The position numbers were made by a program, and so were the translations under genes. Shown one piece after another: positions 1 to 64,000 of a stretch of 64,000 nt of DNA (position 1 is the first letter of the stretch; the number at the start of each line of letters is the position of its first letter). The notes below the pieces were generated by a model that had not been told where the DNA came from, ran no database searches, and saw only the letters and a program-made list of their open reading frames with translations. Source of the DNA: an uncultured Verrucomicrobiae bacterium (GTDB lineage: Bacteria > Acidobacteriota > Terriglobia > Terriglobales > Acidobacteriaceae); assembly GCA_963795955.1 (NCBI GenBank), contig CAWCJK010000010.1, positions 37,367 to 101,366 of the forward strand, given 5' to 3'.

Positions 1-50
1 GGCTTACAACCTATGCGACCCGGTTCGCCGTCTTCGCTTCTTTCTGTGCG

Positions 51-827
51 ATGCCATGGCTGTCAGCTCAAGCTCCGCCGTGGTCCCCGAGCGGAAATTG
101 GGTCGGCACCTTCGACGTAGTAAACGGTGATGGCAGCGTCGAGCCCGGGAACGCCTTCCTGTCACTGGCGCAGAGCGGGAGTAGCCTGACCGGCGGCGCC
201 GGCGACGCATCGGATCACCTAAGCCCGATCACGTCAGGCAGCGTTCAGGGCCAGAAGCTTACCTTCACCGTCACGGTGAACCCGCAAACAAAGGTGAACT
301 TTACCCTCAGTCAGGACGGAGATCATCTGCGCGGGACCGCCTCCGGCATGCCGATGGATGCAGGCTCCACCATCGTCATCGACGCGGTCCGCGCCGATCC
401 GAACTGGCACGCCGCCAATTCCGTCCCACATGCCCCAGACCACCTCTTCGAAACGGTCGCGAACCTCGACCGCGAACTCTTCGACGCCTACAACACCTGC
501 GACCTCAAGACGCTAACGACTCTCGTCAGCGAAGACCTTGAGTTCTATCACGACAAGACCGGCCTCGCCGTCGGTCGCGAGACCTTCATCAACGCCATCC
601 GCAACAACATCTGCGGCAAGACCCACCGCACTCTCACGCCCGGCTCGCTCGAAGTCCATCGCCTCGCCCACTACGGCGCCGTTGAGATCGGGCTGCACAC
701 CTTCAGCCATCCCGGCCTCGATATCGACCAGGGCCAGGCCAAATTCACTACGATCTGGCGCTACAAGGACGGCAACTGGCAAATGACACGCGCCATCAGC
801 TACGACCACGAACCCCTGGCGAAGTAG
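51..827 (+). CDS. Hypothetical protein with a C-terminal DUF4440/SnoaL-like (NTF2-fold) domain. The N-terminus is probably secreted, and the true start may lie upstream or off the window edge.
   Basis: Continuous 258-aa ORF. The C-terminal 'FDAYNTCDLKTLTTLVSEDLEFYHDKTG...FTTIWRYKDGNWQMTRAISYDH' is typical of NTF2-like DUF4440/SnoaL proteins. Confidence 0.55.
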   Translation: MPWLSAQAPPWSPSGNWVGTFDVVNGDGSVEPGNAFLSLAQSGSSLTGGAGDASDHLSPITSGSVQGQKLTFTVTVNPQTKVNFTLSQDGDHLRGTASGMPMDAGSTIVIDAVRADPNWHAANSVPHAPDHLFETVANLDRELFDAYNTCDLKTLTTLVSEDLEFYHDKTGLAVGRETFINAIRNNICGKTHRTLTPGSLEVHRLAHYGAVEIGLHTFSHPGLDIDQGQAKFTTIWRYKDGNWQMTRAISYDHEPLAK

Positions 828-2462
828 CTCGCCACGCTGCTCGCAGAACCCGTCTGCTCCGCGCAGGCTCCGTCTCCCGATACATTGGCGAAGTCAATGA
901 ACGCGCGCACCGGATCCGTGTGAAGCAGCTTCACCTGCACGCGGCACCCCACGTCCAGTCCCGCCTCGCCTTGCACTACTCGACCCTCAAACGGCGGATC
1001 CAACACACGCACGTACACGCCCTTCTCGCTCGCTCCGGTCACCACGCCGCGGAACACCTGCCCGATGCGGTCCCCCATGGCGACAGCCGCAACCCGCTTG
1101 CGCATCGCACGGTCTATCTTTCGCAGCGCCTTGTCCGCCTCGTTGCAGTGCGTTGCAATGGCGGTCAGCTCCGCATCGCTGTACGGCGGCGGGGCTCCGT
1201 CCAGCATCGCGTGCACCAATCGCTGCGTCACAAGGTCGGGGAACCGGCGGTTCGGCGCTGTGGAATGCGAATAATCCCGTGCCGCCAGACCAAAGTGACC
1301 GGTCGGATCATCGTCGGGACGCATCAGCAGGTACTCGCCGGCACCCATCAGCTTGATGACCCCAACAGCCAGGTCCGGGTAGTGATCCGGATCACTCTCG
1401 CGCTGCGCTTGCAGAAACACGTTCAGCGCAACAGGATCAGGCGCGCCAGGCAGCGTCGCCCCACGCTCCGCAGCCAGCGCAACGATTCGGTCCCATCGTT
1501 GCGGCACACGAACCACACGCTGCAACGCACTCCGGCCGCCATGCCGCAACGCCCGAGCCATCACGCCGTTCGCCGCAACCATGAGATCTTCCACCAGGTT
1601 CATGGCCCGGTTCTGGACGACCTCTTGCAAAGCCGCAATGCGACCATCCAGGACCACGGGGTCTGCTTCAGCGCGATGGAACTCGAGTGCACCGGCGGCC
1701 ACACGCGCACGATTGAGAGAATGCGCCGCCTCATCCTGCAACCGCAGCTGCTCAGCCAGCGACTCGCCGCTCGGGAGCTGACCCAAAAGCCCCCGCTACC
1801 GTCTTCGGCGCCGTATCCGATCGGAGTCCCGACAGATCTCCGCCAGCTCCACCCGCAGCGGCTTGCTCCAGCCACGGCCCCACACGCGAATACGCCATCT
1901 GCGCGCGATTCCGCACCCACGCGCGCGACACCGCCTCGTCCTGCGGCTCACCATTCGCCCCGACGGTGAAGCTCATCAGCACAGCCCGACGATCCCCGTC
2001 CTCCACCAAGGACGTAAGGTCGGTCGAAAGCTCATTCGGCAACATGGAGAAGTTTCGAACCGCCGTGTAGATCGTCTGCGTCTGCGCGGCTGCATGCTGA
2101 TCGATAGGGCTGTTCTGCGGAACCGCCGCCGCAACATCCGCAATGGCAACGTGAATGCGAATCCCGCCAGCGACGCGCTCCGCCACCTCGATCTGATCGA
2201 GATCTCTTGACGTGTCGTTGTCGATCGAAGACCAGTTGCGATCGCGCATATCGGCGAGGTCGGGAGTGGCACCGGGCTGCGGGATGTTCCGCCGAAGGCT
2301 CTGCACCTGCGCGGCAACTTCGGGGCTGAACTCCGGAATGAATCCGGCCTTGTGGAGGTCCTGCAACGCTGCAGCGGCTAGATCAAAATCGTGGTTCCCG
2401 GGCTGGCTAGACATGCCCGCCAAGCCTACCACGCAACCCGAAAGCGTCGACACGCACACCAC
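800..2462 (-). pseudogene. RNase II/RNase R family 3'-5' exoribonuclease (RNB domain plus C-terminal S1), split by a frameshift near 1752-1790.
   Basis: Two overlapping ORFs (1752..2462 and 800..1786). The upstream one carries the RNB start 'SSIDNDTSRDLDQIEVAE'. The downstream one carries the RNB catalytic signature 'HFGLAARDYSHSTAPNRRFPDLVTQRL' followed by an S1-like tail. Confidence 0.8.
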
Positions 2463-2533
2463 ACGACCACAACAAAAAGCGGCAGGGCCAAAGCCCCACC
2501 GCTTGATGCACTTCCTACTCTACTTCCTGCCTC

Positions 2534-3595
2534 TTACGCCGTCACAAGCTCCAGCTTTTCCGCAAAGTTCTTCGCGGTGCGCGCCGCCTGCGCCTGCTTG
2601 TGCCACGCATAGCCAGCGATCAGCGGAAACGCAATCGTCGCCTCAGCAAACACCATCTGCTCGTACGTAAGATCGACCTTGCCCCACGAGCTGGCTTCCT
2701 TCAGCGTCGATCCGCTCAGCGCACCATCACGCGCATCCGCCACCGTGATCTGGATCGCATACTTGTGCATCGAGGCCTCGACACCAAGAATGTCCGCGGC
2801 CACGACAATATCCTGCGCAAAGTTCTTCGGCACGCCGCCGCCGATCATCAGCAGACCCGTCGTCGGGTTCTGAATCTTGATCTGCGTCAGCTCATAAAAG
2901 TCCTTGCCCGAATCGATCGAGCACATCGGCTTACCCTGCCGGGCATGCTGATGCGCCACAATCCCGAACCCGAACGAGCAGTCCGAGAACGCCGGCACAA
3001 AGATCGGCACGTTCTTCTCGTAGCAAGCCAGCACAATCGAATCAGCGTTGCCCTTCGCCGGCGTCCGCCCATTCTCCTGCAGGTAGCGGCCCATCTCGCG
3101 AATGTACTCACGCGAGCTGTACGCGCCCGGCTTCATCCCGTCGATGATCTTCTGCGTCGTCTCGTCGCAGATGCGCAGCTCTTCCTCATCAATGAACGTG
3201 TCATAGATGCGATCGATCATCAGCTCGCGGAGGTTCGCATCGCCCGCGCCGTACTTGTACTCGTCGCCCGCAATGTAGTGCCGGAAACCCAGCGCCTCAA
3301 AGAAGTCCTGGTCCACGATGTTCGCGCCGGTCGAAACGATCGCGTCCACCATGTTGTTCCGGATCAGGTCGATGATCACCTTCTGCAGCCCCGCCGAGAT
3401 CAGCGACCCCGCCAGGCACAGAATCACGCCGCACTCCGTATCGCGCAGCATCATCTCGTAGATTGACGCCGCACGCGCCAGGTCACGCGAGCTGTACGCC
3501 ATCTTGCTCATCGCATCCACCAGCGGCACAACGTTGTGCTGCTTGATGTCGATATGCTGAATCTGATCCTTCAGAAGCTCTTTCTTCGTTGCCAT
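2534..3595 (-). CDS. Deoxyhypusine synthase-like protein (DHS/homospermidine synthase family).
   Basis: 354-aa ORF that aligns along its length with the deoxyhypusine synthase family (e.g. 'AIVSTGANIVDQDFFEALG', 'LIGGGVPKNFAQD'). A GGAGA Shine-Dalgarno sits about 7 nt upstream of the ATG at 3595 (minus strand). Confidence 0.8.
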   Translation of the reverse strand: MATKKELLKDQIQHIDIKQHNVVPLVDAMSKMAYSSRDLARAASIYEMMLRDTECGVILCLAGSLISAGLQKVIIDLIRNNMVDAIVSTGANIVDQDFFEALGFRHYIAGDEYKYGAGDANLRELMIDRIYDTFIDEEELRICDETTQKIIDGMKPGAYSSREYIREMGRYLQENGRTPAKGNADSIVLACYEKNVPIFVPAFSDCSFGFGIVAHQHARQGKPMCSIDSGKDFYELTQIKIQNPTTGLLMIGGGVPKNFAQDIVVAADILGVEASMHKYAIQITVADARDGALSGSTLKEASSWGKVDLTYEQMVFAEATIAFPLIAGYAWHKQAQAARTAKNFAEKLELVTA

Positions 3596-3890
3596 TTGAC
3601 AGTCTCCAGAGAAGCTATTGCTCTCCCGCAAGAGGTCGCTTGAAACCGAGTCTCATTCTCGAGTCCGAACCACGGCGCGCAGCGCAAGCCAGCCACACCC
3701 GTCAGCCAAACAGCCGGTCCGAACCCTCGCACACACAGCCATTCTCACCTGCTGCAGTGCGTCTCAACATGAAAGCGGAGTTCCAAATCTCTCGGCCGCG
3801 GGCCCCATCCTGCTCAACCGCATCCCGGAGTCATCTGGTCTCTATAGGATGCTTGAAAACACGCCCTGATTCAAGTTGCCACGGCCGAAA

Positions 3891-4840
3891 TCAGCGCAGA
3901 AACGCCTCAATCTCCGCATCCATCTTCGCCGGCTGGTCATACATGATGAAGTGCCGCGAATCATCCACCCGCACCAGCTTCACATTCGGCATTCCCTTGT
4001 ACTGCCCCTCGTAGATCGCGGCCACCTTCGCCGCATCCGCGCCCTGCAGCGCCGAGTCATACGGATACAGCACCAGCGTCGGCGTCTTGATCGAACTCGA
4101 CATCGGCCCGCAGATCGGTCGTCATATCCTCCGCCATCGCCTCCGCGAACACCGCCCGGTCGCTCGATACCGAGCTGGCCGTCACCAGCTTCAAACCATC
4201 AGGACTCTTCACCATCGCCGCCGCACTCTGCTGCGTGCCCGCGGCGAACTGCTCCGGCGTCATCGCCGCAAACTGCTGCTTCAAACCTTCGGCGATCGGC
4301 TTCGAACTCTCCGCCGTAGCCGCCGGATTGAACAGCGCAGAGTAGAACGGCAGCGAATCCACAATCACCATCTTTCGCACATCACCCGGATGCCTGTCCG
4401 CCAGCATCAACGCGAGCAGCCCGCCCATCGAGTGCCCCACCACATCCGGGTGCATCCCGATTGGCCGCAATGTACGCGTGCAGCTCCTCAACGATCCCCG
4501 GCAGCACGTCGGTCGACCCCGCATTGGCCCCCGCCGCCTGCCCCGCAAACCCGTTCACCTGCACCAGGTGCAGCCGGAAGTTCGGCGCCAGCTTCGCCGC
4601 CTCGGCATCCCACACCGCTCGTGAGCTCGCCAGCCCAGGAATCAGGATCACATCCGGCTTACCCGCCGTGCCCCCGTCCACAACGCTGAACCGCGTCGGC
4701 ACAAACGTCCCCGCCGGTTTTTGCGCATGCGCCTGCGGCCCGGCCAGCAACGCCACGCCCGCAGCTACCAGCACTACCACCACAAACCACCGCGCCAAAC
4801 ACTCGATCCGCTGCATCGTCACCATCTCCTTTGCGTCCAT
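3891..4840 (-). pseudogene. Alpha/beta-fold hydrolase, secreted, split into three ORFs by two frameshifts.
   Basis: ORFs 4382..4840 (signal peptide), 4057..4548 (nucleophile elbow 'VVGHSMGG') and 3891..4103 (C-terminus) together make one alpha/beta hydrolase. The frames switch near ~4450 and ~4080. Confidence 0.7.
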
Positions 4841-4900
4841 CCTCAGCGCCGCCGCACCCGCAAACCACCCGCATCCGTCAGCGATATCACATGACAGTTG

Positions 4901-5098
4901 TCACAAGCTCCGCGGCCGCCGCCGGCACGCCCACACCAGCAGCGCCGACGCCAGCACCGCCGACACCCCGATCACCACGCCAGCCAGCCAGTGCCGCCCA
5001 TGATTCACGTTGTGCGTCGACCAAATCGGCACCAGCACCGCCACGTAGATCGCCACCCAAACGCCCGCATTGTTGTTCCTTCTGCAATACCACTTCAT
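4901..5098 (-). CDS. Small hypothetical membrane protein (about 65 aa, two predicted TM helices).
   Basis: ORF starting 'MKWYCRRNNNAGVWVAIYVAVLVPIW...'. Hydrophobic and co-directional with the XRE gene upstream. No recognisable homology. Confidence 0.35.
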   Translation of the reverse strand: MKWYCRRNNNAGVWVAIYVAVLVPIWSTHNVNHGRHWLAGVVIGVSAVLASALLVWACRRRPRSL

Positions 5099-5145
5099 CG
5101 CTTCCTCCTCATTCGCTTCCAAAAACACGCGCCTGCAGCGCCGGT

Positions 5146-5337
5146 CTAGCCCTCGCTGAAAATGTCCTCAATTCGCATCCCGAACTCCCGCGCAATCCGG
5201 AACGCCAGCGGCAGCGACGGGTCATACCTCCCCGTCTCAATCGCGTTCACGCTCTGCCGCGACACCTCCAGCCGCTCAGCCAGGTACGCCTGCGACCAGC
5301 CGCGGACAGCGCGCAATTCCCGCAACCGGTTATTCAC
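5146..5337 (-). CDS. XRE-family (Cro/C1-type) helix-turn-helix transcriptional regulator.
   Basis: 63-aa ORF 'LRELRAVRGWSQAYLAERLEVSRQSVNAIETGRYDPSLPLAFRIAREF' is a canonical HTH_3 domain. Confidence 0.85.
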   Translation of the reverse strand: MNNRLRELRAVRGWSQAYLAERLEVSRQSVNAIETGRYDPSLPLAFRIAREFGMRIEDIFSEG

Positions 5338-5641
5338 CGTCGGGCACCCGGTTCCGCAGCTTCTGAAACGCCTGTGTCCCGGCCATCCCTGCGCAGAAGA
5401 TCAGAAAACCCGCAAACGGCGGCAGCGCCCCCGTGCGCGCAAACGACCGCAGAAAGTCGCTTACCAGGATCGTGCCCAGCAGCGCAGCCGTCCCGGTCAG
5501 GATCGCCTGCATGGTCATTAACCGTTGATATTCGTCCTTCTCTTCCTTCAGATAGCGACCCGTGCGCGCAATAATCGCGATCACCGGGATCGACGGAAGC
5601 ACCGACCAGAAGTACAGGAAGAAGCTGCTGGCCGCCATCAT
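5330..5641 (-). CDS. Small integral membrane protein (DUF2178-like) directly upstream of the XRE regulator.
   Basis: 103-aa ORF with three predicted TM segments. Its stop overlaps the start of the XRE gene by 8 nt. This 'membrane protein plus small XRE' pairing is recurrent in bacteria. Confidence 0.5.
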   Translation of the reverse strand: MMAASSFFLYFWSVLPSIPVIAIIARTGRYLKEEKDEYQRLMTMQAILTGTAALLGTILVSDFLRSFARTGALPPFAGFLIFCAGMAGTQAFQKLRNRVPDGE

Positions 5642-6077
5642 GCTTCACAAACCACACCGAGCACAGAGAGCACGACCGACATACGACAACATCGAACTGC
5701 AATGCGGCCCTCTGGTAACTCTTCTTCGCTGCCGAACTTCCTTTGCCTGAACACCAACCCACCGCCCCTCAATGACAAGTGAACTTTACGTAAAGCATGC
5801 TTGTCGTGTCAAGGGTGCTTGTCACAAGTTTCTCGAGAGTCTCCGGTGCGCCGAACTGACCTCATTCCAGCCGCAAAGTCGTCCCGAGCCGCTAAGTAAC
5901 CGGTTCCGCACATCTTTAGTCCGTTACCTGACTTTTAAGTCGCATCGTGCGCGCCGTCACGTGGTATCTCTCCTCCACCGCCGGGCCAAGCCACAAATTC
6001 GCGCTGCAGCAGGGGCTTCTCTGCTGTGCAGCGTCAGCAGCGACCAATTCCATTCGCGAGGTTCGATTTTGACCAAA

Positions 6078-6716
6078 ATGCTCGTACGGAAACTCCCGGT
6101 TCTACTTTGCGCGCCAGCCTTGTTGATCTTTGCCGGCGCTTCGCATGCGCAATCCGTGTTCTCAGAAAACTTCGAAGGAACAACCGCCGCACTGGGCGTA
6201 ACCACCGCGGGTCAGTTCACCGCGATCAACGGAACCAACGTCGACATCGTCGGACCCGCCGACGGATTTGGGGCTCTTTGCGCGGCGCCGGAATCCGGCA
6301 ACTGCGTGGACATGGGCGGCAGCGGCGGCAACCCTGCCGGCCATCTGGACCTCACCACGTCACTGAATCTCGCGGCCGGGGTCTACAACCTGAGCTTCGA
6401 TCTCATCGGATCCCAGCGCGGCACAACCACCAGCACTGAGGTCATCTTCGGAAACGTCTATGACCAGGTCTTCACCCTTGCCAGTGGAGACGACACCTCC
6501 GGTATCGTCAGTGTCAATCTGGCAGTCACCGGCGGCCCGACGCAGCTTCAGTTCATCGATCTGAGCGCTCCGAACAACATTGGTGCGCTGCTGGACAATG
6601 TGTCTGTCTCCGTCGCGAGCCCCGCGGCTGCAACCCCCGAACCCGGCAGTTGGCTTCTGCTCGGCACTGGCCTCCTCGGGACCGCCGGTATGATCCGGCG
6701 ACGCCTGCGGATCTGA
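6078..6716 (+). CDS. PEP-CTERM sorting-domain protein (exosortase substrate).
   Basis: N-terminal signal peptide 'MLVRKLPVLLCAPALLIFAGASHAQ'. The C-terminus 'TPEPGSWLLLGTGLLGTAGMIRRRLRI' is a classic PEP-CTERM motif (PEP, TM helix, basic tail). Confidence 0.8.
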   Translation: MLVRKLPVLLCAPALLIFAGASHAQSVFSENFEGTTAALGVTTAGQFTAINGTNVDIVGPADGFGALCAAPESGNCVDMGGSGGNPAGHLDLTTSLNLAAGVYNLSFDLIGSQRGTTTSTEVIFGNVYDQVFTLASGDDTSGIVSVNLAVTGGPTQLQFIDLSAPNNIGALLDNVSVSVASPAAATPEPGSWLLLGTGLLGTAGMIRRRLRI

Positions 6717-6831
6717 CCCGCTTTCCCGCTCAAAGCTGCATTCCAAGCCGAGAGGGTCGCGCAACGCGGCCCTCTTATCTTTTGCACCCCTTCCACCCCC
6801 GCGTCGCATCCTTGTAGCCTGTACCTCAGCC

Positions 6832-8142
6832 ATGAACGTCAACTTCGCCGAGCGCGCGCACAATCACAACTGGAAGCTCGACCCCATCGTCCGCTCGCTG
6901 CTGGACACCGACTTCTACAAGTTCCTCATGCTGCAGTTCGTGTGGAAGAACTTCCCGCGCACCACCGTCACCAGCGAGATCTGCAACCGCACCGTCAAGG
7001 TCAAGCTCGCCGATCGCATCTCCGCCAACGCCCTCCACGAGCAGATGGAGCACGTCCGCGGCCTGCGCTTCCTCCGGTCAGAGCTCATCTGGCTCGCCGG
7101 TAACACCTTCTACGGCGTGAAACACATCTTCGAGCCTGCCTTCCTCGACTGGCTCGATCACGGCTTCCGGCTCTCCCCCTACGAGATCCACGAGCACAAG
7201 GGTCAGCTCCTGATCCGCTTCTCCGGCCTCTGGAGCGAGGTCACGATGTGGGAGGTCTACGCGCTCGCGATCGTCAGCGAACTCAAGACCCGCGCGGCGC
7301 TCGCCGAACTCTCGGAGATGGAGCTGGACGTCCTCTACGCCCGTGCCAAAACCCGGCTCTGGGACAAGATCGAAAAGCTCCGCCGCGTAGAAGGCCTCCG
7401 CCTCTCCGACTTCGGCACCCGCCGCCGCCACAGCTTCCTTTGGCAGGAGTACGCCGTCGAAGCTCTCGCCGCCTCCCTCGGCGACCGCCTCACCGGCACC
7501 TCCAATACTGCGCTTGCGTACAAGCACAACCTCGAAGCCATCGGCACCAACGCCCACGAACTGCCCATGGTCATGGCCGCGCTCGCCTCCCGCGTATCTG
7601 ACGAAGCCCTTCGCAACTCCCAGTACCGCGTCTTGGAGCTATGGCAACGCAGCTACGGCGGCGAACTCCTCATCATGCTCCCGGACACCTTTGGCAGCAC
7701 GCAATTTCTCCAGAACGCCCCCGATTGGACCGCCCACTGGACCGGTGAGCGCGTCGACTCCAAGGACCCGTTCGAGGCCGGCGAAGAATACATCGACTGG
7801 CTGGAGTCGCGCGGCGAAAACCCCCGCACCAAGCGCCTCATCGCCTCTGACGCCCTGGACGTGGACGACATCATCGCGCTTCACCGCCACTTCAACGACC
7901 GCATCCGCTTCTCCGCCGGCTGGGGCACGCTGCTCACCAACGACTTTCGCGACTGCCACCCCCGCGGCGAGCACACCTTCGAGCCCATCTCCATCGTCTG
8001 CAAGGTCACCTCAGCCGACGGCATCCCCACCGTCAAACTCTCCGACAACCCCAGCAAAGCCACCGGCCCCGCCGCCGAGATCGCCCGCTACCGCAGCGTC
8101 TTCAACTCCCCCGTCCTCACCGAACAACCCGTACTGGTGTAG
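6832..8142 (+). CDS. pncB: Nicotinate phosphoribosyltransferase.
   Basis: 436-aa intact ORF with the family-defining N-terminal 'LLDTDFYKFLM' and full-length PncB similarity. Confidence 0.9.
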   Translation: MNVNFAERAHNHNWKLDPIVRSLLDTDFYKFLMLQFVWKNFPRTTVTSEICNRTVKVKLADRISANALHEQMEHVRGLRFLRSELIWLAGNTFYGVKHIFEPAFLDWLDHGFRLSPYEIHEHKGQLLIRFSGLWSEVTMWEVYALAIVSELKTRAALAELSEMELDVLYARAKTRLWDKIEKLRRVEGLRLSDFGTRRRHSFLWQEYAVEALAASLGDRLTGTSNTALAYKHNLEAIGTNAHELPMVMAALASRVSDEALRNSQYRVLELWQRSYGGELLIMLPDTFGSTQFLQNAPDWTAHWTGERVDSKDPFEAGEEYIDWLESRGENPRTKRLIASDALDVDDIIALHRHFNDRIRFSAGWGTLLTNDFRDCHPRGEHTFEPISIVCKVTSADGIPTVKLSDNPSKATGPAAEIARYRSVFNSPVLTEQPVLV

Positions 8143-8223
8143 CCCGGTCCCCTTCGCACCGGGGCCGCCTTGGGTCGTCACCCCCGAACGGGAGTTGCGT
8201 GGTACCCGGCGTACACTGACGCC

Positions 8224-8736
8224 ATGGCAACCGCTGCGCTGATTCCGGTCGAGCAGTACCTCCGCTCCGACTACGAGCCCGACGCGGAATACGTGGACGG
8301 CGAGGTAGAGCGGAGGCCAATCGGCGAGTACGACCACTCCACATGGCAACAGGCAATCGAACGGTGGTTTCTTCACCACGCAAAAGAGTGGAACGTTCGC
8401 GTTCGCTGCGAGCTTCGCGTTCAAGTCAGCCCTACCCGCTACCGTGTTCCCGACGTTGTCGTCTTCGACCGCACGCGTTCTGTGGAACAGATCCTGACCC
8501 ATCCTCCTGTTGCCGTCTTCGAAGTCCTCAGCCCGGAAGACACCATCTCTCGGCTGCTGCTGAAATTCGATGACTACGAGGGTATGGGCATTCGCAACAT
8601 CTTCATGCTTGACCCAAGAAACGAACGCGCTTACCAGTACGCTGCCGGCGGCTTGCGCGTATCCGAACGCGTAGTCGCGGTCGCAGGCTCGTCCGCACTC
8701 GTGGACTGGCAAGCCATAGCGGACCTGCGCGATTGA
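8224..8736 (+). CDS. Uma2-family (DUF820) putative restriction-endonuclease-like protein.
   Basis: 'IPVEQYLRSDYEPDAEYVDGEVE...RYRVPDVVVFDRTR...VAVFEVLSPEDTISRLLLKFDDYEGMGIRNIFMLDP' matches the Uma2 PD-(D/E)xK-like pattern. Confidence 0.7.
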   Translation: MATAALIPVEQYLRSDYEPDAEYVDGEVERRPIGEYDHSTWQQAIERWFLHHAKEWNVRVRCELRVQVSPTRYRVPDVVVFDRTRSVEQILTHPPVAVFEVLSPEDTISRLLLKFDDYEGMGIRNIFMLDPRNERAYQYAAGGLRVSERVVAVAGSSALVDWQAIADLRD

Positions 8737-8836
8737 CGGCCCACTTTTGGCAGGCTTCGGCCCAGGGATGATCCGCGCTGGCGTGGACCCGCGACATTCA
8801 CCTGGGTTATCGACAGCTCGCTCTATACTTCCCCCA

Positions 8837-9824
8837 ATGCCGCTTCACCGCTCGCTCGCTCGCATCGCCATCGCCTCCGCGTTGATCCCGCTCATGACCA
8901 CCCAACCCGCCTGGGGCTGGGGCCGCGACGGTCACATGATGATCAATCGCCTCGCTATCCAATACCTCCCGACAGATGTTCCGGCCTTCCTCCGCAACGG
9001 CAACGCCCTCGACATCGTCGAGTACGAAGGACCCGAGCCCGATCGCTGGCGCAATCAGGCCGAGGCGGAACTCTCCAGCACACAAGCCGCCGATCACTTC
9101 ATCGACCTCGAATGGGCCGACCTCGCCGGTGCGCACGTGCACAGCCACGACATCAGGCTGCGGGCCCGAAGGCACGATGCTCCCAAAGAAGCGCTACGAC
9201 TTCATTCGCGCCCTGTACGCCGCCCAGGCGAGGCATCCCGACATCCCGCTTCAGCCCGACAAGGTGGGCATGCAGCCCTGGCAGGTCGAAGAGATCTGGG
9301 AACGGCTCAAATCCGACTTCCGCGATTACCGCAAACTCGCCGCCGCCAATGAAGACACATCCGGCGTGAAAACGATCATCCTCTTCGAAGCCGGTTGGCT
9401 CGGCCACTACGTCGCAGACGGCTCGCAGCCCCTGCACGCCACCATCAACTACAACGGCTGGGCCGAAAAGACCAACCCCAACGGCTACACCACCGAGCAC
9501 CACATCCACTCTCAGTTCGAGTCCGTGTTCGTCAGCGCCAACATCAAACCGCGCGATGTCGACCCGCTCGTCGCAGCCGCCAAGCCTCAGGTCGTGAACG
9601 ACGAGTGGACACAGTACCTCGCCTACATCCATCATTCAAATACACTCGTCGAGAAGACATACCAGCTTGAAAAGGCCGGAGGCTTCACCGATGCGGGCAC
9701 GCCCGACGGGAAGGCCTTCACCGAAGAACGCTTGGCTGCCGGTGCCATCGAGCTTCGCGATCTCATCTACTCCGCCTGGGTCCATTCCGCGGACCCGGTC
9801 CAGGAGTTTCACGGGCCCCAGTAA
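8837..9824 (+). pseudogene. S1/P1-family nuclease, secreted, with a frameshift near 9140-9180.
   Basis: Signal peptide followed by the 'AWGWGRDGHMMINRLA' S1/P1 N-terminal hallmark in ORF 8747..9352. The rest of the fold ('LGHYVADGSQPLHAT') is in ORF 8976..9824 in another frame. Confidence 0.7.
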
Positions 9825-9861
9825 CCAAACTGCCGGGCCACTGCAAGGGATCCATCACCGA

Positions 9862-10674
9862 ATGCTCTTTTTGCGCAAGGTAGTGCGCGGCTCCAGGGTC
9901 ATCTGGGCCTTTGCCACCTCCCTCACCGAACTCGTCATCCGCCGTCCGCAGACCCGGCGCGCTCGGGCCGAGTGGCTCACCCGATTCTGCCGCCGCGTGC
10001 TCGCCGCCGTCGACGTGACCTGGACCGTCATCGGCCCCATCCCCGAACAGGGGGCCGTGATCACGAACCACCTCACCTACATCGACATCATCGTTCACTC
10101 CGCGCTCCGGCCCTGCGTCTTCGTCTCCGCAATCGAGATCCGCAAGATGCCCCTCATCGGCTGGATCAGCATGATGGCCGGAACCGTCTACGTCACGCGC
10201 GGCGCTGGCGGAAGCGCCGCCAAGGCCGCCGGAGGCATGGCGGAAGGCTTCCGCGACGGCCTGCCCGTGGTCTTCTTCCCCGAAGGCGGCACCGGCGTCG
10301 GCGATGTTCCCCTGCTTCCACTTCGCACCGGTCTGCTGGCGAATGCCATCGAAGAGGGCGCGGACGTTACAGCGGGCTATATCCGGTATGAACTCTCGCC
10401 CGAAGACCTGGCCGCCGGAAGATCCACTCGCGATGACGTCCATTGGGGCGACCAGACCCTCCCAGCCCACCTTTGGAACCTCTTAGGTCTGCGCGCGATC
10501 CACGTCTATATTTACTTCGCGCCACGACCCATCGCGTTCTCGCCAGAGGCCAGAGCCGACCGGAAGATCGCCGCGGACGAGGCACGAACCGTCCTTTTGC
10601 ACTTAAGTGGCACGGACGCCGAAGAAAAACAGGTTACAACCAAAGTAACGTCTGGTAACTTACTCCCGGACTGA
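9862..10674 (+). CDS. 1-acyl-sn-glycerol-3-phosphate acyltransferase (PlsC/LPLAT family).
   Basis: Carries the 'NHLTYIDI' (NHx4D) and 'FPEGG' acyltransferase motifs. Confidence 0.75.
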   Translation: MLFLRKVVRGSRVIWAFATSLTELVIRRPQTRRARAEWLTRFCRRVLAAVDVTWTVIGPIPEQGAVITNHLTYIDIIVHSALRPCVFVSAIEIRKMPLIGWISMMAGTVYVTRGAGGSAAKAAGGMAEGFRDGLPVVFFPEGGTGVGDVPLLPLRTGLLANAIEEGADVTAGYIRYELSPEDLAAGRSTRDDVHWGDQTLPAHLWNLLGLRAIHVYIYFAPRPIAFSPEARADRKIAADEARTVLLHLSGTDAEEKQVTTKVTSGNLLPD

Positions 10675-10699
10675 GTTAGATTACCCTAGACACTCTTCT

Positions 10700-12406
10700 A
10701 TGAACCTGGCCACCGCCGCTGCGACGACGCTGCTGATCCTTGCTTGTGTCAGCCTCGCAGCCATCTACTTCAAGGAACGCGCACGCGCGACACGGCTGCA
10801 AGCCGAAATCGACCGTCTTCGCGGGGAGGCCGCACAGAGCCAGGTCGACCTCCTGCAACGGACCGAACTGGACTCCGTTAAGGACGAGTTCATCTCCACC
10901 GTCTCCCACGAACTCCGCACCCCGCTGACCAGCATCCGCGGTGCGCTCGGCCTGCTCTCCGCCGGCCTGATGGGCAAGGTCGATGACCGGGCCGCCAACC
11001 TGCTGCGCATCGCCAGCACCAACACGGATCGCCTCGTTCGCCTCATCAACGACATCCTGGATCTCGAGCGGATGAGCTCCGGAACCGCTCCCCTCCAGCT
11101 CCGGTCCTGTTCCATGCGCGAACTGATCCTTCAGTCGGTCGACACCATGAGCGCCATGGCAAGCGACGCGAAGGTCAAGATTGACATCGTGCCGGAGCCC
11201 GGCAACCTCCCCCTCATGTGCGAGGTCGACCCCGATCGGCTCCAGCAGGTGCTCACCAACCTGCTCTCCAATGCCATCAAGTTCTCGCCAGCCGAGTCAA
11301 CCATCCGCGTCATCACAGAAGCCCGCCCCGGAGAGATGATCGTCCGCGTCGAGGACCACGGACGCGGCGTACCCGCCGAAAAACTCGAGAGCATCTTCGA
11401 GCGCTTCCATCAGGTCGACCCCGGCGACTCGCGCCAAAAGGGCGGCACAGGGCTGGGTCTCGCGATCTGCAAAACCATCATGGTGCAGCACGGCGGCCAC
11501 ATCTGGGCCGAGCGCAACGACCGCAGAGTGCCCGGGTGACGTTGGCAGCACGTTCTGCCTGCGCCTGAACCGTACCGACCGTGACAACAACCTCGCAGGC
11601 GATGCGAGCGCACAAGGCGCGATCCTGGTCGTCGACGACGACCCCGGTGTCCGTCATGTCGTAGCCGAACACGTGCGTAACCAGGGATACACCGTCATCG
11701 AGACCGAGTCCGGCCAGAGCGCGCTGCAGATCGCCGGCCGCGAGCCGCTCGAAGCCATTCTGCTCGACCTCTACATGCCCGGGCTGACCGGCTGGGAAAC
11801 GATCGAGAAGCTCAAGGCAAACCCCGCCACGGCCGCCATTCCGGTCGTGGTCCTCAGCGTCCTCTCGCCCGCGCATGCGCTCTGGGCCGCGCGGTCCCGC
11901 TGCTTGGCAAGGCGCAGGGTTGGATCCAGAAGCCGTTCAACCCCACCCTCTTGGTCGCGGAGCTCGGACGTGTTCTGCACCGTGGCCACGGGCCTGCACG
12001 CATTCTGCTGGTGGAAGACGACCCGGACATCGCCACCTTGGTGCTGTCCAGCTTCGAAACCAACCCGCGGGACATGAACGTACGCGTCGAGCACGTCTCC
12101 TCTGTACAGGACGCCATGCGCGCCTGCGAGACGCAGATGCCCGACGTGCTGATCCTCGACTTGAATCTTCCGGACGGCTCCGGTTTCGCTCTGGTCAAGT
12201 GGCTTCGGCGTCAGCCGAAGCTTTGCTCATTGCCCCTGGTCGTGTACTCCGGCCGGGAGGTCACCCCGGAAGAGATGCAACAGCTGCGTCTCGGTCCGAC
12301 ACAGTTCTTAACCAAAGCTCGTGTTCAGCCGAAGGAGATAGAAGATCTGGTCTTTGCGATGGTTCGCCAAACACAGAATCCCACGCGTCATGGACTCTCC
12401 GCGTAA
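10700..12406 (+). pseudogene. Hybrid sensor histidine kinase (HisKA, HATPase_c, REC, REC), with frameshifts near 11531-11537 and about 11880-11950.
   Basis: The TM N-terminus plus HisKA 'STVSHELRTPLTSIRG' and HATPase_c read up to '...WAERNDRRVPG*'. In the +1 frame the kinase end continues 'GSTFCLRLNRTD' into a REC domain 'ILVVDDDPGV...LLDLYMPGLTGWE...KPF'. A second REC ('ILLVEDDPDIA...ILDLNLPDGSG') follows. The first shift lies inside the homopolymeric run 'gcccgggtg'. Confidence 0.8.
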
Positions 12407-12452
12407 ATCTGAGGCGCTCCTCCAAACGTCAAGACTGAAGAACTGAAAGCCT

Positions 12453-12824
12453 ATGCGCCGCATTTTGATCATCGACGACGAAGACGACATCCGGGAGGTC
12501 GCGGCTCTATCGCTGGAGACCATCGCCGGCTGGAACGTCCTGACAGCCAACTCCGGTTCCGACGGCATCCAAAAGGCCGTCGCTGAACAACCCGACGCCA
12601 TCCTGATGGACGTCATGATGCCCGCCATGGACGGCCCGACCACCTTCAAGGAGATGCAGAAGACCCCCGAGATCGCCCATATCCCGGTCCTTCTGCTCAC
12701 CGCCAAGGTGCAAGGCGTGGACCAGCGCCGGTTCGCCGGCCTCGGCGTCTCGGGGATCCTCTTCAAGCCCTTCGACCCGCTCACGCTCGCCGACCAGATG
12801 AGCAGAGCCTTGGGCTGGAGGTAA
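12453..12824 (+). CDS. Single-domain response regulator (CheY-like receiver).
   Basis: 'RILIIDDEDDIREV...AILMDVMMPAMDGPTT...ILFKPF' is a complete REC domain with no output domain. Confidence 0.85.
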   Translation: MRRILIIDDEDDIREVAALSLETIAGWNVLTANSGSDGIQKAVAEQPDAILMDVMMPAMDGPTTFKEMQKTPEIAHIPVLLLTAKVQGVDQRRFAGLGVSGILFKPFDPLTLADQMSRALGWR

Positions 12825-12880
12825 ACTTTTCCACCCGCAACCGAACCCTCTCGCACCCGGAACTCCCTGACCCCAAACCC

Positions 12881-13210
12881 ATGTCCTCCGCCCCAAGACC
12901 CAACCCAGGCGCTCTTCCCGATCAGTGGATGGCCTCTATTTGGCAGCGCAACCTCCCGGTGCTGCGCAAGCGTCTGGAGGTTCTCTCCGCACGCCACCGA
13001 CGCCGCCGCGCAAGGCTCACTCTCAGACGAAATCCGGAAAAACGCCGCCGACGTCGCCCACAAGTTCGCGGGCTCGCTGGGCATGTTCGGATATCCCCGC
13101 GGCACCGAGATCGCTCAGGAACTGGAACTTCTGCTGGAAGCGGACGCCCCCGTCTCCGCGATGCGCCTGCGCGACTTGACCTCAGAACTCAGCGCCATCC
13201 TGCAACTCTG
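12881..13210 (+). pseudogene. Histidine phosphotransfer (Hpt) domain protein, frameshifted near 12985-13000.
   Basis: After a frame switch the ORF reads '...DEIRKNAADVAHKFAGSLGMFGYPRGTEIAQELELLLE...', which has the Hpt phospho-His motif (AHKxKGSxGxFG). The stop is at 13208-13210. Confidence 0.6.
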
Positions 13211-13251
13211 AAGGCTCCCGCAAGCCACCCTTTGGGTTTGTTCGGCTCCCG

Positions 13252-15929
13252 TCACTGCGTCAGATCGCATGCAAGCGCAGTCCACACGCCCGCCTGCGTG
13301 CCCGACGCATAGTCGATGCGAAGATCCAGGAACTGCCCCGCGCTGACGGACACCGCACCCGACACGGAGCAACTCCCCGTAGTGGTCGACGGATAGCAAC
13401 TCAGCGCCGTGTCGGTCATATTCCCCGGCGTTCCCACGCGAACGGTCACTCGGATCGCGCCGGACTGCTGCGAAAACACGTCCAGCCTCGAAGCCGTGCA
13501 CGCCCGCGGCATCCACGCCAGTACCGGAGCGGTCTCGGTTGAACTCGCATTCGGCGTGTTGATCGCGTAGTAGGAAGTCATATAGCTGACCGCGTGATAC
13601 ACCGCTGCGACCATGGGATTCCCGGTCGGCCCCGCGCTGCCCGTTCCCGAGCCGCCCGTTCCCGCAGCGCCCTGGGGAATCGCGAAGTTCAGCACCGCCG
13701 CCGTGCTCGACCCGGAGTTGGTTACCGTAGCCGCCGACCCGGCCGGAAGCGTGCTCACCGTCCCAATCGTGACCGTTGCCGAGGCGCCGGTTGGCCCCGC
13801 AGGTCCCTGCGCGCCGGAACCCCCGGCCTGCGCCAGCACCGCCCAACTCTGCGGAGCGACATCCGGCTCCTGCCCCGAGTTCTGCTGCAGCGCCAAGTAG
13901 CTTGACCCCGCGAACGTGACCGCGTCATTCAGCAGGTAGTGCGTACCGGCCATCCAGCCGCCCCGGAAGTTGATGCCGGGCGCACCTGCTGGTCCAGTCG
14001 CTCCGGCAGGGCCCTGGGGGCCAGCCGCTCCCTGCGCGCCCGTAGCGCCTTGCGGACCCGCAGGTCCTGGCGAGCCCGTCGCGCCCGCGGGCCCCGGATT
14101 GCCCTGGGCTGCGAGCACCACCCAGTACGCGGGCGACTGCCCCGGCGTCTGCCCGTGATTGCTGCCCACCAGTGACACGTAGCTGCTGCCGCCGTAGCTG
14201 ACGGCGTCGCCGGCGCTATACGAGGTCGCCGCCGAGTACGCGCCGACGAAGTTCACACCCGGCGGTCCGGCGGGCCCCGCTGGACCCGTCGCTCCTGTGG
14301 CTCCCGCGGCACCTTGCGGTCCGGCGGGCCCAGCCGGACCCGCGGGCCCGGACGCGCCCGTCGCCCCCGGCGCGCCCGGCGTTCCGGCCGCCGCAAACAT
14401 CGCCCACGACGACGGACTCGCATCCGGCGCATTGCCATGGTTGTTGTTCACCAGCGAAACCCAGCCAGCACCCTGCCAAAGCACCCCCTGGCCCACGCTG
14501 TAGTTCGCCGTCGAGCTATACGCCCCCTGGAAGCTCATCCCGACCGGCCCCGCCGGACCGATCGGCCCCATCGGTCCTTGCGGGCCCATGGCGCCAGTCG
14601 CGCCCGGGATGCCCTGCGCGCCGGCTTGTCCCGGAATGCCCTGCAAGCCCTGGTCGCCTCGTTCGCCCGGCGGCCCTACCGGCCCTTGCACGCCTGTCGG
14701 CTCCGGTCGCGCCCTGCGGCTCCCGCCGGTCCCGCTGGCCCCATGGGCCCCTGCGCCGTCAGCAGCCCCCACGCTGCGGGCACCAGCCCGGGAGTATTGC
14801 CGTGGTTCGACGCCGGTCAGCGACGCATAGCTCGATCCGTTCCAAACCACCACATCCCGCAGCGCGTAGTTCGCTGTCGAGCTGTACGTCCCCTGGTACA
14901 CAAGCCCCGGCGTCCCCGGCGCTCCGGGTGCTCCCGCCGGCCCCTGCGGCCCCGCCGGCCCTTGGATTCCGATCCCCGGAGGCCCCTGCTGCCCCATCGG
15001 CTCCGGCAGGCCCCACTGCGCCCTGTCGCTCCGGCCGCGCCAACCGACGCAAGAAGCCCCCATGCGCTCGTCAGACCGGGCGTATTGCCGAGGTTCGAAC
15101 GAGCTCTGCGAGATGTACGTGGACCCGGCAAAGGTCACCACGTCGCCGTTCTTGTAGTTCGCCGCCGAACTATAGGCTCCCAGGTAGTTGATCAGGCCAG
15201 CGCCCGCCGGCCCCTGCGGCCCAGTAGCTCCCGTCGGTCCCATAGGCCCGGCCGCGCCCACCGGCCCAGCAGGCCCGGCTGGACCTTCCGGCCCCGCGGG
15301 CCCGGCCGGTCCCAGTCGCCCCCTGAACTCCGCTGCCCGAACCCGCTGCCAGCGCAATCTCCAGTTGCGGCTGGTGCGAGGTCTGGTCGTTCTCCTTGCT
15401 GTCGAACTGGACCACAGCCGAAGCACTGCTCAGGGCCAACCCAAAATTCGATCCCGGATTGCTCACCCAGGCCTGCACCGCGGTCGTCACGTCCACCGTG
15501 ACAAACGCCCCAGCGGCGGATACGTTCATCGTTCCGGTGCTCGGGCCCAGCGACGGCAGCGTCGCAAATGTCACGCCAGACTCTGTCCATGCCGCCGTTG
15601 ACGGACTGCACCGTTACCGCGCCAGGAGTATCCGCCCGGTTGCAAAAGACCCGCAACGTCGCCCGGGTGATCTGCGCCGCCGTGGTTCCGGCGGGCAGCA
15701 CGCCGAGATCAAACTGGACGAGGCTGAGGTAGCCGTTGCCGACGTTCAGGTTGCTCAACCCGCCCGCGTTCACGGTCGGCTGCGCCGACGAGACGTGCGC
15801 GTCCCCGACCAGGGTCGCCTGTACGGCCCAGGCCCGCAGGCCAGCCATCAGCAACACCGCCACGACACACAAGGCGCGGAAGATCCGCGCACACCGGGAA
15901 AGCCCCTTCAACTCCTCCGCTCCGGACAA
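13252..15929 (-). pseudogene. Large secreted protein made of collagen-like Gly-X-Y tracts alternating with CBM5/12-like carbohydrate-binding modules. It appears as three or more ORFs, most likely from frameshifts in the repetitive G-rich tracts.
   Basis: The N-terminal ORF 15192..15929 has a signal peptide and a beta-rich domain. The middle ORF is 15170..15574. The main ORF 13252..15426 has (GPAGPxGPxG)n tracts interleaved with 4-5 repeats of 'GAYSSxANYxxGDxVxYxGSSYxSL...NxGxxPxxxxxxWxxL' (chitin-binding-domain-3 pattern) and a roughly 110-aa C-terminal globular domain. Confidence 0.7.
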
Positions 15930-16065
15930 CGATCACAACTCGGCAAGGCACGTCGCCGCTTCCGTCCTTTCGGACCAAAGCGGAGCACATTGAGACACTT
16001 TCTTCTTCTCTGGTTTCTACGCGCTGCCGAGCCGCTCGACCATTCCCAAAACGAGTCATCGGGAA

Positions 16066-16938
16066 CTACTGAGTGCTGCCCCCAAACGTGTTGCAAGCGC
16101 CCGGGTTACCCGTCTGGAATCCGCGCTGGAACCACTGCTGTCGCTGTTGCGACGATCCGTGCGTCCAGCTTTCCGGGCTCACCGCGCGCCCGCTCATCTT
16201 CTGCAGATGGTCATCACCCACAGCGGCCACAGCGCTCAGCGCCGCAGGTATATCCCCGGGATCGAGGATGTGCTCTTCCTGCGCATGGTGCGCCCACACG
16301 CCGCCGTAGCAGTCGGCCTGCAACTCCAGATCCACCGAGAGGTGGTTTCTGCTGATCCGGCTCGGTGCTCATCAGGTGTTGCACCTTTTGCTCTGTTCCA
16401 AGCAGGTTCTGCACGTGGTGCCCGAGCTCATGCGAGAGCACAAACGCCTGCGCGAAGTCGGCCGTCGACCCCCCAAGCTGCCGCAATTCGTCCCAGAAGC
16501 TGAGGTCGATGTACACCTTCATGTCCTCCGGGCAGTAGAACGGTCCGGTCGACGCCTGTGCCTCGCCGCAACCCGCGTCCGTCTCTCCTCGGTAGAGCAC
16601 AATGTGCGCCTCGCGGTACGGGACACCCTTCGCCGTCAGCGTCTCGCCGCCAGAACTTCTGCACATCCCCGTTCACAAACGAGATCAGTTGGGCATCGCG
16701 GTCCTCGCCCTGCGAGTGAGGCTGCGGCGGCCCTTGCTGCACCTGCTGCGTGGTCTGCGCCGCCGGTGTTGAAGAACGCGCCCAGGAAGTTGTGCCCCGT
16801 CAGCACGCTGATCACCAGCAGCACAAGGAAGCCGACGATCCCAAGCCCACCGCCGCCAAAGCCGAAGCCGCCGCCACCGCCGCTGCTATCTCTGCGGTCC
16901 TCGATATCGCTGCTCAAACCACCCGGTTGCCATTCCAT
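16066..16938 (-). pseudogene. YpfJ-family putative neutral zinc metallopeptidase (Zn_peptidase_2), with frameshifts near 16650 and 16300.
   Basis: N-terminus 'MEWQPGGLSSDIEDRRD...' (16636..16938). Core 'FYCPEDMKVYIDLSFWDEL...DFAQAFVLSHELGHHVQNLLG' (16214..16666). C-terminus 'LELQADCYGGVWAHHA...GDIPAALSAVAAVGDDHLQ' (16066..16335). Confidence 0.75.
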
Positions 16939-17139
16939 ATCAGTTCCCTTCGATCAACGTACTGAACCGACACACCTCGTCGTACTCTGAGACCACATAC
17001 CCGTCATGAACCTCCGGGAACAGCAACGGCGTCTGCGTTCAATCGGTTACCGACCGTTCGATGCCGCTCGCGCCGAGCGCGTCTGTGGCGTCGCGCTCAA
17101 GCCGTCAACCCACGTCGCGATGCGACGTGAACATCCATC

Positions 17140-17989
17140 ATGCAGTCCCAACCATCGCCTGGATCTGATTTGAAGCGCACCGGCACCAAGCTAGGGCAGA
17201 ACTTCCTCGTCGATGAAGCCGCATGCGTTCGCATCGCGGACGCCCTCGGAGACGTTCACGACCGAACCGTCGTCGAGATCGGGCCGGGTCACGGCGCCAT
17301 CACCGCCCACCTCGCCGCGCGCTGCGCCCAGCTCATTGCATCGAGTTCGACCCCGCCCTCGCCCGCGAGCTTCAGTTCCGCTTCCGCAACGACCCGCACG
17401 TCACCGTGCACCACGCCGACATCCTCCAAACAGATCTTCGCCAATTCCTCGGCCGAGCGACCGGCGCGTCCGCTCGACGTCGTCGGCAACCTGCCGTACT
17501 ACATCACCTCCGACATCCTGCTGCACCTGTTCGCCGCGGCTCGCGAGGAGATCCTTCGCCGAGCCGTCGTGATGATGCAGCGCGAGGTCGCTGAGCGCAT
17601 CGCGGCCGACTCCAGGTTCCAGCGAATACGGCGCGCTCTCGGCCATCACGCAGCTTCACGCGCGAGGTCTGCCGAACTCTTCACCCTGCCGCCGGCGCGC
17701 CTTCTCCCCGCCGCCAGACGTCTTCTCCACGGTGATGCGTCTGGACTTCGCTCCCCGCTTCAGCGAACTTGGGGTTCCTTCGAGGAGTTCAACCGCTTTC
17801 TGCGATCCACCTTCGCCCAGAAGCGAAAGACGCTGGCCAACAATCTGCGCGCCGCCGGATTCAGCGCCAGCGCTCTCGCCGCAGCCTGGCCCGAGTCCAT
17901 ACCTCGCGCAGGTGAGGTCTGAGGCTGTCTCGATCGAGTCCCTGGCCGATCTCTACCGGTCGCTTGGCTTCTTTGTCCGAGCAGATTGA
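17140..17989 (+). pseudogene. rsmA: 16S rRNA (adenine1518/1519-N6)-dimethyltransferase RsmA/KsgA, with three or more frameshifts.
   Basis: 'LGQNFLVDEA...VVEIGPGHGAIT', then in shifted frames 'LIAIEFDPALARELQ...', 'VVGNLPYYITSDILLHL...VMMQREVAERI', 'FSPPPDVFSTVMRLDF' and the C-terminus 'RSEAVSIESLADLYRSL'. Confidence 0.8.
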
Positions 17990-18616
17990 GTCGCCGGGTT
18001 CGCCATCTGGAGCAGCAGCCCAGCCTTCCGTCGTACCCGTTCCATCACGCGCTCATCATCCTGGACCTTCTGCAGAACCGGGATGATGTTCCCCACCTCG
18101 ATCGCCCGGCCGTCGGTGACAGCGGATTGCAGCCCATCCATATCCGCATCCAGCCCCAGGCGATCAAACCGCAGCTTCGCATTCAGCCGTTCTCCAAAGC
18201 GCATCGTCTCGCCAAGCGCCTCAAAGACAGCGCGTCGCAACATTCACCCGGTCATCCAGCGAGTAGTTGTACGTGCACTCGAAGCTCGTCGCCGTCCGAG
18301 CTGTACCGCAGCGTCTTGATCCCGGTCTGTGCGATGTTCTTGTTGTGCGACTCGCAGCGGTTCGACTTCACCAGCGGCACGGCCGCGAACATCTTCTTCA
18401 GCGTCGCCGGCTGCACCGCGATCGGGGTCTCCGCCGCGCTGCCCGGATCTGCTTTCGCCGACGAGCGGCGCTGAGTGATAGAACCCGCGGCCGGTCTCCT
18501 GGTCGATGCGGATCTGCATAGCCCGGCGGCGTCGCCCCGGGCCGCTGGATCGTGAAGGTCAGTGACGTTCCACCCGGACCCTGTGCAACGGCCGTAGCGC
18601 CGACCGTGAGCAGCAC
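17953..18616 (-). pseudogene. Hypothetical secreted protein downstream of ruvC, with its reading frame broken two or more times.
   Basis: Three consecutive minus-strand ORFs (18398..18616 with a signal-peptide-like start, 18252..18641, 17953..18243) form one coding region with no recognisable family. Confidence 0.3.
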
Positions 18617-18637
18617 CAGCAGTGCCGCAAGCGCATC

Positions 18638-19141
18638 TCACCGCCGCATCCCCTCTGCCGTCTGCGCATGATGGATGTGGCAGATCGCAATCGCAAGCGC
18701 GTCCGCCGCATCGGCCGGCTGCGGCGCCGCTTCGAGATCCAGCAGGCGCGCCACCATGAACCCAACCTGGTCCTTCGCCGCCAGGCCGTAGCCCACCACC
18801 GCGCTCTTCACCGAAAGCGGAGCATACTCGGCGACCGGCAGCCCCAGATTCGCCGCCGCCAGCATCGCCACGCCCCGCACCTGGCCAAGTTTCAGCGCAC
18901 TCTTCGCGTTAGCCGCGAAGAAGACGTCCTCGATCGCAACGCAGTCCGGCTCCCATGCCGTGATCAGCGCCGTAAGCTCCGCGTACACCTGCGCCAGCCG
19001 AACCGCCGTGTGGTCCTTCTTGCGAAGCCGCACCGCACCCGCGCAGAGATGGCGCAGCCGGGGCGTCAACACCGACGTATCGGCCTCCACGACGCCGTAC
19101 CCCGTGAACTCGGTACCGCAGTCAATGCCGAACACGCGCAT
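18638..19141 (-). CDS. ruvC: Crossover junction endodeoxyribonuclease RuvC.
   Basis: 'MRVFGIDCGTEFTGYGVVE...' plus full-length RuvC resolvase similarity. The ATG at 19141 was chosen over the extended ORF start. Confidence 0.9.
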   Translation of the reverse strand: MRVFGIDCGTEFTGYGVVEADTSVLTPRLRHLCAGAVRLRKKDHTAVRLAQVYAELTALITAWEPDCVAIEDVFFAANAKSALKLGQVRGVAMLAAANLGLPVAEYAPLSVKSAVVGYGLAAKDQVGFMVARLLDLEAAPQPADAADALAIAICHIHHAQTAEGMRR

Positions 19142-19254
19142 GCGCAGAGTGTACCCCGCCGCAGCCGCTGGGAGCACACGACCCGGTACAATCGGTTGGA
19201 ACCTCCGAGAAGACCGCGCAGCGGCGAATAATCGCGACGAGAAAGACACGACCT

Positions 19255-20455
19255 TTGACGCCGACCCGACAAGCTGGTTCCCTTCTGTTTGCAGGGTTCG
19301 TCTCCTTCCTCGCCGCCAGCGGGCACGCGCAGGTACCGCAGGACACGGCTCCGCAGCAGGCTCCCGCGCCCATCGTGCGCGTCACGCCGCGTCCGCCGGC
19401 CACCGCGCAACCGCGGTCACAAACCACGACTCCCGGAACCACACCCGCAACCCACGCCACGCCCCGCGCGACCGCAGCCGAACCTCGACCACAGACCGCC
19501 ACGCCGCGGCCGACCACAACCAGGCCGCAGACCGCCGAGCCCGGCGCCACACCCGCAATCCACACCACGCCCCGAGCGACCACGTCGCCCTCCGCCGCGA
19601 CGCCGTCCGCCACGGCGCCCCGTACCCCAGGTACCTCAACGACCGGCACGACGACCACACCCAGGCCCGCAGCCAAGGCCGGCACCTCGAGCAGCGCGAC
19701 GAACACCTCCAGCGAACACCGGACCTTCACGCCTCCGCCCTCCAGCAACTCCGTCAACCGCACCGTCATCGTGCTCGATCCCGCCCACGGCGGAACGGAC
19801 TCCGGCGCTCGCATCGGTGACACCACCCTCGAGAAGAACGTCACGCTCGCGCTGGCCTTTCGGCTGCGCTCGCTGCTCACCGCGCGCGGCTTCACGGTCG
19901 TCCTCACGCGAGATAGCGACACCGCCACCGAGCCCAACAGCCCTTCCAACCCACTCACGCTCGACGACCGCGCCGGCATCGCCAACCATGCGCGCGGGGC
20001 CGCCTGCTTGCTGCTGCACGCAACCGGCCGCGGAACCGGCGTTCACCTGTACACCTCCGAACTCGAGCCCATCCCCAGCGAAGCCGGCACTCGCGCCTTG
20101 GCTCACGGCGCAGGCCGCCTGGGTTCCCGCCAGCCAGGCGCTGGAGCGGCAGATCGCCACAGCGCTCGGCCGTTCCCAAATCGCCCTCGTCAACAGTGCA
20201 GCCTCGGTCCGGCCGGTGGATTCGCTGTCCTGCCCGGCCTTGGTCCTCGAACTGGCACCTGAGGGCGAAGCCGCAAACAGCATCAACAGCGCCGACTACC
20301 AGGAGCGCGTAGCGGCCGCGCTCGCCGGCGCTCTCGTCTTCTGGAAGGACGCCGTGCAGCCCCCGCCACGACAGGCAGCGCCCCCCGCCACGCACACCGC
20401 GCCGCACCACGCAGCAACGGTCACCCCGAAGCCCGAACCGGAGGCCCAGCCATGA
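19255..20455 (+). pseudogene. N-acetylmuramoyl-L-alanine amidase (Amidase_3, AmiC-like) with a signal peptide and a Pro/Thr-rich linker, frameshifted near 20070-20110.
   Basis: Signal peptide 'MTPTRQAGSLLFAGFVSFLAASGHAQ', about 130 aa of P/T/A-rich linker, then the amidase core 'VIVLDPAHGGTDSGARIG...EKNVTLALAF...LTLDDRAGIANHARGAACLLLHA'. The C-terminal part 'SQIALVNSAASVRPVDSLSCPALVLELAPE' is in ORF 19289..20455. Confidence 0.75.
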
Positions 20456-21157
20456 ACTCTCGCCGCATGCGGGTCCTGTTCTGGGCGCTGTTCGTGTGCA
20501 TCGTCGCGCTGGCGGTCTTGCTGTTCGTTGAGCGCCAGCGCGCACGCGATCGCGTCCGTGACCTCGCCGACCAGACGCCCATCGATGCCCCCTACAGCGA
20601 CGCCGAGGCCGTCACCCTCGATCTCGCCAACGACGACGAAGGCTCCATCACCGCCGACGAGCGCCAGATCGCCCTCCCCAGTGAAGTCACCGGACGCGCC
20701 CGCGCCCTGCTCGACCACCTGGTGTCCGAGTACGCCCTCCCCGGCTCGGCCCATCCGCTCGCGCCCGGCGCCATGGTCAACGAGATCTTCCTGCTGCCGC
20801 TGCCGCTCATCGGCCACACCGTCGACCCGAACAGCCCCGCCACGCTCGAAGGCCGCGTGCAGACCATTCCCGTCGCGCCCAACCCCGATTCGCCGCAGCC
20901 CCGCACCGTCGGCGGCCAACTCGCCGTCATCGACCTGCGCGGCAGCTTCGTCAACAATCACCCCTCCGGCGTCGAGGTCGAATCGCTCACCATCGCCTCC
21001 ATCATCGGCACGCTCCACGCCAACCTCCCGCAGATCGAGCAGGTCCGCTTCCTCGTCGATGGCCAACCCCGCGAAACCCTCGCCGGCCACGCCGACCTCC
21101 TGCGCACCTACCCCGTCGCGCGACACCACCACCCAGAACACCGGCGGCTCGCAGTGA
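20452..21157 (+). CDS. GerMN domain-containing membrane-anchored protein. Its stop is uncertain, because it reads through in frame into murI in this assembly.
   Basis: N-terminal TM helix, then a GerMN-like module 'IDLRGSFVNNHPSGVEVESLTIASIIGTLHANLPQIEQVRFLVDGQPRETLAGHADL'. A TGA at 21155-21157 in the +1 frame overlaps the GTG of murI (GTGA). Confidence 0.55.
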
Positions 21158-22008
21158 CGGAGCCCACGCCCGCAACCGGCGGGCGTGTCATCGGCGTCTT
21201 CGACTCCGGCTTTGGCGGCTTAACTGTCCTTCGCGCCCTTCTGCCCCGCCTGCCCGGATCCCACTTCATCTACCTGGGTGACACCGCCCGGCTGCCCTAC
21301 GGCGCCAAGTCGCAGGCCACCGTCGCCCGATACGCCATCGAAGCCGCCCGCTTCCTCGTCCAGCGCGGAGCCGAGTTACTCGTCATCGCCTGCAACACCG
21401 CGACCGCCCTCGCCCTGCCCGCCATTCAGGCCGCCGTTCCCGTTCCGGTCATCGGCGTAGTCCAACCCGGCGCCCAGGCCGCCCTCGCCGCCGCGCAAAG
21501 TAAATCCGGACACCCCAACGGCAAAGACGTTCTCGTCCTCGCCACCGCAGCCACCGTGCAATCCCATGCGTACCGCGACACCTGCACCGCCCTCGGCCTG
21601 CGCGTCGAAGAGATGCCCTGCCCCCTGCTCGTGCCGCTGGTCGAAGAGGGCTGGACCGACCACCCGGTCACCCGCGAGGTCATCCGGATCTACCTCACTG
21701 AAGCGCTCGCCACAGGCCAGCCCAAAGCCGTCCTTCTAGGCTGCACCCATTACCCGCTCATCGCGCCCGCCATCACCCAGCGTCCTGAACGAACTAGGCT
21801 CCGACGCCATCGTCGTAGACTCCGCCGAAGCCACCGCCGAGGCCGTCCGCAGCCGCCCTCTCGCCGAAGTCATCCGGCGTGCGCAGCGACCACCCCCGCC
21901 ACGTTCGAGTGCTACGCCACGGACTCCGTAGAAAAATTCGCCCGCCTCGGCACCCACTTCCTGGGCCACCCCATCCCCCACGTAGAACTCCTCGACCTCG
22001 GCGGCTAA
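21154..22008 (+). pseudogene. murI: Glutamate racemase MurI, with a frameshift pair near 21780 and 21890.
   Basis: 'RVIGVFDSGFGGLTVLRALLPRLPGSHFIYLGDTARLPYG...LLVIACNTATALALP...LLGCTHYPL'. The proper C-terminus 'NELGSDAIVVDSAEATAEAV' is in another frame. Confidence 0.8.
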
Positions 22009-22145
22009 CTCCGCACACACACGTGCGCAAACACCGCGTACCGCACACCGCGTTTGCAGTTTCCCGCCAGCCGCACCTTAGCGCACCCTTAGCGCCCTTA
22101 GCGTCAGCCTTTCTGCGAGCCTCCAGCTACACTGACGCCACCCAC

Positions 22146-22529
22146 ATGCACTACCTCCTGAAATCCGAGCCCGACAAGTACTCCTTCGACGACCTCCTGC
22201 GCGACGGCGAAACCACCTGGGACGGCATCAAGAACCCACAAGCCCTCATCACCCTCCGCAACATGAAGCGCGGTGAAGAGTGCGTCATCTACCACTCCAA
22301 CACCGGCAAAGCCGCCATCGGCACCGCCAAAGTCGCCAGCGTGAAACTGGCCGAAGACGGCAAGACCCCCATCGTCACGCTCAAAGCCGGCAAGCGCCTC
22401 AAGCGCGAAAAAACCCTCGCCGAAATGCGCGAAGCCCCCGTCTTCCAGGGCTCCCTCCTCTTCCGCCAGTTCCGCCTCTCCGTGGTCCCGCTCACAGACG
22501 AACAATTCGACTGGCTGGTCCACGGCTGA
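22146..22529 (+). CDS. EVE (PUA-like) domain protein.
   Basis: 'MHYLLKSEPDKYSFDDLLRDGETTWDGIKNPQALITLRNMKRGEECVIYHS' is the canonical EVE domain. Confidence 0.8.
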   Translation: MHYLLKSEPDKYSFDDLLRDGETTWDGIKNPQALITLRNMKRGEECVIYHSNTGKAAIGTAKVASVKLAEDGKTPIVTLKAGKRLKREKTLAEMREAPVFQGSLLFRQFRLSVVPLTDEQFDWLVHG

Positions 22530-22559
22530 TCTCACGTCCGGAACGGCGCGCTCGATCCT

Positions 22560-23522
22560 CTACGCACTCGCAGTAAAACCGTCTGTTCGTCTCGCCCCGA
22601 TCGCAATCAGCCCGACGGCAATGGCCAGAAACACCACGTGACTCACGTGCACCATGATCCCCGAGACCCCCGACCACAGGCGTCTGTGTGAACGCGTGCA
22701 GCCCATACGCCAACGCCCCGCCCGCCCCCAATGCGAATGTATGAGCGAGCGTCCATCGTTCACGTCTTGAGACAACAGCCACCACCGCGAGGAAGACCAG
22801 GTCTACGACCCCGCCATCGCCGCCACCGCGCCCCAACCCCACCTCGAGCGGCACAAGCTGCACAGATGCCGCCCGTCAGCAGTCGCGAAGCCGGCACAAA
22901 CCCACCGGCTGAGGCACCGGCCCGCCTGGCAACGCCTGACGTCCCCGCGGCAACCACGAACGCCAAGCCGACCAACAGGACCAGCGAGGCACCCGCCACG
23001 CAAAACTGCAGCGCAGACGCCGTAAACCCGTTCTGCTTGTATCCAATCGCCCAGTTCGCCAACAGACCCAGCACAAACATCACCCCGAACACGGCGGTGC
23101 CGACCCGTCCGAGCCAGCGCCGCTCAGCACTCTCCGGAAATATGCCCTCCGTCAGTGCGATCGAGGTTCCGATGCTCCAGAACGCATGCACGTTCAGCAT
23201 CAGCATCGTCCACCACCCGCCCATCCCGAGCCACCCGATGTGTGCCGGCTGCAAAAAGTGCATGATGCAGCTTCAGGTAATCCGGATTGAACAGTGACTG
23301 CGTCACAAATCCCTCTTCCAGCAGCGCAAAGGCTGCCCCCAGCAGCAGCATGCATGGCCATCCCCGGCCGGTCCGCCTCGCTATTTCCCGAATCAGCACC
23401 GCGCCGCCGCCATACATCGGTGCGAGCACCACCATCGCCCCTAACAGCTTCAGCGGCAGGTCCCCGAGCAGATATTCCGCAACGAACGGCGCCACGAAAA
23501 ACAGAGTGATCGGCCGCCGCAA
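22560..23522 (-). pseudogene. Polytopic integral membrane protein of unknown function, with its frame broken two or more times.
   Basis: Hydrophobic ORFs 23124..23522, 22760..23263 and 22560..22775/22492..22863 concatenate into one roughly 320-aa multi-TM protein. Confidence 0.4.
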
Positions 23523-23661
23523 CTCGCGTCTTCGAATGCTCCATCAATTCCGCCTCCACGCGCTCGCCACATGCTCCGCGCCGAGTGTATCTCGCTCGAG
23601 TTCGCGTTCACGCATCCGTTCCGCCAACGCCTCGCTGTCCTCTACATCCGACACCGCATGA

Positions 23662-24568
23662 CCACCACCCCCAACGCCCGCTTCCGGCACCTTCAACATC
23701 GGCAACGACCTGACCGTCAATCGCCTCGGCTACGGCACCATGCGCCTCGTAGGCGAAGGCGCCTGGGGCGAGCCCCCCAACCGCGAAGACGCTCGCAACG
23801 TCCTCCGCCGCGCGGTCGAGCTAGGCATCAACCTCATCGACACCGCCGACGCCTACGGCCCCATGATCGCCGAAGAACTCATCGCCGAGGCCCTCCACCC
23901 GTATCCCCCCGGCCTCGTCATCGCCACCAAGGGCGGCCTTACCCGCCAGGGCCCCTCCAAGTCCAAACCCTGCGGCCGCCCCGACTACCTCCAGCAACAA
24001 CTCGAGATGTCCCTCCGCCGCCTCCGTCTCGACCGCATCGACCTCTATCAACTCCATCGCATCGACCCCACTGTCCCACTCGCCGACACCCTCGGCGCAC
24101 TCAAAGACGCACAGCAGGCCGGGAAAATCCGCCACATCGGCCTCTCCGAGGTCACCCCCGAGCAGATCGAAGAGGCCGAAAAGATCGTCCCCATCGTCAG
24201 CGTCCAAAACCGCTTCAACCTCTTCGACCGCAAGTCCGAGCACACCCTGCGCTTCTGCGAGCAGCGCAACATCGCCTTCCTTCCCTGGTACCCCATGGGC
24301 GGCAGCGCCACGACAAGCATCGTCAAAAAAACCACCTCCAACGACCCGCACGCCAACCACCCCGTCGCCGAGTTCGCCGAAGAGCACAACGCCACGCGTC
24401 ACTCAGATCGCGATAGCGTGGCTGCTGCACGCCAGCCCCGTCATCTGCCCCATCCCCGGCACCAGCAGCATCCAGCACCTGGAAGAAAACGTCGCGGCAG
24501 CCTCATTACCCATCGCCGAAGACGAATGGGACGCGCTCGATCTCATCGTCGACACCCAGCGAAGCTAG
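23662..24568 (+). pseudogene. Aldo/keto reductase, with frameshifts near 23690 and 24330-24400.
   Basis: 'YGTMRLVGEGAWGEPPNREDARNVLRRAVELGINLIDTADAYGP...IDLYQLHRIDP...HIGLSEV'. The N-terminus 'MTTTPNA' and the C-terminus 'LPIPGTSSIQHLEENVAA' are in other frames. Confidence 0.75.
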
Positions 24569-24694
24569 CGCACGCCGCGCAAACACCGGTTTCTCCACAC
24601 ACGCGCGTTTGCAGTCGCCACGCTTCCACTCCGCAAGCCCTCACCTCGCCCTGCTATCCTTACCTCCGTCCGTACTCAGGAGTTCATTCGCACC

Positions 24695-25471
24695 ATGATT
24701 GATATGCAGGGACAAGTCGCCGTCGTGTTCGGCGTAGCCAATAAGCGCAGCATCGCCTACAGCATCGCCGAGTCACTGGCCAACGCAGGGGCAACGCTGG
24801 TTCTCTGCTACCAAAGCGAGCGCCTCAAGAAAGAAGCCGAGCAGCTCATCGAAGACCTCGGCCAGACCAACCGCGCCCGCGCCATCCAGTGCGACGTCAC
24901 CGTCGATCAGGAGATCGAAACCGCCTTCGCCCAGATCAAGGAAGCCTTTCCCGTCATCCACACCGTCGTCCACTCCGTCGCCTTTGCACCCGCGGACGCC
25001 ATCAAGAACGACTTCCTCCTCACCAAACGCGAAGACTTCCGCATCGCCCACGACATCAGCGTCTACTCGCTCATCGCCATCGCGCGCGAAGCCGCACCGC
25101 TGATGACCGAAGGTGGATCCATCCTCACGCTCACCTACTACGGCTCAGAAAAGGTCTTCCCCAACTACAACGTCATGGGCGTCGCCAAGGCCGCGCTCGA
25201 AGCCACGGTCCGCTACCTCGCCGCCTCGCTCGGCTCAAAGAACATCCGCGTCAACGCCGTCTCCGCGGGCCCCATCAGAACCCTCGCCGCGCGCGGTATC
25301 GGCGACTTCAATACCATCCTCGACAAGGTCACCGAGCGCGCCCCCCTCCACCGCAACGTCGAAACCGCCGAGGTGGCCGGCGCCGCCCTCTTCCTAACGA
25401 GCAAACTCGCCACCGGCATCACCGGCGAGATCACCTATGTTGACTGCGGCTTCAACGTCACCGGAATCTAG
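24695..25471 (+). CDS. fabI: Enoyl-[acyl-carrier-protein] reductase (NADH) FabI.
   Basis: Intact 258-aa SDR with FabI-specific 'GVANKRSIAYSIA', 'YYGSEKVFPNYNVMGVAKAALEATVRYLA'. Confidence 0.9.
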   Translation: MIDMQGQVAVVFGVANKRSIAYSIAESLANAGATLVLCYQSERLKKEAEQLIEDLGQTNRARAIQCDVTVDQEIETAFAQIKEAFPVIHTVVHSVAFAPADAIKNDFLLTKREDFRIAHDISVYSLIAIAREAAPLMTEGGSILTLTYYGSEKVFPNYNVMGVAKAALEATVRYLAASLGSKNIRVNAVSAGPIRTLAARGIGDFNTILDKVTERAPLHRNVETAEVAGAALFLTSKLATGITGEITYVDCGFNVTGI

Positions 25472-25479
25472 CTTCGAAG

Positions 25480-25863
25480 ATGAACATCCCCTCCGCGGAT
25501 GAACCATGGCCGGTTGATGATCACGACGCCGAAATGACAGCGGCCATCAAGGCTGCGGTCGATTCGATCGGCACCTTCTTTGAAGCGCTGGAGAATCCGA
25601 AGCCTGGTCAAACGGGATTTCTGCTCAAAGTACGTTTCACCGATCGTGAGCGGACAGAACACATCTGGTTAGCCGACCTGGATTTCACCGTCATGCCGGG
25701 CACCGGCACCGTGGCCAACGAAACCAGCTTTCCTGGGTTGGCTTATATGGGGCGTGCCTCGTTCACTCCCGACCAGATCACAGACTGGATGTTTTTCGAT
25801 AACGACAAACTCGTTGGCGGCTTTACGACACGCGTTCTGCTGCGTAGATCGAGACCCCAATGA
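25480..25863 (+). CDS. DUF2314 domain protein (YegJ-like).
   Basis: 'VRFTDRERTEHIWLADLDF...FTPDQITDWMFFDNDKLVGGFTTRVL' matches the DUF2314 pattern. Confidence 0.6.
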   Translation: MNIPSADEPWPVDDHDAEMTAAIKAAVDSIGTFFEALENPKPGQTGFLLKVRFTDRERTEHIWLADLDFTVMPGTGTVANETSFPGLAYMGRASFTPDQITDWMFFDNDKLVGGFTTRVLLRRSRPQ

Positions 25864-26008
25864 GCGTTTCCGTCCCGATCTGATCTGCGAGTGCCCGTTT
25901 GCCCATCCGGACACCCCCACATCTCGCGTCCGAAACCTAGCCTTCCAGCGCGTTCGACGGCGCCGTGTATCGTGTTGCTGACCCCCACTTTCTCATCGAG
26001 GCCACTCC

Positions 26009-26521
26009 ATGAAAACCGCTGAACTCCTGCTGCAAGACTTCGACACCGAAATCTCCAACACCCGTCGCACCCTCGAGCGCATCCCCGACGACAAGCGCGA
26101 CTGGACGCCTCACGCAAAGTCCATGCCCATGGGGCGCCTCGCCATGCACTGCGCTCATCTGCCGACATTCGGCCTATACGTGATCGAAGATAGCGGCATG
26201 GACCTCGCCGCCCCCACGCGCCCGCATCCCTCACTCGTCTGGGAGTCCCGCGAAACCGCGTTGCAGGCCCTCGACGAGGCCGCCGCAAAGTGCCGCGCCG
26301 CGATCGCCGCCGCCTCCGACGAGCATCTAGCGCAGGAATGGCTCTTCAAATGGGGCGATCAGATCATCTCCCGCGCTCCGCGCAGCCTCAGCTATCGCCA
26401 GATGTTCTTCGATCACCTCATCCATCACACCGCTCAACTCGGCGTCTATCTCCGCCTCAACGACATCCCGGTCCCCGCACTCTACGGCCCCTCCGCTGAC
26501 GAGCAGTGGGCCGCCAAATAG
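26009..26521 (+). CDS. DinB/YfiT-like four-helix-bundle protein.
   Basis: 170 aa with conserved His residues ('HCAHLP', 'DHLIHHTAQL') in the DinB_2 arrangement. Confidence 0.65.
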   Translation: MKTAELLLQDFDTEISNTRRTLERIPDDKRDWTPHAKSMPMGRLAMHCAHLPTFGLYVIEDSGMDLAAPTRPHPSLVWESRETALQALDEAAAKCRAAIAAASDEHLAQEWLFKWGDQIISRAPRSLSYRQMFFDHLIHHTAQLGVYLRLNDIPVPALYGPSADEQWAAK

Positions 26522-26581
26522 ACCAGTCGCCCTGCTGACTGCCGCCAGGTCATAGGCACCGCGCCATTCACCTGCGTCGCT

Positions 26582-28345
26582 GTGCCTATGATGGAACTCA
26601 TGCACCGCAGACGCCTCTTGCAGGTCATGGGCCTCGCCGCCGCCGGCGCCCACATCGAAGCCACGCCTCTTCACGCTCTTGTGTCGCCGCTTGCGCCCAC
26701 GACTGGCCCCGGCACCAGCTTCCTGGCAAATCAACTCGGCTACCTGCCCGCGCAACCCAAGGTCATCTCCGTACGGGGATTCGATCAGGCTAAGCCAATC
26801 TTCCAAGTGCTCCCGATCGCGAGCGGCGGTCACCCTGTCATAACCGGCCAACTCACCCCCGCACAGACCGACCCGGCCTCTGGTGATTCGCTGCGGCAAG
26901 CTTTGCTTCCGCCACTAGCGCCCGGCGAATACACGATCCAGGTTGCTGATAAAACAAGCGACCCATTCACCGTCGGCCCCCACGTCTACGCCGACGCCCT
27001 CCGAACCACGATGCGCGGCTACACGGGCCAGCGCTGCGGCTGCACCGTCGACCTCGGCCACGGCTACCATCACCCACCCTGCCACCTCAACGGCGCGTAC
27101 AGCCCCACCTCCGGCAAATCAGGCTCCCTTCCCAACAGCGGTGGCTGGCACGACGCCGGCGACTACGGCCGCTACGTCGTAAACTCCGGCATCACCTGCG
27201 GCACGCTCCTCTGGGCGTGGGAGCTCTACCCCACCGCCCTCCGTTCCCTCGACCTCGGCATCCCCAAACAGCACCCGAAGCTGCCCGACTTCCTCGAAGA
27301 GGTCCTCTGGAATCTGCAGTGGATGCTCGAAATGCAGGACACCGACGGCGGTGTCTTCCACAAGCAAACCAGCGAGCACTTCTGCGCCTTCATCATGCCG
27401 CAGGACGATCACCTCGTAAGCGAGGTCATCGGCACAGGCTCCGCGCCCTATAAGAGCACCGCCGCGACCGCCGACCTCGCCGCCGTCATGGCCATCGCCG
27501 CACGCTGCTACCGCGAGTTCGACCCCGCACTCGCCACCCGCTTCCAGACGGCAGCCGAAAAGGCGTGGCGCTGGGCCATCGCCAACCCCAACATCCCCTT
27601 CCGCAACCCGCCCGGCATCCTCACCGGCGAGTACGGCGATCCGCACTGCAGCGACGAGATCTCCTGGGCCTCCGCCGAACTCTGGCGCACCACCGGCGAC
27701 TCGCAGTATGAGAAGGCGTTCCTGGCCAGCCTCCGCTCGGACCGCTCAGCCCTCACCATCACCGTCCCGTCCTGGGCCACCGTCGGCTCGCTCGCCTGCT
27801 GGACATACGCCCTCAGCTCCCGCCCCGGCGATGCAGCCACCAAGGACGCCATCCGCCAAGCCACACACCGCGCCGCACAGGCGCTTATCACCCAAGGCCA
27901 GGCAAACGGCTACGGCAACACCATGGCGCTCTCCGACTACGTCTGGGGCTCCAACAGCGTCGCTGGCAATCAATCGCTCCTTCTCCTCATGGACCAGCAG
28001 TTCCATCCCAACCCCGATGCGGTTACCGCCGCGCTCAACAACCTGCACTATCTGCTTGGCCGCAACTGCTTCGGCATCTCGTGGGTCACGCAGGTCGGCC
28101 GCAGACCTTTCATGCATCCACACCATCGCCCCAGCGCGGCGGACAACATCGTCGCCCCCTGGCCGGGCCTGCTCTCCGGCGGCCCCAATCAGCACCCAGG
28201 CGACCCCGCGGCGCGCAAAGTCCCGCATCAGCCGCCCATGCGCATGTGGATCGACGACCAGGGCGCCTACTCCATGAACGAGATCGCCATCAACTGGAAC
28301 GCCCCGCTCGTCTTCGTGCTCGCCGCGGCGAACACCTTGGGCTGA
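26582..28345 (+). CDS. Glycoside hydrolase family 9 endoglucanase (cellulase) with an N-terminal Ig-like CelD_N domain and a Tat/Sec signal.
   Basis: 'RRRLLQVMGLAAAGA' signal. 'GGWHDAGDYGRY' and downstream 'DAGDY', 'WGSNS' GH9 catalytic motifs. Intact 587 aa. Confidence 0.85.
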   Translation: MPMMELMHRRRLLQVMGLAAAGAHIEATPLHALVSPLAPTTGPGTSFLANQLGYLPAQPKVISVRGFDQAKPIFQVLPIASGGHPVITGQLTPAQTDPASGDSLRQALLPPLAPGEYTIQVADKTSDPFTVGPHVYADALRTTMRGYTGQRCGCTVDLGHGYHHPPCHLNGAYSPTSGKSGSLPNSGGWHDAGDYGRYVVNSGITCGTLLWAWELYPTALRSLDLGIPKQHPKLPDFLEEVLWNLQWMLEMQDTDGGVFHKQTSEHFCAFIMPQDDHLVSEVIGTGSAPYKSTAATADLAAVMAIAARCYREFDPALATRFQTAAEKAWRWAIANPNIPFRNPPGILTGEYGDPHCSDEISWASAELWRTTGDSQYEKAFLASLRSDRSALTITVPSWATVGSLACWTYALSSRPGDAATKDAIRQATHRAAQALITQGQANGYGNTMALSDYVWGSNSVAGNQSLLLLMDQQFHPNPDAVTAALNNLHYLLGRNCFGISWVTQVGRRPFMHPHHRPSAADNIVAPWPGLLSGGPNQHPGDPAARKVPHQPPMRMWIDDQGAYSMNEIAINWNAPLVFVLAAANTLG

Positions 28346-28379
28346 CCTTCATGCACTCTGCGATATCCTCGCCTCATCC

Positions 28380-29666
28380 ATGAACTCATCTCTGCGGTAT
28401 GCCCTCGCAGCCTTCGTCCTTGCCTCGGCCACAGCTTCGGCGCAGCAACCTGGCACGTCGCGCGTCACGGTGCTACACGCCGCGCACCTGCTCGACGTCG
28501 CCGCCGGCAAGCTCATCTCCCCCGGCGAGGTCCTCGTCGAAGGCACACACATCCGCGAAGCCGGTGAGCACGTTGCGCATCCTGCAGGCGCCCAAGTCAT
28601 CGACCTCGGCAGCGCCACCCTCATGCCCGGCCTTATCGACGCCCACGTGCACCTCTTCCTGCACCCCGGCAACGAGGCCTTCCAGACCGTCGAAGAGTCC
28701 GTCCCGCAGCGCACACTCATCGCCGCCGACCAGGCCAGGGCCGATCTCATGGCCGGCTTCACCGCCGAGCGCGACATGGGCACCGAGGGCGCCGGTTGCG
28801 CCGACGTAGCCGTGCGCAACGCGATCAACTCCGGCCTCATCCTCGGGCCCCGCATGCGCATGAGCTGCAACGCGATCGACATCAACGGCGGCCACGAAGA
28901 CAACAGCGGCCTCAACCCCGAAGAGCATCTGCTCTCCAACGCCGACCGCGCCAACACCGCCGACGAGGTCATCGCTGTCATGCGCGAACAGCGCAAGCAG
29001 GGCGCCGACTTCACCAAGATCTACGAGACCGGACGCGACCGCCTCGTGAACGGCGAGTTCATCACGCCCTATCAATACAACGAAGCTCAACTCGCCGCGG
29101 CCGTCAACGAAGCCCACCGCACCGGCTCACGCGTCGGCGTGCACTGCACCGGCGAACCCGGCGCCTCGTACGCCGTAGCCGCCGGCGTCGCCAGCATCGA
29201 CCACGGCTACAATCTCTCGCCCGAAACCATGCGCGCGATGCACGACAAGCAGATCTACGCGGTCCCCACCTTCCAGATCGCCGAGTACTTCGCCGACCAC
29301 GCCGCCTCACCCACAGCCGCGCAGCGCCTCCGCGAAGAGCAGGCCTTCCACGCCAGCGAATTCAAAAAGCAAATGGCCGCAGGCGTCCCCTTCGTCGTAG
29401 GCTCCGACGTGGGCCCCTTCCCGCACGGCACCCAGGCCCACGAATATGAACTCATGGTCCACTACGGCATGAGCCCCGCCGACACCCTCCGCGCCGGTCT
29501 CATCAACGGCGCCAAACTCCTCGACTGGGCCAACGAAATCGGCCAACTGAAACCCAACTTCTACGCCGACATCATCGCCGTCCCGGGCGATCCACTCGCG
29601 GACATCTCCGTCCTCACACACCCAACCTTCGTCATGAAAAACGGCGACGTCATTCGCAAACAGTAA
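28380..29666 (+). CDS. Secreted metal-dependent amidohydrolase (imidazolonepropionase/Xaa-Pro-dipeptidase-like superfamily).
   Basis: Signal peptide. 'LMPGLIDAHVHLF' (HxH metal site) and a downstream His/Asp pattern typical of the amidohydrolase family. Confidence 0.8.
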   Translation: MNSSLRYALAAFVLASATASAQQPGTSRVTVLHAAHLLDVAAGKLISPGEVLVEGTHIREAGEHVAHPAGAQVIDLGSATLMPGLIDAHVHLFLHPGNEAFQTVEESVPQRTLIAADQARADLMAGFTAERDMGTEGAGCADVAVRNAINSGLILGPRMRMSCNAIDINGGHEDNSGLNPEEHLLSNADRANTADEVIAVMREQRKQGADFTKIYETGRDRLVNGEFITPYQYNEAQLAAAVNEAHRTGSRVGVHCTGEPGASYAVAAGVASIDHGYNLSPETMRAMHDKQIYAVPTFQIAEYFADHAASPTAAQRLREEQAFHASEFKKQMAAGVPFVVGSDVGPFPHGTQAHEYELMVHYGMSPADTLRAGLINGAKLLDWANEIGQLKPNFYADIIAVPGDPLADISVLTHPTFVMKNGDVIRKQ

Positions 29667-29678
29667 CCGGCACGCAAC

Positions 29679-31055
29679 CTACCGCCGCTCAACACGCAAC
29701 ATCACCGGTCCGGCAGGCCGCAGCGTCACAGAAGGCTTCAGCTTCATCTCAACCGACGCCCCCGCCGGCAGTATCAACCGCCAGCGCTGCACCATCACCG
29801 CCAGCGCCAGCACGCCCTCCATCCACGCCAGGCCCTCGCCGATGCACTGCCGGCTTCCCGCGCCAAACGGGAAGTACGCCAGCTTCGGCCGGCTCGCCTT
29901 CGCGTCTTTCGTAAACCGGCCCGGATCAAACCGCAGCGGATCCTCCCAGAACCGCGGATCCCGATGCACCGCGAACTGCGGCGCGAGCAGAAACATCCCC
30001 TTACGCACCTTTACGCCGCGATACTCGTACTCCTCCGCCGCCATCCGACTCGTCACCCAAACCGGCGCATACAACCGCAACGCCTCCGCGAACACCTGCT
30101 CGGCAAAGCTCAAGGCGGGGTAGTCTTCGGCACCCGGCAATCGTCCATTCAGCACCCGCGCCGCCTCGTCGGCCATCTGCTCCTGGATCTCCGGATGGAC
30201 CGCAAGCTGCCACAATGCAAAGCTCAGTGCATTCGCCGTCGTCTCATGCCCGGCAAGCAGCACCGTGAGGCACTCATCCCGCACCTGCTCATCGCTCATC
30301 CGAGCCGTCGCACCATCCTCCACATCCACCGCCGCCAGCAGCATGCTCAGCAGATCCCCTCGATCACCCGGGTCCGCTCTCCGCTCCGCAATCACGCGAT
30401 AGATCAGCCGGTCCAGGTCCTCCCGGCTCCGCCGAATCCGCCGCATCACCGGAAGCGGCAGCCGCTGCAGCACGTGAGGAAACGGCACAAACGCCAGCGG
30501 CAGAAAATACTGGAACGCATCCACCGCCGCCGCGATCGGCCCCACCTCGCTCTCCAACTCAAGATCGAACAGCGTCTTGCCCACAATCCGCAGCGCCAGC
30601 ACAAGCATCTGCTCATGAACATCAAGCACCGTGTCCGGGCTCCACACGTCCGCGACTCGCGCCGTTACCCGCGCAATCACCTGCGCATATCCACCAATGC
30701 GGGCGCGATGAAACGCCGGCGCCGCCAACCTCCGCTGCCGCATATGCAACGGCTCCTCGCTCGTCAGCAGCCCCTCGCCCAGCACAAACTTCGACCGCTG
30801 CATCACGAGGTTCCGGTGATGCGATCGCTCATTGCGTACCAGCATCTCGCTGATCAGCTCAGGATGATTGAACTGCAGCACCTCATGCCCGAGCGCGCGA
30901 AACCGCACCAGGTCGCCATAGCGCTGCGCATTCAGCAGCAGATACTCCGCCGCGTTCTGGCTGAAGATCTCGTTGCGCAACAGCCGCGGCAGCAGTCGGG
31001 GTCCCGCCGGAACGCCCGGCGACTGCCATCGAATATCAGGCGGAACAAGGCTCAT
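29679..31055 (-). CDS. Cytochrome P450.
   Basis: 458 aa with 'AGHETTANAL' (I-helix), 'ExxR' and the heme loop 'FPFGAGSRQCIGEGLA'. Confidence 0.85.
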   Translation of the reverse strand: MSLVPPDIRWQSPGVPAGPRLLPRLLRNEIFSQNAAEYLLLNAQRYGDLVRFRALGHEVLQFNHPELISEMLVRNERSHHRNLVMQRSKFVLGEGLLTSEEPLHMRQRRLAAPAFHRARIGGYAQVIARVTARVADVWSPDTVLDVHEQMLVLALRIVGKTLFDLELESEVGPIAAAVDAFQYFLPLAFVPFPHVLQRLPLPVMRRIRRSREDLDRLIYRVIAERRADPGDRGDLLSMLLAAVDVEDGATARMSDEQVRDECLTVLLAGHETTANALSFALWQLAVHPEIQEQMADEAARVLNGRLPGAEDYPALSFAEQVFAEALRLYAPVWVTSRMAAEEYEYRGVKVRKGMFLLAPQFAVHRDPRFWEDPLRFDPGRFTKDAKASRPKLAYFPFGAGSRQCIGEGLAWMEGVLALAVMVQRWRLILPAGASVEMKLKPSVTLRPAGPVMLRVERR

Positions 31056-31141
31056 AGCGCCACTTCAGCTTAGCCGCATCCACATCAGCGCAACGCGCAC
31101 GCTCCAGCGCAACCGCAAGCCATGTTGGCGCGAAGCAATCT

Positions 31142-32977
31142 TCAGCTCACCTTTTCGCTAAGCTCCATCCAGCGCTCCAGCACAGCATCATGCTCCGCCT
31201 GCGCACGCTCCAACTCCGCCAGCGCCTCCGTCAGCGCCTTCGCATCCACCGCCACCGCAGGATCACTCACCCGCGCGTGCGCCTCGGCCAGCTTGGCATC
31301 GACCTCAGCCACCCGCGCGTCGATCCCATCCCACTCCCGCTGCTCCATGTAGCTCAGCTTCTTCTTCGCCGGAGCACTCGGCGCAGCCTCCGCCTTCGCA
31401 ACAGGCTCCTTCCCTACTTCCTGCTTCCTATTTCCTACTTCCTCGTCTCTCCACTCTTCCCACTGCAGATAATCCGCAAAGAGCTGCGCCTCGCCACGCC
31501 CATTCAGCCCAAGCACAACGTTGGCCACGCGATCCAGCAGATACCGGTCATGCGTCACCAGCACCAGCGCTCCCTTGAACTCCAGCAGCGCCTCCTCCAG
31601 CACCTCCAGCGTCGGAATATCCAGATCATTCGTCGGCTCATCGAGCATCAACACATCCGCTGGCTGCAGCATCAGCCGAGCAATCAACACCCGCGCGCGC
31701 TCACCGCCGCTCAATCGGGCTACAGGCTGGTTCAGTTGTTCCCCGCTGAACAGAAACTTCGACGCATAGCTCGCCACATGCACCACCTGCCCCTGGTACA
31801 CCACCGCATCCGCATCCGGAGCCAGCGCCCTCCGCAGCGTGAGCGACTCGTCCAGCTCCCGCATCTGGCTCAGATACACGACGCGCAGACTCGCCGCACG
31901 CTTCACCACGCCTGCGCTCACCGGGATCTCGCCGGTCATCGCGCGCAGCAGCGTCGTCTTGCCTGACCCATTCGGCCCGCACAGCCCCAGCCGCGCTCCG
32001 TTCACCAGCGCAAAGCTCACGTCGTGCACAATCTCGCGCCCACCCAGCGTGATCGACACATCCTCCATCTCGATCAGCCGCTTCGTCTGCCGGTCCGTCG
32101 CGTCGAACCCAATCCCCGCCGTCGCAGTCCGCATCCGCCCCTGCACATCGGCCAACTGCGCAATCAAGCCATGCGCGTTATCAATCCGTGCCTTCGCCTT
32201 CGTCGCCCGCGCCTTCGGCCCACGCCGCAGCCACTCAATCTCCGTGCGCACCCGATTCTGCAAGCCCTCCTGCATCCTCTGCTGCGACTGCATGTACCCG
32301 GCGCGCTCCTCCAGAAACCGCGAATAGCTGCCATACACGCGCAACAACCCTTCCGCATACATCTGGCTCAGCTCAACAATCTCGTTCGCGACGTTCTCCA
32401 GAAAGTAGCGATCATGCGTAACCACCACCACCGCAAAGCTCGGCCCCGTTGATCGCGCCTTCAAGCCACTCAATCCCCTCCAGATCCAGGTGATTCGTCG
32501 GCTCATCCAGCAGCAGCACATCCGGGCTCAGCACCATCGCCTCCGCGATCGCCAAGCCGCTTCCGCCAGCCACCCGAAAGGCTTGCCGCCTCGGCATCCA
32601 TGCGCACACCGCTCGGGCATGGCAACGTCCACAAACCCAGCGCGCCCCAGCGTCTCGCGCAACCGCTGTTCGCGCTCGTCCTCCGGCACATGCGCCCGCC
32701 GCAGCGCCGCCTCAATCACCCCACGAGCCGTGATGCCAGGCTCAAAGTCCGAGATCTGGTGCACATACCCGATGCGCGCACGTTTGCGCACCGCGAGATC
32801 GCCAGTATCCGGCTCGGTCTCGCCCGCAAGAATCGCCAGCAACGTAGACTTGCCCGCACCATTCGGCCCAATAAGCCCGATGCGATCGCCATCATTCACC
32901 GCAAACGAAATGTTCTGAAAAAGGGGCACCGCGCCAAAGCGCTTCGACACGCCCTGAGCGTTAAGAATCGGAGGCAT
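31142..32977 (-). pseudogene. ABC-F family ATPase (two ABC domains, Uup/EttA-like), with two or more frameshifts near 32440-32610.
   Basis: The first NBD 'GLIGPNGAGKSTLL' is in ORF 32528..32977. '[14 protein letters not shown]', '[11 protein letters not shown]' and the second NBD '[14 protein letters not shown]...LSGGERARV...[11 protein letters not shown]' are in 31142..32521. Confidence 0.8.
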
Positions 32978-33098
32978 ACCCCTCCAGTCTATTCAACGCA
33001 ACGAGCACTTCACAGCGCACAAACTCCGCACACGCCGCGCCCACCGCGTTTGCAGTTCAGTCACCCGCCGTGCCCGCTACCTCGAGTACGATAAAGCT

Positions 33099-34642
33099 GT
33101 GAATACAAGGCTTCTCTTCCAGGACCCAGCGGGCTTCGCAGCCCCTCTTCTCGCCGTCTTCGCGGTCGATATCGCCACCGGCAAAGATGACCCCTCGCCC
33201 GCGCTGCTGACCACCTCCGACGCGCTCGGAAACGCCGCCGCACGCTGGCTCACAACCGGTGAGTTCAAGGCCACAGTAGGCGAAACGCTCACGCTGCATG
33301 GCCCCGCAAGCACAGGCGCAGAGCGCCTCGTCATCATCGGCCTGGGCAAGGTCAAGTCCCTCACCGCGCACGAGGTCCGCAAGGGCGCCGGCACAGCCGT
33401 CCGCTTCGCCAAAGCCCGCGGCATTCGCGACGTCGCCATCGCCTTCCCCGAAGACCGCGCCCTCGCCGACGAGCACCTCGATACGCTTCCCTGCGAACTC
33501 ACCGCGCGTGCGCTCCTCGAAGGCGCGCTCATCGCCGACTTCGACATCGACACCTATCGCTCCGAGCGCAAGGACACCAGCCTCAACGCGCTCACCGTCC
33601 TCAGCGCCGAAACAGACCGCAAGGACCAGGCCGAAATGCAGCGTGGGTTCGACGAAGGCATGATCCTCGCCGAAGCCCAGAACTTCGCCCGCTCCCTCAT
33701 CAACGAGCCCGGCAACGTCCTCACACCCACCGAACTCGGCCGTCGCGCCGCAGCCATGGCTGCCGAGGTGGGCCTCGCCTGCCGAGGTCCACTCCACCGA
33801 CAAGCTCCAGGAACTCGGCATGGGTGCCTTCCTCGCGGTAGCTCAGGGCTCCGCAGAGCCGCCCGCGCTCATCGTCCTTCGCTACGAGCCGCGAAACCGC
33901 GCCGCCAGAAGGCACGCCCGTCATCGGTCTCGTCGGCAAAGGCATCACCTTCGATACCGGCGGCATCTCCATCAAACCCGCCGAAAACATGGACAAGATG
34001 AAGTACGACATGGCCGGCGCCGCCGCCATGCTCGGCGCCATGCGCGCGATCGCGCAGCTCAAGCCCAACGTCCGCGTTATCTGCGTATGCTGCTCCGCCG
34101 AAAACATGCCCGGTGGTCGCGCCTACAAGCCAGGCGACGTGCTCAAGGCCATGTCCGGCAAGACCATCGAGGTCCTCAACACCGACGCGGAAGGCCGGCT
34201 CGTGCTCGCCGACGGCCTCCACTACGCCCAGCATCTCGGAGCCACTCGCCTCATCAACGCCGCCACCCTCACCGGCGCCATCGGCATCGCGCTAGGTCAG
34301 CTCAACGCCGGCCTCTTCTCCAACGACGACGCCACCGCCGACCAGTTCCTGGGCACCACCTCGACCACCGGCGAAAAGTTCTGGCGCATGCCCTGCACCG
34401 ACGATTACCGCGACCAGATCAAGAGCTCCATCGCCGACATCCAGAACACCGGCAACTCGCGCTACGGCGGCTCCATCACCGCGGCGATGTTCCTCAAGGA
34501 GTTCGTCGGCGACACGCCTTGGATCCATCTCGACATCGCCGGCACCGCCTGGATCGACGCCGATAAGCCCTGGCTCAGCAAGGGCCCCAGCGGCGTCGCG
34601 GTACGCACCATCACCGAATGGGTCCGCAGCTACGCGAAGTGA
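33099..34642 (+). pseudogene. pepA: Leucyl aminopeptidase (M17, PepA), with about three frameshifts between 33780 and 34000.
   Basis: N-terminal domain in 33099..34001. The catalytic core 'KMKYDMAGAAAMLGAM...VLNTDAEGRLVLADGLHYA' (NTDAEGRL motif) is in 33989..34642. Confidence 0.8.
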
Positions 34643-34644
34643 GC

Positions 34645-34690
34645 CTCGAAGAAAGCGAAACGGGTAGCGCCAAGGCGCTACCCGTTCGAT
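34645..34690 (-). terminator. Putative rho-independent terminator downstream of rplK. It is probably bidirectional, since it also follows the convergent pepA.
   Basis: Perfect 10-bp stem 'GGGTAGCGCC-AA-GGCGCTACCC' at 34662-34683. On the minus strand it is followed by the T-rich 'GTTTCGCTTTCTTCG'. Confidence 0.55.
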
Positions 34691-34711
34691 CTCTCGCTCT
34701 GAGCGAATCGC

Positions 34712-35146
34712 TTACGCCACAACGTCAAGGCCCATCGAACGCGCCGTTCCACGAATCGTCTTCGCGGCAGCTTCAACCGACGCGGCGTTCATGTCGGGCA
34801 TCTTCTGCTTCGCGATCTCCATGATCTGCTCCTCGGTTACCTTGCCCACCTTGTCCTTGTTCGGGGCACCCGATCCCTTCGCCACACCAGCAGCCTTCAA
34901 CAGCAGCACCGGAGCAGGCGGGGTCTTGGTGATGAACGTGAACGTGCGGTCCGCGTACACCGTGATGACGACCGGAATCGTCATGCCGGTCAGCGCCGGG
35001 TCCTTCGTACGGTCGTTGAACTGCTTGCAGAACTCCATGATGTTGACCTGCGCCTGACCCAGCGCGGGCCCGATCGGCGGTGCCGGCGTAGCCTTGGCCG
35101 CCATTACCTGGAGCTTGACATAACCATTGATCTTCTTCGGTGCCAT
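34712..35146 (-). CDS. rplK: 50S ribosomal protein L11.
   Basis: Intact 144 aa, '[31 protein letters not shown]...' unmistakable L11. Confidence 0.95.
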
Positions 35147-35307
35147 GTTGCTTTTCCTCTTGTTGCGGCCTCAAAAACCAACCGCGAATTTTGTGCTGCG
35201 CGAGGAGCTAGAAGGTCCGGTGAAGCGGCCGGGCTGTTCTCCTCAAAACCTGTTGCAAATCCTGTCATCTCGACCGAAGCGAAGCGCAGCGGAGAGACCT
35301 GCGTTTA

Positions 35308-36006
35308 CTACCCCTCAGCCTTTTCAACACTGGCGAAGGAAACCTCGGTGGGCGTCGGCCGACCGAAGATGGACACCATGACCTTCAGTGTCTGCTTGTC
35401 CTCGTTGATCTCGTCCACCGCGCCGTTGAAGTTCGCAAACGGCCCTTCGGTGATGCGCACCTGCTCGCCCTTGGTGAACTTCAGCTTCATCTTGGGCTTT
35501 TCCTTGGTGACGTCCGCGCGATTCAGCATCGCATTGACCTCGGCCTCGGAAAGCGCATTCGGCTGATCGCCGGTCTGCAAAAAGCCCGTAACGCGAGGCG
35601 TGTTCTTCACCACGTGCCAAAGGTCATTGTCGAGCTGCATTTCGACAAAGACATACCCCGGCAGAAACACGCGATCTATCGTGTACTTCTTGCCGTTACG
35701 GATCTCCGTCGTGGGCTCCGTCGGAATCTCGATGCGTCCGACGCGGTCCTCAAGGTGATACGCGCGCACGCGGCTCTCGAGCGACTCCTTCACCTTGCGC
35801 TCAAAGCCCGAATACGCGTGAATGATGTACCACTTGAAGTTGTTGTGCGGCGCTTCCGGCTGCTCAGGCGCAGTCTCAAGACCGTCGGTCGCTTCTACGC
35901 CCTCGTTCGGGTTATAGCTCTCGTCCGCAACCGTGCCGGCGTCAAACGCCGGCGTCTCATTGGTCGCCTCAAGCCCCTGGTCGTTCTGATCGATCTCGTA
36001 TGCCAT
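35308..36006 (-). CDS. nusG: Transcription termination/antitermination protein NusG (with an acidic N-terminal extension).
   Basis: 'WYIIHAYSGFERKVKESL' NGN domain and the C-terminal KOW 'KFTKGEQVRITEGPFANFNGAVDEINEDKQTLKVMVSIFGRPTPTEV'. Confidence 0.95.
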   Translation of the reverse strand: MAYEIDQNDQGLEATNETPAFDAGTVADESYNPNEGVEATDGLETAPEQPEAPHNNFKWYIIHAYSGFERKVKESLESRVRAYHLEDRVGRIEIPTEPTTEIRNGKKYTIDRVFLPGYVFVEMQLDNDLWHVVKNTPRVTGFLQTGDQPNALSEAEVNAMLNRADVTKEKPKMKLKFTKGEQVRITEGPFANFNGAVDEINEDKQTLKVMVSIFGRPTPTEVSFASVEKAEG

Positions 36007-36031
36007 GTGCGTCTCTCGTTGAACTAGCGGC

Positions 36032-36298
36032 TTAGTGGCCGGTGAGCTTCAGGAGCCCCATATCAATGAGGCGGCCCAGCGTCTGGTCGACCAGCACGAA
36101 GAACGCCGCAAACAGAAACACGGTGGCGATCACAATGATGGTGTTCGAACGTACTTCCTCCCGGGTGGGCGTGACCACCTTGTGCATCTCCTGGCGGGTC
36201 TCGCGCAGGAACTGCATCAGGCGTTCGGGTACAGCGGTCGCGCGCTCAATCGCGGCGTTCTCGTGAGGGGCGGTTTCGACGACGGCGTGGTTGGCCAT
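36032..36298 (-). CDS. secE: Preprotein translocase subunit SecE.
   Basis: 'LMQFLRETRQEMHKVVTPTREEVRSNTIIVIATVFLFAAFFVLVDQTLGRLI' is the SecE signature. It sits in the conserved tRNA-Trp/secE/nusG context. Confidence 0.85.
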   Translation of the reverse strand: MANHAVVETAPHENAAIERATAVPERLMQFLRETRQEMHKVVTPTREEVRSNTIIVIATVFLFAAFFVLVDQTLGRLIDMGLLKLTGH

Positions 36299-36392
36299 AG
36301 TGCGGCTCCTGTGACTCCTCTGCTCTGTCTTGGACGGACACAGAGGTCGATCGGTCTTGCAAACAACGCCGGTGCCGAAGCGCCGGTACATC

Positions 36393-36468
36393 TGGCAGGG
36401 GAGCTCGGATTCGAACCGAGAAGTCCGGTTTTGGAGACCGGCAGTTTAACCGTTGAGCTTACTCCCCT
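36393..36468 (-). tRNA. tRNA-Trp (anticodon CCA).
   Basis: Reverse complement 'AGGGGAGTAAGCTCAACGGTTAAACTGCCGGTCTCCAAAACCGGACTTCTCGGTTCGAATCCGAGCTCCCCTGCCA'. Cloverleaf with anticodon loop CTCCAAA. Confidence 0.9.
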
Positions 36469-36548
36469 GTGGGAGCGAGCAAACAGCAAACAGGGAGCAG
36501 CAAACGGCACCTTTCACCTGCTTGCTGTTGGCTGTTTGCTGTTTCCTC

Positions 36549-36698
36549 TTACTTGGTTTCTTTATGATCCGTGTGCTTGCGGCACGTATTGCAAAACTTG
36601 GAGAACTCGAGACGCCCCGTGGTGGTCTTCTTGTTCTTGGTGGTGGAATAGTTCCGGTTCTTGCACACCGGGCACTGCAGGGTAACGATCTCGCGCAT
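36549..36698 (-). CDS. rpmG: 50S ribosomal protein L33.
   Basis: The minus-strand ORF translates to '[49 protein letters not shown]' (49 aa, below the ORF-track cutoff). Location is the classic tuf-rpmG-tRNA-Trp-secE. Confidence 0.85.
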
Positions 36699-37312
36699 GT
36701 AAGTTCTCCTAAGTTTGGCCAGCCACCTCGGCTGGCAAGCAGCTTGGCAGGCTCACGCCCGACACGCCGCGACGCAGGGTAATGTACCCTGCTGATTGCA
36801 TTTCCCCGATTGTAGGCGGGGTCAGACGCACAGATGCTCAGGTGCGTCCTTCACTATTATCCACGAAATCGGTTCATTGCGAAAGTCGGCACGCCTGCGC
36901 AGTTCTAGCCAGGAGTTCACACGAGTCATCGCTCAAGCTGGCCAAAGTCACGCTGGGTGCGAAGGTCTGCTCGTCAGTTTTCGCTGCGACGGCAGCATCT
37001 GCCGTCGCGTTTCGGATCGAAGCAAGCTGGCCTTTCTGCCAGCGATTTGTCCGGTATACGCCTCACGACGGCCAGGACGGTTTGTCGGCTTTCATGGGAG
37101 CGGTGGGAGCGGCGTTCGTGACCTTCATTATCGTCTCCGCATCTCCTGCTGTCACGTCACGCCGCTCTCCGACGAGTTCACCAGCGTTGGATGACACGGT
37201 CGCGACACGACATAAAACGAAGCGGCGAGCCGAAGCTCGCCGCTGTCTCGTTGATTGTTCTCCGGCCAGACTGTAAGGCCGCGCGAAGCGCGTCCCGCCG
37301 TCCGTTGCAGAA

Positions 37313-38500
<1,188 letters not shown>

Positions 38501-38601
38501 GTTCCTTCTCCGTCTTTGTTCCTGGGCTGGACCCGTGTGAATCTGTCTTATCAGCGACTGAAGCCGCTGCTAAGGCGCACCGCTCTCTTCAGCGGTCCGT
38601 G

Positions 38602-38970
38602 CTAGTAATACGCATACAACTTGAAAAACTTGTCCCGGAGCGGCAGCGCCACCTGCTCCAGTGAAGCGAGATAAAGCTCGCGGATCTGTCCCTGGTCGCT
38701 CGGCGAAAGCTTCGCATACTGCGCCGGCGTATCCCCGCCCAGCTTGCCCGCCGCAAGAACCGCCTCAAAGTCGCGAACGCGCAGACCGGCCTTTTCCAGC
38801 GACCGCAGGAACTCCTGTACACCCGCCGTCGGCGAAGCGAGCATCAACAGCCGCCTTCACCTCGCGAAACGTCGCCTCGTCCTCAACCGCCAGCACAGGC
38901 CGCTCGTACAGCGCACGTGTGCGATCGATAGCTCCGGAACCTCCAGAGCCCACGGTGTTCCCTTCCATCT
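38602..38970 (-). pseudogene. Hypothetical small protein between tRNA-Gly and tuf, in two overlapping frames.
   Basis: ORFs 38765..38992 and 38602..38847 appear to be one roughly 120-aa coding region ('...LYERPVLAVEDEATFREVKAAV...GVQEFLRSLEKAGLRVRDFEAVLAAG...QIRELYLASLEQ'). No family recognised. Confidence 0.3.
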
Positions 38971-39004
38971 GTTCTCTACTGCCCTTCTGCATCCATCTGC
39001 AATC

Positions 39005-39079
39005 TGGAGCGGGAGACGGGAATCGAACCCGCGACCAACAGCTTGGAAGGCTGTGACTCTACCACTGAGTTACTCCCGC
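39005..39079 (-). tRNA. tRNA-Gly (anticodon TCC).
   Basis: Reverse complement 'GCGGGAGTAACTCAGTGGTAGAGTCACAGCCTTCCAAGCTGTTGGTCGCGGGTTCGATTCCCGTCTCCCGCTCCA'. Confidence 0.9.
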
Positions 39080-39149
39080 AGCACACGCTGCCGCGACCTG
39101 AGCATCCGAGGAAACGAACCGATCGAGCCGCGGTTGCCGTGTACAAATC

Positions 39150-39225
<76 letters not shown>

Positions 39226-39487
39226 TTCGTGCCACAGCACCCAAACCGCGGGCGCCGCTTCTAACTCTACAGCTAACTCTATCGCGCCCTGAGCCGCGCA
39301 AGCACGACCCGAAACGCAAAAAACCCAAGCAGCAGCCACGTGAACTGCTGAAACTTGCCCGGCTCCATCGTGCGCCACGCAAGCACCGCCAACAAACCCA
39401 ACACCACAAGCGCAACCATCATGCGCTGATTGCCACCCGGCTCCATCGGCAAACCCATCACCGCCGCCCGCCAGGGCCCGAAAAACG

Positions 39488-39575
39488 TGGTGCACAGGGG
39501 AGGATTCGAACCTCCGTACCTCGATGAGGGGCAGATTTACAGTCTGCTGCCATTAACCACTCGGCCACCTGTGCC
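39488..39575 (-). tRNA. tRNA-Tyr (anticodon GTA) with a long variable arm.
   Basis: Reverse complement '...GGTGGCCGAGTGGTTAATGGCAGCAGACTGTAAATCTGCCCCTCATCGAGGTACGGAGGTTCGAATCCTCCCCTGTGCACCA'. The 5' boundary is accurate to +/-1 nt. Confidence 0.85.
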
Positions 39576-39711
39576 CTGCGCTGCCACTCGACTCACCCAT
39601 TCCAAGACACATGGACACCGCTGTCGTAAGCGCGGCTTCATCATGTCGCGGAGGACTGCAGGCGGGACGACTGACAGTACAACCAATCTCAATCCTAGCG
39701 CTGTCCGAACG

Positions 39712-39787
39712 TGGAGCTGGCGAAGGGATTCGAACCCCCGACCGCCTGATTACAAATCAGGTGCTCTACCAGCTGAGCTACGCCAGC
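39712..39787 (-). tRNA. tRNA-Thr (anticodon TGT).
   Basis: Reverse complement 'GCTGGCGTAGCTCAGCTGGTAGAGCACCTGATTTGTAATCAGGCGGTCGGGGGTTCGAATCCCTTCGCCAGCTCCA'. Confidence 0.9.
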
Positions 39788-39960
39788 CCAAACAGCGCAC
39801 AGCGTCGCTCAACGTCTGCGACGCTAGGGGTGAGCATACCACAGCGACGGGTGCGTAAAAAGGCTCGGAGAGCCCGCGCATTCACGTCCCCGTTCTCCCT
39901 CGCCCAGCCTCGCCCGTCTATATCGTTGTGCCCCGAAACCCTATCTCCCAGAGTGGTAGC

Positions 39961-40836
39961 ATGTGGCCCATGTGGCGTATCTGCCGCCTTCTTCGCCCTG
40001 CTCGACTCGCTTTTGCAGCCCTGCTCTGCTCTTTGCTGCTCGGATCCGCCGCCCTCCTCGCCCAGGCCCCAGACGCAAACGACGGCCCCATTCAGCCCAA
40101 CGCTGACGTCAGTCACCCTCATGCCCTCACCAACGACACCATCATCCGCATGAGCAAGGCCGGGCTCGACGACACCGTCATCATCCAGACGATCCGGACA
40201 CAACCCGGCGCCTTCGACACCACCCCGGACGACCTCATCTCGCTCAAAAACTCCGGAGTCTCCCAGAAGGTGATCGCCGCCATGCAGGCGCGCAGCGCCG
40301 GCCTTGCCATCCACTCCGACACGACGGTCGAGGTCGCACCGCTCGCCGCAGGCGTCGACGAGATCGGCGTCTACTACAAGGACAAGGACGGCCAGTGGAT
40401 CCCGCTCCGAACGGAGCGTGTCCAGTTCAAATCCAGCGGCTGGCTCAAAAACGCCGCCAGTGACGGCCTGATCAAGCAGGACATGAACGGCCACCTTGAC
40501 GGCCAGAAATCCCCGCTCATCCTCCCCACCGGCGTCCAGATCCTCATCTACACGCCGGTCGGCACCCAGGCCGAAGAGTACGACTTCCTCCGCTTCGACG
40601 AGCACTCGGGCAGTCGCGACTTCCGCGTCAAAACCGGCGGCCTCTTCCACTCCGAAACCGGCTCCCTCCGCAACGAAATCGAGTTCCATCCGCAGAAGGT
40701 CGCCAAAGACATGTACGTCTTCACCGTCCCGGCAGACATCGAGAAGGGCGAGTACGGCGTGCTTCCCCCAGGCTCCTCCAACGTGCCCGGCATCTCCAAC
40801 GCGGGCAAGATCTTCACCTTCTCCATTCGCGAATGA
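39961..40836 (+). CDS. Hypothetical secreted protein. It has an N-terminal paired-helix repeat region and a C-terminal beta-rich region.
   Basis: Intact 291 aa with a signal peptide 'MWPMWRICRLLRPARLAFAALLCSLLLGSAALLAQA'. Internal duplicated motif 'LTNDTIIRMSKAGLDDTVIIQTIRTQPGAFDTTPDDLISLKNSGVSQKVIAAMQ'. No confident family match. Confidence 0.6.
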   Translation: MWPMWRICRLLRPARLAFAALLCSLLLGSAALLAQAPDANDGPIQPNADVSHPHALTNDTIIRMSKAGLDDTVIIQTIRTQPGAFDTTPDDLISLKNSGVSQKVIAAMQARSAGLAIHSDTTVEVAPLAAGVDEIGVYYKDKDGQWIPLRTERVQFKSSGWLKNAASDGLIKQDMNGHLDGQKSPLILPTGVQILIYTPVGTQAEEYDFLRFDEHSGSRDFRVKTGGLFHSETGSLRNEIEFHPQKVAKDMYVFTVPADIEKGEYGVLPPGSSNVPGISNAGKIFTFSIRE

Positions 40837-41879
40837 CAAAGACACGATCTTGGTGGCCCTTATGGGTCGGTTTGGCGCTGATCGCGGCTCTTGCAATCCT
40901 GCTGCTGCTCAAAGCCAAGGCCCCGCCCGAAGCCGCCCGCCTGCTCCCCGAAAGCGACGCGATCGTCTACGTCAACCTGCGGCCCCTCCGCACGCTGACG
41001 CACTTCGATCAGCCCGGTCCTGCCATCGCTCCGCCGCGCAGCCACGACCTTGAGAACTTCATCCAGGCCACCGGCTTCGACCCCGAGCGCGATCTCGAGA
41101 GCGCCGCCTTCGCTCTGCACCGTATGCCCGACGCCAACGGGCCGAACGGCATCGTCGCCTACTCCGAGGTCTTCGTCGGCCACTTCGACGGCCCTCGCCT
41201 GCACAAGTACCTCTCCAGCCTCGCGCGTTCCACGGAGACCTACGCCAACCACGAGATCTTTTCCATCCCCGTCCAGGGCCGCACCCTCCGCGTCACCCAA
41301 CTCACCTACGACATCGTCGCCGCCTCCAACGCGCCCACCACCGAGCAGATCCATTCCATGCTCGACCGTTGGGGTGCTTCGGCCCTGTGGAAACCTGGCT
41401 CCACGCTCCTCGCCGCGCGCTTCCACGAGGTCCCGTTGCTCTCGGTCGCCTGGGGCATCGGCCGCATCGGTCTGCCCTTCGGCCAGGACGGCCGCCTCTC
41501 CGTCATGGGCTTCGAACTGCCGGTCCCGATCGACACCGAACTCGTCGCCAGCCTGCGCTACAGCGGAGCCCTGCATCTCCGCGTCGAAGAGATCGCGCCC
41601 GACGCCCTCGCCGCACAGCACACCGCCGACACCGTCAACGGCATCCTCGGCATCCTCCGCGGCGTCGCCAGCGCCGAGCCCCCACACTCGCCACGCCAGG
41701 CCGCCATGCGCGACGTCCTCAGCTCCGTCAACACCGTCCAACGCGGCAACCGCGCGGTCCTCACCGCCGGCATCGCTCTCCAGGACGCCCGCGCCCTCGC
41801 CTCCTCCGAAGGCGAACCCTCCCCCGACCAACCCGAAACCTCCGAAGACACCACCCCGCCAGCACCCACGCCGCGCTGA
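40833..41879 (+). CDS. Hypothetical membrane-anchored (N-terminal TM) periplasmic protein.
   Basis: Intact 348 aa. Its start overlaps the upstream stop (ATGA). The TM helix is 'WWPLWVGLALIAALAILLLL'. The rest has no recognisable domain. Confidence 0.6.
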   Translation: MTKTRSWWPLWVGLALIAALAILLLLKAKAPPEAARLLPESDAIVYVNLRPLRTLTHFDQPGPAIAPPRSHDLENFIQATGFDPERDLESAAFALHRMPDANGPNGIVAYSEVFVGHFDGPRLHKYLSSLARSTETYANHEIFSIPVQGRTLRVTQLTYDIVAASNAPTTEQIHSMLDRWGASALWKPGSTLLAARFHEVPLLSVAWGIGRIGLPFGQDGRLSVMGFELPVPIDTELVASLRYSGALHLRVEEIAPDALAAQHTADTVNGILGILRGVASAEPPHSPRQAAMRDVLSSVNTVQRGNRAVLTAGIALQDARALASSEGEPSPDQPETSEDTTPPAPTPR

Positions 41880-42177
41880 GTTGTGCTCGCCAATCTGAAT
41901 CACCAAAGGTGTGTCATCTCGACCGAAGCGCGTAGCGCGTAGTGGAGAGACCCCCATATTTCGGGGCACCGAAGCAGTCCGCCGAAGCCGCGAACCTCAG
42001 CGCGCGAAAGCACCCGTCACGCCTCCGCGTTGATGCCGTCGACAGCATCCGCCGACCCGTTTCGTACGCTCAGACACACGAAAACTCCACCGCAAACCCG
42101 ATACCACCCAAACGCAACTCATCGCAGATGAGACTGCGCCTCCACTGCATGCCGGCCACGAGGCAGGCAACAGCCTG

Positions 42178-42726
42178 ATGCCCCGTTCCCTCGCAAAAGC
42201 CTGCGCGTGCCTCGCCCTCGCAGCCCTGGCGTCCTCACCGGCTCAAGACACCGCCAACGCCATCCCATCCACCGTCGCGGTAGCCCTGGACAATCACAAG
42301 CTCACCCTCCCGAACGACCTCCCAGCCCGAGCCAACATCCTCATCCTCGGCTTCGGCCGCCACTCCGCCGACGCCACCACCGCTTGGGAGAAATCCGTCC
42401 GGCAACAACTAGCCCGCCCACCCGCAATCGCTTTCTACGACATCGCCATGCTCGCCGAAGTCCCCGGCTTCGTACGCCCCATGGTCATCCGAGCCATCCG
42501 CCACGAGGTCCCCGAAGTCCTCCATCCCAACTTCCTCGTCGTCACCGACCACGAAGACGTCTGGAAGCGCATCGCCGGCTACACCCCTGACCAGCCCGAC
42601 GCCGCCTATCTCCTCCTCGTCGATCACACCGGCCACGTACGCTGGTCAACCCACCAGCCCTACTCGGCGACAACCTTCGCCACCCTAAAAGCCGCAGCCG
42701 AGCAACTCGCCATCCAACCTCAATAG
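42178..42726 (+). CDS. Hypothetical secreted protein (182 aa).
   Basis: Signal peptide 'MPRSLAKACACLALAALASSPAQ'. Intact ORF with no family recognised. Confidence 0.55.
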   Translation: MPRSLAKACACLALAALASSPAQDTANAIPSTVAVALDNHKLTLPNDLPARANILILGFGRHSADATTAWEKSVRQQLARPPAIAFYDIAMLAEVPGFVRPMVIRAIRHEVPEVLHPNFLVVTDHEDVWKRIAGYTPDQPDAAYLLLVDHTGHVRWSTHQPYSATTFATLKAAAEQLAIQPQ

Positions 42727-42727
42727 C

Positions 42728-43543
42728 ATGAGCCCCTTGGCATCGCTTCGAATCCGCTTCTGCGCTGTCCTGCTCGCCTGCGCCACCGTCGCGATCCCCG
42801 TGAACGCACAACGCAAGGTGTCCCCGTCCGCCGCCTTCCGCGAGGCCCGCACGCTCTACTACACGCCCACAGACCACGGCCTCCAGGGCTTCCAGTGCAA
42901 CGTCTCCTTCGACTGGAAGGGCTTTCTACAGAACGCGAACCCAGGCGCAGCGCCAGACGCACCGCAGCCACTCGCCTACCTCCAAAACATCAAGCTCACC
43001 GTTACCGACGACGTCAACGGCTCCGGCAGCATCCACTGGAACGCGCCCGTTCCACCCAGCGACGTCAACCCGGACTCCATCGCCAAGCTCCACTCCAGCC
43101 TCCAGGCCCTCTGGACCGACTTCTTCGACACCTGGAACGGCCTATACAGCGGCGATCTCCTCTCCCTGAACGACGACAAGACCACGGTCGACCGCACCCC
43201 CTCCGGCTACCACGTCTTCGCCCGGGACAACGGCAGAATCGCCGAAGAAAGCTACACCGGCGACTTCACCCTGCAATCCGTCCACGTCTCTACACCCGGC
43301 CTCGACCGCACCGTCACACCACGCTTCGAGCGCACCCCCAAAGGCCGCCTCATCACCGCCTGGGACAGCACCGTCAAACAGCCCCCAACCGCCCCCGGCA
43401 CCACCGTCAGCACCACCGTCCACTACGCGCCCGTGCAGGGCTTCCAGATCCCATCCGATGTCCGCATGGACGTAGCCGGCACCGCAACGTTCAACTTCCA
43501 GTTGACCGGCTGCAGCGTCAACGCCAAGCCCACGGCCAAGTAA
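42728..43543 (+). CDS. Hypothetical secreted protein (271 aa).
   Basis: Signal peptide 'LRIRFCAVLLACATVAIPVNAQ'. It starts 2 nt after the upstream stop. No family recognised. Confidence 0.55.
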   Translation: MSPLASLRIRFCAVLLACATVAIPVNAQRKVSPSAAFREARTLYYTPTDHGLQGFQCNVSFDWKGFLQNANPGAAPDAPQPLAYLQNIKLTVTDDVNGSGSIHWNAPVPPSDVNPDSIAKLHSSLQALWTDFFDTWNGLYSGDLLSLNDDKTTVDRTPSGYHVFARDNGRIAEESYTGDFTLQSVHVSTPGLDRTVTPRFERTPKGRLITAWDSTVKQPPTAPGTTVSTTVHYAPVQGFQIPSDVRMDVAGTATFNFQLTGCSVNAKPTAK

Positions 43544-43550
43544 AACCTCA

Positions 43551-43934
43551 CTAACTGATCAGGTCATTCGCCAAGTGATCCAGCACCTTGCCCGGATCCG
43601 GCGCAATCCCGGTACGTATCGGCGAAATCTGGATCATCGTGCTGCGCGGCGACGTCAGCCAGTGAAACCGCTCCTTCTGCGTCAACCGCGCAATCGGCCC
43701 AGCCTCCGCATCCCCCGCACAAATCCGCGGAATCGCCTCAAGATGCCGGCGCAACGTAGCCAAATCAGCCTCCGGCCACAGCGCACACACACGCTCCTCG
43801 TTCAGCCGAACACGCGCATCCAGAAACCGCCGCTCCGGCGAAAACACAATCACGCCCGCATTCACAAACTCGTCGCGTTCCACCCGCGGCACCACGCGAA
43901 CCACCGCGTAGCTATACCCCTTCGCCTCGTGCAT
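43551..43934 (-). CDS. DUF3037 domain protein.
   Basis: 'YSYAVVRVVPRVERDEFVNAGVIVFSPERRFLDARV' matches the DUF3037 core. It starts 4 nt after the HipA-like gene's stop. Confidence 0.7.
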   Translation of the reverse strand: MHEAKGYSYAVVRVVPRVERDEFVNAGVIVFSPERRFLDARVRLNEERVCALWPEADLATLRRHLEAIPRICAGDAEAGPIARLTQKERFHWLTSPRSTMIQISPIRTGIAPDPGKVLDHLANDLIS

Positions 43935-43938
43935 CAAG

Positions 43939-44715
43939 TTAGCCTCGTGCATCCGCGATCTCCCGCTCGAAAACATCCGAGTGCCGCAAGCGCTCGGTCA
44001 AGAACCGAAGGTAAGCTTGCCGCCTCGCAGCGGGCTCCGTCTCATCATGCTCGCGCACCAGCCAATCCTCCGGAACCAGCCCCGTAATCCGCTCCAACTC
44101 CGCGCTAGTCAGCACCTCATGCGCAAACCGGCTCGCCGCCGGAACCTCAGTAGCCCAACGCAGCAGAATATGATCCCGAATCGCCGCGAACGGCGAGCCA
44201 ATCTTCTCTTCCGCCCCCGCCCAGTTGTGATGAAAGTACAGCGACGCGCCGTGATCAATCAGCCAAAGCTTCTCGCGGCACACCAGCAGATTCGCATTGC
44301 GCGGCGTACGGTCGACGTTCAGCGTAAACGCATCCAGCCACACCGTCCGCGACGCCGTCTCCGCATCGGCCTTATCCCCGCTCGCCGGATCGAACACCGT
44401 CGCCTCGTGCAGAAACGCCAGCCCTACATTCAGCCCACGTGAAGCCTTGAACAGGTCCTGGATCTCCGGGTCAGGCTCCTGCCGCCCAAACGCCGCGTCC
44501 ATCTCCACAAACACGATCTCGGGCACCGGAAGCCCAAGCGCACGCGCAATCTCGCCGGTGATGATCTCGGCCACCAGCGCCAGCGCACCCTGCCCTGCAC
44601 CGCGCAGCTTCACCACATACAGCTTGCCGTCGTCCGCCTCCACCAGCGCGGGAAGCGACCCGCCCTCGCGCAGCGACGTGATGTACCGGACAGCATTGAC
44701 CGTGCGCAGGCTCAC
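43939..44715 (-). CDS. HipA-like (HipA_C) kinase-fold protein, the usual partner of DUF3037.
   Basis: Intact 258 aa. It shows the conserved genomic pairing with DUF3037 and carries HipA_C-like catalytic-loop residues ('LIDHGASLYFHH'). Confidence 0.6.
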   Translation of the reverse strand: MSLRTVNAVRYITSLREGGSLPALVEADDGKLYVVKLRGAGQGALALVAEIITGEIARALGLPVPEIVFVEMDAAFGRQEPDPEIQDLFKASRGLNVGLAFLHEATVFDPASGDKADAETASRTVWLDAFTLNVDRTPRNANLLVCREKLWLIDHGASLYFHHNWAGAEEKIGSPFAAIRDHILLRWATEVPAASRFAHEVLTSAELERITGLVPEDWLVREHDETEPAARRQAYLRFLTERLRHSDVFEREIADARG

Positions 44716-44746
44716 GCACCCAGTGTAAGGGGCCGAAGCGCGCGCC

Positions 44747-45436
44747 CTACCCCGTCGGCAACAGCCTCTGCTGCTTGCTCTTCAACTCAGACAGCATCTG
44801 CTCGATGCGATCCTCCTGCTCAAGCTCCGTAAACCGCGCCTCCAGCGTATCGCCCGGCATCAGCGCCTTCGCCGCATGGTTACGCGCCTCCGTCGTGCTG
44901 ATCCGCGACTGTATCCGGCTCACCGCCTTTGCATGCAGCATCCCATCCGACCCGTTCTCCGCAGCCGCCTGCGCCTCGGTCGCCTTCGAGATCATCTTCG
45001 CCCGCCGATGCTGCGCGATCAGCAGCTCGCACTTCGCCTCGGTCTCCGCCAGCTTGCCCTGCAGCTTCATATAGGTGCTGCGCAGAGCCTCTGACTCCGC
45101 CGCCTGGTCCGCCACCTGCGCGCGAAACGCCTGCAGCATGTCCTCATGCCGCAGCGCCCGCTCCAGCGCCCCACGTGCAAGCGCATCATCACCCTTGCTC
45201 ACCGCCAGCTCCGCCTTGCGATGCCAGCCCGTCGCCGCATCCTCCTGCTCACGAGCCTTCTTCTCCAGCAGGTGCTGGTCCGCCAGCGCAATCGCCACCT
45301 GCGTCTTCACCTGAAGCAACTGGTTTTCCATATCCAGCACAAGCTGCTTCAGCATCTTCTCCGGATCCTCCGCGCGATCGATCAAGTCGTTCACATTCGC
45401 GCGAAGAAGAGTCGCCACACGTTCCATGAGAGCCAT
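44747..45436 (-). CDS. pspA: PspA/IM30 family protein (phage-shock protein A).
   Basis: 229 aa all-helical, 'MALMERVATLLRANVNDLIDRAEDPEKMLKQLVLDMENQLLQVKTQVAIALADQ...' canonical PspA. Confidence 0.9.
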   Translation of the reverse strand: MALMERVATLLRANVNDLIDRAEDPEKMLKQLVLDMENQLLQVKTQVAIALADQHLLEKKAREQEDAATGWHRKAELAVSKGDDALARGALERALRHEDMLQAFRAQVADQAAESEALRSTYMKLQGKLAETEAKCELLIAQHRRAKMISKATEAQAAAENGSDGMLHAKAVSRIQSRISTTEARNHAAKALMPGDTLEARFTELEQEDRIEQMLSELKSKQQRLLPTG

Positions 45437-45542
45437 AACCTTGCTCCTTCACTGTTTTGCTTCCGGGAACGGTGGGGCTTCAGCCCCACCGTGAAACGCC
45501 TACCCAGAACGCGGCTTTAGCCGCTGAGGTAACTCCTTGCAT

Positions 45543-46998
45543 CTAATTGGCCTTCGGCGGATTCCCATCCAACACCGGCGGCGTGTGCACAGTTCCATCC
45601 GGCCGTGGAGCCATACTCTTCACATTCGTCATCAGGTCGCTCATCTTCATCCCGCTCAGAGCCTCAAACAACGCCGGCACCTGCGCAGCAATCTTGGTGA
45701 TATCGCCCGTCAGCTTGCTCGCGCCCACGCTCTCGCCATCGCCCGTGGACACAATCGTGATCTTGTCCACGTTGCGACAGCGGCTCCGCCATCGCGCGCA
45801 CCACATCCGCCATGTTCGTGATCAGCTTGTCGACCACCGCGGCCTGCGTCCACTCCTGGTAAGCCTCGGCCTTCACGTTCATCGCCTTGGCCTCAGCCTC
45901 ACCCTTCTGGAAGATGATCGCGGCCTCCGCCTCACCTTGCACACGGATCGACTGCGCTCTGCCTTCTGCCTCCGCAACCAGCCGCGCGCGTTCTGCGTTG
46001 GCCATGTTCTCGATGCGCTGCTTCTCAATCTCTGACCGCTTCAGCACCGTTGCAATCAGCTCGCGTTCATTGCGCTGGATCTCGGCCTCCTGGACCTTCA
46101 CCTGCGCTTCTTTCTCAACCTGCTGCACCTTCACCTGCTCGGCGATGACCTTCTGCTGCATCACGTTCGTCTGCAGCTCATAGGCCTTGTCAGCCTGCGC
46201 CTGCTGCCGCCGGCTCTGCTCAGCAAAGGTCGCCTTCTGGATGTCCAGATCGCGCTGTGCCTCAGCCTGCTTCGCCAACGACATCGTCTCCGCCAGCACA
46301 CGTTCCTGATCCGCAGCAGCCTTCGCCACCGCAGCCTCGCGCAGAGCGATGGCCCGCCGGATCGCCGTATCACGCTCGGCCTCTGCGGCCGCAATCTCCG
46401 CGTCGCGCTTGATGCGCGCCACATCCGGTCGCCCCATGTTGGTGATGTACTCGTTCTTGTCCCGAACCTCCTTGATCGTGAACGAGACTACTTCGAGCCC
46501 CATCTTGCTCACGTCCTCCGAGCACGTGGCGCGCATACGCTCGCCGACCATCTCGGGCTCCTTCACAATCTGCTCCACCGTAAGCTGGCCGATGATGCCG
46601 CGCAGATGGCCTTCCATCACCAGCCGGATCAGGCCCTCGCGCTCCGCCGGCGACTTCGACAAAAACTGCTCGGCGGCGGTCATAATGCTCTCGTTATCAG
46701 AGCGAACCTTGATCTGCGCAACGGCCTCTACCGTCACCGCGACACCCTGCCGCGTATACAGATCCTGCTGCGGAGCCACATCAAAGCTCATCAACTCCAG
46801 CGAGAGCTCCTTGGCGTGCTCCACCATGGGGAAGATGAACGTGCCGTGCCCCTTCACAACGCGCTGTCCGCGCATGCCGTACACAATCAGTGCTTCATTC
46901 GGGCCGGCCTTGCGAAACAGCCGCGCCAACATGCCCATCAGAATGAGCGTTGCAAGCACAATGAGCCCGACGACGACGATGATGGTTTGCTGTGGCAT
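45543..46998 (-). pseudogene. Flotillin (SPFH/band-7 domain; YqiK/FloT-like), with one frameshift near 45790.
   Basis: N-terminal TM plus SPFH domain and a long EA-rich coiled coil in 45664..46998. The conserved C-terminal tail ('VDKITIVSTGDGESVGASKLTGDITKIAAQVPALFEALSGMKMSDL') is in ORF 45543..45806. Confidence 0.8.
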
Positions 46999-47100
46999 TG
47001 GGTGCCTCTCTCCAGAAGAGGCCTTACTTTACGTGTGACTACTGCGTTGACTCCCAGGCCGCAACCTCTGTCTTCAGGCGCGGCACACTTGGCGAAAACT

Positions 47101-47754
47101 CTAATCACTCATATCCGTGCTGTGCGGTGTCGGTTCATCTCCCAGCAGCACCTGCTGCATCTCATCCCACCTCCGCACGTACGCCACACCGCGCGCATAC
47201 CGCAGCACCACCACCTCTGCGTTGCGCCCAATCGCCACGCCATCCTCCGCTGTAATCGGCATCGACCTCCGCGCCCCGTTCTGGCTGTACAGCATCTCGC
47301 CCACACCGCCCGGAGGCACCGGCGAACTCACCCGCCCCAGCACGCCGATGATGGGCGTATCCGCCGGCTCCAGCGGATGCTCACGCGGCAGCAGCACCTT
47401 CGCCAGGAACCAGAACACGATCGCCGCCCCCACCGTGCCGCTCACCGCGGACAACAGCGCCACAATCGCCGCCGTAAACACATGGCCGTGCGAGAGGAGA
47501 TATCCTGTGCCCCCGAACCAGCACAGAAACGCCACCACCGTGAACCCGTTGATCGGCGACAGATGACTCGTATGCCCATGTGGCCCGCCCTTCATCACCC
47601 CGTGGCCGTGGCCAGCGTGCGCGCCCAGCTTGAACTGCCCCATATGCAGGTGCAGAAAACCGCCAACAAACGCCACAATGCTCAACACCAGGCCAACGCC
47701 AAAGCACGTCAGGTAGATCGCATCCCAATCCACGTGTGCCAACGCCGAGCTCAT
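47101..47754 (-). CDS. NfeD-family membrane protein (the usual SPFH/flotillin partner).
   Basis: N-terminal TM helices and a C-terminal OB-fold-like beta domain ('VGEMLYSQNGARRSMPITAEDGVAIGRNAEVVVLRYARGVAYVRRW'). It lies immediately upstream of the flotillin gene. Confidence 0.75.
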   Translation of the reverse strand: MSSALAHVDWDAIYLTCFGVGLVLSIVAFVGGFLHLHMGQFKLGAHAGHGHGVMKGGPHGHTSHLSPINGFTVVAFLCWFGGTGYLLSHGHVFTAAIVALLSAVSGTVGAAIVFWFLAKVLLPREHPLEPADTPIIGVLGRVSSPVPPGGVGEMLYSQNGARRSMPITAEDGVAIGRNAEVVVLRYARGVAYVRRWDEMQQVLLGDEPTPHSTDMSD

Positions 47755-48323
47755 ATCCTTGCCCCTCCCCTCGATGGCCGCGCGCTCGCAGGCTCCAGAT
47801 CCTCATCGCTCGCCTGCGCCATCGCCGCCGGGCTCTCATCGTAATCCCGCACCGGCTCCGGCGACCTCAACAAATCAAACAATCGATCCGCCAACTGCGG
47901 CGTCTCCAAAATGCTCTCCAGCAACAGCACGCAGCGCCGCGAGTCCTCATGCTTGGCCACCGTCAGCAGCGCCCGGCAAAGCTCCGGGTCCTTGCGAAAC
48001 CGCTCCGCCCCGCCCACCAGCCACAGGTCCAGCTTGTCCTCGTTCTGCCGCAGGTCGCTCAGCAACTCCGCGTGGTACCCCTCCGGGTCATCGACCAGGT
48101 ACCCCGGATGCACCTTGAAAAACCGCGCCAGCAGCAGTCGCGAGTTGTTGGTCAGGTGCGGCCGCGAGCCCGACTCAATTTGGCTCAAGTAGCTCTGGCT
48201 GAGCGACTCGCCCATCTCCTCTTTCAGCGCCCGAACCAGCTCGCCCTGCGTGAGGGCCCGTCCCAGTCCCCGGAGGCTGCCCTCGACCTCTCTCAAATAC
48301 CGCAACTTGTCACAAAGCTTCAT
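47751..48323 (-). CDS. XRE-family HTH transcriptional regulator with a C-terminal domain of unknown function.
   Basis: 'LGRALTQGELVRALKEEMGESLSQSYLSQIESGSRP' is an HTH_3 domain. The stop overlaps the NfeD start (ATGA). The ATG at 48323 (MKLCDKL) is preferred. The ORF track extends to 48374. Confidence 0.6.
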   Translation of the reverse strand: MKLCDKLRYLREVEGSLRGLGRALTQGELVRALKEEMGESLSQSYLSQIESGSRPHLTNNSRLLLARFFKVHPGYLVDDPEGYHAELLSDLRQNEDKLDLWLVGGAERFRKDPELCRALLTVAKHEDSRRCVLLLESILETPQLADRLFDLLRSPEPVRDYDESPAAMAQASDEDLEPASARPSRGGARI

Positions 48324-48325
48324 GG

Positions 48326-48366
48326 CTATATTGCAATCTGCGATGATCATATTGCGATTTGCGATG
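48326..48366. promoter_or_regulatory. Candidate operator. Clustered palindromes sit immediately upstream of the XRE-NfeD-flotillin operon.
   Basis: 'TATTGCAATCTGCGATGATCATATTGCGATTTGCGATGG' contains the palindrome ATTGCAAT, the palindrome TGATCA, and three direct TTGCGAT/CTGCGAT half-sites. Confidence 0.4.
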
Positions 48367-48413
48367 GCCGTCAAGAGGAATCTCAGCCCCTCCTGAGCGG
48401 CGATCGTCGTGGG

Positions 48414-48998
48414 CTAGCGGCGGTAGCCGCCGCCGCGGTGTTCGCCGGTTTCGAGGTCGATGGTGAAGGGGACCTCGCGGTCGGCGAACATATCCCAGCC
48501 GTCGCCGTGGAGATGGCCGTCGCGGATCTCGTGGAGGGTGACGCCCTCCCAACTTAGGCGGGCGGTTTGCCAGCGGATGCCGTTGCGGTCAACCGCCAGC
48601 ACGGTGTGGAACCCCGCGAGAATGAGCAGGTTTTCCGAGTCGGCCGCGAGAACGGCGGTGACCGGACGCAGCGGGAGGAAATTGCAGATGGCGGGGTCGT
48701 TGGCGTCGATGAGGTAGCCGTAGCCGCCGGCGACGGCCAGCAGTTGATCCGGGTTGGGGCAGGACCAGAGGCCTGTGGGAAGCCCGGGGTCGGTAAAGCC
48801 GAGCGCGCAGGTGGCGAGGAAGGGGCCGCCGGTTGCGGGGCGGACGGTGGCGTAGAGTGCGCCACGCGCGAGCGCATCCTCCTCGCCGGGAACGTTCTGC
48901 GGATAGACGAACTGGCGCGCGGGGGCGATGAGTGGCGGCCGGAGCAAGACGTCGGCGGTCCAGGTGTGCGGAAAGGCGTCGGTGTTTTTGCGGATCAT
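48414..48998 (-). CDS. Hypothetical protein (194 aa).
   Basis: Intact ORF, translationally coupled (ATGA) to the end of the upstream thiL. No family recognised. Confidence 0.5.
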   Translation of the reverse strand: MIRKNTDAFPHTWTADVLLRPPLIAPARQFVYPQNVPGEEDALARGALYATVRPATGGPFLATCALGFTDPGLPTGLWSCPNPDQLLAVAGGYGYLIDANDPAICNFLPLRPVTAVLAADSENLLILAGFHTVLAVDRNGIRWQTARLSWEGVTLHEIRDGHLHGDGWDMFADREVPFTIDLETGEHRGGGYRR

Positions 48999-50074
48999 CG
49001 CAGGTGCTCCCAGCCATGGGGTTTCAGCTCGCCGCGCGTCCCGTCGAGCACGAGCGTGACGACCGGTTGGCCTCGGCGCCGTGGGACGATGCGACCGATC
49101 TCTGTAATCGGCACGGCACCGAGCCGTTTGGGTACACGGGCGTCGGCGGGGGCGGTGAAGAGAAGTTCGTAGTCTTCGCCGCCGTTGAGCGCGAGGCGAA
49201 GCGCCTCTTCGGCACCCAGCTTTGAGGCGAGCCGGTGCAGCGGAAGGCTCGCGGCGTCGATCTCGGCGGCGACACGAGACGCAGCGCAGAGGTGATGGAG
49301 GTCGGTGGAGAGGCCGTCGCTGAGGTCGATCGCCGCGGTGGCCAGATCGCGGCGGAGGAGCGTCTGACCGGCGGCCAGCCGAGGTGCGGGGAACAGGTGG
49401 GGGTTGGGGTTCTCGAACGGCGCCTTCGCGCTTGCGGAGAACGTGGGAGCAGCTTTGCTCTTGGAGTTCGGCTTCGCAGCAAGCGACCTGAGTTCTGCAG
49501 CGGCACCGCCGAGCGCACCGGTGCAGAAGATGCGATCGCCGGCATGTGCTCGGTCGCGCCGGAGAGCACGGCCTTCGGGGCAGGCGCCGAGGAGCACGAT
49601 ATCGGCGAGGATGTGTTGGCCGGGGGCTTCGGAGGTGTCGCCGCCTGCGAGGGGGACTCGGGCCGCGTTGGCGAGGTCCATGAGACCCCTGAAAAACTGA
49701 TCGAGCCAGCCGGTGTCGTCCGCGATGCTTTTCGGCAGCGCCAGTGAAAGAAATGCCGCGGCAGGGCGGGCACCCATGGCGGCGAGATCGCTGAGCCCGC
49801 GGGCGAGGGTCCGGTGACCCACCGAGCGGGGCGGGTGCCAGTCGCGACGGAAGTGCCGGCCTTCAAGCGAGAAATCAGTGGTGACGACCATCTCCTCGCC
49901 GGGCCGGGGGTGGAGGATGGCGCAGTCGTCGCCGATACCCAGCCGTAGCTGGCCGGAGCGGCGGGAACCGGGCGCGGCGAGGTGCCGGATGCGCTCGATC
50001 AGCGCGAGTTCGCCGCTGCCGGAGGCGGGCAGTTTGCGAGCCGCATTGGGTGATTTTCTTGGCATCAACAGCAT
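48995..50074 (-). CDS. thiL: Thiamine-monophosphate kinase ThiL.
   Basis: 'LIERIRHLAAP...LGIGDDCAILHP...VVTTDFSLEGRHF' plus the AIR-synthase-related C-terminal domain. Confidence 0.85.
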   Translation of the reverse strand: MLLMPRKSPNAARKLPASGSGELALIERIRHLAAPGSRRSGQLRLGIGDDCAILHPRPGEEMVVTTDFSLEGRHFRRDWHPPRSVGHRTLARGLSDLAAMGARPAAAFLSLALPKSIADDTGWLDQFFRGLMDLANAARVPLAGGDTSEAPGQHILADIVLLGACPEGRALRRDRAHAGDRIFCTGALGGAAAELRSLAAKPNSKSKAAPTFSASAKAPFENPNPHLFPAPRLAAGQTLLRRDLATAAIDLSDGLSTDLHHLCAASRVAAEIDAASLPLHRLASKLGAEEALRLALNGGEDYELLFTAPADARVPKRLGAVPITEIGRIVPRRRGQPVVTLVLDGTRGELKPHGWEHLR

Positions 50075-50353
50075 GAGTGAAGGCTTGGGGCGGACGTGCA
50101 GGCCGCGTGGAGGGACGACGAGAGCGCGAAGTGCCGCATTTCAACAGGATATCGGCGGGAATGGGGTGCGACTTCATGACCCACAGGTGGGATTGTTGCG
50201 GGTTGTTTGAGCTAAGTAGCTCCGTTACTATGGAGATACGCACCGGTGGGTTGTATTGCGTCCCGCCTGGTAGACCTGAGCCGCCGCGGAATCAAAACTC
50301 TGTGGCTGGAAGTCCCGGCCCACGGCCTCTACGGACCCGATAGAACCTACACC

Positions 50354-51365
50354 ATGCGCAAACGCTACATCGTCTACGTTACGCGAGGGGAGAAGGGCGA
50401 CACCGATCGTGTCTCCATCCCGATGCGCTACGTGTATGTCTTTGTCGCATCGGCGATGGTGGGGTTGTTCACGATTGCCGGGCTGGCGGGGTCTTATGGC
50501 CGCGCGCTGGCGAAGGCTGAATCGGTGAACCGGCTGCGCGACCAGCTTGCGATGAGCCGCAGCGACTACCAGCACCTGGAGCAGAAGGCGCACGAGCGCG
50601 ATGTGCAGGCGGCAAGCCTGGGGTCGCTCGCAAGTGAGGTTTCGGCGATCTATGGGCTGACAGCGGGCAAGGTGACGCTGGTACACGGGCATGCGCTGCG
50701 CGCCGGGAAGTCGGCGGCCGCGGATGCGGCGAAGGCTCCGCTGAAGGACGAGACGGCCTTCAACGACGACAGCTATTACAAGTCGCTGGACACGTTTTAT
50801 GCGCTTGCGCAACACGGCCGAGCATGGGATTACGCCGCCCCCGCCGGGCCTGAACCCGAGCATGGGTGTGGTGGGCGCGCTCGGTGACCTGGCCGCAGGT
50901 GTCGATCTTGGGACGAGCATTACCGGGACGAATGTGCCGGACATGTGGCCGATCATCGGGCCGATCAACTCCGGGTTCGGGCAGCGCGAGGACCCGATCC
51001 TGGGGCTTGGAACGGGTGAGTTCCACAAGGGCATCGATATCGGGTCGCCGGATGGGACGCCTGTGCATGCGCCGGCGGCTGGCCGGGTGGTGAAGGCCGG
51101 GCTGGGCACGGGCTACGGCAACGAGATCGAGATCGACCACGGCAACGGCATCACGACGGTCTATGGGCATCTGCGCGGGTTCAATGTCGCGGTGGGCCAG
51201 GAGGTCGTGAAGGGCGAGATTATTGGCTTTGTGGGTCACACGGGCCGAGTGACCGGGCCCCACCTTCACTACGAGGTGCAGGTGCGCGGGACGGCGGTGA
51301 ATCCGCATAAGTATCTGCGGACGACGATGGCGGAGCTCGGCGGCGGCGGGGCAACGCACTCGTAA
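50354..51365 (+). pseudogene. M23-family peptidoglycan DD-metalloendopeptidase (N-terminal TM plus coiled coil, C-terminal M23), frameshifted near 50800-50890.
   Basis: The N-terminal part is in 50246..50887. The M23 core 'GIDIGSPDGTPVHAPAAGRVVKAGLGTGYGNEIEIDHGNGITTVYGHL...GHTGRVTGPHLHYEV' is in 50799..51365. Confidence 0.75.
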
Positions 51366-51447
51366 GGCGCCGGATTTGCGAAAGATCGGTTGACTCGGTG
51401 CTCTGGGCGGCGGAAACTGGTCGCCGTATTCGACACGGAGGACAGCG

Positions 51448-52275
51448 ATGTCGACCACCTCCGGGCCCCCGATAGAAAAAATTAAAGAATCCATGCGCGC
51501 GGCCTGGATGGCGGGCGACTTTGGCGTGGTCGCGAAGACGATCTCGGGCGGCGCGGAGGCGTTTGTGGCGCAGCTGCCGATCGCGCCCGGAGCGCGGGTG
51601 CTGGATGTGGCCTGCGGCACCGGGAATTCCGCGATTCCGCTGGCAAAGCGCGGGGCGCAGGTTACCGGGGTCGATATAGCTAGCAATCTGCTGGAGCAGG
51701 CTCGCCAACGGGCTGCGGCCGAGGGCGTGTCGGTCACGTTTGACGAAGGCGATGCGGAGGATCTGCCGTATCCGGATGCGAGCTTTGACGTTGCGGTGAC
51801 TATGTTTGGGGCGATGTTTGCGCCTCGGCCGGAGCGCGTCGCTTCGGAGTTCGCGCGGGTGTTGAAGCCCGGCGGTCTGCTGGCGATGGCGAACTGGAAC
51901 CCGGGGAGCTTTACAGGGCAGATGTTCAGGGTGAGTAGCACGCATGCGGCGCCAGCACCTGGCGTTCCGCCACCTGTGTTGTGGGGTGATGAGGCTACCG
52001 TGCGCGAGCGGCTCGGGCCTTACTTTGAGCAGATTGAGACCACGATCACCCCTGTGGATTTCGATCTGCCGACGAGTCCTGCGGGAGCGGTGACGTTCTT
52101 TCGGACGTACTTTGGGCCGACGCACGTCGCGTTCAGCCGGCTCGAGCCAGACGGGCAGCGGGCGTTCGCTCAGGCGCTGGAAGCGCTGTGGGCTGCGGCG
52201 AATGTCGCACCGGACCCGGAGGCTCATACGGTGATCCGGAATGAGTATCTGAGGGTGACGGCCCGGCGGAAGTAG
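51448..52275 (+). CDS. Class I SAM-dependent methyltransferase (Methyltransf_11/25).
   Basis: 'VLDVACGTGNSAIPLAKRGAQVTGVDIASNLL...' motif I and a downstream 'VLKPGGLLAMANW'. Confidence 0.8.
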   Translation: MSTTSGPPIEKIKESMRAAWMAGDFGVVAKTISGGAEAFVAQLPIAPGARVLDVACGTGNSAIPLAKRGAQVTGVDIASNLLEQARQRAAAEGVSVTFDEGDAEDLPYPDASFDVAVTMFGAMFAPRPERVASEFARVLKPGGLLAMANWNPGSFTGQMFRVSSTHAAPAPGVPPPVLWGDEATVRERLGPYFEQIETTITPVDFDLPTSPAGAVTFFRTYFGPTHVAFSRLEPDGQRAFAQALEALWAAANVAPDPEAHTVIRNEYLRVTARRK

Positions 52276-52353
52276 ATGCGACCTCAGCGCGCGGAGAGAC
52301 CCTCGCATTTCGCTCGCGAAGCCACAAACGCCCGCAGTGCCACAAACCAGACC

Positions 52354-52938
52354 TCAGCCCTCGTCCGCTGTCGCCAGCACACGATAAAAACTCAACGCAG
52401 CATCACCCTGCTCCAGCACCCGGTAGTGCCGCAGCGCCCCAAGGCGCTCCGGGGGGACGTGCTTGCGTCCATGCTCCGCCACCACCACAGCACCCTCCGC
52501 AAGCAGCGCCCGGTGGTGCTCACCCAAAACACCTAGCGCCGCTGCATACTCCGCAGCCGCCTCATACGGCGGATCCAAAAACACCACATCGAACGGCTCG
52601 CGCCCAGCGGATGCCGCAGCGTCCTCTAACGCCCGCGCAGCCGAACGACTCTCAAGCTGAAATCTGTCAACGATCTTCAACGCCGCCAGGTTCGCCCGAA
52701 TCGCCGCCAGTGCCGCCGGAGCACGTTCAACAAAGAGGCAGAACGCCGCTCCCCGGCTCAACGCCTCAATCCCCACCGCACCGGAACCCGCGTACAGATC
52801 CGCAAACCGCGCGCCCGCCACCCGTGGCCCCAGCACGTTGAACAGCGTCTCGCGCAGCCGGTCGCTGGTGGGACGGGTGGCCATTCCGTGCGGCGCGACC
52901 AGCCGCCGCGACCGGAACTCCCCACCGATCACCCGCAT
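52354..52938 (-). CDS. rsmD: 16S rRNA (guanine966-N2)-methyltransferase RsmD.
   Basis: 'MRVIGGEFRSRRLVAPHGMATRPTSDRLRETLFN...FADLYAGSGAVGIEALSRGA...VFLDPPY'. Confidence 0.85.
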   Translation of the reverse strand: MRVIGGEFRSRRLVAPHGMATRPTSDRLRETLFNVLGPRVAGARFADLYAGSGAVGIEALSRGAAFCLFVERAPAALAAIRANLAALKIVDRFQLESRSAARALEDAAASAGREPFDVVFLDPPYEAAAEYAAALGVLGEHHRALLAEGAVVVAEHGRKHVPPERLGALRHYRVLEQGDAALSFYRVLATADEG

Positions 52939-53006
52939 ACCCGCCTCATCACTTCCTCGAGCATATCCGCACAGCCGTCGAGCCCCGAACGCCTACAATC
53001 AGACTC

Positions 53007-54167
53007 GTGCTGCAGATGGCGATTCCCTTCGGGCGATGGTTCGGCGTGCATGTTCGCGTCCATCTCTCCTTCTTTCTCTTGCTCGCGCTCTCCGCCGGCT
53101 ACTCCGAAGTAGCTACCGGCTCCATGCTTCGCGGCTTCGCTCTTTGGCTCGCGCTCTGCGCCGCCGTGCTCGTACGTGAGGTGGCGCGCGCCATCGCCGC
53201 CGCGTATGCGGGCGTCCCGCTCCGGGCCGTGTTTCTGCTGCCGTTCGGCGGCGTCATGGCGCTCGAATCCCGCGAAGGCGGTCTGCCCAAATCCAGCCAG
53301 CGCCTCATCGCGCTCACAGGCTCCTTTGCGAACATCGGCGCCGCGCTCCTGCTGCTCGGCTTCGCCTACGGCGTTGACCCCGCCGTCTCCCTGCTCCGCC
53401 AGCCCTGGATCACCATCGAGCACATCCTTCGCAGCGCGGTCTGGCTGCAGGCAGCCATCGGCTTCGTCAACCTTCTGCCGACCAAGAACCTGCCCTTCCC
53501 CCGCTCTTTGCCGCGCCGCGCCCCAAAGCCCGCGCCCGACGCCGCGCAACCCGACGCCCATCCCGGCGCGGCACCAAGCCCAGGCCTGCCCACCGGCATG
53601 CCCGTCCGCCGCCCCGCGTTCGGTCTCCTCACCGCGCTCGCGCTGGCACTCATCCTGTCCGGCTTCCTGCTGCAGATGCTCTGGCCCGTGCTGCTCGGCG
53701 TCACCATCCTGTTCATCAACTACGTCAGCCGCCTCGCCGCGATCGGCGGCGCCGACTCTTCGGCGCTCACCGTGCGAGACGTGATGCTCACCGAGTTCAC
53801 ACCCCTGCACGCCTCCGGCACCCTGCGCGACGGCCTGCGCCGCGCCATGCACACCCTGCAGGACTCCTTCCCCGTCGTGCGCGGCGACCGCCTGGTCGGC
53901 TGGATCTCCCGCAACGCCCTCGCTATGCGCCTCCAGGCCGAAGGCGACAGCTACCTTCAGGGCTCCATGGTCCGTACCCTGCAGATCGCCAGCCCCGACG
54001 AAAAGCTCTCCGACGCCCTCCGCCGCGCCGCCGCCCTCGGCGCCAGCGAGTTCATCCCCGTCGTCGAGGACGGCGCCATGATCGGCATGCTGACCCCCTC
54101 CAGCCTCGAACGCGCCGTCGGCCAGGTCCGCCTCGCCCAGCCTCAACCGCAGCGGAGCGACGCGTGA
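53007..54167 (+). CDS. Site-2-protease-like (M50-family) membrane protein with a C-terminal CBS pair.
   Basis: Multi-TM N-terminal half and a C-terminal tandem CBS ('VRDVMLTEFTPLHASGTLRDGLRRAM...', '...SDALRRAAALGASEFIPVVEDGAMIGMLT'). The metal-binding HExxH is not evident. Confidence 0.6.
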   Translation: MLQMAIPFGRWFGVHVRVHLSFFLLLALSAGYSEVATGSMLRGFALWLALCAAVLVREVARAIAAAYAGVPLRAVFLLPFGGVMALESREGGLPKSSQRLIALTGSFANIGAALLLLGFAYGVDPAVSLLRQPWITIEHILRSAVWLQAAIGFVNLLPTKNLPFPRSLPRRAPKPAPDAAQPDAHPGAAPSPGLPTGMPVRRPAFGLLTALALALILSGFLLQMLWPVLLGVTILFINYVSRLAAIGGADSSALTVRDVMLTEFTPLHASGTLRDGLRRAMHTLQDSFPVVRGDRLVGWISRNALAMRLQAEGDSYLQGSMVRTLQIASPDEKLSDALRRAAALGASEFIPVVEDGAMIGMLTPSSLERAVGQVRLAQPQPQRSDA

Positions 54168-55137
54168 CGGTCGCCGACCCCGGCGACGCCGCCCCGGCCA
54201 CCGCGCACAGATACCGCGCCAGATACCGGCCCTGAACAACAAAGCCCGGACCCTCCGCTCGCGCCCGGCCTCTACCTCGTCGCCACACCCATCGGCAACC
54301 TCGAGGACATCACCCTCCGCGCCCTCCGCGTCCTCCGCTCCGCCGACCGCATCGCCTGCGAAGACACCCGCCAGACCCAAAAGCTCCTCAACCACTTCGG
54401 CATTCGCAAGCCCACCGTCAGCTACCACCTCCACAACGAGCAAGGCCGCGCCGAAGAGCTAGTCGAAGCCCTACGCCAGGGCGCCCGCATCGCCGTAGTC
54501 AGCGACGCCGGCATGCCCGGCATCGCCGACCCCGGCGAAACCCTCGCCCGCGCCGCCATCGACGCCGGCATCCCCGTATTTCCCATTCCCGGAGCCAACG
54601 CCGCCCTGAGCGCCCTCATCGCCAGCGGCCTAAGCCCCGAGCGCTTCACCTTCCACGGCTTTCTACCGGCCAAAGAAGGCCAGCGCCGCACCACGCTCGA
54701 ACGCGTACTCGACGAACTCCGGACCCAACCCGACCAGCCCGCGCCCACGCAGGTCTTCTACGAAACACCGCACCGCATCCTCGAAGCGCTCACCGACATC
54801 GCGGCGCTCTTCGGCCCCACGCACCGCATCGCCTTGGCCCGCGAACTCACCAAGCTCCACGAAGAGTTCCTCCGCGGCCCCGTCTCTGAAGTCCTCACCA
54901 CCCTGCAATCCCGCCCCGCCATCCGCGGCGAAATGGTCCTGCTCCTCGACGGCCGCGTCGTCCACCGAAGCCGCGCGGGAGCACCGCGCGCCCGGCTCCC
55001 GACACATCGCCGAGGAGGTCCGCTCGCTGCATGTCCGCGAAGGCCTAAGCGAAAAGGACGCCCTGAAACGCGTAGCAAAAACCCGAGGCCTCGGCAAAAG
55101 CGAGGCCTACCGCGAATGGCAGCGCGCCCGCCGCTGA
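54164..55137 (+). pseudogene. rsmI: 16S rRNA (cytidine1402-2'-O)-methyltransferase RsmI, with frameshifts near 54230 and 54960.
   Basis: 'LYLVATPIGNLEDITLRALRVLRSADRIACEDTRQTQKLL...VVSDAGMPGIADPG...' is the tetrapyrrole-methylase fold of RsmI. The GTG start at 54164 overlaps the upstream TGA. The C-terminus 'EHRAPGSRHIAEEVRSLHVREGLS' is in another frame. Confidence 0.8.
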
Positions 55138-55276
55138 GCACCAATCGTTAGGAGATGACGGTGGTGTGCGGCCACCGAAGGGCATGCCAACCGTCCGCTC
55201 CGCGTTCCAACACGAGCAGCGCGAGGGCGCGGCCGCGCCCTTAGCGATGGCGCCTCCGCAACCCCTACGTCTCGCG

Positions 55277-55703
55277 CCCTACCAGCCGGTCATAGAGGTA
55301 CACATCGCTCGTCGTCCCAATCGACTCGTTATAAAGCACCAACTGCCCGATAGCTTCCTTGAACTCCTGCTCAAACCGGTGCAGCGCCCGCAGATGATCC
55401 GCCGTCGCCGGCACCTGCAGCTTGGCCGTGCCTCAGAAACTTCTGGTACCCGCGGTCCACAATGCGCGAGATCTCGCCGCCAAGCACCCAGCCCGGCCGA
55501 GCCATCACCCGCACCGGCGATCCCTTGATCTCTCCCGGCGCAATCTCCGCCGCGCAGCCATACTTCGACACCCGCCGCGCACCCGCAATGCCCTTTGCCT
55601 CCGCCCCGGTCGCCGACGACACGTCAAAGCGCTCGTTCCCCAGCGTCGAAAGCACCTGGTCAAAGGTCAGTTCCTGTTTTTGCCTGTTGATCTTCTGTCG
55701 CAT
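55277..55703 (-). pseudogene. Hypothetical protein (about 140 aa) divergent from cysM, with one frameshift.
   Basis: ORF 55371..55703 plus a continuation ('...ADHLRALHRFEQEFKEAIGQLVLYNESIGTTSDVYLYDRLVGRET') in another frame ending near 55277. No confident family. Confidence 0.3.
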
Positions 55704-55836
55704 CGCGTTCTTTGGACTCCAGGGCCATCGACCCGCGCGTTTGGAACCGCTGGTCTACACTCGCATCTAAACTCTCGCACACCGCCGCGCACAGGTTCAA
55801 TGCAACCGCCGTCGGTGGCTGCGGAAGGATGGACCT

Positions 55837-56897
55837 ATGACGGACCTCGCGCCTCCCACGCCCGCAAAGACCTCAGCCAGCGCCGTCGCTGGAGCCGCAG
55901 CCAGCACCAAGCTCGGCACCTCGCTGCTGGACCGCGTCGGAAACACCCCGCTCATCCGCCTCGACCGGCTGACCGCAACACCTCCCGGGCATCACCATCC
56001 TCGGCAAAGCCGAGTGGGCCAACCCCGGCGGCAGCGTCAAAGACCGCGCCGCCTCCGCCATCGTCTCCGATGCCCAGCGCAAAGGCCAACTCACCCCCGG
56101 CAAGACTCTGCTCGACGCGACCAGCGGCAACACCGGCATCGCCTACGCCATGCTCGGCGCCGCCCAGGGCTTCCCCGTCACGCTCTGCATGCCCTCCAAC
56201 GTCAGCCCGGAGCGCAAGCACATCCTCGCCGCCTACGGTGCCGAGATCATCTACACCAACCCCGGCGAAGGCTCCGACGGCGCCATCCGCATGGCCCGCA
56301 AACTCGCCGCCGAGCACCCCGAAAAATACTTCTACGCCGACCAGTACGGCAACGAAAACAACTGGCGCGCCCACTACTACGGCACCGCCAACGAGATCTG
56401 GGAGCAGACCCACGGCCGCCTCACCCATTTCATCGCCGGCCTCGGCACCAGCGGCACCTTCATGGGCACCACCCGCCGCCTCCGCGAGCTCAACCCCGCC
56501 ATCCACTGCTTCTCCATGCAGCCCGACTCGCCCTTCAACGGCCTCGAAGGCCTCAAGCACATGCCCACCGCCATCGTCCCGCCCATCTACGACGAGACAC
56601 CTCGCCGAGCGCAACATCGACATGCCCACCGAGCGCGCCTACGCCATGTGCAAGCGCCTCGCCCAAACCCAGGGCCTGCTCGTAGGCATCTCCGCCGGTG
56701 CCGCCGTCGCCGCCTGCCTCGACGTAGCCGAAGAAGAAGCCCGCGCCGGCCGCGAAGCCATCATCGTCACCATCCTCTGCGACTCCGCCGACAAATACCT
56801 GAGCGAACGCTTCTGGTCAGAACCCACCCCCGAAGCCGCCGCACACGACGCCCTCGACACGCGAACTCTACGCCGGCCAAAACGCCTAGCCAGCTAG
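55837..56897 (+). pseudogene. cysM: Cysteine synthase of the Mycobacterium CysM type (PLP-dependent; the CysO-thiocarboxylate-dependent O-phosphoserine sulfhydrylase subfamily), with frameshifts near 55980 and 56600.
   Basis: 'LLDRVGNTPLIRL...', 'SGNTGIAYAMLGAAQGFPVTLCMPSNVSPERK', 'YADQYGNENNWRAHYYGTANEI', 'AGLGTSGTFMGT', and C-terminal 'GISAGAAVAACLDVA' in a third frame. The QYGN..N...HY.GT and PxxYDE segments resemble Mtb CysM rather than CysK. Confidence 0.75.
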
Positions 56898-56926
56898 CCG
56901 TCGGCACTATCTATCGTCCGCCACGT

Positions 56927-57090
56927 CCCTTTTGGGTTGTCATCCCCGAAGGGGATCTGCCCTTTTGGCTTGTCATCCCCGAAGGGGATCTGCGTTGTTG
57001 TTGCACTTGCTTTCCTTCTGTCATTCCGAAGGGAACCTGCGTCAGCTTTTGCACTAGCTTTTCTTTCTGTCATTCCCGAAGGGAACCTGC
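56927..57090. repeat. Tandem array of four short palindromic (hairpin) repeat units between cysM and the JAMM gene.
   Basis: Units 56927-56960 and 56961-56993 ('CC(C)TTTTGG(G/C)TTGTCATCCCCGAAGGGGATCTGC', stem ATCCCC-GAA-GGGGAT). Units 57001-57040 and 57049-57090 ('TTGCACT(T/A)GCTTT(T)C(T)TTCTGTCATTCC(C)GAAGGGAACCTGC', stem TTCC(C)-GAA-GGGAA). Confidence 0.8.
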
Positions 57091-57116
57091 TTTTCGAACC
57101 TGCAGCGACCAACCAC

Positions 57117-57632
57117 ATGACCACAGTCCACGACTCCAACCACTACGCCGCCCAACGCACCCCACAAACCACCGCGGACATCCCCCTCGCCATCCCCCAA
57201 CCCATCTACAACGCCCTACGCACCCACGGCGAAGAAACCTACCCACACGAGTGCTGCGGGATCCTCCTGGGCCGCTCCACGCCCGAAGCCATCACCATCC
57301 ACGACCTCATCCGAGCCGGCAACACCCGCTCTGACAGCGCCCACAACCGATACAACATCTCCCCCGCCGACCTCATCCGGGCCCAGCGCGAAGCCCGCAC
57401 CCGCTCGCTCGACATCGTAGGCTTCTACCACTCCCACCCCGACCACCCCGCCTTCTGGTCCCCCACCGACCTCGCCGAAGCCCACTGGTACGGCTGCGCC
57501 TACGTCATCACCTCCGTCGACGGCTCCACCCCACCGCCACGCGCCCACACCACCAACAGCTTCCTCCTCACCGGCACCACTGAAGAAGACAAGGCGTTCG
57601 CCAGCCAGGCCATCCGACTCACAGCCGAATAA
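57117..57632 (+). CDS. JAMM/MPN+ (Mov34) family metalloisopeptidase, Mec+-like.
   Basis: 'ETYPHECCGILLG' and 'VGFYHSHPDHPAFWSPTDL' give the complete JAMM motif (E...HxHx7Sx2D). The ORF track's 5' extension translates the repeat array and is not credible. Confidence 0.8.
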   Translation: MTTVHDSNHYAAQRTPQTTADIPLAIPQPIYNALRTHGEETYPHECCGILLGRSTPEAITIHDLIRAGNTRSDSAHNRYNISPADLIRAQREARTRSLDIVGFYHSHPDHPAFWSPTDLAEAHWYGCAYVITSVDGSTPPPRAHTTNSFLLTGTTEEDKAFASQAIRLTAE

Positions 57633-57721
57633 CCGCCCGCGACCTCACCGAAGTGATTGACGCCCAGCCACATCCGCGCCGATAGTGGCTTCGTCAGGAA
57701 TTTGGCACGAGAGGTTCGTCT

Positions 57722-59459
57722 ATGGGCCGGCACTGCCGCCGCGCTGCACTGCTTGCTCTGCTTTCTCTGCCCGCGCTCTCACACGCGCAAAAGTCCCCCG
57801 GCAACACCCTCACCATCAGCACCCGCCTCATCTACGTCGACGTCGTCGTCCGCGACGACTACGGCCGTCCCGCCCAGGGCCTCACCGCCGCCGACTTCTC
57901 CGTCAAAGAAGACGGCCGCCCGCAACAGATCGTCTTCTTCCAGGACAGCGACACCGCCCGCCCCACCCCGTCACCCGCCAGCCCCAGCAACACCAGCACC
58001 ACCACACCCAGCCAACCCGGCATCGAGTTCACCAACGTAGCCCCGGCCAGCGTCACCGACCCCGCCGCCAACGTCATCCTGCTCGACCTCCTCAACACCC
58101 CCGTCACCGACCAGCTCTACGCCATCCGCCAGCTCATCGCCTTCTGCAAAAAGCTGCCGCCCGGCCATCGCTTCGCGCTCTTCCTCCTCACCAATCGCCT
58201 CCACGTCCTGCAAGGCCTCACCGGCAGCTCCGACCAACTGCTCGCCGCCGCCAGCAAGCTCACCGCCAACGACCTCCAGCTCGCCGACTCACGCGACGCT
58301 CGCATGCAGATGGCGGACATCGTCACCGCCTTCGCCAAGGCCATAGGCCCCGACCCGGGCGGTTCCGCCGGCCACATGCGCGCCGAACTGGACAACGAGC
58401 AGGCCGAGAACCTCGCGCAACGCTTCCGCACCACCGGCGACGCCTTCGCCCAGATCGCGCGCGCCGTCTCCGGCTACCCCGGCCGCAAAAACCTCCTCTG
58501 GCTCGCCGAAGACTTCCCCTTCGGCGTCGGCGCGCAGCTTCAAATGGACCGCGCCGACGAGGCCCTCGACGTCCGCGACACCAACAGCCTCGTAGCCAAC
58601 CAGCAGATCGCCCTTTACCCGATCAGCCTCGCCGGCCTGCAAACCGAAGGCGTCGGCGCCGCCTCCAACGGCCAGGGCGAGGTCTCGCTCATCGGCGGCC
58701 CCACCGGTTCAGCCTCCAATCCGCAGGCCAACGACACCCTCCGCGACCAGTTCACGGCCCGCACGTCGATGTACTACGCCATGAACGATCTCGCTCACAA
58801 CACCGGCGGCGAAGCCTTCCATGGCACCAACGACATAGCCGGCAGCATCCGCCGCGCCGTCGACGACGGCTCCCAGTACTACACCCTCGCCTATCGCCCC
58901 TCGAACCAGAAGTCGGACGGCCACCTTCGCGCAGATCAGCATCGCCCTCGCCAGGCACGGCTATCACCTCAGCTATCGCCGCAGCTACCTCGCCACACCC
59001 GAAGCCGACGGCACGCGCGGCGTCGACCTCGAACTCGCCGCCGCCCTGCAGCCCGGCACACTCGACGCCAGCCTGCTCCGTCTCCGCGCCGATCTGGTGC
59101 AGGACCCCGCCAGCCACCACGTCGCCGTCGACATCACGCTTGACGCCAGCGATCTCTCCTACCGCATCGACCCCGCCGGCCATCGCCACACCCAGCTTCT
59201 CGCCGAGCTGATCGCCCTGCCCGCTCCAGGCGCCAACACCAAACCCACCCCGCCCCCACAAACCCAGGCCGTCCTCAACCTCGACCTCGACCCCACCCAA
59301 TACGCCGGCCTGCTCCGCACCGGCCTCCACTTCCGCGAGCAACTCCCCGCCACCTTCGCCAACCAGGACCTCCGCCTCGGCGTAGCCGAAACCAACACCC
59401 ACCGTTTCGGCACCCTGACCATGCCTCGCAACCCCGGCCCAATCACTCCAGCGAATTGA
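57722..59459 (+). pseudogene. VWFA-related acidobacterial-type secreted protein (vWA domain), with a frameshift near 58920.
   Basis: Signal peptide. 'LIYVDVVVRDDYGRPAQGLTAADFSVKEDGRPQQIVFFQ' is the hallmark N-terminus of the Acidobacteria VWFA-related family. The C-terminal roughly 120 aa are in ORF 59097..59459. Confidence 0.7.
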
Positions 59460-59571
59460 ACGCCACGCGCCGATATGGATCCGGCATCGCTCGGCTATCG
59501 GCGCACACCCATATCGAACTTCGATATAAAGTCGCTCCTGCAAGCCCATTCCCGCTCTGAAAGACAGGCGT

Positions 59572-60435
59572 ATGAGGTGCATCCGCAAACCCTCACGTTG
59601 GCTGCTGCTGCTGCTGCTCGCCCTTTGCGCCGTTCCCAACCTTTGGTCGCAAGCCGGTCCTCCCTTCCAGACCGACGATCCAGTCCCGGTCGACTACGGC
59701 CACTATGAGTTCTACGTCTTCGGCGCCGCGGACGGCACACCGGCCGAGATGGACTCCATCGGCCCCGCATTCGAGTTCAATTGGGGCGCTTTGCCGCGGC
59801 TTCAACTCCACGTCATCTTTCCCTTCGGCAGCATTCACCCTTCAAACAACCCCATCTACGCTCCCGGCGGGACCGGCCCCTCCGCCTTCGGCTACACCGA
59901 CACCGAACTGGGCGCAAAGGTCGCCTGGATCAAGGAAGGCAAATACCTCCCTCAGATCGGGTCGTTCACCATGTTTGAACTCCCCACCGGAAACTATGAC
60001 CGCGGCCTCGGGATAGGCCGTGTCTGGTACAAGCTGCCCGTCTGGGCCTACAAAAAGATCGGCTCATGGAGCCTCGACGGCGGCGCCGGCTATGCCATCG
60101 TCCCGCAGACCGGCTATCGCAACTACCCCTACGGCTCCTTCCTGGTCGAGAAGAACGTGAACAAGCGTCTAGATCTTTCCGCCGAAATCTTCGCGCATGC
60201 GCGTGAAGGCTTCGCCGCCGCACAAACAGAAGCCTCGACCATGCTCGATGCCGGCGGCTACTTTCACTTCAACTCGCCGGGCCTGCAGTTACTCTTCGCA
60301 TATGGCCACTCCATCGCGGGCCAGACAGAAAACTACGCCTACCTCGGTCTCTACAAGACCTGGGGCAAAGACAAAGGCAAAGACGCTTCCACTGACACAC
60401 CGCAACCCAGACCACCGGATCCCGGCCAGCACTAG
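59572..60435 (+). CDS. Outer-membrane beta-barrel protein (putative transporter, 'MetA-pathway of phenol degradation'-like family).
   Basis: Signal peptide. 'PPFQTDDPVPVDYGHYEFYV' and alternating amphipathic beta strands ending in an aromatic-rich C-terminal strand. Confidence 0.6.
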   Translation: MRCIRKPSRWLLLLLLALCAVPNLWSQAGPPFQTDDPVPVDYGHYEFYVFGAADGTPAEMDSIGPAFEFNWGALPRLQLHVIFPFGSIHPSNNPIYAPGGTGPSAFGYTDTELGAKVAWIKEGKYLPQIGSFTMFELPTGNYDRGLGIGRVWYKLPVWAYKKIGSWSLDGGAGYAIVPQTGYRNYPYGSFLVEKNVNKRLDLSAEIFAHAREGFAAAQTEASTMLDAGGYFHFNSPGLQLLFAYGHSIAGQTENYAYLGLYKTWGKDKGKDASTDTPQPRPPDPGQH

Positions 60436-60486
60436 CCGCCGCCACAACACCGCACAAGCTGCCATCCAATCACTCCCGGAGAGCCC

Positions 60487-61059
60487 ATGGAGATCACACT
60501 TCGCAGCTTCTGGACCAGTGTTCACGGCCTGGGCTTTGGCGCACTCTATCTCCTCGCCTGTTCCGGCGCGCTCATCGAGTTGTATCGCTTCACTCACCCC
60601 TCCGTCACACATGAACCCGCACCTGCCAGCGCGCGTTTCCTCCGCGCCTACTTGGTCACCATGGCCGTCATCGCCTGGATCACGGTTCTCACCGGAGCCT
60701 ACGTCCTGTACCCGTGGTACCGCGCCGCGCTCCCTCCCGGCACCACCAACCTCGCTCTCTTCCCTCAACGCCTCCTGATGTCCAGTCCCAGGACCATCGG
60801 TTGGCACACCATTGGCATGGAATGGAAAGAGCACGTCGCCTGGTTCGCCCCCATGTCCATCACCATGGTCGCCGTGGTCCTCATCCGCTACGGTCGCGAA
60901 CTAAGGCATCACAAGTCGCTCCGCGCTGCTGTGCTCTGGTTCGCCGCCGCGTCCTTCATCGCCGCGGCTATCGCCGGCTTCTTCGGAGCGATGCTCAATA
61001 AGTACGCCCCCATCCAGGGCGGTCGCACCATGCAGTGGAGCGCCGGACAACACACATGA
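60487..61059 (+). CDS. Hypothetical integral membrane protein (4-5 TM).
   Basis: Intact 190-aa hydrophobic ORF with no family recognised. Confidence 0.5.
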   Translation: MEITLRSFWTSVHGLGFGALYLLACSGALIELYRFTHPSVTHEPAPASARFLRAYLVTMAVIAWITVLTGAYVLYPWYRAALPPGTTNLALFPQRLLMSSPRTIGWHTIGMEWKEHVAWFAPMSITMVAVVLIRYGRELRHHKSLRAAVLWFAAASFIAAAIAGFFGAMLNKYAPIQGGRTMQWSAGQHT

Positions 61060-61403
61060 GCGACTTGAATCAGCCGCCATCCATACACGCCGCCGTTCGA
61101 CGCAATGGCTCAGGCGCTGCCGCCATCCTCGCCACCGCTGTAGGCTGCTTCGCTCTCGCCCTTCTTGCCCTGGTCGCCGATAAGTCTCCCACCTTCAAGA
61201 GCAGCATGATCTTCTACCGGCCCACCGGCCCACTCTCCGGCGTGACATCGGTAGCGATCCTCATCTGGATCGCGCTCTGGCTCTTGCTCGACCTCCGCTG
61301 GAAGAACCGAAGCCTCGCGTTGCGGCCGATCTGCCTGATCTCCTTCGTTCTCCTCGCTCTCAGCTTCCTGCTGACCTTCCCTCCGATAGCGGACCTCTTC
61401 TAA
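61056..61403 (+). CDS. Hypothetical integral membrane protein (about 115 aa, 3 TM), translationally coupled to the upstream gene.
   Basis: 'MSDLNQPP...' start overlaps the upstream stop (ATGA). The protein is hydrophobic. Confidence 0.5.
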   Translation: MSDLNQPPSIHAAVRRNGSGAAAILATAVGCFALALLALVADKSPTFKSSMIFYRPTGPLSGVTSVAILIWIALWLLLDLRWKNRSLALRPICLISFVLLALSFLLTFPPIADLF

Positions 61404-61539
61404 GCCTTCGGACAATCGGCGTTCGTCGGATCGCACGCCGTCGGGTGGCGAAACGAACCACAGTGGATCTTCAACAACGGGTTAAGCCGATCCTCTACAC
61501 TGACTGCGCCAAACTCTCGCCCCCAAAAGGCCGTCCTGC

Positions 61540-62367
61540 ATGCGTCTACCCGCCCTCACCCTGCTTACCTGCTCCTTCGCGTTCGCAACCATCGCTTGCG
61601 CCCAGCAATCGGCATCGGCCACGCTCACGCCCGACCAGCAAACCCAATTAGAAGCCGCGAAGAAGGACTTCAACGCCGCTCACTGGTCCGAGGCCGTCAC
61701 AGAGTTGAAGGCCCTGCACGCCGCCGTTCCCACAAACGCCGACGTCGCGAAGTTCGCCGCCGAAGCGTCCCTGAACAGCAACGACCCCGCCACCGCACTC
61801 ACGCTCCTCCAGCCCATCGCGGAAGCCTCGCCCGACGACTGGCAGGCGCACGCGCTGCTCGCCCGCGCCTACGCCGAATCACACCAGGACGCAAAGCGCG
61901 ACGCCGCACTCCAACAACTCCTCGCGCTCCACAAAACCACAACGGACGTCCACTTCCAGCAACTCACGCAATTCATGGTCGAAAGGGTCGCGCTGCCCTC
62001 CGGCCGCCTCGACATCTTCTACTCGCTCGTGCCCTGGAGCCGCTACAACATCTACGAGATGGCGCGCGCCTACAACGCTTCAGGTCAGCAGACCATGCGC
62101 ATCACCCTGGAGAGCAACGATGCCGACCAGGCACTCTGGGCGCAGAAACACGCCAAGGAAGCCGCTGCCGGCATGCGCGAGTTCTCCATGGACGGCTACA
62201 CAGAACAGGTAAGCACGACAGGCGAACACACCCAGAGCCACATCACCTTCGGCTTCTTCGACGGCCAGCCCAGCTACGCGACCGTGCGCGACCGCATGGT
62301 CGCCATAGCCTCCGGAAAGGGCAACCCCATCAGTTCCACCAGCGGCATCCATCCCCAGAGCCAGTAA
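61540..62367 (+). CDS. Hypothetical secreted protein with an N-terminal TPR-like helical region.
   Basis: Signal peptide 'MRLPALTLLTCSFAFATIACAQQ'. Helical repeats. Intact 275 aa. Confidence 0.5.
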   Translation: MRLPALTLLTCSFAFATIACAQQSASATLTPDQQTQLEAAKKDFNAAHWSEAVTELKALHAAVPTNADVAKFAAEASLNSNDPATALTLLQPIAEASPDDWQAHALLARAYAESHQDAKRDAALQQLLALHKTTTDVHFQQLTQFMVERVALPSGRLDIFYSLVPWSRYNIYEMARAYNASGQQTMRITLESNDADQALWAQKHAKEAAAGMREFSMDGYTEQVSTTGEHTQSHITFGFFDGQPSYATVRDRMVAIASGKGNPISSTSGIHPQSQ

Positions 62368-62524
62368 CTTCGCGTCGATTCGCACCTCGCCGCATCCAAA
62401 TGCGGGAAGGTGATAATCAGCCCATCCACCTGACCCAACTCGAGTGGTTTGCCGCCCGCGCTGACCAAAGGCCGCCGGTGCTTGAAGGCCGCGCGAAGTT
62501 CGTGCCCCTCAGAGATCACGAAAT

Positions 62525-62677
62525 CTACTTCGACGGCTCCTGCGGCGGTGAATTTGGTGACGGCTCCTGCGGCACCGAAGCCTTGTAGCCGGAGTCCGCG
62601 TTCTCCGCCTTCCCTTTTATCTGGTCAGCTTTGCCTTCCGACTCCAATTTCTCAGTTAGCACTCGCTTGGTGCTCAT
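62525..62677 (-). CDS. CsbD-like small stress protein with a Pro-rich repeat tail.
   Basis: 'MSTKRVLTEKLESEGKADQIKGKAENADSGYKAS' resembles the CsbD family (KGKxxE...EGKADQxKG). The tail 'PQEPSPNSPPQEPSK' is encoded by the 15-nt direct repeat GACGGCTCCTGCGGC x2. Confidence 0.4.
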   Translation of the reverse strand: MSTKRVLTEKLESEGKADQIKGKAENADSGYKASVPQEPSPNSPPQEPSK

Positions 62678-62774
62678 CTCTGTCCGCCTCCTTTGGCGGG
62701 CCATCAGCCTACCACTCTGGGCGGGCACTCCTCACTCTGGATCACCGGCACCCTCCCCGCGTCATAATGAATCC

Positions 62775-63083
62775 ATGAAGATCCACATCCCCACACCGCT
62801 GCGCGCCTACGCCGGCCAGCAGGAGACCGTCATCGTCACCGGCACCACCGTCGCGGCCGGGCTCCAGGGCCTCATCGACGCCTACCCCGCCCTCAAGCAC
62901 CACCTCTTCACCCCTGACGGCAAGCTCCGCTCCTTCGTCAACGTCTACGTCGGCGACGAAGACATGCGCTACCTCCCCGAGGGCGAAAACACCGGCGTCC
63001 CCGACGCCGCCGAGATCACCATCATCCCCTCGATCGCCGGCGGCGCGCCCGCACCCTCCAGCGCACTGGGCTGTTGCCGCTAA
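62775..63083 (+). CDS. MoaD/ThiS-family sulfur-carrier protein with a 12-residue C-terminal extension after the Gly-Gly (a CysO/QbsE-like pro-protein).
   Basis: 'MKIHIPTPLRAYAGQQETVIVTGTTVAAGLQGLIDAYPALKHHLFTPDGKLRSFVNVYVGDEDMRYLPEGENTGVPDAAEITIIPSIAGG' is a beta-grasp MoaD/ThiS fold ending in GG, followed by 'APAPSSALGCCR' and the stop. Confidence 0.7.
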   Translation: MKIHIPTPLRAYAGQQETVIVTGTTVAAGLQGLIDAYPALKHHLFTPDGKLRSFVNVYVGDEDMRYLPEGENTGVPDAAEITIIPSIAGGAPAPSSALGCCR

Positions 63084-63150
63084 CTGCAGCGCAAGCTTAC
63101 AATTCCGCGTTGTTCCGCCGCACGAGCCGCCGTACAGCACGGAGACGCTC

Positions 63151-63678
63151 ATGTTCCTGAAGGGTCTGTTCGCGTTCGCGTTCCTCACCGGCACTGCGGC
63201 CTACGCCGCGACAGGCCTCCCCGATGCCTGCGGCAGCCAAAACGTGAAGTTCGATGTGAGCACCGACAAGCCACTGCAGTCTGCGGCGACTCCGGAGACC
63301 GGCAAGGCGCAGATTGTCTTCATCGAGAGTCTCCACAAAAACTCGAACGTGCTCATCTATCCAACCATTCGCTTCGGCCTTGATGGCTCCTGGGCCGGTG
63401 CCGTAAAGGGCAGCTCCTACTTCGCCATCTCGGTGCCTCCCGGCGAGCATCACCTCTGTGCCGCATGGCAATCGCACTTCAAGTCCTTTCGCGATCAACC
63501 AGGAGCGATGCCCCTCACCGTGGAACCCGGCAAAATCTACTTCGTCGACTACAGCGTGAACTTCATCCCGACGGATGGCGGCGCACAGCCGGTGATCTCG
63601 TTCGCGCAGATCAATGACGACCAGGCAAAGTTCCTCCTCAAGAGCTATCCGCTCGCCACCTGGACGACAAAGCCCTAG
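63151..63678 (+). CDS. Hypothetical secreted protein (DUF2846-like).
   Basis: Signal peptide 'MFLKGLFAFAFLTGTAAYAA'. 'GKAQIVFIESLHKNSNVLIYPTIRFGLDGSWAGAVKG' resembles DUF2846 lipoproteins. Confidence 0.45.
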   Translation: MFLKGLFAFAFLTGTAAYAATGLPDACGSQNVKFDVSTDKPLQSAATPETGKAQIVFIESLHKNSNVLIYPTIRFGLDGSWAGAVKGSSYFAISVPPGEHHLCAAWQSHFKSFRDQPGAMPLTVEPGKIYFVDYSVNFIPTDGGAQPVISFAQINDDQAKFLLKSYPLATWTTKP

Positions 63679-64000
63679 CCGAACACGCATTCTTGTCCGC
63701 GCACCTTCATCGACTACGGCGCGCAGGACAACTTCTCGCACATCCCCCTCGGCGCCCACGAGACCGCCGCGCGTCTCTCCCAGGCCGGTGTCTCCTACAC
63801 CCTCGAGGTCTATAAGGGAAACCACGGCAACCACATCAGAAACCGCATCGGGGACCGTCTGCTGCGCTGGATCTCCGCCCACATCGCCCACGAAACCGCC
63901 CCGCCGTCCCCGCCCCGCCGTCGCCCTCGTAAACTCAACGAAGCGCCGCGCACGGCCTCCGCCGAAACTTTGCTGGCGCCAAAGCATCTGCAACTGGGAC
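63679..64000 (+). pseudogene. C-terminal fragment of an esterase/alpha-beta hydrolase with no start codon. It is in the same frame immediately after the stop of the upstream gene and runs off the window.
   Basis: 'TFIDYGAQDNFSHIPLGAHETAARLSQAGVSYTLEVYKGNHGNHIRN...' looks like the C-terminal part of a carbohydrate-esterase/serine-hydrolase fold. There is no ATG/GTG/TTG between the TAG at 63676-63678 and this segment. Confidence 0.3.

Follow-up and report, generated by a model that had tools for sequence, protein, structure and literature searches.

Acidobacteria rank with the most abundant bacteria of soils, and large parts of the biology of their envelope are uncharacterized. Here we analyze four consecutive genes, P1 to P4, in a 64,000-nt stretch of DNA (the window) from an uncultured member of the Acidobacteriaceae. 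The best match of the P2 model is TP0453 (30kLP) of Treponema pallidum (PDB 3k8g/3k8j), and wider kin of this fold are the Mog1/PsbP-like alpha-beta-alpha envelope proteins DcrB, LpqN, MTC28, and PsbP. Identity in the structural alignments of P2 is 7 to 8% and the TM-scores are low (0.25 to 0.33), values that come from a P2 model that is itself only moderate. TP0453 is anchored by a lipid-modified cysteine, whereas P2 has an N-terminal transmembrane helix and no lipobox Cys.

The Ig-like sandwich predicted for P1 can be compared with generic bacterial Ig-like domains (Leptospira 6oe6, filamin repeats, CopC/PmoD, and LPMO cores), against which it scores at the level of any beta-sandwich. Unlike the copper-binding sandwiches (LPMO, CopC, and PmoD), P1 lacks a His at the N terminus that follows the signal peptide, and it has neither conserved Cys nor a His-Met copper pattern; its pair of helical hairpins has no named counterpart. 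P3 recalls two groups: the thioredoxin-fold proteins of the TlpA/AhpC type, of which TlpA is exported like P3, and ATP10, a mitochondrial ATP-synthase assembly factor, although nothing points P3 to a role in ATP-synthase assembly. Finally, a split DsbD-type pathway (CcdA, a TlpA-like protein, and DsbD_N) is the conserved downstream neighborhood of distant P2 homologs at the same chromosomal site, but no P1 to P4 protein is a detectable homolog of its parts.

Four genuine genes for exported proteins

The features of the locus are collected in Table 1. As originally predicted, the four ORFs are codirectional and open from start to stop, with an ATGA overlap at the P1/P2 junction that can be read directly in the window and with the 298-nt gap between P2 and P3; the spacer between P3 and P4, given as 2 nt, is actually 1 nt (TAG c ATG). 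Alternative start codons for P1 are GTG (39928) and ATG (39970).

Table 1. Coordinates of the four genes and their features in the window
Feature	Position (nt)	Strand	Residues (aa)	Remarks
P1	39961..40836	+	291	Intact ORF
P1 signal peptide			about 1-35	
P1 two helical hairpin repeats	40117-40308		53-116	Predicted (model)
P1 linker			between hairpins and beta-sandwich	Low confidence (model)
P1 Ig-like beta-sandwich	40360-40833		134-291	Predicted (model)
P2	40833..41879	+	348	Intact ORF
P2 N-terminal membrane anchor	40854-40919		8-29	
Intergenic gap	41880..42177	.		298 nt; position of GSDH-like gene in ~63 of 79 related loci
Short repeated element, one copy	41912-41952			Inside the P2-P3 gap
P3	42178..42726	+	182	Intact ORF
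P4	42728..43543	+	271	Intact ORF
P4 domain of unknown fold			after signal peptide	Two invariant Cys, C57 and C262 (alignment)

An N-terminal signal peptide or transmembrane helix had been proposed for all four proteins, and a hydrophobic segment is indeed there, also across the orthologs: an N-terminal segment with no later transmembrane-like one was found in 34 of 34 sequences of P1, 39 of 39 of P2, 28 of 28 of P3, and 26 of 28 of P4. The proteins were also right to be called nameless. Searches of Pfam, NCBIfam, and PADLOC gave no match above the curated thresholds, the only weak one being that of P3 to ATP10, and profile searches of PDB sequences returned noise for all four. Profile-profile comparison (hhalign) found no significant paralogy among P1 to P4 or kinship to the proteins of the CcdA cluster.

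The region is GC rich, with many long overlapping ORFs, and a neighboring flotillin gene is frameshifted, so one might ask whether some of the ORFs are chance frames or decaying pseudogenes. We consider this hardly credible. We counted 424 homologs of P1, more than 4,332 of P2, and 98 of P4, as well as 30 orthologs of P3 in the loci compared; because this conservation is far more than chance ORFs would have, the four are real genes. Each ORF has many full-length homologs in which alignment columns and N-terminal signals are conserved, and the unbroken frames agree with this. The homolog conservation already refutes spurious or decaying ORFs, and all four encode exported proteins.

P1 and P2 behave as a unit

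We compared the window with 79 related Acidobacteriaceae loci and with 80 more distant metagenomic loci that contain P2 (about 160 in total). P1 and P2 are adjacent in 77 of the 79 related loci; in 21 of these 77 the stop and start overlap (−4 or −1), and over all of them the spacing has a median of 24 nt. Of the four genes, only this pair, which is kept adjacent and translationally coupled, behaves as a unit. Its adjacency is not proof of interaction, because synteny within one family is partly shared descent.

P1 occurs in the Acidobacteriaceae, and its mean column identity across the family is 70%; one gp2 metagenome-assembled genome also contains P1-like genes, of weaker similarity. No recurring family was seen when all members of the P1 alignment were scanned. 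An internally duplicated helical motif had been reported in P1; by sequence the duplication is weak (hhalign P of 6e-4 over 16 columns), and it is better backed by the hairpins of the model (H58-66/H71-80 and H89-97/H102-112). The beta-rich domain said to follow the helical motif is there in the model as a generic Ig-like sandwich. The alpha domain of DsbD is also an Ig-like sandwich, but P1 as a DsbD_N domain was rejected, with an hhalign probability below 2% against the DsbD_N-like neighbors of distant P2 genes and no conserved Cys in P1.

P2 consists of the anchor, an invariant PPEAARLLPE motif, two alpha/beta lobes (as modeled), and a variable tail rich in Pro, Glu, and Ser. The sequence AKA-PPE follows the hydrophobic segment, and because Pro at +1 disfavors signal peptidase I, P2 is probably an uncleaved membrane anchor protein. 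It has no conserved Cys in the alignments. The family is large: it forms 593 clusters at 50% identity, and Pfam has no model for it. With a profile of 39 sequences, neither TP0453 nor any other PDB chain was matched at E ≤ 10. No family recurred when every member of the distant-P2 alignment was scanned, and 10 distant representatives scanned singly gave one stray weak match; the clusters to which these representatives belong bear the name "hypothetical protein" and a single Acidobacteriaceae label.

P3, P4, and a missing dehydrogenase gene

The original prediction was of a four-gene operon that looked like an uncharacterized envelope or periplasmic system, with synteny to be looked for across Acidobacteria. 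For P3 and P4 that synteny is lost. P3 was found in 30 and P4 in 31 of the 79 related loci, all four genes occur together in just 18, and none of the 79 has the contiguous P1-P2-P3-P4 arrangement of the window. The four genes are never contiguous in relatives because GSDH-like, GFO/IDH/MocA, or paralogous genes intervene. Wherever the genes are present, order and strand are constant and the gaps are short (P3-P4, about 1 to 64 nt).

In most related loci (Table 1) the gene that follows P2 encodes a GSDH-like beta-propeller dehydrogenase with a signal peptide; the median P2-GSDH gap is 92 nt. In the closest relative of the window (83 to 85% identity) the GSDH-like gene lies 110 nt after P2. By this comparison the window has lost the gene, which stood where the P2-P3 gap is now. 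The gap contains no detectable GSDH-like remnant and matches no Rfam family. In 15 of 20 loci the start of P3 overlaps the GSDH-like stop. P3 is normally translationally coupled to the GSDH-like gene and not to P2.

The match of P3 to ATP10 (PF05176) had an E value of 0.0046 and 16.7 bits, below the Pfam gathering threshold of 22.3. Weak ATP10 matches were obtained with 18 of 28 P3 orthologs, including that of the window, the best at 7.3e-5, and they fall in the C-terminal half. Against the TlpA-like neighbors of distant P2 genes the hhalign match was weak and not significant (P of 0.026), but in register at the N-terminal and "VLILGF" strands. These resemblances suggest that P3, which has a signal peptide, is probably a cysteine-less protein of the thioredoxin fold (ATP10/TlpA-like). 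No Cys is invariant or nearly so among the 28 orthologs, and HSxDA stands where redox-active relatives have WCxxC. With no CxxC and no conserved cysteine at all, P3 was rejected as a thiol-disulfide oxidoreductase of the TlpA, ResA, or AhpC kind; being cysteine-less, it would be redox inactive.

P4 is a lineage-restricted family. None of its 98 homologs has a Pfam domain, a profile search found no sequence relatives in the PDB, and the hhalign probability against DsbD_N-like neighbors was below 2%. Some related loci have a tandem paralog.

Mosaic, single system, or redox pathway

We favor, with some confidence, the view that the four ORFs are a mosaic that arose as genes were gained and lost in particular lineages at a conserved chromosomal site, and are not a dedicated four-gene machine. 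P1, P3, P4, GSDH, and GFO genes are absent near P2 in all 80 distant loci, and the same Gly-Thr-Tyr-Thr tRNA cluster, in part or whole, lies upstream of P2 in about 38 of the 53 distant loci scanned; of the genes at this site, P2 is the ancestral one. According to the mosaic view, P2 would be an old acidobacterial protein encoded directly beside the tuf-tRNA cluster, with a single N-terminal helix as its inner membrane anchor and with two lobes, modeled as TP0453/Mog1-PsbP-like, facing the periplasm. It might serve on the periplasmic side of this membrane as a module for binding a ligand (lipid or glycolipid) or for docking proteins. P1 would have been inserted ahead of P2 within the Acidobacteriaceae and then coupled to it translationally; its product could be a soluble periplasmic partner that is made in step with P2 and may bind it. 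P3, which normally follows the exported GSDH-like dehydrogenase, would probably be an accessory protein or chaperone of that enzyme, orphaned next to P2 when the dehydrogenase gene was deleted in this genome. P4 would be a separate lineage-restricted secreted protein, perhaps stabilized by one disulfide.

A single transcript may still span the four genes, and a looser functional association may exist. A stronger claim is that P1, P2, the GSDH-like protein, P3, and P4 are one periplasmic or envelope operon system whose accessory parts were lost piecemeal, the window having a reduced four-gene version. The array P1-P2-GSDH-P3-(GFO)-P4 is collinear and codirectional wherever found, its gaps are short or overlapping, all members but GFO have export signals, and even P4 homologs of 24% identity (loci L073 and L075) are still downstream of P1-P2-GSDH. 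Consensus scans of the window also found no promoter-like or + strand terminator-like sites between the four genes. However, P3 and P4 are each absent from >60% of the loci, and not always together; the array includes a gene for a GFO/IDH/MocA protein that has no signal peptide and is cytoplasmic; P2 does without the other members in every distant locus; and neither profile similarity nor domain logic links the four. Moreover, because the flanking housekeeping genes tuf, PspA, and flotillin hold their order equally well in relatives, the conservation of order is largely inherited. On balance we give the single system a minor, though not negligible, chance.

Slightly less likely, in our judgment, is that the locus belongs to periplasmic thiol-redox metabolism, with P2 an accessory of a split DsbD-type reductant pathway and the Acidobacteriaceae having swapped redox partners. 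Of the 43 distant loci whose sequence extends 2.5 kb or more downstream, 36 have TlpA-like and DsbD_N genes behind P2 and codirectional with it, and in 35 of these 36 CcdA is in between. The probable thioredoxin-fold kinship of P3 and the Ig-like sandwich common to the P1 model and DsbD-alpha fit as well. Against this, P2 has no conserved cysteine and the catalytic Cys are missing in P1 and P3; the median P2-CcdA gap, 158 nt, exceeds the 46 to 65 nt among the redox genes themselves, suggesting that P2 and these genes are transcribed separately; CcdA, TlpA, and DsbD_N genes are found neither in the window nor in 78 of the 79 Acidobacteriaceae loci; and the profile comparisons of P1 with DsbD_N and of P3 with TlpA were not significant. 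Bolder, and in our opinion doubtful, is the proposal that P2 is a large unnamed acidobacterial envelope family that works with periplasmic redox enzymes, heading the split DsbD-type pathway in most lineages, and that in the Acidobacteriaceae its partners were exchanged for P1, the GSDH-like protein, P3, and P4; the cluster in the window would then be a remodeled system for periplasmic electron handling or enzyme maturation.

As they stand, P1 to P4 are ordinary lineage-specific exported proteins, and nothing in the evidence marks them as a novel type of system. What looked like a four-gene mystery operon is resolved into testable pieces: the tightly coupled, highly conserved P1-P2 pair; the broad P2 family, for which a TP0453-like fold is modeled; and a putative cysteine-less thioredoxin-fold P3 with its GSDH-like dehydrogenase. 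If P2 proved to be a lipid-handling protein or a redox pathway accessory factor, hundreds of protein clusters would be annotated.

Chromosomal surroundings

The locus lies beside a tRNA cluster and opposite a DUF3037/HipA-like pair, as had been described; an Rfam scan of the window found five tRNAs and nothing else. The neighbors of the four genes had been called disrupted. This holds for the flotillin gene, which has a frameshift near 45772, but not for the DUF3037, HipA_2, and PspA ORFs, whose Pfam matches are full length with no sign of disruption. PADLOC models of antiphage defense matched none of P1 to P4; their sole match was the neighboring HipA_2/DUF3037 pair, as PDC-M66A/B.

Gene layout and protein families

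The original prediction described four consecutive genes for exported proteins (P1 to P4, in gene order), and its observations were confirmed overall. P1 and P2 overlap at ATGA, the gap between P2 and P3 is 298 nt, and an N-terminal hydrophobic segment is present in all four proteins and in nearly all of their orthologues. The sole correction concerns the P3-P4 spacer, which is 1 base and not 2. No transmembrane-like segment beyond the N terminus was found in P1 to P4 or in almost any orthologue. Because each has many conserved homologues, P1 to P4 are real genes. That none belongs to a nameable family also held, as all matches in Pfam, NCBIfam, and PADLOC were below threshold; the sole weak family signal in these scans was ATP10, in P3.

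Coordinates of features in the window and in comparison loci
Feature	Sequence	Position	Strand	Remark
tRNA cluster Gly(tcc)-Thr(ggt)-Tyr(gta)-Thr(tgt)	window	just 5′ of P1-P4	-	
P1	window	39961-40836	+	ORF, 291 aa
P2	window	40833-41879	+	ORF, 348 aa
P3	window	42178-42726	+	ORF, 182 aa
P4	window	42728-43543	+	ORF, 271 aa
DUF3037, HipA_2 kinase, PspA, flotillin genes	window	3′ of P1-P4	-	
DUF3037 + HipA_2-type kinase pair	window	43551-44715	-	opposite P1-P4
Flotillin (Band_7/SPFH)	window	45543-46998	-	frameshifted near 45772
Repeated element	window	41912-41952, 35263-35299		
Repeated element, weaker	L007; L011	12145-12185; 12044-12081		just 3′ of P2
Split-DsbD array	L117; L143; L147	1453-2265; 1627-2769; 2331-3470	same as P2	examples
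Tandem P1 paralogues	L057; L072; L076; L078	8781-9629; 2667-3689; 10761-11108; 8864-9673		
Tandem P4 paralogues	L024; L043	7392-8225; 3331-4215		

In the P1 model (AF2, 34 sequences, pLDDT 70), a signal peptide is followed by two helix-hairpins and then, after a linker modelled with low confidence, by a beta-sandwich. The beta-rich domain that was proposed to follow the helical motif is present in the model; the proposed helical duplication appears as the two hairpins, with weak support from the sequence (P = 6e-4). The P2 model (pLDDT 63) shows a membrane helix and two alpha/beta lobes; its tail is disordered. Judged from this model, P2 would resemble, at the fold level only and with low TM-scores, TP0453, an alpha/beta/alpha lipoprotein for which lipid or glycolipid carriage has been proposed (PMC5421087). 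No sequence similarity between the two was detected, and the anchor of P2 is transmembrane, with no lipobox. ATP10, a family of the Pfam thioredoxin-like clan, was weakly matched by 18 of 28 P3 orthologues, and the N-terminal part of P3 aligns in register with TlpA-like proteins. The P3 orthologues have no conserved cysteine, and we read P3 as a putative redox-inactive thioredoxin-fold protein. P4 has 98 homologues, two invariant cysteines, and no relative found in Pfam or the PDB. Relatedness among the four families, or to the CcdA-cluster proteins described below, was not detectable. P1 to P4 are new families lacking Pfam entries, and the folds of those assessed (P1 to P3) are common or probably common.

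Gene order among relatives

A profile of 34 P1 homologues retrieved 78 loci from species-representative genomes, all of Acidobacteriaceae type (e.g., Granulicella, Bryocella, and Terriglobus); a 79th was added by exact look-up, and all 79 were searched by tblastn and HMM. P1 and P2 are adjacent in 77, with a stop/start overlap in 21 of these and a median gap of 24 nt. One exception stops at a contig edge; the other, a gp2 MAG, has two tandem P1-like genes adjoining a pst operon. Immediately 3′ of P2 in ∼63 of the 79 loci, at a median spacing of 92 nt, is a gene for a GSDH-like beta-propeller dehydrogenase, whose stop overlaps the start of P3 in 15 of 20 loci. P3 and P4 occur in 30 and 31 of the 79 loci, respectively, and in some a GFO/IDH/MocA oxidoreductase gene, with no signal peptide found in its product, lies between them. 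All four P genes are present in only 18 of the 79 loci and are contiguous in none, so support for the proposed four-gene system extends only to the P1-P2 pair. Tandem paralogues show that local duplication occurs in both the P1 and P4 families.

The closest relative of the window, an ENA contig (85% identity in P1 and 83% in P2), retains the GSDH-like gene 110 nt 3′ of P2. We therefore take this gene to have been lost recently from the window, leaving the 298-nt gap; no remnant of it was detectable there. The loss would have placed P3, the usual coupled partner of the dehydrogenase, beside P2. A short repeated intergenic element (core TCGACCGAAGCG-N-GGAGAGA) has two copies in the window versus none expected by chance; weaker copies occur just 3′ of P2 elsewhere (L007, L011, and two in L052). 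It may be REP- or MITE-like.

Some carriers are labelled Verrucomicrobia or Verrucomicrobiae (L012, L015, L018, and L058), Acetobacteraceae (L059), or Polyangia (L070), and protein P0111 of this locus type is labelled Janthinobacterium lividum. Most MAG loci labelled as another phylum or class (46 to 77% identity) have P1, P2, and the GSDH-like gene; an Acidobacteriaceae-type locus in such MAGs suggests mislabelled or contaminated bins.

P2 beyond the Acidobacteriaceae

Run against the full set of 1.84 billion representatives, the P2 profile matched 593 clusters, whose full-length members are mostly similar in size (∼310 to 360 aa). Distant members (28 to 36% identity) were aligned and 80 metagenomic acidobacterial loci (L080 to L159) fetched; no Pfam domain was found among the members tested. 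Homologues of P1, P3, P4, and the GSDH-like and GFO genes were absent from all 80. The same four-tRNA cluster, whole or partial, lies 5′ of P2 on the opposite strand in ∼38 of 53 loci scanned. The occurrence of P2 at this cluster without the other genes argues, from gene order, that P2 is the ancestral occupant of the site and P1 an insertion within the Acidobacteriaceae.

In these distant loci, three separate genes that together make up a DsbD system adjoin the tuf-tRNA cluster. Genes for a TlpA/AhpC-like thioredoxin and a DsbD_N-domain protein lie 3′ of P2 on the same strand in 36 of the 43 sufficiently long loci, with CcdA (DsbD_TM) interposed in 35 of the 36. Neither the window nor any Acidobacteriaceae locus, with a single exception, contains these redox genes. 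This neighborhood provides a lead tying P2 to periplasmic thiol-redox pathways. However, the cysteines give no support, and tight coupling is not seen: the median P2-CcdA gap is 158 nt, versus 46 to 65 nt within the redox genes.

Interpretation

Gene order, the distances between coupled genes, and resemblances in fold are observed, and the best-supported reading of the locus is a mosaic. P1 and P2 are a translationally coupled pair, in which P2 would be an inner-membrane-anchored periplasmic module for binding or docking (both the binding and any ligand are inferred) and P1 its secreted partner. P3 would be a presumed accessory to an exported dehydrogenase of GSDH-like type, since lost from this genome, and P4 an independent secreted protein. 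The collinear gene order, the short gaps, and the failure to find a terminator-like site on the + strand are also consistent with a looser periplasmic operon of five or six genes, some of them dispensable, which the locus may be. We conclude that P1 to P4 are ordinary lineage-specific exported proteins and do not represent a system of a new type. For experimental work, the most useful targets from the locus are the P1-P2 pair and the P2 family, which is broad.

Neighboring features

GC skew of the + strand is −0.15 to −0.36 throughout positions 37000 to 48000 and strongest over P3-P4; because it is negative irrespective of gene strand, the coding strand of P1 to P4 is unusually C-rich. Compared with a full-length orthologue, the flotillin gene is in frame −2 to residue 408 and in frame −3 from there on; it is either a pseudogene or affected by a sequencing error. 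The DUF3037/HipA_2 pair matches both components of PDC-M66, a candidate defense system in PADLOC (component B, E = 1.7e-13; component A, E = 1.9e-22). Its patchy presence, in ∼16 of the 79 related loci, fits a mobile accessory module.

Follow-up and report, generated by a model that had tools for sequence, protein, structure and literature searches.

A four-unit hairpin array between a cysM-type gene and a JAB metalloprotease gene probably belongs to a dispersed, REP-like repeat family of Acidobacteriaceae whose orientation follows the DNA strand

The spacer between a cysM-type gene and the downstream JAB metalloprotease gene in the 64,000-nt stretch of DNA analyzed here (hereafter the window) contains an array of short hairpins that we interpret, with a probability of about 0.8, as four copies of a short, non-coding, dispersed repeat of the Acidobacteriaceae, similar to the REP/BIME elements, which was inserted at this site and then duplicated in tandem. 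The family to which these copies belong is dispersed over the intergenic regions of other genomes and is absent from the orthologous site in relatives, and its orientation is fixed with respect to the compositional asymmetry of the chromosome strands, irrespective of the direction of the neighboring genes. The insert found in the window probably has no designed function.

The gene upstream of the array encodes a PLP-dependent protein of the cysteine-synthase type (cysM, 55837-56897, + strand; Pfam PALP), and the downstream gene, with its ATG at 57117, encodes a JAMM/MPN metalloprotease (57117-57632, + strand; Pfam Prok-JAB/JAB), the spacer from the cysM stop codon (56895-56897) to the JAB start (57117) being 219 nt long. 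The original prediction had placed four hairpin-forming repeat units in this spacer, and they were indeed found there, all on the + strand and spanning positions 56927-57094. Unit 1 (56927-56960; nhmmer E=5.7e-10) is made up of the leader CCCTTTTGGGTT and the core GTCATCCCCGAAGGGGATCTGC (56939-56960), whose stem arms (56942-56947 and 56951-56956) enclose a GAA loop. Unit 2 (56961-56993; nhmmer E=2.4e-10), with the same core at 56972-56993 and stem arms at 56975-56980 and 56984-56989, is a 33-nt tandem duplicate of unit 1 that differs by one mismatch (97% identity), and this spacing is the tightest among the family copies surveyed. Unit 3 (57001-57044; nhmmer E=1.1e-6) carries the leader TTGCACTTGCTTTCCTTCT, the core GTCATTCCGAAGGGAACCTGC (57020-57040) and a tail, and unit 4 (57049-57094; nhmmer E=1.1e-12), which consists of the leader TTGCACTAGCTTTTCTTTCT, the core GTCATTCCCGAAGGGAACCTGC (57069-57090) and a TTTT tail, is the nearest of the four to the family consensus. 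Units 3 and 4 (48-50 nt) show 83-94% identity over their parts and have the leader pattern TTGCACT.GCTTT.CTT.CT.

The perfect stem-loop that had been attributed to every unit was observed in units 1 and 2 (6 bp, GAA loop) and in unit 4 (5 bp) but not in unit 3, whose 5' arm is one C short and which folds into only 4 bp with a 4-nt loop. This missing C could be a sequencing error, since apparent frameshifts are present in neighboring genes of the assembly. Three reading frames are needed to read cysM, namely that of 55837 for the N terminus, the following one for the PALP core (from about position 55975) and the one ending at 56897 for the C terminus (from about position 56600); the two apparent frameshifts suggest either that cysM is a decaying gene or pseudogene or that the assembly contains indel errors. 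The gene that follows JAB (57722-59143) codes for a signal peptide and an acidobacterial VWFA-like N terminus, and the Arg/Pro-rich end of its product looks out of frame, which suggests a further frameshift.

The core pattern gave zero matches in dinucleotide shuffles of the window, and a profile built from 191 units of other genomes matched exactly the four units described above in the whole 64 kb (E values from 1e-12 to 1e-6), which means that the window contains one cluster of the family. Single units form weak hairpins, with energies of -2 to -4.6 kcal/mol for DNA and -4.6 to -8.7 kcal/mol for RNA that were no better than those of shuffles; the significance of the array rests, therefore, on its repetition and on its family membership, with fold energy left out of account. 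In agreement with the earlier view that the array is not a CRISPR, it is composed of two unit types, and the gaps of 11-28 nt between cores are repeated leader sequence. The translation of the repeats by the ORF predictor had been regarded as naive, and the peptide 'SSPKGIC' is indeed the product of a spurious small ORF.

The original prediction had also proposed a search for other copies of GTCATYCCCGAAGGGRAYCTGC, and an exact search of one genome per species with this sequence retrieved at least 119 stretches carrying the core in other genomes, nearly all of them from Acidobacteriaceae. Among the matches listed, the host genera were Granulicella, Edaphobacter, Tunturiibacter and Bryocella, together with unnamed Acidobacteriaceae MAGs, and several loci were present per chromosome, with six on one chromosome of 4.5 Mb. 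The core was found in cultured isolates of G. rosea, G. mallensis, G. paludicola, G. aggregans and Tunturiibacter species. A few matches came from MAGs labeled Saprospiraceae, Verrucomicrobia or Acetobacteraceae (L011, L028, L066, L067 and L108), and these may be mis-binned acidobacterial contigs or true occurrences outside the Acidobacteriaceae. A phage origin was not supported, as only 3 matches were obtained in 2.9 million viral contigs.

The family core, GTCATYCC-C(GNA)G-GGRAYCTGC, is preceded by a T-rich leader of 14 nt and followed by a TTTT tail, so that a unit reads as a leader (TTGCCTTTCTTTTT/TTGCCTTTcTtTTT), the 22-nt core GTCATTCCCGAAGGGAATCTGC and TTTT. The core itself consists of the feet GTC and CTGC placed around a 6-bp stem in which a C-G pair closes a GNA triloop. 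When 127 isolated copies were aligned, conservation was confined to positions -14 to +26 around the core, with background beyond these limits, which sets the unit length at about 40 nt. Counted on the same strand, 130 copies were single and 24 direct arrays contained 2-9 copies; orientations were mixed in only 8 clusters, and the largest locus, L009, contained 15 copies in all. Relatives with a longer insert but with the same feet and lower stem were also found, e.g. GTCATTCCGCAGCGCAGCGGAGGAATCTG and GTCATCCTGAGCG...GAAGGACC.

At the stem position that the scan left free, the pair was T..A in 137 copies, C..G in 36 and mismatched in 8. Counted by sequence types, this covariation corresponds to one compensated pair, and it could reflect two subfamilies derived from one compensated change. 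In the copies outside the scan selection, the loop variants were GCA (15 copies), GTA (2 copies) and GGA (1 copy), and changes affected the first loop base in 3 copies and the third base in none. Because the variation falls mostly on the middle base, the loop can be described as GNA closed by C-G, which we take to be a known extra-stable DNA mini-hairpin motif. Both the covariation of the stem pair and the pattern of loop variants were counted as evidence of selection on the hairpin.

The genomic context of the clusters was analyzed with a codon log-odds gene caller whose output agreed with the database annotation of genes in locus L001. Twelve of the 142 clusters lay inside called ORFs, mostly as ORF-edge effects, and the remainder were intergenic. 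When genes were called on both sides, the cluster was located between co-directional genes in 63 cases, between convergent genes in 30 and between divergent genes in 8, and the usual position of the core was 20-60 nt past a stop codon. One copy was observed within an array of 11 tRNA genes (L004, 684-905), between those for tRNA-Glu and tRNA-Arg.

The orientation of the family was found to depend on the DNA strand, which predicts it better than the direction of the neighboring genes does. The strand that reads GTCAT was the C-rich strand in 99 of 107 loci and, when the repeats were masked, in 111 of 117 clusters (about 95%). The clusters flanked on both sides by genes of the G-rich strand were still on the C-rich strand, antisense to these genes, in 10 out of 10 cases. 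By means of Pfam, flanking genes were confirmed in six of the eight loci that contain these clusters, with both sides confirmed in L033, and the genes code for TyrS/TrpS-type synthetases, Wzz, ABC-F, P450, PfkB and a LOG-family protein. Since these ten cases obey the rule, the orientation is set at the DNA level and not by transcription. Copies of a wider GTCATYC...GRAYC superfamily in loci that had been chosen without the motif followed the same C-rich strand rule in 8 out of 10 cases. The sense third-position skew was -0.45 in the genes co-oriented with the repeat vs +0.18 in the anti-oriented genes, indicating that the skew is a property of the strand rather than of the gene, and in the window the Pfam-verified genes of both strands have the same sign of top-strand skew. 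The absolute GC skew of the 8-kb loci had a median of 0.16 and a maximum of 0.42, and similar behavior was observed in isolates.

The top strand of the window (1-64000) is C-rich regardless of gene orientation, with a GC skew of -0.05 to -0.32 per 2 kb. The exception is an island at 48400-52300 that includes an AIR-synthase-related gene and shows a skew of +0.1 to +0.2; this island may have been inverted or recently imported. As a rule, the leading strand is expected to be G-rich and to carry the majority of the genes. These two expectations are mutually incompatible in these genomes, because the tuf, nusG and rplK genes (34712-38500 of the window, - strand) lie on the G-rich strand whereas most genes, about 60-70%, lie on the C-rich strand. 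As for indicators of the leading strand, the orientation of tRNA genes with respect to the skew was mixed, a search of the loci studied for rRNA, ribosomal-protein and dnaA genes yielded none, and the sign of the skew along complete chromosomes showed no significant pattern with position (first half, 6 negative and 4 positive; second half, 3 and 7, respectively). Two heptamer arrays, (AGCAAAC)x4.6 and (CTGTTTG)x3.9, form an inverted repeat at 36478-36544 of the window and adjoin a tRNA gene (36398-36467).

A role of the family at the RNA level, with the units acting as intrinsic terminators or as protective hairpins at 3' ends and the array terminating or stabilizing the cysM transcript, is an improbable alternative explanation for its maintenance. 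Such a role would be consistent with the orientation of the clusters in co-directional spacers, 48 of them sense and 15 antisense, with the excess of convergent over divergent spacers, with the typical location of the cores shortly after stop codons and with the TTTT tail, and unit 4, the only one of the four, was terminator-like in a loose scan. Nevertheless, the sense bias is explained as a by-product of the location of most genes on the C-rich strand, and the antisense orientation in all ten cases in which the flanking genes are on the G-rich strand is not that of intrinsic terminators. The stems of 5-6 bp are weak as RNA, as indicated above, and the T run does not follow them directly but only after the four bases CTGC. 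It could be, however, that some copies were co-opted as weak terminators.

It is also rather unlikely that the units are immobile and act as oriented protein-binding or replication signals kept on one strand by selection, as would be the case of KOPS, Chi or single-strand priming hairpins. The single strand orientation of about 95% of the clusters and the C-G-closed GNA loop, presumably extra-stable in DNA, would agree with such signals, and so would some copies, e.g. those of L056, L086 and L088, which, as judged by the flanking sequence, occupy apparently orthologous positions in different genomes. However, presence and absence vary at orthologous sites; thus, the ABC-F/P450 spacer contains a copy in L033 and none in the orthologous spacer of the window (31056-31141). 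Moreover, the tandem arrays and the near-identical local duplicates resemble the products of selfish amplification, and the single cluster of the 64-kb window would be sparse for an architectural signal.

The comparison of the same junction in relatives pointed to an insertion. The family core was found in the cysM-JAB spacer of none of the 73 metagenomic relatives that keep the gene pair (0/73), and in 41 of these 73 relatives the cysM stop codon lies at most 10 nt from the conserved JAB core or overlaps the JAB gene, the junction being essentially spacerless. In L001, the closest long relative, whose JAB protein is 72% identical, cysM and JAB overlap by 4 nt and a single copy of the repeat is located after JAB instead. 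The nine relatives with a spacer longer than 100 nt have mostly other inserts there. Members of the GTCATYC...GRAYC superfamily are present at the cysM-JAB junction in L131, L132 and L177, and an inverted pair of superfamily units is present in L194. The lack of the array in the relatives and the presence of other palindromic inserts at the same junction argue for an insertion and not for an attenuator, and the cysM-JAB junction is a permissive site that has been repeatedly entered by palindromic elements. Other relatives, some with shorter spacers, have unrelated long palindromes at the junction, and perfect ones, e.g. GGGTAATTGGGTAAAT...ATTTACCCAATTACC, were observed in the cysM-JAB spacers of other Acidobacteria (L160, L175, L180, L191 and L204).

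The original prediction had left room for a structured regulatory RNA or a multi-hairpin attenuator acting between the two genes, but a cis-regulatory RNA specific to the cysM-JAB pair is hardly credible. The array is indeed on the sense strand between the two genes of a conserved pair, and the + strand of the spacer (223 nt as folded) folded somewhat better than its shuffles (z = -2.3). Nevertheless, a palindrome repeated in tandem would be expected to fold better than shuffles, none of the 73 relatives shares the array and most of them are spacerless, and the core unit is present at more than 100 unrelated loci, with an orientation that tracks the DNA strand rather than the direction of transcription. 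In addition, Rfam gave nothing relevant for the whole window at gathering thresholds and no match for the spacer at E<=10. Finally, a local or assembly-derived duplication of no wider meaning, which the earlier prediction had held in reserve and to which the 97% identity of units 1 and 2 and the apparent frameshifts nearby might point, can practically be discarded in view of the occurrence of the 22-nt core in more than 100 independent assemblies, cultured isolates included, and of the divergence between units 3 and 4.

To return to the preferred reading, i.e. inserted and tandem-duplicated copies of a REP-like family, a tblastn search of all the loci studied was carried out with E. coli RayT as query. 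A single RAYT match was obtained among about 120 motif-selected loci, at L063:5405-5866, and this region matched Pfam Y1_Tnp and the NCBIfam model NF047646 'REP-associated tyrosine transposase' (102.8 bits, with a cut-off of 80). The L063 RAYT has 442 homologues, the best 120 of which are 66-100% identical. In the five RAYT loci compared, the RAYT gene is on the C-rich strand (5/5) and a double hairpin, CTTCTAGGTAaGCCAAGCCTTcAGGCTTGGC...GGGGGCTTTAGCCCCTGGGGTATGC, is located within about 20 nt upstream of the gene (5/5). This double hairpin differs from the GTCAT core, and in two loci a direct copy of it is found downstream as well. A GTCAT-type hairpin is present about 270-440 nt upstream of the RAYT gene in two of the five loci, and on one strand of L063 and L125 a GTCAT-type hairpin is followed by a long (GTTGCN)n hexamer tract, then by the double hairpin and finally by the RAYT gene. 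The double-hairpin family lies on the C-rich strand in 20 of 24 copies. One copy of it, ACGGTGGGGCTTCAGCCCCACCGT...GCGGCTTTAGCCGCTGAGGTAAC, was observed in the window at about 45466-45535 (+ strand). Long hexamer tracts similar to microsatellites, e.g. (GTTGCN)n, (GCCCTT)n and (GTTGTT)n, are located next to hairpin units in L063 (4985-5300 and 5925-6200), L007, L009 and L043, and in every case tract and units share the strand.

Taken together, these results indicated that an enzyme of a suitable type is present in the clade, along with a repeat landscape that is modular and BIME-like, the RAYT being a candidate enzyme for the GTCAT core. Because a different double hairpin flanks the RAYT gene, it is by extension that we infer a mobilization of the GTCAT family via single-stranded DNA. 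An element of the family was probably inserted between cysM and JAB and then multiplied there by local tandem duplication. The propagation or the retention of the family at large may depend on a strand-specific, DNA-level process tied to replication, during which the hairpin would form in single-stranded DNA. The likeliest such process, suggested by analogy with the REP/RAYT and IS200/IS605 systems and held somewhat below even odds, might be the recognition of the single-stranded DNA hairpin by an HUH tyrosine transposase. In a wider scheme, which we regard as doubtful, the GTCAT...CTGC units would make up a modular system together with the (GTTGCN)n tracts and the GGCTTYAGCC double hairpins. 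Either the single-copy RAYT of the Acidobacteriaceae or another HUH enzyme would propagate this system on one of the replication strands, and the C-G-closed GNA mini-hairpin would form in exposed single-stranded DNA. At the junction analyzed here, the insert would probably uncouple the translation of the two genes and place four weak hairpins in the spacer of any joint cysM-JAB transcript.

The earlier suggestion of a REP/BOX-like or MITE-like family of palindromes was correct as to a dispersed, REP/BIME-like nature and not supported as to a MITE-like one, since the 127 isolated copies have no terminal inverted repeats, second arm or conserved target motif outside positions -14 to +26. The family is a stem-loop palindrome (22-nt core) of intergenic location, and it resembles the REP/BIME elements of E. 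coli and other Proteobacteria, which are short, imperfect, intergenic palindromes often located just past stop codons and dispersed, as single copies or in mosaics with other short motifs. It differs from the E. coli REPs in that it lacks the GTAG foot (the feet are GTC and CTGC, and the reverse strand reads GCAG), in its much shorter stem (6 bp, with a 3-nt loop) and in the asymmetry that the T-rich leader and the TTTT tail confer on the unit. Moreover, its clusters are mainly direct tandem arrays, whereas REP/BIME elements alternate inverted copies, and about 95% of its clusters keep to a single DNA strand, a locked orientation that, to our knowledge, is not among the properties described for the E. 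coli REPs.

Similarity to the REPIN/RAYT system of Pseudomonas lies in the presence in the clade of a bona fide RAYT embedded in tracts with GTCAT-type hairpins. However, this RAYT is flanked by the other double hairpin, in direct orientation, and the GTCAT family consists mostly of singletons, not of inverted doublets. The REPtron layout, with copies flanking the RAYT gene, was not observed for the GTCAT core in the five RAYT loci. With the IS200/IS605 elements the family shares hairpin-defined ends and the lack both of terminal inverted repeats and of any target motif conserved in the flanking sequence. The established hallmark of IS200/IS605, cited in the abstract of PMC6006769, is a strong bias of orientation with respect to the replication strand; in the GTCAT family, the bias was observed relative to strand composition (111 of 117 clusters). 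The GTCAT unit differs from IS200/IS605 in that it has no coding capacity and no pair of left and right ends. High-copy atypical hairpins linked to Y1 transposases, the class 3 TnpA-Y1 repeats of Acidobacteria and Planctomycetes, are described in the same work (PMC6006769), and TIRYT genes have been described in G. mallensis, T. saanensis and A. capsulatum (PMC3733652). Both are high-copy atypical hairpins of Acidobacteria with a link to Y1 transposases, but they have a 5' CnGA foot or TIRs of the GGGGWSAS type, from which the GTCAT family differs, and the GTCAT...CTGC core is given neither in PMC6006769 nor in PMC3733652. The core and the family were not described in the papers searched, whether by sequence or by topic, RepRanger (PMC12306157) giving only palindrome counts for G. 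aggregans. Among REP-like elements, the family is apparently a variant not described so far, and its strand rule is unusually strict; the locus itself is ordinary.

For the annotation of Acidobacteriaceae genomes, the GTCAT units should be masked as repeats, because they are routinely translated as spurious small ORFs. At the locus studied here, the relative expression of cysM and JAB may change, since the insert parts two genes that are translationally coupled in most relatives. The orientation of the family, which obeys the DNA strand in about 95% of the clusters whatever the direction of the genes, points to a replication-coupled mechanism acting on single strands, and the presence in the clade of a conserved RAYT and of cultured isolates makes enzyme-substrate tests feasible. 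If the modular system proposed above were true, the family would represent a new, strand-locked class of REP-like element and would serve as an intrinsic indicator of the direction of replication in genomes with an unusually strong local GC skew (median 0.16, up to about 0.4).

Follow-up and report, generated by a model that had tools for sequence, protein, structure and literature searches.

The sulfur-carrier gene

The window, that is, the whole 64-kb stretch of DNA analysed here, carries on its forward strand an open reading frame (62775–63083) for a sulfur carrier of the cysO type, whose translation reads MKIH...IIPSIAGG-APAPSSALGCCR*. The product has 102 residues; the 103 aa given in the preliminary description are reached only if the stop codon is counted. 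Codons 1–90 (62775–63044, forward strand) specify a Cys-free core that ends with IIPSIAGG, the Gly-Gly lying at 63039–63044, and 12 further codons (63045–63080, forward strand) specify the tail APAPSSALGCCR.

The Pfam profile ThiS (PF02597) covers residues 3–90 over its full length (1–76 of 76) and the match stops exactly at the Gly-Gly. The top PDB sequence match is Mycobacterium tuberculosis CysO (3DWG_C; E=4e-14, ~40% identity), and the alignment runs from residue 3 to the Gly-Gly (residues 89–90), which coincides with the C-terminus of the mycobacterial protein. In the AlphaFold2 model, pLDDT is 87–93 in the core and <50 in residues 88–102, predicting a disordered tail, and the top Foldseek matches of the model are CysO structures (3DWG_C, 4N6E_B and 3DWM_A; TM 0.75–0.88). 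Thus, the ThiS/MoaD beta-grasp fold and the core ending IIPSIAGG that had been read from the letters are confirmed by Pfam, PDB sequence match and structure prediction alike, and the product is a CysO-type sulfur carrier. It has all of the 41 invariant columns of alignment A1 and is 78% identical to the orthologue embedded in a compact operon at a related locus (L004; see below). Database labels of the carrier are usually just "MoaD/ThiS family protein", or erroneously "adenylyltransferase/sulfurtransferase", and an annotation by pathway is thus useful.

The cysM and JAMM genes

A Mec+-like JAMM/MPN+ metalloprotease gene of 171 codons is located at 57117–57632 on the forward strand. The Prok-JAB profile (PF14464) matches at E=1e-23, and the translation shows HECCG and HSHPDHPAFWSPTD, the latter being the complete HxHx7Sx2D motif, in agreement with the preliminary description. 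The NCBIfam match is desampylase-like, and the PDB entry 2KCQ matches at 2e-23. Identity to the JAB protein of the L004 operon is 67% over 168 aa with no frame break, and the start codon is backed by the 171-aa length of that orthologue. The distance to the carrier gene, previously put at 5 kb, is 5,142 nt between JAMM stop and cysO start.

The cysteine synthase gene described as adjoining the JAMM gene is indeed found just upstream of it (cysM; 55837–56889, forward strand). As assembled, cysM is split among three reading frames owing to 1-nt insertions near 55976, 56597 and 56860, and removal of one base at each site gives a clean 349-aa open reading frame. Other frame-broken conserved genes in the window are flotillin, rsmI and a 145-aa gene; because these genes are also broken, the three cysM insertions are probably assembly errors. 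A frame-broken cysM could also mean that the pathway is decaying here, and the broken flotillin, rsmI and third gene point to assembly error. A shared context (ACAC / CACCTC) at the frame-breaking insertions was considered; it fits the three cysM sites and was not borne out by the other genes. A GC3 frame-switch scan intended for a window-wide count of frameshifts was dropped, as gene boundaries were inseparable from frameshifts.

The corrected CysM is a fold-type II PLP enzyme of the CysK/CysM class (PALP, 4e-68), and scores 353 bits against TIGR01138 (cysM), under the cut-off of 394. Its proposed resemblance to mycobacterial CysM holds in part. In Mtb CysM, a C-terminal extension closes over the active site; the C-terminus of the window enzyme, ...AAHDALDTELYA, aligns by BLASTP with ...DDAETALEGQLWA right to the Mtb C-terminus, and the E. 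coli CysM alignment ends ~20 residues short of that point. By similarity scores, which are not a tree, the enzyme is overall nearer to the E. coli/Salmonella CysM (2BHS, 227 bits) than to Mtb CysK1 (2Q3B, 201 bits) or Mtb CysM (3DWG_A, 191 bits). In addition, Lys occupies the position of Mtb Arg220 (GLKHM vs ALRNM), the residue recognising the phosphate of O-phosphoserine; the positive charge is kept, but the residue differs.

Operon organization in relatives and in the window

In about 70 of 80 related loci of Acidobacteriaceae (GTDB), the genes form a compact same-strand operon, cysM (PALP)–JAMM–cysO–moeZ (ThiF plus rhodanese). This arrangement is present at L004, L085 and L086, and the two nearest relatives assembled from Illumina reads have it as well. 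Orthologues of the window carrier that are embedded in such operons are 75–87% identical to it. In the compact operons, JAMM lies between cysM and cysO, the JAMM–cysO gap is ~45 nt, and moeZ follows about 100–140 nt downstream of cysO. There is no cysM–JAMM spacer in the relatives because the cysM stop and the JAMM start overlap (in L004, JAB starts at 9385, before the cysM end at 9388).

In the window, JAMM is likewise directly 3′ of cysM, with a 227-nt spacer containing tandem repeats (33 bp ×2 and 48 bp ×2.5; 56927–57090). Between JAMM and cysO lies a 5.1-kb block (57633–62774) in which open reading frames and Pfam matches indicate an unknown secreted protein of at least 473 aa, a MetA-pathway-like outer-membrane protein, two small membrane proteins, a TPR protein and, on the minus strand, a CsbD-like gene. 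Homology to the ancestral JAMM–cysO spacer persists only in the ~20 nt that precede the cysO ATG. No moeZ or other E1 gene was found in the 64-kb window, even at E≤5. Given the compact order in relatives, the window holds that same cysM–JAMM–cysO–moeZ operon opened by a 5.1-kb insertion. G. cerasi has a similarly loosened operon.

The tail beyond Gly-Gly

All of the 120 closest database homologues have residues after the Gly-Gly, none of them stopping there, as do 77 of 78 distinct genomic tails, the remaining one being empty. The 12-aa extension noted in the preliminary description is therefore genuine; the Cys-Cys-Arg end, which it called unusual, turns out to be a conserved hallmark of the clade (CCR ends the tail in 67 of the 120 homologues). 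Tail lengths in relatives range from 0 to 28 aa, the sequences closest to that of the window being CPAISSKAPCCR and TSAVFPTHRCCR, and 12-aa tails ending in CCR also occur in two Illumina-assembled relatives. The middle of the tail varies and seems to be free of constraint.

The free C-terminal Gly-Gly is absent in the primary product of the window gene, which has 12 residues beyond it; an exposed Gly-Gly would arise only after proteolytic maturation. At three loci, cysO is fused in frame to moeZ, which suggests that cleavage after the Gly-Gly is obligatory in this carrier family.

The tails are rich in Cys (37% of residues), whereas the core is nearly devoid of it (2 per 10,800 residues in the 120 homologues). 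Cys is the first tail residue in 73 of the 120 homologues, and in these the natural Mec+ substrate CysO-GG-Cys would be reproduced; the window tail begins with Ala, not Cys. An intein-like N-to-S acyl shift at Gly-Cys, which would provide an E1-independent route to a thioester, was considered and rejected because moeZ is in the operon and because many tails, including that of the window, have no initial Cys, Ser or Thr.

A probable protein-thiocarboxylate pathway for cysteine

The carrier, the JAMM protease and CysM are best explained as members of the protein-thiocarboxylate cysteine pathway (CysM/Mec+-like JAMM/CysO/MoeZ), with the carrier acting as CysO, its precursor tail trimmed by the JAMM protease, and the operon split; a probability of roughly 0.8 is given to this reading. 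The compact order in most related loci lends it comparative support, and the split CysO/CysM/Mec+ system suggested in the preliminary description is strengthened to that extent.

In the proposed scheme, the carrier would be translated as a precursor with its Gly-Gly capped by the disordered 12-residue tail, and the JAMM metalloprotease would cut the precursor after the Gly-Gly. A MoeZ-type E1-rhodanese, presumably encoded outside the window, would adenylate and thiocarboxylate the freed carboxylate, and CysM would condense the thiocarboxylate with an activated serine substrate. The JAMM protease would then release cysteine and regenerate CysO; in the catalytic cycle, the same enzyme would have to cut the CysO-GG-Cys amide, which is chemically equivalent to the precursor bond. 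Several observations were counted against the pathway: there is no E1 in the window, cysM is frame-broken, the CysM sequence is nearer to the OAS-type enterobacterial enzymes, and the tail starts with Ala.

The M. tuberculosis CysO/CysM/Mec+/MoeZ system has in common with the present one a CysO-like beta-grasp carrier, a JAMM protease, a CysM-class PLP enzyme with the same type of C-terminal tail and, in relatives of the window, a ThiF-rhodanese E1 in the same operon. Its gene order, which is presumably mec–cysO–cysM, differs from the cysM–JAMM–cysO–moeZ order of the relatives. Furthermore, Mtb CysO ends at the Gly-Gly, whereas the carrier here is made with residues beyond it; the other differences are the overall similarity of CysM to enterobacterial enzymes with Lys at the Arg220 position, and the split operon with no E1 visible in the window.

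Maturation by the JAMM protease is suggested by analogy to the carriers QbsE (GG+CF) and CxnE (GG+10 aa) with their JAMM partners QbsD and CxnF (PMC5925218), and by the normal hydrolysis of CysO-GG-Cys by Mec+ (PMC3227635). In both the thioquinolobactin (QbsE/QbsD) and the chuangxinmycin (CxnE/CxnF) systems, a ThiS/MoaD carrier bears post-GG residues (2 and 10 aa, respectively), and a JAMM protein encoded in its cluster has been proposed or shown to uncover the Gly-Gly. In the methionine pathway of Wolinella, the carrier HcyS-Ala is said to bear 1 aa after the Gly-Gly; the JAMM protein HcyD reportedly exposes the Gly-Gly and serves both maturation and product release, for homocysteine. Here, unlike in the QbsE and CxnE systems, one JAMM protease of primary cysteine metabolism would both mature the carrier and release the product. 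Richness in Cys is not a feature of the QbsE, CxnE and HcyS tails, for which no conservation of codons is reported either, whereas the tail here carries an ending conserved throughout the clade at the level of residues (CCR) and nucleotides (TGT TGT CGC TAG).

The same four gene families as in the operons of the relatives (ThiS/MoaD, E1-rhodanese, JAB and cysteine synthase) are listed as class 4c in an earlier survey, which includes the acidobacterium Solibacter usitatus and makes the same prediction that JAB frees the carrier C-terminus (Iyer, Burroughs & Aravind 2006, Table 1 row 4c). The presence of the pathway in Acidobacteria was thus predicted in 2006, and that part is routine annotation; Cys-rich tails, codon bias and in-frame cysO–moeZ fusions are not described in the passages of that survey considered here. 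The clade consists of abundant soil bacteria that encode no ready-to-use carrier; every copy would need trimming, and some are fused to the E1. Even if the tail is no sensor, the carrier family would provide a natural substrate series for the specificity of Mec+-type JAMM proteases.

Cysteine codons and the terminal motif

In counts that are phylogenetically non-independent, tail Cys codons comprise 106 TGT and 26 TGC (~80% TGT), as compared with 84 TGT and 1172 TGC (7% TGT) in cysM, JAB and moeZ of the same loci, and the last 12 nt are exactly TGTTGTCGCTAG in 19 of 27 distinct genes ending in CC[R/H]. The TGT bias is present at every tail position, and the non-Cys tail codons have ordinary third bases. 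Third-position identity is 0.83 in the terminal motif vs 0.50 in the core, where synonymous sites are saturated. In the window, the gene ends with TGT TGC CGC TAA (Cys-Cys-Arg-stop; 63072–63083, forward strand), a variant of the clade-wide TGT TGT CGC TAG. These features indicate selection, on nucleotides or on codons, of the tail Cys codons and of the terminal TGT-TGY-CGC-stop. The operon type and JAMM-processed extended carriers such as QbsE and CxnE are already known; new here are the Cys-rich tails, the bias to the rare TGT and the synonymous-site conservation of the last 12 nt, possibly with a regulatory role.

One such role, considered here as unlikely, is that the tail also acts as a cis-acting cysteine-responsive attenuator located at the 3′ end of a functional gene. 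Rare UGU Cys codons before the stop would pause ribosomes when Cys-tRNA is scarce, and the pause would open a hairpin containing the last codons and the stop, resulting in more moeZ expression or a stabler transcript; the JAMM protease would discard the sensor peptide. For the Granulicella-type clade, cysO would be the first open reading frame of a leaderless cysO–moeZ transcript and the tail a ribosome-pausing cysteinyl-tRNA sensor removed by JAMM, which is likewise unlikely. A precedent is provided by mycobacterial polycysteine leaderless short ORFs, which are cysteine-responsive attenuators in which two consecutive Cys codons are enough (Canestrari et al., bioRxiv 10.1101/834739). Features shared with cysO, in the relatives that have moeZ downstream, are successive Cys codons closing an ORF that precedes a cysteine-pathway gene by ~100 nt, possibly a leaderless start, and a predicted RNA duplex in which the Cys codons take part. 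A Cys-free core joined to a tail with such Cys content would be paradoxical in a protein of cysteine biosynthesis unless the tail were a sensor. A −10-like hexamer (CATAAT; 62763–62768, forward strand) is located 6 nt upstream of the cysO ATG, at leaderless spacing and with no Shine-Dalgarno sequence. The pattern (G/C)ATAAT-N6-8-ATG is found at 25 of 85 loci vs 0.8% by chance and is conserved in the clade of the window, which is consistent with CATAAT as a possible leaderless-type promoter of cysO itself. In a consensus hairpin, the terminal codons pair with a conserved spacer block at L004, L008, L085 and L086, and with a different partner at L020, L022 and L023.

Unlike the polycysteine ORFs, which are short dedicated leaders, cysO is a full functional gene. 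Several points speak against the sensor. RNAduplex analysis of the tail against the cysO–moeZ spacer yields no pairing with the moeZ ribosome-binding site that is consistent across loci: the MFE folds of L036, L045, L047 and L060 do show attenuator-type pairing, with no consistent target, and in the clade of the window the partner of the Cys codons is the conserved spacer block, not the Shine-Dalgarno sequence. RNAalifold on 4–5 sequences gives conserved hairpins, but variation is too low for covariation. Slippage could propagate TGT repeats that stem from a single ancestral TGT TGT, and the non-independence of the codon and motif counts weighs in the same direction. Cys-rich tails are kept with no adjacent moeZ at L002, L003, L005, L016 and L062 and in the window, where the Cys-Cys-Arg-stop is present, no cysteine-pathway gene follows it, the downstream pairing partner has been lost and the cysO 3′ end folds locally no better than shuffled sequences do (z=+1.5). 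Promoter and terminator scans of the cysO 3′ end and downstream region in the window gave weak consensus matches only, and Rfam searches of the window and of four related loci gave no match within the operon, tRNAs at 36–40 kb being the only matches. If the sensor is real, ribosome-mediated amino-acid attenuation would extend beyond dedicated leader peptides to the disposable tail of a functional protein, and a simple handle on sulfur regulation in Acidobacteria would be available.

Conversely, the tail could be tolerated junk with no function of its own. If JAMM cuts after the Gly-Gly in every cycle, anything beyond it would be trimmed and the stop codon would be free to drift. The hugely variable length and sequence of the tails fit such drift, as distant clades have single residues (R, L, N, D, A or Y) or random peptides, some loci have whole-gene fusions to moeZ, and the middle of the window tail (APAPSSALG) differs even among the closest relatives. 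On the other hand, the Cys content, the prevalent CCR end, the codon preference reversed specifically for Cys and the last 12 nt conserved at the nucleotide level are unexpected for drifting sequence at a genome GC3 of ~80%. As an account of the tail, junk is unlikely.

Other explanations

That the extension is an assembly artefact, or that the whole system is a decaying remnant here, is improbable. The single-base frame breaks in cysM (three) and in the other three genes, the split operon and the lack of moeZ from the window would fit such an explanation. However, the tail continues in frame after the Gly-Gly to a family-typical GCCR-stop, its length and ending are shared by Illumina-assembled relatives, and no early stop follows the Gly-Gly in either of the alternative frames. 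In addition, the invariant residues of the carrier are all kept, the JAMM gene is intact, and the breakage of housekeeping genes points to sequencing error rather than decay.

It is very improbable that the carrier serves another pathway (molybdopterin, thiamin, tRNA thiolation or SAMP/TtuB-like conjugation) and lies near cysM–JAMM by coincidence: NCBIfam gives SAMP1 (49 bits) and archaeal MoaD (24 bits) as its best matches, each under its cut-off, and the gene stands alone among unrelated genes in the window, but Mtb CysO is the top match by structure and sequence, the close orthologues lie inside cysM–JAB–cysO–moeZ operons, and no moaE, thiG or ttuA-type gene adjoins the carrier at any locus inspected. 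Metal binding by the tail was considered as a possibility, and a Granulicella proteome paper gives a BacMet CopA match for cysO.

Carrier Protein and its Extension

The cysO-type carrier ORF at 62775–63083 (plus strand) encodes 102 residues and a stop, running from MKIH to IIPSIAGG and continuing with APAPSSALGCCR. Residues 3–90, which end at the Gly-Gly, cover the entire Pfam ThiS profile (PF02597), whereas NCBIfam matches are restricted to SAMP1 and archaeal MoaD, both sub-threshold. Among solved structures, the top sequence match is Mycobacterium tuberculosis (Mtb) CysO (3DWG_C; E = 4e-14), aligned from residue 3 through the Gly-Gly, which is the C-terminus of CysO itself; the second is 4N6E_B, the CysO partnering BexX. 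In an AlphaFold2 model derived from 28 homologues, the beta-grasp core is confident (pLDDT 87–93) and the tail disordered (residues 88–102, pLDDT below 50), and Foldseek with this model again returned CysO structures as top matches (TM 0.75–0.88). The fold and the Gly-Gly position therefore match those in the preliminary description. In JGI annotation, many 100-aa carriers are named 'adenylyltransferase/sulfurtransferase', the name of the neighbouring E1, which is probably carried over from fused or adjacent genes.

The extension after Gly-Gly, also claimed at the outset, is real. A protein search with the carrier yielded thousands of relatives; in the 120 closest, which were used for tail statistics, residues follow IIPSIAGG without exception (range 1–23, mean 8), the first being Cys in 73/120 and the last three CCR in 67/120. 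Cys accounts for 37% of these tails and for 2 of 10,800 residues in the 90-residue cores. Among 78 distinct copies in GTDB genomes, Gly-Gly directly precedes the stop in only one, and 56 of the 77 non-empty tails begin with C, S, T or A. The two closest relatives (Illumina/SPAdes contigs) have tails of 12 residues, CPAISSKAPCCR and TSAVFPTHRCCR, and isolates have the same pattern (CCSPLAAGCCR in Granulicella cerasi; SAATGCCR in Granulicella sp. L46). A frameshift artefact as the origin of the tail can be excluded for practical purposes, because the window sequence has no stop soon after Gly-Gly in either alternative frame and the tail has the family-typical GCCR-stop end.

A Broken-Open cysM–JAMM–cysO–moeZ Operon

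In related Acidobacteriaceae, cysM (PALP domain), the JAMM gene, cysO and a ThiF-rhodanese E1 gene of MoeZ type form, in this order, a compact operon on one strand; cysO is the third gene in the close relatives L004, L085 and L086 and in about 70 of 80 related loci. The relatives' cysM and JAMM genes overlap, the JAMM–cysO and cysO–moeZ gaps are ~45 and ~100 nt, and the flanking genes, for an M50/CBS protease and rsmI, are common to relatives and window. In the window, a new, repeat-filled spacer of 227 nt separates cysM and JAMM; its tandem repeats (56927–57090; 33 bp × 2 with 97% identity and 48 bp × 2.5) contain GGGG/CCCC hairpin cores and resemble intergenic repeats of the REP type. JAMM and cysO are separated by 5.1 kb of unrelated genes, only ~20 nt of ancestral spacer homology are left upstream of the cysO start, and the sequence 3' of its stop has no similarity to the cysO–moeZ spacer of the relatives. 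No E1 was found anywhere in the 64-kb window. The compact operon and shared flanks in the relatives indicate that the window holds this operon broken open; the G. cerasi locus is loosened in a similar manner, but more mildly.

An ORF fragment (63679–64000, plus strand) beginning right behind a DUF2846-like gene (63151–63678) is similar to the C-terminal part of an esterase or alpha/beta-hydrolase (...FIDYGAQDNFSHIPLGAHE...YKGNHGNH...) and has no Pfam match; the rearrangement in which moeZ was lost may have left it behind. On the minus strand of the window, tRNA genes form a cluster of four with another ~2.5 kb away (36398–36467, 39008–39787).

No Shine-Dalgarno sequence for cysO was found in the clade of the window, whereas more distant clades have a normal one of AGAAAGG type. 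A (G/C)ATAAT box is located 6–8 nt 5' of the cysO ATG in 25/85 loci versus 0.8% expected (present in L001, L003, L004, L006, L008, L012–L024, L028, L043, L062, L085 and L086), and is kept in the window as CATAAT-N6-ATG (62763–62777; box, 62763–62768). This motif suggests an internal promoter producing a leaderless cysO mRNA, and such a putative box would permit separate cysO expression after the operon split.

JAMM and CysM in the Window

The Prok-JAB/JAMM gene (57117–57632; E = 1e-23) has an intact HxHx7Sx2D motif, as originally noted, and aligns in an unbroken frame to its 171-residue orthologue from one of the relatives' operons. The cysteine synthase gene (cysM, 55837–56889), located just upstream, is spread over three reading frames in the assembly. 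Nucleotide alignment with orthologues reveals three extra bases, one each near 55976, 56597 and 56860, and removing one base at each site gives a clean 349-aa ORF. Because conserved genes elsewhere in the syntenic stretch also have single-base breaks relative to intact orthologues (flotillin, minus strand, ~45775; rsmI, ~55005; a 145-aa gene, minus strand, ~55440), these breaks look like assembly indels rather than pseudogenisation. All three cysM breaks are +1, in ACAC-type contexts, totalling one extra codon. A further possible break is at ~58900, in gene 57722–59459.

By the criterion set at the outset, this CysM is not specifically of the Mtb clade on similarity: it scores 227 bits with enterobacterial CysM versus 191 bits with Mtb CysM, and falls below the TIGR01138 cut-off. 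Pairwise alignment with Mtb CysM (identical to 3DWG_A) runs to the extreme C-terminus (...HDALDTELYA versus ...AETALEGQLWA), a tail that E. coli CysM lacks, and places Lys opposite Mtb Arg220. For its putative CysO dependence, operon context is the stronger argument.

Proposed Maturation of the Carrier

In the known pathway, CysO is thiocarboxylated by MoeZ, CysM joins the thiocarboxylate to O-phosphoserine, and the resulting CysO–cysteine adduct is hydrolysed by Mec+ (PMC3227635). A protease that has to cut CysO-GG-Cys in each cycle would also mature a precursor with Cys or another small residue after Gly-Gly. One of three precedents is HcyS-Ala with HcyD in Wolinella. The others are QbsE, which has CF behind its Gly-Gly and is paired with QbsD, and CxnE, which has ten residues there and is paired with CxnF (PMC5925218). 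Iyer et al. (2006) list this type of four-gene operon, with an acidobacterium among the organisms, and suggest that the carrier C-terminus is freed by JAB.

In-frame cysO–moeZ fusions occur at three loci (L027, G. rosea DSM 18704, 10001–11500; L069, 1679–3142; L083, 10001–11491) and in many database representatives (e.g., P0184, P0239 and P0265), the products being carrier-linker-E1 proteins of ~490–500 aa. Such a product would have to be cut behind Gly-Gly to work, and post-GG cleavage would thus be a built-in requirement in the cysO family. The relatives' operons and, by analogy, the QbsE and CxnE precedents support the initial interpretation, a split CysO/CysM/Mec+ system with a JAMM-matured carrier, which appears essentially right. 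The pathway and the maturation principle are already known; what is undescribed is that the tail has a conserved cysteine end written in rare codons.

Codon Signature and Possible Roles of the Tail

In the 78 distinct tails, Cys is encoded by 106 TGT, a rare codon, and 26 TGC, whereas in the cysM, JAMM and moeZ genes at these loci TGT makes up 7% (84 TGT versus 1172 TGC; odds ratio 57, uncorrected for phylogeny). The bias is alike at first, internal and terminal tail Cys codons, and third bases are ordinary in the non-Cys codons. Core synonymous sites are saturated, yet 19 of the 27 distinct genes ending in CC[R/H] share the same final 12 nt, TGTTGTCGCTAG (L004, L008, L085 and L086, ~10290–10330, and 20+ other loci). 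Third-position identity is 0.83 in the last three sense codons versus 0.50 in the core, and the stop is TAG in 22/28 genes versus 22% in neighbouring genes. The window gene ends with TGT TGC CGC TAA (63072–63083).

In the closest subclade of the window, a consensus hairpin pairs the last cysO codons and stop with a conserved, non-coding spacer block, CTCGCGCATCGGCGC (L004:10286–10330 and equivalents in L008, L085 and L086; alignment A5 of these four stretches). The subclade of L020, L022 and L023 has a different partner, CGCGAGAAC, directly 3' of the cysO stop, beyond which the spacer is very rich in C and poor in G.

The TGT tail codons, hairpin and leaderless-type box recall mycobacterial leaderless polycysteine ORFs, in which cysteine is sensed via ribosome pausing and an RNA duplex (bioRxiv 10.1101/834739). 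That the cysO tail is a comparable cysteine sensor is nevertheless unlikely, as its pairing with the moeZ ribosome-binding site is not consistent, the alignments are too invariant for covariation, Cys-rich tails remain where moeZ is not adjacent (window included), and slippage can spread TGT runs. Neutral junk, tolerated as JAMM trims anything, would fit the hypervariable tail middle but not the codon-level conservation. In the Granulicella sp. WH15 proteome, cysO (GWH15_13825) is among the ORFs with BacMet metal-ion homeostasis matches, with a short match to the copper ATPase CopA (PMC7315648), conceivably via the Cys-rich tail, for which metal binding is putative.
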